A DNA stretch of 14,567 bases from Candidatus Eiseniibacteriota bacterium (GTDB lineage: Bacteria > Eisenbacteria > RBG-16-71-46). Shown here piece after piece: positions 1-14,567 of this stretch. The notes beneath the pieces are model-generated. The model did not search any database. It saw nothing but the letters and a program-made list of their open reading frames with translations, and was not told where the DNA came from. The position numbers and the translations under genes were made by a program. Location: the NCBI GenBank assembly GCA_031364845.1, contig JANLWX010000106.1, positions 1-14,567 on the forward strand, read 5' to 3'. Numbering within the stretch: position 1 is the first letter of the stretch; each line of letters opens with the position of its first letter.

Positions 1-59
1 GGCAGCCAGGGATGGCTGCCGACAGAGTCGGGGGAGCGGAGCGCGACAGGAAGTCGCGC
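1..59. repeat. Pair of short GC-rich palindromic hairpins (REP-like) with AGG(G/A)A loops
   Basis: GGCAGCCA-GGGA-TGGCTGCC (1-20, perfect 8-bp stem) and GCGCGAC-AGGAA-GTCGCGC (41-59, perfect 7-bp stem), in non-coding DNA downstream of the 145-1365 gene. Confidence 0.4.
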
Positions 60-144
60 GCAGCGGGCGGCGCGGAGCGGTCACCGCTCGCTCCCGCCGC
101 CCCTCGGCCGCGCACCCTGAGAACGACCTCGCTGCCAAGCTAAC

Positions 145-1365
145 TCAGTATGAGAAGTGCGCCTGCGTGTAGAACTGCGTCTCGTCCTCGAAGCCGTAGG
201 CAGCTTCGTCGTCGTGATCAATGCGCCGCACGACCCAGCGCAGTTCGGCGAACGGCACGGGCACCCATTCGCCTTCGATCGCGTATCGCTGGTGCTGGTT
301 CGCCGAGCGCAGCGCGTCGCTGCTGCTGCGATCGGGATTCAGGTAGTCGTAGCGAAGGCGAAAATTGACCGTGCGCCCCGCGGCGTAGTCGATCTCGCCG
401 AAGCCCGCGAGTAGATTCGTCTTGGCGCCGGTGACGAACCCGGGAACCACTGATGGAGCTTCGTCGGTGCCTGCGGCTATCTCGCCGATGACCGAGAACC
501 GGCCATAATTGCCGAGACCGTAGTAACCCCAGCGGGTCGAGCGCTTGAGTCCGAGCGCAGGCCGCTTGAGGTAGGCGTCGTAGAACGAAAACCCGCCCTG
601 ATAGTGGCTGTTGTGGTAGCCCAGCTTCACCGACTTGGTCTCGGCGAATCCACCGTTGAACAGGTTGGCGGGCCCATTGGTCAAAGCGAGCCGACCATAC
701 AATGGACCGCGCTCTCCACCGACTTCGACGCCCATGTCCGGATCGCGCGGATCGTAAGGCAGGAACCGTTCGCCCCCGCTGAAGTCGAGGTAGCCGTTGC
801 GCGTCGAGACGGTGTGATCGTCGAGTCGCAGTCCGAACGGATTGCGAAAGCGGCCGATCTTGAGATAGGCGGCGCCGGGGAGCCCGATCTTGCCGAACGC
901 TTCCTTCTGATCGACACCCCCGCCTGCTCCGCTGCTGAACGCGTCGCGGCTGTACACGAGCGTCAGCTTGTCGTGCGGCTGGAAAGTCAGATGGATCGAG
1001 TTCTCCATCGCGAAGAATCCGAACCGGTCGAGCGAATCCGACTGGGTGGACGTGTTCGTGAGCAGCATGAAGCGCTGGTTGAGACCGATGTAGACCGGCA
1101 TGCGGTCCCCGATCTTGTTCGTGAGATCAAGATCCTTCCACGGACTCGTTTCGCCCTCGGGTTCGATGCTGTGCCGGTTGCGCGCGAACATGAAGCCGTA
1201 GTCGTTGCGCGGGCCGCCGCCGTTCGGATCGAAGTGGCACTGCCCGCACAGATTTCCGGTGCGCGCCGCCCACAGCGGCGTGGTCTGGGCGCGTTTCGCG
1301 ACCAACAGCGAGCCGAGCGAGAGGATGAGGAGCAGCAGCGGAAACACGCGGACGAGACGGCGCAT
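145..1365 (-). CDS. Monoheme cytochrome c / outer-membrane beta-barrel (porin) fusion protein, Cyc2-like architecture, 406 aa
   Basis: ATG at 1365 preceded by GGGAGG. Signal peptide MRRLVRVFPLLLLILSLGSLLVA. N-terminal PLWAARTGNLCGQCH carries a single CxxCH. The rest has alternating-hydrophobic, Gly/aromatic-rich beta-strands and ends FYTQAHFSY (terminal aromatic residue typical of outer-membrane barrels). The ORF-track extension to 1533 overlaps the hydantoinase B gene and was not used. Confidence 0.75.
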   Translation of the reverse strand: MRRLVRVFPLLLLILSLGSLLVAKRAQTTPLWAARTGNLCGQCHFDPNGGGPRNDYGFMFARNRHSIEPEGETSPWKDLDLTNKIGDRMPVYIGLNQRFMLLTNTSTQSDSLDRFGFFAMENSIHLTFQPHDKLTLVYSRDAFSSGAGGGVDQKEAFGKIGLPGAAYLKIGRFRNPFGLRLDDHTVSTRNGYLDFSGGERFLPYDPRDPDMGVEVGGERGPLYGRLALTNGPANLFNGGFAETKSVKLGYHNSHYQGGFSFYDAYLKRPALGLKRSTRWGYYGLGNYGRFSVIGEIAAGTDEAPSVVPGFVTGAKTNLLAGFGEIDYAAGRTVNFRLRYDYLNPDRSSSDALRSANQHQRYAIEGEWVPVPFAELRWVVRRIDHDDEAAYGFEDETQFYTQAHFSY

Positions 1366-1414
1366 GGAACCTCCCGGAATTCGTTGCGGACCACACAATG
1401 CGGATGCGGCTGAA

Positions 1415-3091
1415 TCAGGTGTCAGAATCCGGAAGGCGTCCGCGTCGCCTGACCGAAACTCGCGCGCGCGGGCGGCGTGTGCCGGAATCGGGAGTTCCCG
1501 CTTCAAGCCCACGGCGTCCGTGCCCCCCACCACCGGGGCTCGCCAGCGTTATCACCGCACCCGCCGGCAGGTCAACGAGGAACTTGCCCGGCATCCGTCG
1601 GGCGGCCGTCCCTGGACGTTCGCGCACGCGGTTCTCGCCCGCCTCCCCCGGCGCGCCACCGGCGAGACCGTAAGGTCCACGGCGCCTGCGATCGGAGATC
1701 ACGGTGACACGCGCCGGAGCGCGCAACTCGATCGAGCGCACGATGCCATCGCCGCCGCGATGCTTCCCTGCGCCACCGCTGCCCCGGCGCACGCGTGTCT
1801 CGACCACGCGCAGCGGATACGCATGCTCGAGACTTTCGACCGGCGTGTTGCGCGTGTTGGTCATGTGCGCCTGCATCGCTGAAGCGCCATCCCACCCCGG
1901 CCCCGCGCCATGTCCGCCGCCAAGCGTTTCGTAGTACGCGAACGGCTGGCCGGAGCGCGGATCGCGTCCGCCGATCAGCAGGTTGTTCATGGTGCCGCTG
2001 CTGGCCGCGGGCACGCGGTGTGGCAGCGCGCGCGCGAGCGCGCCGAGCACGACATCGACGATGCGCTGCGAGGTTTCGACATTGCCGGCCGCGACGGCGG
2101 CGGGTGGCAGCGGATTAACGACCGTGCCCGGCGGTGCGACGACCTCGATGCGCGCGAGCGACCCGTGGTTGATCGGGAAATCTCCGCCCAGCACGCAGCG
2201 CATCGCGTATGTGGACGCGGCACGGGTGACGGCTTCCGCCGCGTTCACCGGGCCCGCTGTCTGCGGACTCGATCCGGTGAAGTCGACCCGCGCGCGGTCA
2301 CCTCCGAGCGTTAACCGCACGCGGATCGGGATCGGGCCGTTGCCGAGACCATCGTCGTCGAGTGCGTCTTCGAACGTGAACGCGCCGCGCGGCAGCGCGC
2401 GCAGCGCATCGCGCACGCAGCGCTCGGCGTAGTCCATCAACGCGGCCGCGGCGCGCTGCAATGTTTGCAGGCCATGCGCGTGAGCCATCTCCACCAGCCG
2501 CCGCTCGCCGGTGTGCTGTGCGGCAAGTTGCGCGAACAGATCCGCGCGACGCTCGCGCGGCGTGCGAACGTTCGCGAGCATCAGTTCCAGCACGTCCTCG
2601 ACGACGATTCCTTTGCGCATGAGATGCACGGGCGGAATGCGAAAGCCTTCTTCGTAGACTTCGCGCGCGAGCGGCATCGAGCCGGGGGCGGCACCCCCGA
2701 TGTCGGCGTGATGGGCGCGGCTCGCGACCAGGAAGTCAGGGGCATGCGATCGCCGCCGCCCCGCGTACACCGGCGACACCAGCGTCACATCGGGCAGGTG
2801 CGTGCCCCCGGCAAACGGATCGTTGAGCATCACGACGTCGCCGGCGGCGAGCACACAACGCTCGAGCACGACTTCGACCGCGCGCGGCATGCTGCCGAGA
2901 TGCACCGGAATATGCGCGGCCTGAGCGATCAGGCGGCCGCAACCGTCGAAGATCGCGCACGAGTGGTCGAGGCGCTCGGTGATGTTCGGCGAGTGCGCGG
3001 CGCGCATGAGTGCGGTGCCCATCTCCTCCGCGGCAGCGGCGAACAGGCTTTGATGGAGCGCGAGTGTGGCGCCATCGAAGCGCGCGGTCAT
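1415..3091 (-). CDS. Hydantoinase B / 5-oxoprolinase family subunit B
   Basis: ATG at 3091 overlaps the upstream stop (TGATG). Motifs: EEMG..L.R.A.SPNI.ER.D.SCAIFD, HIPVHLGSM, NDPFAGGTHLPD, HHADIGG..PGSM, GTMNN, YYETLGGG, HMTNTRNTPVE.LE..YP, SGG.G..RGGDG, PGGGG.G. Confidence 0.93.
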   Translation of the reverse strand: MTARFDGATLALHQSLFAAAAEEMGTALMRAAHSPNITERLDHSCAIFDGCGRLIAQAAHIPVHLGSMPRAVEVVLERCVLAAGDVVMLNDPFAGGTHLPDVTLVSPVYAGRRRSHAPDFLVASRAHHADIGGAAPGSMPLAREVYEEGFRIPPVHLMRKGIVVEDVLELMLANVRTPRERRADLFAQLAAQHTGERRLVEMAHAHGLQTLQRAAAALMDYAERCVRDALRALPRGAFTFEDALDDDGLGNGPIPIRVRLTLGGDRARVDFTGSSPQTAGPVNAAEAVTRAASTYAMRCVLGGDFPINHGSLARIEVVAPPGTVVNPLPPAAVAAGNVETSQRIVDVVLGALARALPHRVPAASSGTMNNLLIGGRDPRSGQPFAYYETLGGGHGAGPGWDGASAMQAHMTNTRNTPVESLEHAYPLRVVETRVRRGSGGAGKHRGGDGIVRSIELRAPARVTVISDRRRRGPYGLAGGAPGEAGENRVRERPGTAARRMPGKFLVDLPAGAVITLASPGGGGHGRRGLEAGTPDSGTRRPRARVSVRRRGRLPDSDT

Positions 3092-5091
3092 CACGACGCG
3101 CCGCGCGTGAGCACGAGCGCGCCGCGCGCGTGGCGGCGCGCGGTCCAGCCCGGGGCCACCCACAGGGTCGCACCGGCCTCGAGCACGAGCGCCGGGCCTC
3201 GCGCAGTGAAGCTGGCGCCGAGCGCCTCCATGCGCCACACGGGCGTCGCGAGCTTGCGGCCGCCGTGATGCACCGCGACCTTCGGCTCGTGCCGCGTTGC
3301 TCCGCGCGTGCCAACACGTGCAGGCCGTGGCATCGATTCTCCGGGCAAGGATGCGCGCACTTCGAGCGTCACGACTTCGACGGCGGCGGTGCGGACGTCG
3401 TATCCGTAGCGCCGGTGATGCTCGGCATGGAAGCGCTGCGCGAGATCGCCGCGCGCATCGACCGACAGCTCGTGCGCCTGCCCTCGATAGCGTGCTTCGG
3501 CCCGGTATTCCATCTTGAGCCCGCCACGTTCGCGGGGCGCGAACTCGCCGCGCACCTCCGACTCGAGCGCGCGCAATGCGCGGGCGATCGCGCGCGGATC
3601 GCCCGCATCGAGCAACACCGAGCGGCTCCGCTCGCGCCGCGAACCTCCGCCGAGCGCGCCGAGCGCCGAGAGCACGCCCGCGTGCAGCGGAAACAGCACC
3701 GCGCAACCGAGCGTTTCGGCAAGCCCGCACGCGAACAGTCCACCCGCTCCGCCGAAGCTCACGAGTGCCGCGCCCCGCGGATCATGACCGCGTTCGACCG
3801 ACACGCGCCGCAACGCGGCCGCCATGTGTGATTCGGCGAGCGCCACCACGCCTTCGGCCGCGCGCATCGCGTTGCGGGCCCCGAGCGCCCGCGTCAGCCC
3901 GTCGATCGCGCGTTGCGCGGCGGCGCGATCGATCGGAAACGTCCCGCCCGCAAGCGCCTCCCCCGGAATCCGGCCGAGCACGACGAGCGCGTCGGTCACG
4001 GTGGGCGGACCGCCGCGCCCGTAGCACGCGGGCCCGGGAACCGACCCCGCGCTCTCGGGCCCGACATGGAGCAGTCCGCCGGCATCGACCCGCGCGATCG
4101 AACCACCACCGGCGCCGACCGTATGCACGTCGAGCATCGGAAGCTGAATCGGAATCCCGGCGATCTCCCGCGCGCGACGTCGCGGAAGGCCGCCGTCGAG
4201 ATACGCGCAGTCGGTCGAGGTGCCGCCGACGTCGAGTGTGAGCGCGGTGCGAAACCCTGCGTCGCGCGCGGCGGAGTGCGCCGCGCTCACGCCCGCGGCC
4301 GGACCGGACAGAAGCTGGCGCGCGGGTTCACGCGCGGCACGCCTGACGGGTGCCGTGCCGCCATGCGACAGCACGATCTCGAGACCACGGCCCGCACGGT
4401 TCGCGAGCGCTCCGAGATAAGTGGCGACGCGCGGAACCAGGAACGCGTTCGCGACCGTGGTCACGAAACGTTCGTACTCGCGAACTTCGGGACACAGATC
4501 GGAAGAGCGTGTGATGGGAACTCCAAGCCCGCGAAGCGCGCGCTCGAGCGCGCGTTCGTTCGCGGGATCGGCGTAGGAGTGCAACAAGCCGATCGCGATC
4601 GCCTCCGGCCGGGTGGCGGCCACGGCGCGTCGCACGCGCGCGATCTCGGCCGGCGTCAGCTTCTGCCACGGCTCTCCACGGGGTCCGGTGCGCTCGCGGA
4701 CACCGACACATCGATTCGCAGGCACCAGCGGCTCCGGGCGCCGTGGTGCGAGCGCGTAGATGTCGGGGCGGTCCTGCCGGCCGATCGCGAGCAGATCTTC
4801 GAAGCCCGCCGTGGTGACGAACGTGACGCGCGCGCCTTTGCGCTCGAGCAACGCGTTGGTCGCGACCGTCGAGCCATGCCGCACGCGCGAGGCACGAGTT
4901 GCCCCGAGGCGTTCGAGACCTTGGAGCACCGCGCGGTCAGGCGCGTCCGGAGTCGACGGCAGCTTGAGTGTGACCAGACGCCCGTCCGCGAATCCCACGA
5001 AGTCGGTGAACGTTCCACCGGTGTCGATGCCCGCGGCCGCCAGCCGGGAGACCGGCTTTCGAGATTTCGATCGCGCCGCGCGCGCGGTCAC
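3091..5091 (-). CDS. Hydantoinase A / 5-oxoprolinase family subunit A (ATP-binding)
   Basis: GTG at 5091 overlaps the upstream stop (GTGA), with GGAG upstream. Motifs: GIDTGGTFTD, HGSTVATNALLERKG, LLSGPAAG, DVGGTSTD, GAGGGSIA, GPESAG..PGPACYGRGG.PTVTDA, FGGAGGL, RYRGQ.HEL. Confidence 0.93.
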   Translation of the reverse strand: MTARAARSKSRKPVSRLAAAGIDTGGTFTDFVGFADGRLVTLKLPSTPDAPDRAVLQGLERLGATRASRVRHGSTVATNALLERKGARVTFVTTAGFEDLLAIGRQDRPDIYALAPRRPEPLVPANRCVGVRERTGPRGEPWQKLTPAEIARVRRAVAATRPEAIAIGLLHSYADPANERALERALRGLGVPITRSSDLCPEVREYERFVTTVANAFLVPRVATYLGALANRAGRGLEIVLSHGGTAPVRRAAREPARQLLSGPAAGVSAAHSAARDAGFRTALTLDVGGTSTDCAYLDGGLPRRRAREIAGIPIQLPMLDVHTVGAGGGSIARVDAGGLLHVGPESAGSVPGPACYGRGGPPTVTDALVVLGRIPGEALAGGTFPIDRAAAQRAIDGLTRALGARNAMRAAEGVVALAESHMAAALRRVSVERGHDPRGAALVSFGGAGGLFACGLAETLGCAVLFPLHAGVLSALGALGGGSRRERSRSVLLDAGDPRAIARALRALESEVRGEFAPRERGGLKMEYRAEARYRGQAHELSVDARGDLAQRFHAEHHRRYGYDVRTAAVEVVTLEVRASLPGESMPRPARVGTRGATRHEPKVAVHHGGRKLATPVWRMEALGASFTARGPALVLEAGATLWVAPGWTARRHARGALVLTRGAS

Positions 5092-5621
5092 GTGGCAGCA
5101 CTCCGTTTGCGCAGCTTGCGGCGCAGCGCATCGACGCCGATTCCCACGCCGATCAGCGCGAAGGCGCCGACGATGATCCAGATCGGAACCTCGAACTTCC
5201 GGCCGATGAGCGCGAGCACATAGTAGTAAGGCATGGAGCCGAGGAACGTCGCGAGGCCATAGAGTCCGATCGGATAGCCGATGGTCGCCGCGACCAGCTT
5301 GAGCGGCGCATCCGGCAGCGGCGTCGCGCGCGCGACCGTCAGCGCCAGGAACGACGCCGATGGGAATTGCTTGAGCGCCTCTTCGATCTTCACGCGCGAC
5401 GGCGTGAAGCGGCGCATCCACGGCTGATTGCTCGCGAGCAGCCATCGCAGCAGCAGCAACTGCGTGGCACTGCCGAGCGCACTGGCGAAGCCGCCGAACA
5501 CCGCGATCTTCCAGGGTTCATGGAAGCGGCCATAGACGAGCAGCAATGCCGTGGTCGCGAACGCGAGCGTGGCGGCATCGACATAGAGCAGCAGGCACAG
5601 CAGGACGAGCGACTTGCCGAT
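5088..5621 (-). CDS. DedA/VTT-domain (SNARE-associated-like) inner membrane protein
   Basis: Several hydrophobic helices with a DedA-type pattern (GG.ASALGS...; RATPLPDAP.KL.A). Coupled to hydantoinase A. Start is uncertain: TTG at 5648 has no obvious RBS, while a strong GGAGGT lies 5 nt before an in-frame ATC at 5621. Confidence 0.75.
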   Translation of the reverse strand: MGKSLVLLCLLLYVDAATLAFATTALLLVYGRFHEPWKIAVFGGFASALGSATQLLLLRWLLASNQPWMRRFTPSRVKIEEALKQFPSASFLALTVARATPLPDAPLKLVAATIGYPIGLYGLATFLGSMPYYYVLALIGRKFEVPIWIIVGAFALIGVGIGVDALRRKLRKRSAAT

Positions 5622-5716
5622 CGGACACCTCCGGCGCAATGAACGCAAAAGCGGCGGGATCGTACTGCATGCTCGGCGTGCCGGAAACGCGCGCCGCCGC
5701 GACAGCCATCAAATCG

Positions 5717-5759
5717 AAGGGCCGCGTGGCGAATCCTGGGATTCGACCACGCGGCCCTT
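5717..5759. terminator. Strong hairpin, probable intrinsic (possibly bidirectional) terminator
   Basis: AAGGGCCGCGTGG-CGAATC-CTGG-GATTCG-A-CCACGCGGCCCTT, a 19-bp stem with one bulge, about 30 nt downstream of the stop at 5789. Confidence 0.7.
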
Positions 5760-5788
5760 TCACTTCACATCCGTGCTGCGACGAGCGA

Positions 5789-7333
5789 TCAGCCCACCGG
5801 TGCCGAAGGCGGCGGAGCTCCCGGATCGTTCGGCGGCGCGAACGACGACGGAGGCGACGGCGGCGGCGGTGACGGAGGCATGTGCGAAGGCGGTGCCGGC
5901 GGAACATACGGTGCGGGCGCGAACGGCACGGCCCCACCCGCCGGTGCGGGAGCAGGCGTGTTGCGTCCCCACTGATTCCCACGCCACCAGCGCGCGAGCG
6001 TTCCCGCCTTGATCTCGGTGCGCATCCACGCCCCGGCGCCGAACGTCAGCGCGACGACACCGGTGATGAACGCGACCACCGAGATGAACGTGCCGAGCCC
6101 GTGCAACGGGCCGAGTTGCATGATCTCGCCGACCACATCGGCGCCGCCCAGCACCAGCGCTCCGGCCAGAGCCTTGCGGGTCAGCGTCGGCGCCGGCTTC
6201 TCGACCACGATTCCGCCGGGCGGCACGGCCGACGACGAGGCGAGCCTGCCCAGTACGATCTCGCCGATCACGACCGCGGCGACCACGAAGCCCCAGCACC
6301 AGATCAGTGCGAGGAACAGGAAGTAGGCGAGCAGGGCAGCAAGCGCGAATGGAATGCCGATGATCGTGATGCACAGGATCGCGACCACCAGAGCGAGTGC
6401 GACGATCGATGGAATGATGAGCGCGAAGATCAGCGCCCCGACTCCGAGCGATAGTCCCGGAGCCGCGCGCAGCGTGGCGACCGCGGCCGTGGTGCGTCCG
6501 GGTCCGAGCCGCGTGAACGCCCACGCCAAGCCGAGCACGATCAAAAGCCACACGATAGAGCCCGAAGCGTCCTTGCCGCGCCGGTCGCGGTGACGACGGG
6601 GAACACTCTCGCCATCGTCGACCGGAATCTTGCCGTTGTCGATCACGAGTGGATGGCGGCGCGCGGCGAGGCCACTCACCCGCTGTCCGCCGACCTTGGC
6701 GCCGTCTTCCTCGCTGAGACGTCCGCCCATGCACACGACGTCGCCGTCGATGCGCGCGGTCGACTTGAGGAACACGTCACCGCCCATGGCGGCGACATCG
6801 CCTTCGACGTGCCCGGCGATCGTGACGTCGCCACCGAGGGCCACGACGTCACCGACCACGACCTGGTCCGCCTCGATCTCGATGTCCGATCCGAGCCGCG
6901 TGATGTTGCCGGACTTGCCGGGCGCGGAAGGTGCGATCGGCTCTGCCGGCGGCACCGGCTCGGAGATGTCCGTGATTTCCGGCTCGGCCGGCGGCTCGGG
7001 AACCGCGGGCGCCGTGCCGGACGCGCGGCGCGCGGCGTTGCGCGCGCGGCGCTGCTCGAACTCGGACAGGCTCTCCGCCGGCACCGGCTTGAAGTCGAGC
7101 ACTTCCTGCGCTTCGACGCTCGCCGCACCCGACCGCGCAATTGCCGCCACGGAACGCAGTGCCGCGCGAACCGCGCGCGACTCCTCGCGGGTACTCTGGA
7201 TCGCGTCACGGACCCCGTGCGTCCCTGCGGCGATCTCCGAACGATCTCTACATGCGTTGCGTGCTCCCGTCGCCACGAGCCCGACTGCGACCACGAGCAG
7301 GAGCAGGACGAGCAGCCTGGATTTCGAGTTCAT
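5789..7333 (-). CDS. Membrane protein with bactofilin/polymer-forming-like beta-helix repeats, multiple TM helices and a Pro-rich C-terminus
   Basis: N-terminal signal/anchor. Repeats GDVVALGGDV / GDVAAMGGDV / GDVVCMGG.L. About 5-6 hydrophobic segments, including ALILCITIIGIP-like ALVVAILCITIIGIPFAL. Pro-rich tail. ATGA overlap with the upstream gene, and GGAG RBS. Confidence 0.75.
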   Translation of the reverse strand: MNSKSRLLVLLLLVVAVGLVATGARNACRDRSEIAAGTHGVRDAIQSTREESRAVRAALRSVAAIARSGAASVEAQEVLDFKPVPAESLSEFEQRRARNAARRASGTAPAVPEPPAEPEITDISEPVPPAEPIAPSAPGKSGNITRLGSDIEIEADQVVVGDVVALGGDVTIAGHVEGDVAAMGGDVFLKSTARIDGDVVCMGGRLSEEDGAKVGGQRVSGLAARRHPLVIDNGKIPVDDGESVPRRHRDRRGKDASGSIVWLLIVLGLAWAFTRLGPGRTTAAVATLRAAPGLSLGVGALIFALIIPSIVALALVVAILCITIIGIPFALAALLAYFLFLALIWCWGFVVAAVVIGEIVLGRLASSSAVPPGGIVVEKPAPTLTRKALAGALVLGGADVVGEIMQLGPLHGLGTFISVVAFITGVVALTFGAGAWMRTEIKAGTLARWWRGNQWGRNTPAPAPAGGAVPFAPAPYVPPAPPSHMPPSPPPPSPPSSFAPPNDPGAPPPSAPVG

Positions 7334-8400
7334 CGTGCTCCCTCCGAGATGCTGATATCACCGGATGCCGTGCGGACGTTGACGGGAGCCGTGCCCTTGC
7401 GCACGACCGCCCTGAGTTGGTGACGGGTCACGTTCTGGACGTCGAGCGGAACGTCGATCTGAATCTCGCCGTTCGAGGTTTCGAGATCGAGGACACAGGC
7501 GACCGTTCCCACGAGCTTGAGATCGACCGTGCCGTTTGTGGTCTCGATCTGCGATCGGCGGATCGGCGACTGAAGTCCCACCGATACGTCACCGCTCGCG
7601 CTCTCGATCGTGATCTGTCCGGAAGCCTTGCCGATCGACACCTCACCGCTGGCCGTCGCGACGTCAATCCCGCGCAGTGCCGAGTCGACGATGATGTCGC
7701 CGCTGGTGGTCGAGACTCTCAGGCTGTCGGCCGATTCCTTGACCCGCACGTTGCCGCTGGTCGTCGATGCCAAGAGCGCTCCCCGCATCCGGTCGGCGAC
7801 CAGATCGCCGCTCACGGTACGCACCGAAGCCGCACCACATTCGACGAGGTGCACGTCTCCGCTGGTCGTGTTCGCGCGCACCGCGCGGGCGTCGGTCACC
7901 GACAGGTCACCGCTGGTGGACTCGATCAGCTGCGGGCTCTGGATTCCGGTCGAGGTGAGATCGCCGCTCGTCGACTTGAGCGTGACCGGAATCCCGTCGG
8001 GGACATCGATCGCGAGCCGGATCTCGACCCGCGGCAGCTCGAAGTCGGAGAACAGGTCCCAGAAGCGGATCTTGACGGTCTGGCGCTGCGGGTACATCAC
8101 GCGCACCGTGTATTCGCCGCCGCGGTTCTCGGCGGTCACGCGCGTCTCGGCCGACACGCGTTTCGCCCACTTCTCATCGTTGGACCGCACGACCTTGAGC
8201 GCGCTGAGGCGGATTTCGGACCCGCTGGCGCGTGAGACGGTCACCTGGCCCCGGGCATTTTCGATTCTCAGGGACCGGATGCCCGCGACCGGGATCGACC
8301 GGGTGCTCTCCTCGTGCCACGACTCCGACCGGGCGGAACCCGGTACTGCCACGGTCAGGAGCATTAGCAGTATGGGTGCTGCGTTTCTCATGTGCCTCAC
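7330..8400 (-). CDS. DUF4097 (putative adhesin) family beta-strand repeat protein, secreted
   Basis: GTG at 8400 lies 5 nt after GGAGG (alternative ATG at 8391). Signal peptide. Many (S/T)(T/V/A)SGD(L/V/I) and T(T/S)NG repeats, ending VRTASGDISI. Confidence 0.82.
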   Translation of the reverse strand: MRHMRNAAPILLMLLTVAVPGSARSESWHEESTRSIPVAGIRSLRIENARGQVTVSRASGSEIRLSALKVVRSNDEKWAKRVSAETRVTAENRGGEYTVRVMYPQRQTVKIRFWDLFSDFELPRVEIRLAIDVPDGIPVTLKSTSGDLTSTGIQSPQLIESTSGDLSVTDARAVRANTTSGDVHLVECGAASVRTVSGDLVADRMRGALLASTTSGNVRVKESADSLRVSTTSGDIIVDSALRGIDVATASGEVSIGKASGQITIESASGDVSVGLQSPIRRSQIETTNGTVDLKLVGTVACVLDLETSNGEIQIDVPLDVQNVTRHQLRAVVRKGTAPVNVRTASGDISISEGAR

Positions 8401-8426
8401 GGGAACCTCCTCCTCGTGCAAGCCTT

Positions 8427-8452
8427 TACGGAGGGCTCCCCGCGGAAGTTTC
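8427..8452 (-). promoter_or_regulatory. Candidate ECF-sigma promoter (GAAAC-N17-CGTA)
   Basis: Minus strand GAAAC ttccgcggggagccctc CGTA, located between the upstream terminator and the RBS of the DUF4097 gene. Resembles the ECF AAC...CGT consensus. Confidence 0.4.
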
Positions 8453-8482
8453 GTCGGCGACGGGGTTTCGGAGCCGGCGGAC

Positions 8483-8521
8483 AAACAGAAGAGGGGAGTC
8501 TCCGCAATGGATTCTCCCCTC
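8483..8521 (-). terminator. Intrinsic terminator after the small lipoprotein gene
   Basis: Minus strand GAGGGGAG-AATCCATTGCGGAGA-CTCCCCTC followed by TTCTGTTT. Confidence 0.75.
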
Positions 8522-8548
8522 CCGTTGGAACCGAGTCATGGACTCGGA

Positions 8549-8755
8549 TCAGTGCTGCATGGTCGTATCCGCCATGGCCGTGCTGTCCATCATGGTGGAA
8601 TCCACCATCATGTTGTCGGCCGGAGGCACCGTCTCCGTCGTGGTGGCAGGCGTCTCCTCGACAGTCTTCTGTCCGCAGCTGACCGCAGCCAGTGCCATCG
8701 TGAGCGACAGAAGCGCAACCATTGCAAGCGCGAAGTTCTTCCGCATTAGGTTCAT
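8549..8755 (-). CDS. Small lipoprotein (68 aa) with a low-complexity Thr/Met/Asp-rich mature part
   Basis: Near-perfect RBS AGGAGGTG before the ATG. Basic N-terminus, hydrophobic core and lipobox AVS-C. Followed by a terminator. Confidence 0.8.
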   Translation of the reverse strand: MNLMRKNFALAMVALLSLTMALAAVSCGQKTVEETPATTTETVPPADNMMVDSTMMDSTAMADTTMQH

Positions 8756-8824
8756 TTCACCTCCTCTCGGACTCGCCGCGCCAACCCGAGGTCGGCCACG
8801 GCCCGTTCAATTTCGTTCGATCAT

Positions 8825-8857
8825 CAAAAGCAAGGACACCACGCTGGGGCGGTGTCC
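8825..8857 (-). terminator. Terminator-like hairpin within the leader of the lipoprotein gene
   Basis: Minus strand GGACACC-gccccagcgt-GGTGTCC followed by TTGCTTTTG. Confidence 0.5.
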
Positions 8858-8968
8858 AAGGCCAGGCAGCTTCCATGCGCTCGTGTGCATCCAGGCTGTC
8901 GTGCATGCTAGCGGCGCAGGTGCGTCCGGGGGAAATCGCCCACGGACCCATCGGGCCGAAACGCGCGA

Positions 8969-8997
8969 AAGGTAGGGATCGCGCCCCTTCCTGTCAA
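8969..8997 (-). promoter_or_regulatory. Sigma70-type promoter
   Basis: Minus strand TTGACA-N17-TACCTT (-35 at 8997-8992, -10 at 8974-8969) in intergenic DNA. Confidence 0.65.
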
Positions 8998-9067
8998 CTG
9001 AATATTGGACCGGCTCCAAAATCGACCGCCGGCGGATAACTCCTTTCGCGAGATGACGCTGCTCGGC

Positions 9068-10240
9068 TCAGAGGCCGTGCAACGCGGCCGCGAGGTCGGC
9101 GCGCAGGTCGTCGAGATCCTCGATCCCCACCGAGAGCCGCAACAGTCCGTCCGCAAACCCCATCGCGAGCCGCGCATCCCGCGGAACCGAGGCGTGGGTC
9201 ATCGAGGACGGGTGGCACACCAGGCTCTCCACGCCTCCGAGACTCTCGGCACGGGTGAACAGCTTGAATCGATCGAACACGCGGCGGCCGGCCTCGAGCG
9301 AACCGTCGCCCGGGACGAACGAGATCATGCCTCCGAAGCCGCTCGCCTGACGCTTCGCGAGTTCGTGCTGCGGATGGCTCTCGAGCCCGGGATAGAACAC
9401 TGCCGAAACCCGCGCATGAGCCGCCAGTGAGCGGGCGAGTGCGATCGCGTTGGCGTTGTGCCGCTCCATGCGCACGGCCAGCGTCTTGGTGCCGCGCAGC
9501 GCAAGCCAGCAGTCCATCGGCCCGGGAACGGCGCCCGCGGCGTTTTGCAGGAAGCGCAACGACTCCGCCAGGTCTTCGTGACTCGTGATCAGAGCCCCCC
9601 CGACCATGTCACTGTGCCCGTTCAGATACTTGGTCACCGAATGCAGCACGACATCGCAGCCCAGCTCGAGCGGGCGCTGGAAATAGGGCGTCATGAACGT
9701 GTTGTCCACCACGACCCGGGCACCATGGCGATGGGCGATCTCGCTGGTCGCCGCGAGATCTACCAGGCGCATCATCGGATTGGTCGGGGTCTCGACAAAC
9801 ACGAACTTCGTCGTGGGCTGGAACGCGCGCTCGATCTCATCGAGGTCGCCCCCGCCGACGTAGGTGAAGGTCAGGCCGAAACGCCGGAACACGCGCTCGA
9901 ACAGCCGGAAGGTCCCGCCGTAGAGGTTGTCGCCCGCGATCACGTGGTCGCCCGCCGACAGCGTGTGCATCAGCGTGGTCGTGGCCGCGAGGCCCGAGGC
10001 GAAGCAGAAGCCGTGACTGCCGCCTTCGAGCGAGGCGAGATTGTTCTCGAGCGCGAAGCGCGTGGCGTTGTGGGTGCGCGCGTACTCGAAGCCTTTGTGC
10101 TTGCCGAGCGCTTCCTGCGCGTACGTCGACGTCTGATAGATCGGCGTCGTCACCGCTCCCGTCGTCGGATCGGGCGATTGGCCCGCGTGAATCGCGCGCG
10201 TGCTGAAACCGGATTCGCGGGTCAGCGACTGATCGCCCAT
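9068..10240 (-). CDS. Cystathionine gamma-lyase / gamma-synthase (Cys/Met metabolism PLP-dependent enzyme)
   Basis: ATG at 10240 overlaps the CBS stop (TGATG). Motifs: F.TRAIHAG, PIYQTSTY, YAR..N.TR, FASGLAA, YGGT.R, ETPTNP, DNTF.TP, PLP-lysine motif SVTKYLNGHSD, ESLGGVESL, RLSVGIE. Pairing with CBS favours gamma-lyase (reverse transsulfuration). Confidence 0.93.
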   Translation of the reverse strand: MGDQSLTRESGFSTRAIHAGQSPDPTTGAVTTPIYQTSTYAQEALGKHKGFEYARTHNATRFALENNLASLEGGSHGFCFASGLAATTTLMHTLSAGDHVIAGDNLYGGTFRLFERVFRRFGLTFTYVGGGDLDEIERAFQPTTKFVFVETPTNPMMRLVDLAATSEIAHRHGARVVVDNTFMTPYFQRPLELGCDVVLHSVTKYLNGHSDMVGGALITSHEDLAESLRFLQNAAGAVPGPMDCWLALRGTKTLAVRMERHNANAIALARSLAAHARVSAVFYPGLESHPQHELAKRQASGFGGMISFVPGDGSLEAGRRVFDRFKLFTRAESLGGVESLVCHPSSMTHASVPRDARLAMGFADGLLRLSVGIEDLDDLRADLAAALHGL

Positions 10241-11628
10241 CACTCGCCTCCCGCGATGAACTGCAGCATGTCGTAGCGCGTGAGGATCCCGATGATCGCG
10301 CCATCGCGCTGCACCAGCACCGCGGGGTCGCGCACCAGGAGCTTCGTGATCTGCTCGGCGTGCTCATCGGCGCTCACGATTGCGAGCGGCTCCTTCATCA
10401 TCGCATCCACCGGCCGGTCGATTGCCGCGGGATTCGACATCGCGGCTTTAAGAATTTCACTCTCCTCGAGCGTGCCGATCACGTCGTTTCCGCGCATGAC
10501 CGGGATCTGGCTGATGCCATGCTGCTGGATCAGCTGCAACGCCGCCTTGAGCGGGGCACCGGAGCTGACCGAGAGCAGCTGCGGAACCTTGCGCGACTTG
10601 GCATCGACCACCTGTCCCGCCGAGGAGGCGCCCGGATCCAGCAGGTGGTTGTCGCGCATCCACTCGTCGCTGTGCACCTTGGACAGATAGCGCTCGCCGG
10701 TGTCGGGCAGCAGCACGACCATCAGGTCGTTGGCGCTCAGGGTCTTTGCGTACTCGATCGCGACCCACACCGCCATGCCACCGGAACCTCCGGTGAAGAT
10801 CGCCTCCTCGCGCGCGAGCCGGCGCGCCATGTTGAGGCCATTGCGATCGGAGCACGACAGCACTTTGTCGATGAGCGAGAAGTCGAACACCGAAGGGATG
10901 AAATCCTCGCCCACGCCCTCGATCTTGTAGGTGTGAGCCTCGGACATCTTTCCGGTCTCGTGGTAATGACGCAGGATCGAGCCGATCGGATCCGCTCCCA
11001 CGACCTGGACCTTCTGGTTCTTCTCCTTGAGATAGCGCGCGGTGCCCGTGATCGTTCCGCCCGTGCCCATCCCGGCCACGAAGCACGTGATCTTGCCGGC
11101 GGTCTGCTCCCACAACTCAGGGCCGGTGCTCACGTAGTGCGCCTGCGGGTTCGCGGGGTTGTGGTACTGGTTCATCAGCACCGCCCCCGGGCGCTCGCGT
11201 TCGATGCGCTTGGCGACCGAGTAGTAGGACTCGGGCGACTCCGGCGCCACCGCGGTCGGGCTCAGCAGCACCTCGGCCCCGAACGCCTTGAGCAGGTAGA
11301 CCTTCTCGCTCGAGACCTTGTCGGGCATGCAGAACACCGCGTGATAACCGCGCACCGCCGCCACCATCGCGAGTCCGAGCCCGGTATTGCCCGAGGTGCA
11401 CTCGACGATCGTGCCACCCGGCTTGAGCTTGCCCTCGGCCACCGCGGCATCGACCATCGCGACGCCGATCCGGTCCTTCACGCTGCCACCGGGATTGAAG
11501 TATTCGACCTTCGCGAGCACCGGGCACGGGCTGTGGGCCGCGACTTTGCGCAGGCGCACGAGCGGGGTATTGCCGACCGTCTGAAGGATGTTCTCGTGAT
11601 ACCGGACACCCTCGAGGGCGTTGGTCAC
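10240..11628 (-). CDS. cbs: Cystathionine beta-synthase (PLP-dependent, with C-terminal CBS-domain pair)
   Basis: GTG at 11628 with AGGAG upstream. Motifs: VGNTPLV, KVEYFNPGGSVKDR (PLP Lys), TSGNTG, NQYHNPANP, GMGTGGT, IEGVG, PDTGERYLSK. C-terminal CBS repeats (ISQIPV..., GILTRYD). The ORF-track start at 11859 crosses a terminator and promoter. Confidence 0.92.
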   Translation of the reverse strand: MTNALEGVRYHENILQTVGNTPLVRLRKVAAHSPCPVLAKVEYFNPGGSVKDRIGVAMVDAAVAEGKLKPGGTIVECTSGNTGLGLAMVAAVRGYHAVFCMPDKVSSEKVYLLKAFGAEVLLSPTAVAPESPESYYSVAKRIERERPGAVLMNQYHNPANPQAHYVSTGPELWEQTAGKITCFVAGMGTGGTITGTARYLKEKNQKVQVVGADPIGSILRHYHETGKMSEAHTYKIEGVGEDFIPSVFDFSLIDKVLSCSDRNGLNMARRLAREEAIFTGGSGGMAVWVAIEYAKTLSANDLMVVLLPDTGERYLSKVHSDEWMRDNHLLDPGASSAGQVVDAKSRKVPQLLSVSSGAPLKAALQLIQQHGISQIPVMRGNDVIGTLEESEILKAAMSNPAAIDRPVDAMMKEPLAIVSADEHAEQITKLLVRDPAVLVQRDGAIIGILTRYDMLQFIAGGE

Positions 11629-11733
11629 TGCGGCTGCTCCTGACGGAAAGTGGGGGCGAGGTGGGGTGGCCGGCGCGCCTCGGGCGCGCGATGGGCGCGC
11701 GCAACGAGGCCGCATGCTCTGGGCCGAACCGGG

Positions 11734-11763
11734 AACGTAGTCGGCACGCCGGGCATGCGTCAA
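11734..11763 (-). promoter_or_regulatory. Candidate sigma70 promoter for the cbs/gamma-lyase pair
   Basis: Minus strand TTGACG-N18-TACGTT, just downstream of a terminator-like hairpin. Confidence 0.5.
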
Positions 11764-11782
11764 GAAGCAGGTGCCCGCTCCG

Positions 11783-11817
11783 AAAGTGCAACAGCCCCCG
11801 GCGGGCGCCGGGGGCTG
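11783..11817 (-). terminator. Intrinsic terminator-like hairpin after the selenoprotein gene
   Basis: Perfect 11-bp stem CAGCCCCCGGC/GCCGGGGGCTG (11792-11817) with a 4-nt loop, then a weak U-tract TTGCACTTT on the minus strand. Confidence 0.65.
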
Positions 11818-11842
11818 CGGAACACATCGATGCCGGAACGAA

Positions 11843-13270
11843 CTAGTGCGAGCCGCCACCCTTCATCATGCCGGTCTCGCTGCCCATCTTGTTCTTCTTG
11901 TTCTTGATCGTCTCACCCGAGAAATTGCTGTGGGCGATCTTGGGCAGCTTCTTCTCCCAGTTCCACTCGGGATCGTTCTCGCCCTGGTGACAGGTGATGC
12001 ACACCTGCTCGGTGACCCGGTGCGGAGCGGTCGCGAATGCCTCGTGCTGCGTGCCGATCCCGTGGCAGTTCTCGCACTGGACGTTCGAGAGGTGCGGCGT
12101 CGCCGTCTGGCTCATGAATCCACCCGGCTTCTGATAGCCGACCGAATGGCATCCGATGCACTCGGGCGTCGCGTCCTTCTTGGCGTTCACGAGCGTGGAC
12201 CATGCGACCGAGTGCGAGGTCGTCTTCCACTGCTCGCCCTCTTCGGTGTGGCATCGCATGCACAACTCGGCGCCGAGAAAGCGCTCGGGATTGTCCTCGT
12301 TCTTGATCTGCTTCTGCGCGTCCTGCTCCATCTGCGACTTGCGCATCTTCTCGTTGAACGCGTCCTCGAAGCTCTTGACCAGCGCCAGCACTTCGGGTTT
12401 CTCGCCGACCTCGGGGCTCAGGATGAACATGTCGTTCTCGCCCGCCAGCGGCTTGCCCTTGGCATCGATGGTGAACATCGTGCGGCCCATGTACTGACCC
12501 TGCTCGCCGCCGTAGGCGACGACCGTGTTCTTGATCAGGCGGCCCTTCTGGATCAGCGGGATGTTGCGGCCCGTGATCACGGCGTCCACGCCTGTCACCG
12601 CCGTCACCAGATCCTCGCTCTCGACCTTGCCGAGCTGCGACAGCAGGACGATCACGGTCGCTCCGCCCTTGCGAAGTTCGGCAATCGCCTTCTTCGCGGC
12701 GACCATCGGATCCTGGGCCACGAGCGAATCGCGCGCGGGTCCGAGATCGACCTTGTCGCTGATCAGGCCGAAGATGCCGACCTTGACGTTGCCGACCTTC
12801 TTGATCGTGTACGACTCGAAGACCGCCTTGCCCGTCTTCTTGTCGAGCAGATTGGCACAGGTGAGGTTGAGACCGGTGCGCTTCTGCTGCGACTTGAGCC
12901 ACGCCAGCCCGTACTTGAGGTCGCGCTCGCCCACGCCCACGGCGTCGGTGCCGAGCAGCTTCATCGCGTCCATCATGAACCACGCGACGTCGTGCTGATT
13001 GGCAACCTCGGGAAAGTATCCACCCGCATCGACCAGGAGCACCTGGCCGTACTGGGCATTCACGCTGTCAGCGAAACTGGCCCGCCGGGCCAGGCCCCCC
13101 TTGGGCGTGTGTCAGCCACACGGGCTGGTCTTCCCCTTGACGTCCGTCGTCGAGAGGATGATCAGCTTGTCGGGCTGCAGGATTCTGGGGGTGGTCGCGG
13201 CGACGAGCATCATGCAGCTCACCACGGCGAGAACCGCTGCCGCCAGAATTCGTGACGCGAGTGACCTCAT
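11843..13270 (-). CDS. Selenocysteine-containing UshA-like (5'-nucleotidase/metallophosphoesterase fold) protein fused to a tetraheme c-type (c554-like) cytochrome, 475 aa, Sec at codon 53
   Basis: ATG at 13270 with GGAG RBS. Reads MRSLASRILAAAVLAVVSCMMLVAA...LIILSTTDVKGKTSPCG-[TGA 13114-13112]-HTPKGGLARRASFADSVNAQYGQVLLVDAGG and continues in frame with ORF 11843..13063. SECIS-like hairpin follows the TGA. Four CxxCH motifs (CMRCH, CIGCH, CENCH, CITCH). Ends at TAG. Confidence 0.88.
13073..13114 (-). promoter_or_regulatory. Bacterial SECIS element candidate
   Basis: UGA, 18 nt, then CUGGCCC-GGC-GGGCCAG (13093-13077): a perfect 7-bp stem with a G-starting apical loop 25 nt after the UGA. The stem can be extended by G-U/G-C pairs (GGGG/UUUC). 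Fits the bacterial SECIS model. Confidence 0.7.
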
Positions 13271-13319
13271 GAAATGCTTCTCCGTGTCATGCGGGTGGGG
13301 TGCGATTCGAACTTCAGCG

Positions 13320-13349
13320 AGTGTACGGGGCGCATCGGAACAGCGTCAA
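13320..13349 (-). promoter_or_regulatory. Candidate sigma70 promoter for the selenoprotein gene
   Basis: Minus strand TTGACG-N18-TACACT, with the -10 about 50 nt upstream of the ATG at 13270. Confidence 0.55.
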
Positions 13350-13553
13350 GAACCGGGCCTCCCCATGGCGGCCGAGCGAATCGAAGTTGCGAATCGTTGA
13401 CACTGGCCCCGTCCATGGCCGTGACTCCCCCGCCAAACTCGTCGGGCGAGCGTTCACTCCGGCCGGCCGCGCGGGCTGGCGGTTCCGCAACCCGCGGGAT
13501 AGTCTCTGGCCGCGCCGATGGCGGCGCGATCCCAATTTCATCGCGGAGAGCGC

Positions 13554-14372
13554 GTGCACTACGAGACGCTGACCGAAACCGACTGGACGGAGATCGCGAA
13601 GATCTGGGATCTGCTCGACGAGGGCGGAGCCGAGGGCGCCCGCCAGGAATTGCGCGTTCGATTCCGCGTGCGCATGAAGCATCCGGACGTGCGTATCGTG
13701 GACGCCGCGATCTCGATCGAAGAGGGCGATCCGGTCCGCGCGCTCGAAGTGCTGGACGGCGCGGAGCGATCGGCCGATCCGGCGCTGTTCTTCCATCTGC
13801 GCGGGCTCGCGAATTTCGACCTGTGCCGTTTCGAGCAGGCTTGCGCCGACGCCGGCCGGGCGCTCGCGGTGCGTCCCGAGTTTCCAGATGCTCACGACCT
13901 GATGTCGCGCGCGCTCGAGCATCGCGGCGACGACGCCGGCGCCGCGGAGCACGCGGAGGAGGCGGCCGACCTGGACTCCGAACGCTTCCCGCTGCCGCTC
14001 GCGATCACTGACGCCGAATTCGACCAGCTCGTCGAGAAGAGCCTCGCCGAATTGCCGGAACCGGTCCGCAAGCACCTCGAAGAACTGCCGGTGATGATCG
14101 AGCCGCTGCCGACCGCCGCGATCCTCGGCTCGGAGAGTCCGCCGCTCCCGCCCGACATCCTCGGACTGTTCGTCGGACGCGACCTCATGAACCGCACTTC
14201 GATCGATGTCGCGAGCGCTCCGGGCGCGATCTACCTGTTCCGCAAGAATCTTCTGCGCTTCTGCCACACGCAGGAAGAACTCGAGAAGGAAGTGCGCGTC
14301 ACGGTCCAGCACGAGGTCGGACATCTGCTGGGGCTGGACGAGGATGATCTCGATCGCTGGGGGTTGGCTTAG
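13554..14372 (+). CDS. TPR-like repeat + Zincin_1-type metallopeptidase family protein
   Basis: GTG at 13554 after GGAG (alternative ATG at 13518). Helical TPR-like N-half ([11 protein letters not shown]......AL...P.F..AH). C-half: F..LV...[37 protein letters not shown] (HExxH). Confidence 0.85.
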
Positions 14373-14567
14373 TCCGGGCTAGGAGCTTTGAACGTCCGCA
14401 GCCGCAGCGACGACGTCACCACCGACACACTCGACAGCGCCATCGCGGCACTCGCGATCATCGGATGGAGCCGCCCGTCCCATCCCCACAAGGGTCCGAT
14501 CGCACCGCCGGGGCGCAACCACAGGTAGAGCACCCCCGCGGCGATTGGAATGCCGAGCGCGTTGTAG
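14369..14567 (-). CDS. copA: Heavy-metal P1B-type ATPase, Cu(I)-type (CopA-like), 3' end only
   Basis: Minus-strand translation [14 protein letters not shown]...[35 protein letters not shown] and MxxSS are the P1B-1 transmembrane signatures. The stop TAA at 14371-14369 overlaps the convergent gene's TAG. Not in the ORF track because it is truncated by the window edge. Confidence 0.85.

Follow-up and report, generated by a model that had tools for sequence, protein, structure and literature searches.

The window (the whole stretch of 14,567 nucleotides that was analysed) contains on its minus strand, at 11843..13270, a gene that comes out whole when one TGA is read through. The frame runs from an ATG at 13270 to a TAG stop ending at 11843, and holds this one in-frame TGA only (13112..13114, codon 53, in the context SPCG-U-HTPKGGLARRA). 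It gives a protein of 475 amino acids which, based on the read-through frame and an HMM match, we list as a selenoprotein of the NF041198 (UshA_like_PCGU) family. Without read-through a gene caller yields, from a GTG start, the leaderless ORF of 406 aa described in an earlier note on this DNA. The segment gained by read-through consists of a signal-peptide-like leader, the first strand (LIILSTTD) and the SPCG-U-HTPKGGLARRA stretch.

The ATG is preceded at 6 nt by GGAGAAG, which resembles a ribosome-binding site (13277..13283, minus strand). Further upstream lies a sigma-70-like promoter candidate, TTGACG-N18-TACACT (13320..13349, minus strand), picked by consensus match; the scan returned this 1 site against 0.1 expected in shuffles. 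Past the stop, an 11-bp GC hairpin with a weak U tail (11792..11817, minus strand) was noted by eye as a possible terminator, though it was not called in the scan that returned the promoter candidate. A signal peptide is predicted at about residues 1-25 (13196..13270, minus strand): the N-terminal end combines two Arg with a hydrophobic stretch whose 15-residue hydropathy reaches 2.59, and full-length Cys homologues show the same kind of start. The product is thus predicted to be exported. Two RNA runs (X15 and X18) gave short pieces only, most of them from relatives.

A contig from a second sample is identical over 13400-12945 (0 differences), which argues that the TGA at 13114-13112 is no sequencing error. 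Similarly, the genetic code is not reassigned, since TGA is the stop of 8 of the 10 window genes checked and release factor RF2 (prfB) is present in the genome; on both points the earlier reading stands.

Upstream of the selenoprotein gene, a divergent TPR-zincin gene (13518-14372, plus strand) is conserved in the nearest family. On the other side, 9068-11629 (minus strand) encodes a cystathionine beta-synthase (CBS, passing TIGR01137) and a cystathionine gamma-lyase-like (CGL) gene with overlapping stop and start; by eye, a promoter-like TTGACG-N18-TACGTT precedes CBS at 11763-11734. At 1415-5090 (minus strand) two long ORFs presumably resemble hydantoinase/oxoprolinase A and B. Finally, 145-1365 (minus strand) codes for an exported protein in which a porin-like region comes after a single N-terminal CxxCH (TPLWAARTGNLCGQCH); we take it to resemble Cyc2-type cytochrome-porin fusions. 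It has no Pfam match, and in the Atlas its neighbours (0.98-0.99) belong to clusters that are either unnamed or called 'porin family'.

Selenocysteine at codon 53

Among relatives, the position of the TGA is occupied by TGA or cysteine only. The 110 fetched loci gave 119 alignments that extend into the N-terminal part, and the codon could be obtained in 111; the other eight comprise four fragments or frameshifts and four copies with a CG-stop and a longer spacer. All 104 distinct copies carry TGA (62) or a Cys codon (42: TGC 25, TGT 17), and none carries the Trp codon TGG. The assignment of 13112..13114 (minus strand) to Sec53, within C51-G-U53, is based on these codons. On the tree, Sec and Cys have exchanged at least nine times, several times in tandem duplicates; PMC13188914 describes such swapping as an established pattern of a redox-active residue. 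In the tandem duplicates L108, L113, L115, L120 and L020, which have several origins on the tree, one copy carries Cys at the Sec position and no longer has the SECIS stem. These Cys-bearing copies are possibly selenium-independent backups.

A candidate SECIS hairpin, CUGGCCC-GGC-GGGCCAG (13077..13093, minus strand), begins 19 nt past the UGA, with its loop at 25 nt. It has a 7 bp stem and a GGC loop (-16.3 kcal/mol), and agrees with 4 of 4 bSECIS consensus rules as set out in PMC13188914. Of the 110,897 TGA trinucleotides in the genome, only 1.35% are followed by a hairpin of this kind (7 bp, GG loop, same distance), so chance is a poor explanation. A stem of six or more Watson-Crick pairs is found in 40/40 close and 12/22 distant TGA copies; for Cys copies the counts are 0/12 (close) and 0/30 (distant). 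In all 58 TGA copies the third base of the L/F/V codon can pair with that of the Ala codon (C-G 29, G-C 25, U-A 2, U-G 2), as it can in 5 of 10 Cys copies, and this pair has changed state at least seven times on the tree; compensatory synonymous changes in the stem are confined to TGA copies. Fold z-scores of the whole region, between -0.59 and 0.17 in three short windows and -2.27 over 101 nt, are uninformative.

The exact pattern of Cys-Gly-TGA followed by the SECIS core occurs in 136 of the 151 phylum genomes, from which it was partly derived, with 0 matches in the control; such conservation speaks against a pseudogene or an error. (In each of the phylum tallies, one row is an unpublished genome, G015.) The genome encodes selA, selB, selC (tRNA-Sec) and selD, the latter itself with a TGA, and selA is present in 144/151 phylum genomes. 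With codons, hairpin and machinery all in agreement, the UGA almost certainly encodes selenocysteine, as the earlier note had proposed; each of the three checks that the note named as able to refute it turned out in its favour.

The UshA-like gene does not by itself account for the Sec machinery of the phylum, as further TGA-containing proteins exist in the genome. In 6 of 7 other candidates tested the TGA lies inside a domain of the candidate's own family (in the seventh, C126, it is an ordinary stop). These further probable selenoproteins are FdhA, an AhpD-like CxxU protein, a DUF3179 UxxC protein, a SelW-like protein, a Prx-like TPGU protein and a Trx-TPR UxxC protein (L122-L127).

Domain architecture and family

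The protein very probably belongs to NF041198, although the HMM score is a marginal pass (276.4 bits against a cut-off of 275, E 4e-82, with U read as C). Model positions 2-270 match the UshA part and 351-518 the cytochrome part (11957-12439, E 1e-36), and the PCG-U/C motif follows strand 1 of the UshA-like domain as in the family model. We see no difference in kind from other members. The UshA-like/tetrahaem architecture proposed earlier is thus borne out, yet the fusion is not new, since the model already spans both domains; what was called a hidden selenoprotein is real and cut short by gene callers, but its family was already named.

Residues 35-311 (12338..13168, minus strand) form a 5'-nucleotidase/SoxB-type domain with a linker helix, according to the structure model and fold matches, and residues 327-449 (11924..12292, minus strand) a cytochrome c554-like tetrahaem domain, according to PF13435, alignment and fold. 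AlphaFold2 with 121 aligned rows models residues 35-449 at pLDDT 93.5 and pTM 0.86, which suggests a defined domain arrangement; in an earlier model with 32 rows the cytochrome was unresolved. Mean-field coupling analysis (359 rows, Neff 222) found pairs within the domains and no clear signal between them (best rank 44). Similarly, modelling both domains of the natural Cys homologue P0013 as a complex with four haems decided nothing either way (score 0.15, mark 0.32).

The N-terminal domain shares its fold and long linker helix with the 5'-nucleotidases UshA/CD73 and with SoxB (Z 33-35). It matches 2Z1A (Z 34.9, rmsd 2.3, 278 aligned), with SoxB 2WDC among the top matches (Z 33.0, rmsd 3.5, 283 aligned), and the whole protein has weak HMM matches to UshA, CpdB and SoxB. 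Unlike these enzymes, it has lost the dimetal ligands and catalytic His, has gained the CxU loop, and carries the c554-type cytochrome (PF13435) in place of the C-terminal nucleotide-binding domain. When an intact nucleotidase of this genome, encoded on C85, is used to anchor the positions, 1 of 8 metal or catalytic residues (DxH, GD, GNH, H, GHxH) is kept, namely D43; among 96 four-haem copies, N115 is found in none and the catalytic His in one. By these residues the nucleotidase site is judged dead. Despite the fold and HMM matches, an active 5'-nucleotidase or phosphoesterase is therefore most improbable, even when pooled with a pseudogene, a sequencing error or a reassigned code.

The residues in and around the CxU motif are nearly invariant. 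C51, C/U53, G58, G59 and R62 are invariant in all 96 four-haem copies from the fetched loci; among 108 independent representatives at 50% identity, C51 occurs in 106, C53 in 107 and R62 in 96. A quartet D/E/H/H, half of the old dimetal site, is kept in 46 of these 108, and its positions co-vary strongly. This might favour CxU as a metal ligand or structural bridge, in a protein that serves as a metal-binding, sensing or electron-carrier module, and eukaryotic 5'-nucleotidases also align with cysteines in the same loop. We nonetheless regard this as quite improbable: the present protein has lost the quartet (G84, E115, Q212, R235), yet Sec and SECIS are conserved, and selenium would seem superfluous for a structural bridge.

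In the cytochrome domain, CxxCH motifs start at residues 337, 371, 399 and 424. The fold matches cytochrome c554 of Nitrosomonas europaea (1BVB; Z 10.5, rmsd 3.0, 123 aligned), and in the alignment (E 1.2e-11) the first three CxxCH and His27 (here His353) correspond. Here the cytochrome is shorter than c554 (about 123 residues against 211) and fused behind the CxU domain, and no HAO context was seen. Seven His serve the four haems (341, 353, 375, 403, 409, 428, 447), as in c554 and in haems 1-4 of OcwA (6I5B), and no further His, Met or Cys is conserved at 60% or more in the domain. One haem is thus likely open. By analogy with c554, for which we assume the full haem-ligand map, this is likely to be haem 2 (C371-H375).

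Family members usually are truncated or mis-annotated in databases: as the earlier note expected of gene callers, the CGC region is absent from 88 of 120 database homologues. Among named relatives, Candidatus Eisenbacteria are the closest, and homologues occur in 148/151 phylum genomes with varied neighbours and, outside the phylum, in Acidobacteria, Gammaproteobacteria, Nitrospinota and others. A search at E<=1e-30 among 50%-identity representatives gives 5,590 proteins, a number that may include nucleotidases. The name 'UshA-like, CxU' (COG0737) is listed in PMC2398784, PMC9312934 and PMC13188914, so that such selenoproteins had been catalogued, as was stated earlier. The passages concerned give name, motif and example, and are silent on function, on haems and Eisenbacteria, and on the loss of the metal site. 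The family is also unmentioned in three searched supplementary files of PMC12545173, and UshA in PMC13326102 and PMC1976440; the literature searched on family or host yielded no functional study.

The genome has a second member at C46:31480-34905 (plus strand), a Cys form (ENCGC) whose frame of 1142 codons has a long N-terminal region ahead of four CxxCH. An earlier search for longer family proteins found none; long fusions are nonetheless present among the representatives. Eight of 22 long proteins carry DUF1573 Ig-like fusions (P0143, P0167, P0215, P0226, P0243, P0247, P0257, P0270), and at L064 and L065 a DUF1573 or peptidase-C39 gene lies directly upstream of the family gene.

Haem-less CxU/CxC paralogues also exist (L129, L130 and L132, also L033, L056, L077 and L131), some with lipoprotein-like leaders. 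They are found next to fused copies, and three genomes have tandem pairs in which neither copy is fused, showing that the haem link of the CxU domain is not obligatory. In 5 of 5 carriers of haem-less copies, separate tetrahaem c554 genes are present elsewhere in the genome, and nothing ties these to the CxU genes.

Possible roles of the CxU-haem pair

The protein thus presents a dead nucleotidase domain with a Cys-Gly-Sec pair, joined to a four-haem c554-type domain. We infer as a common core that CxU and the haem chain would exchange two electrons outside the cytoplasm. The earlier note went further, in suggesting an exported redox enzyme possibly acting on sulfur or selenium species; the redox role is plausible and export is predicted, but the substrate was a guess by analogy (with MccSep), and the gene neighbourhoods of relatives speak rather for DsbA-like thiol proteins.

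Our best explanation, to which we assign a probability of roughly 0.4, is an exported thiol:haem oxidoreductase for protein dithiols, either of a DsbA-like partner or of selected envelope proteins. It is favoured because relatives are fused to or lie beside DsbA-like proteins and because DsbB was found in 0 of the 71 phylum genomes searched. Sec53 would attack a substrate disulfide or dithiol, and Cys51 would resolve the adduct to a selenenylsulfide. Electrons would enter at haem 2, which probably has no distal His, and be passed by the remaining haems to a periplasmic acceptor, for example of the respiratory chain (cytochrome c assembly genes and a COX1 homologue are present in the genome). 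The oxidising direction, as a soluble stand-in for DsbB/VKOR, seems likelier than reduction or repair.

Directly downstream of the family gene, an exported DsbA-like CxxC gene is found in 2 of 23 distant loci, in two phyla (L055 and L084). A search with the L084 protein returned 69 metagenome loci, and 56 of them also have such a gene downstream, though these 56 are close kin and not independent, and the 13 misses are all distant matches. Moreover, 4 of 22 long representatives (picked by length from 149) have a weak DsbA-like match, two of them with CPHC or CIHC. VKOR occurs in 7 of the 71 phylum genomes, and neither DsbB nor VKOR was found in the genomes of L055 and L084. The possible job of re-oxidising DsbA-like proteins would be shared with DsbB, VKOR and DsbI (described in PMC5403849), which are unrelated membrane proteins, unlike the predicted soluble, haem- and Sec-based protein described here.

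With its presence in nearly all phylum genomes among varied neighbours, the gene behaves like a housekeeping gene of the envelope. In 15 of 49 loci (L012-L060) there is an LptD-like gene upstream, and 13 of 14 LptD-like frames have a Cys pair about 600 aa apart, judged by spacing only in unaligned frames. LptD needs Dsb proteins, as the title of a reference in PMC5403849 indicates.

Several observations speak against the thiol:haem reading. The genome has its own VKOR/DsbA-like fusion, the gammaproteobacterial carriers have DsbB (3/3), a DsbA-like family was found in only 11 of 41 phylum genomes, no DsbA-like gene is adjacent at this locus, and haem-less CxU paralogues include unfused tandem pairs in three genomes. 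Following a principle described in PMC5403849, we also looked for an even-cysteine bias among exported proteins, which were crudely predicted. None was seen, neither here (118/257, 0.46, against 0.46 for cytoplasmic proteins) nor in other carriers (G032 21/59, G055 10/26, G153 6/13). The test itself is weak, since its positive control shows only a trend (7/9 against 0.49, p 0.17) and no bias is seen here despite the VKOR-DsbA fusion. Given that fusion, the DsbB of gammaproteobacterial carriers, the scarcity of DsbA and the lack of Cys bias, a general substitute for DsbB is doubtful; a catalyst for selected substrates is possible. DsbB, VKOR and DsbI are quinone-linked. A third route to envelope disulfides, in which a soluble Cys/Sec-tetrahaem enzyme replaces DsbB/VKOR and passes electrons from DsbA-like proteins or LptD-type substrates to cytochromes instead of quinones, is an idea we put forward as rather unlikely.

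The main rival is a small-molecule enzyme resembling MccSep (ExtKL, NF040886), the polysulfide reductase of Geobacter sulfurreducens; here Cys51 would ligate the open haem 2, Sec53 would attack polysulfide, persulfide, thiosulfate or selenite, and Arg62 would bind the anion in the old nucleotidase/SoxB pocket. According to PMC13510729, MccSep is a periplasmic multihaem selenoprotein with conserved Cys, Sec and Arg; its haem 2 is His/Cys-ligated and lacks a distal His (as inferred here), the Sec comes from a separate domain at the distal pocket, and an Arg binds the anion. Haem 2 is also the active site in c554, OcwA and MccA, according to 10.1101/641308, and SoxB is among our best fold matches. 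Unlike the present protein, MccSep has five haems, an Ig-like Sec domain and a tetrameric state, and is found mainly in sulfur-reducing lineages (PMC13510729). NF040886 is absent from the 17 NCBIfam matches of our protein, which has four CxxCH, and MccSep from both sequence and fold matches (the fold result says little); the parallel with C51, U53 and R62 is an analogy only.

Gene context offers this enzyme some help, with CBS downstream in 19 of 80 loci and cystathionine gamma-lyase in 16 of 80. The link, however, is confined to the closest families, where it stands alongside unrelated genes (DUF4097, bactofilin), and CBS here seems to have its own promoter-like site (by eye). As support ends at local synteny, we rejected CBS/CGL as functional partners. 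No recurrent sulfur-respiration, porin or quinol-oxidase neighbour was seen among the neighbours scanned, the carrier phyla are varied, this genome has COX1, and Sec copies without haems exist. Overall we hold a MccSep-like activity to be unlikely.

Less likely still is a role in periplasmic antioxidant defence or repair, where the haems would feed CxU to reduce peroxides, oxidised Cys/Met or S-nitrosothiols, or where haem 2 would handle NO or H2O2. It would suit a genome with no fewer than six other proteins that contain an in-frame TGA, namely FdhA and five of thiol-redox or UxxC type (AhpD-like, SelW-like, Prx-like, Trx-like, DUF3179), as well as the near-universal presence of the gene in the phylum and the repeated origin of tandem Sec/Cys duplicates; against it, no recurrent donor of the DsbD/CcdA/MsrQ type is found among the neighbours scanned.

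Summarizing, the locus is one more member of a catalogued, uncharacterised family. This family matters for being large, near-universal in one uncultured phylum and usually mis-annotated, and its naturally occurring Cys homologues make it easy to test. Should the thiol:haem reading be true, the protein would serve DsbA-like proteins as a haem- and selenium-based partner where DsbB is not found. If it even replaces DsbB/VKOR, it would belong to the core selenoproteins of a whole phylum and to a widespread third route to disulfides.
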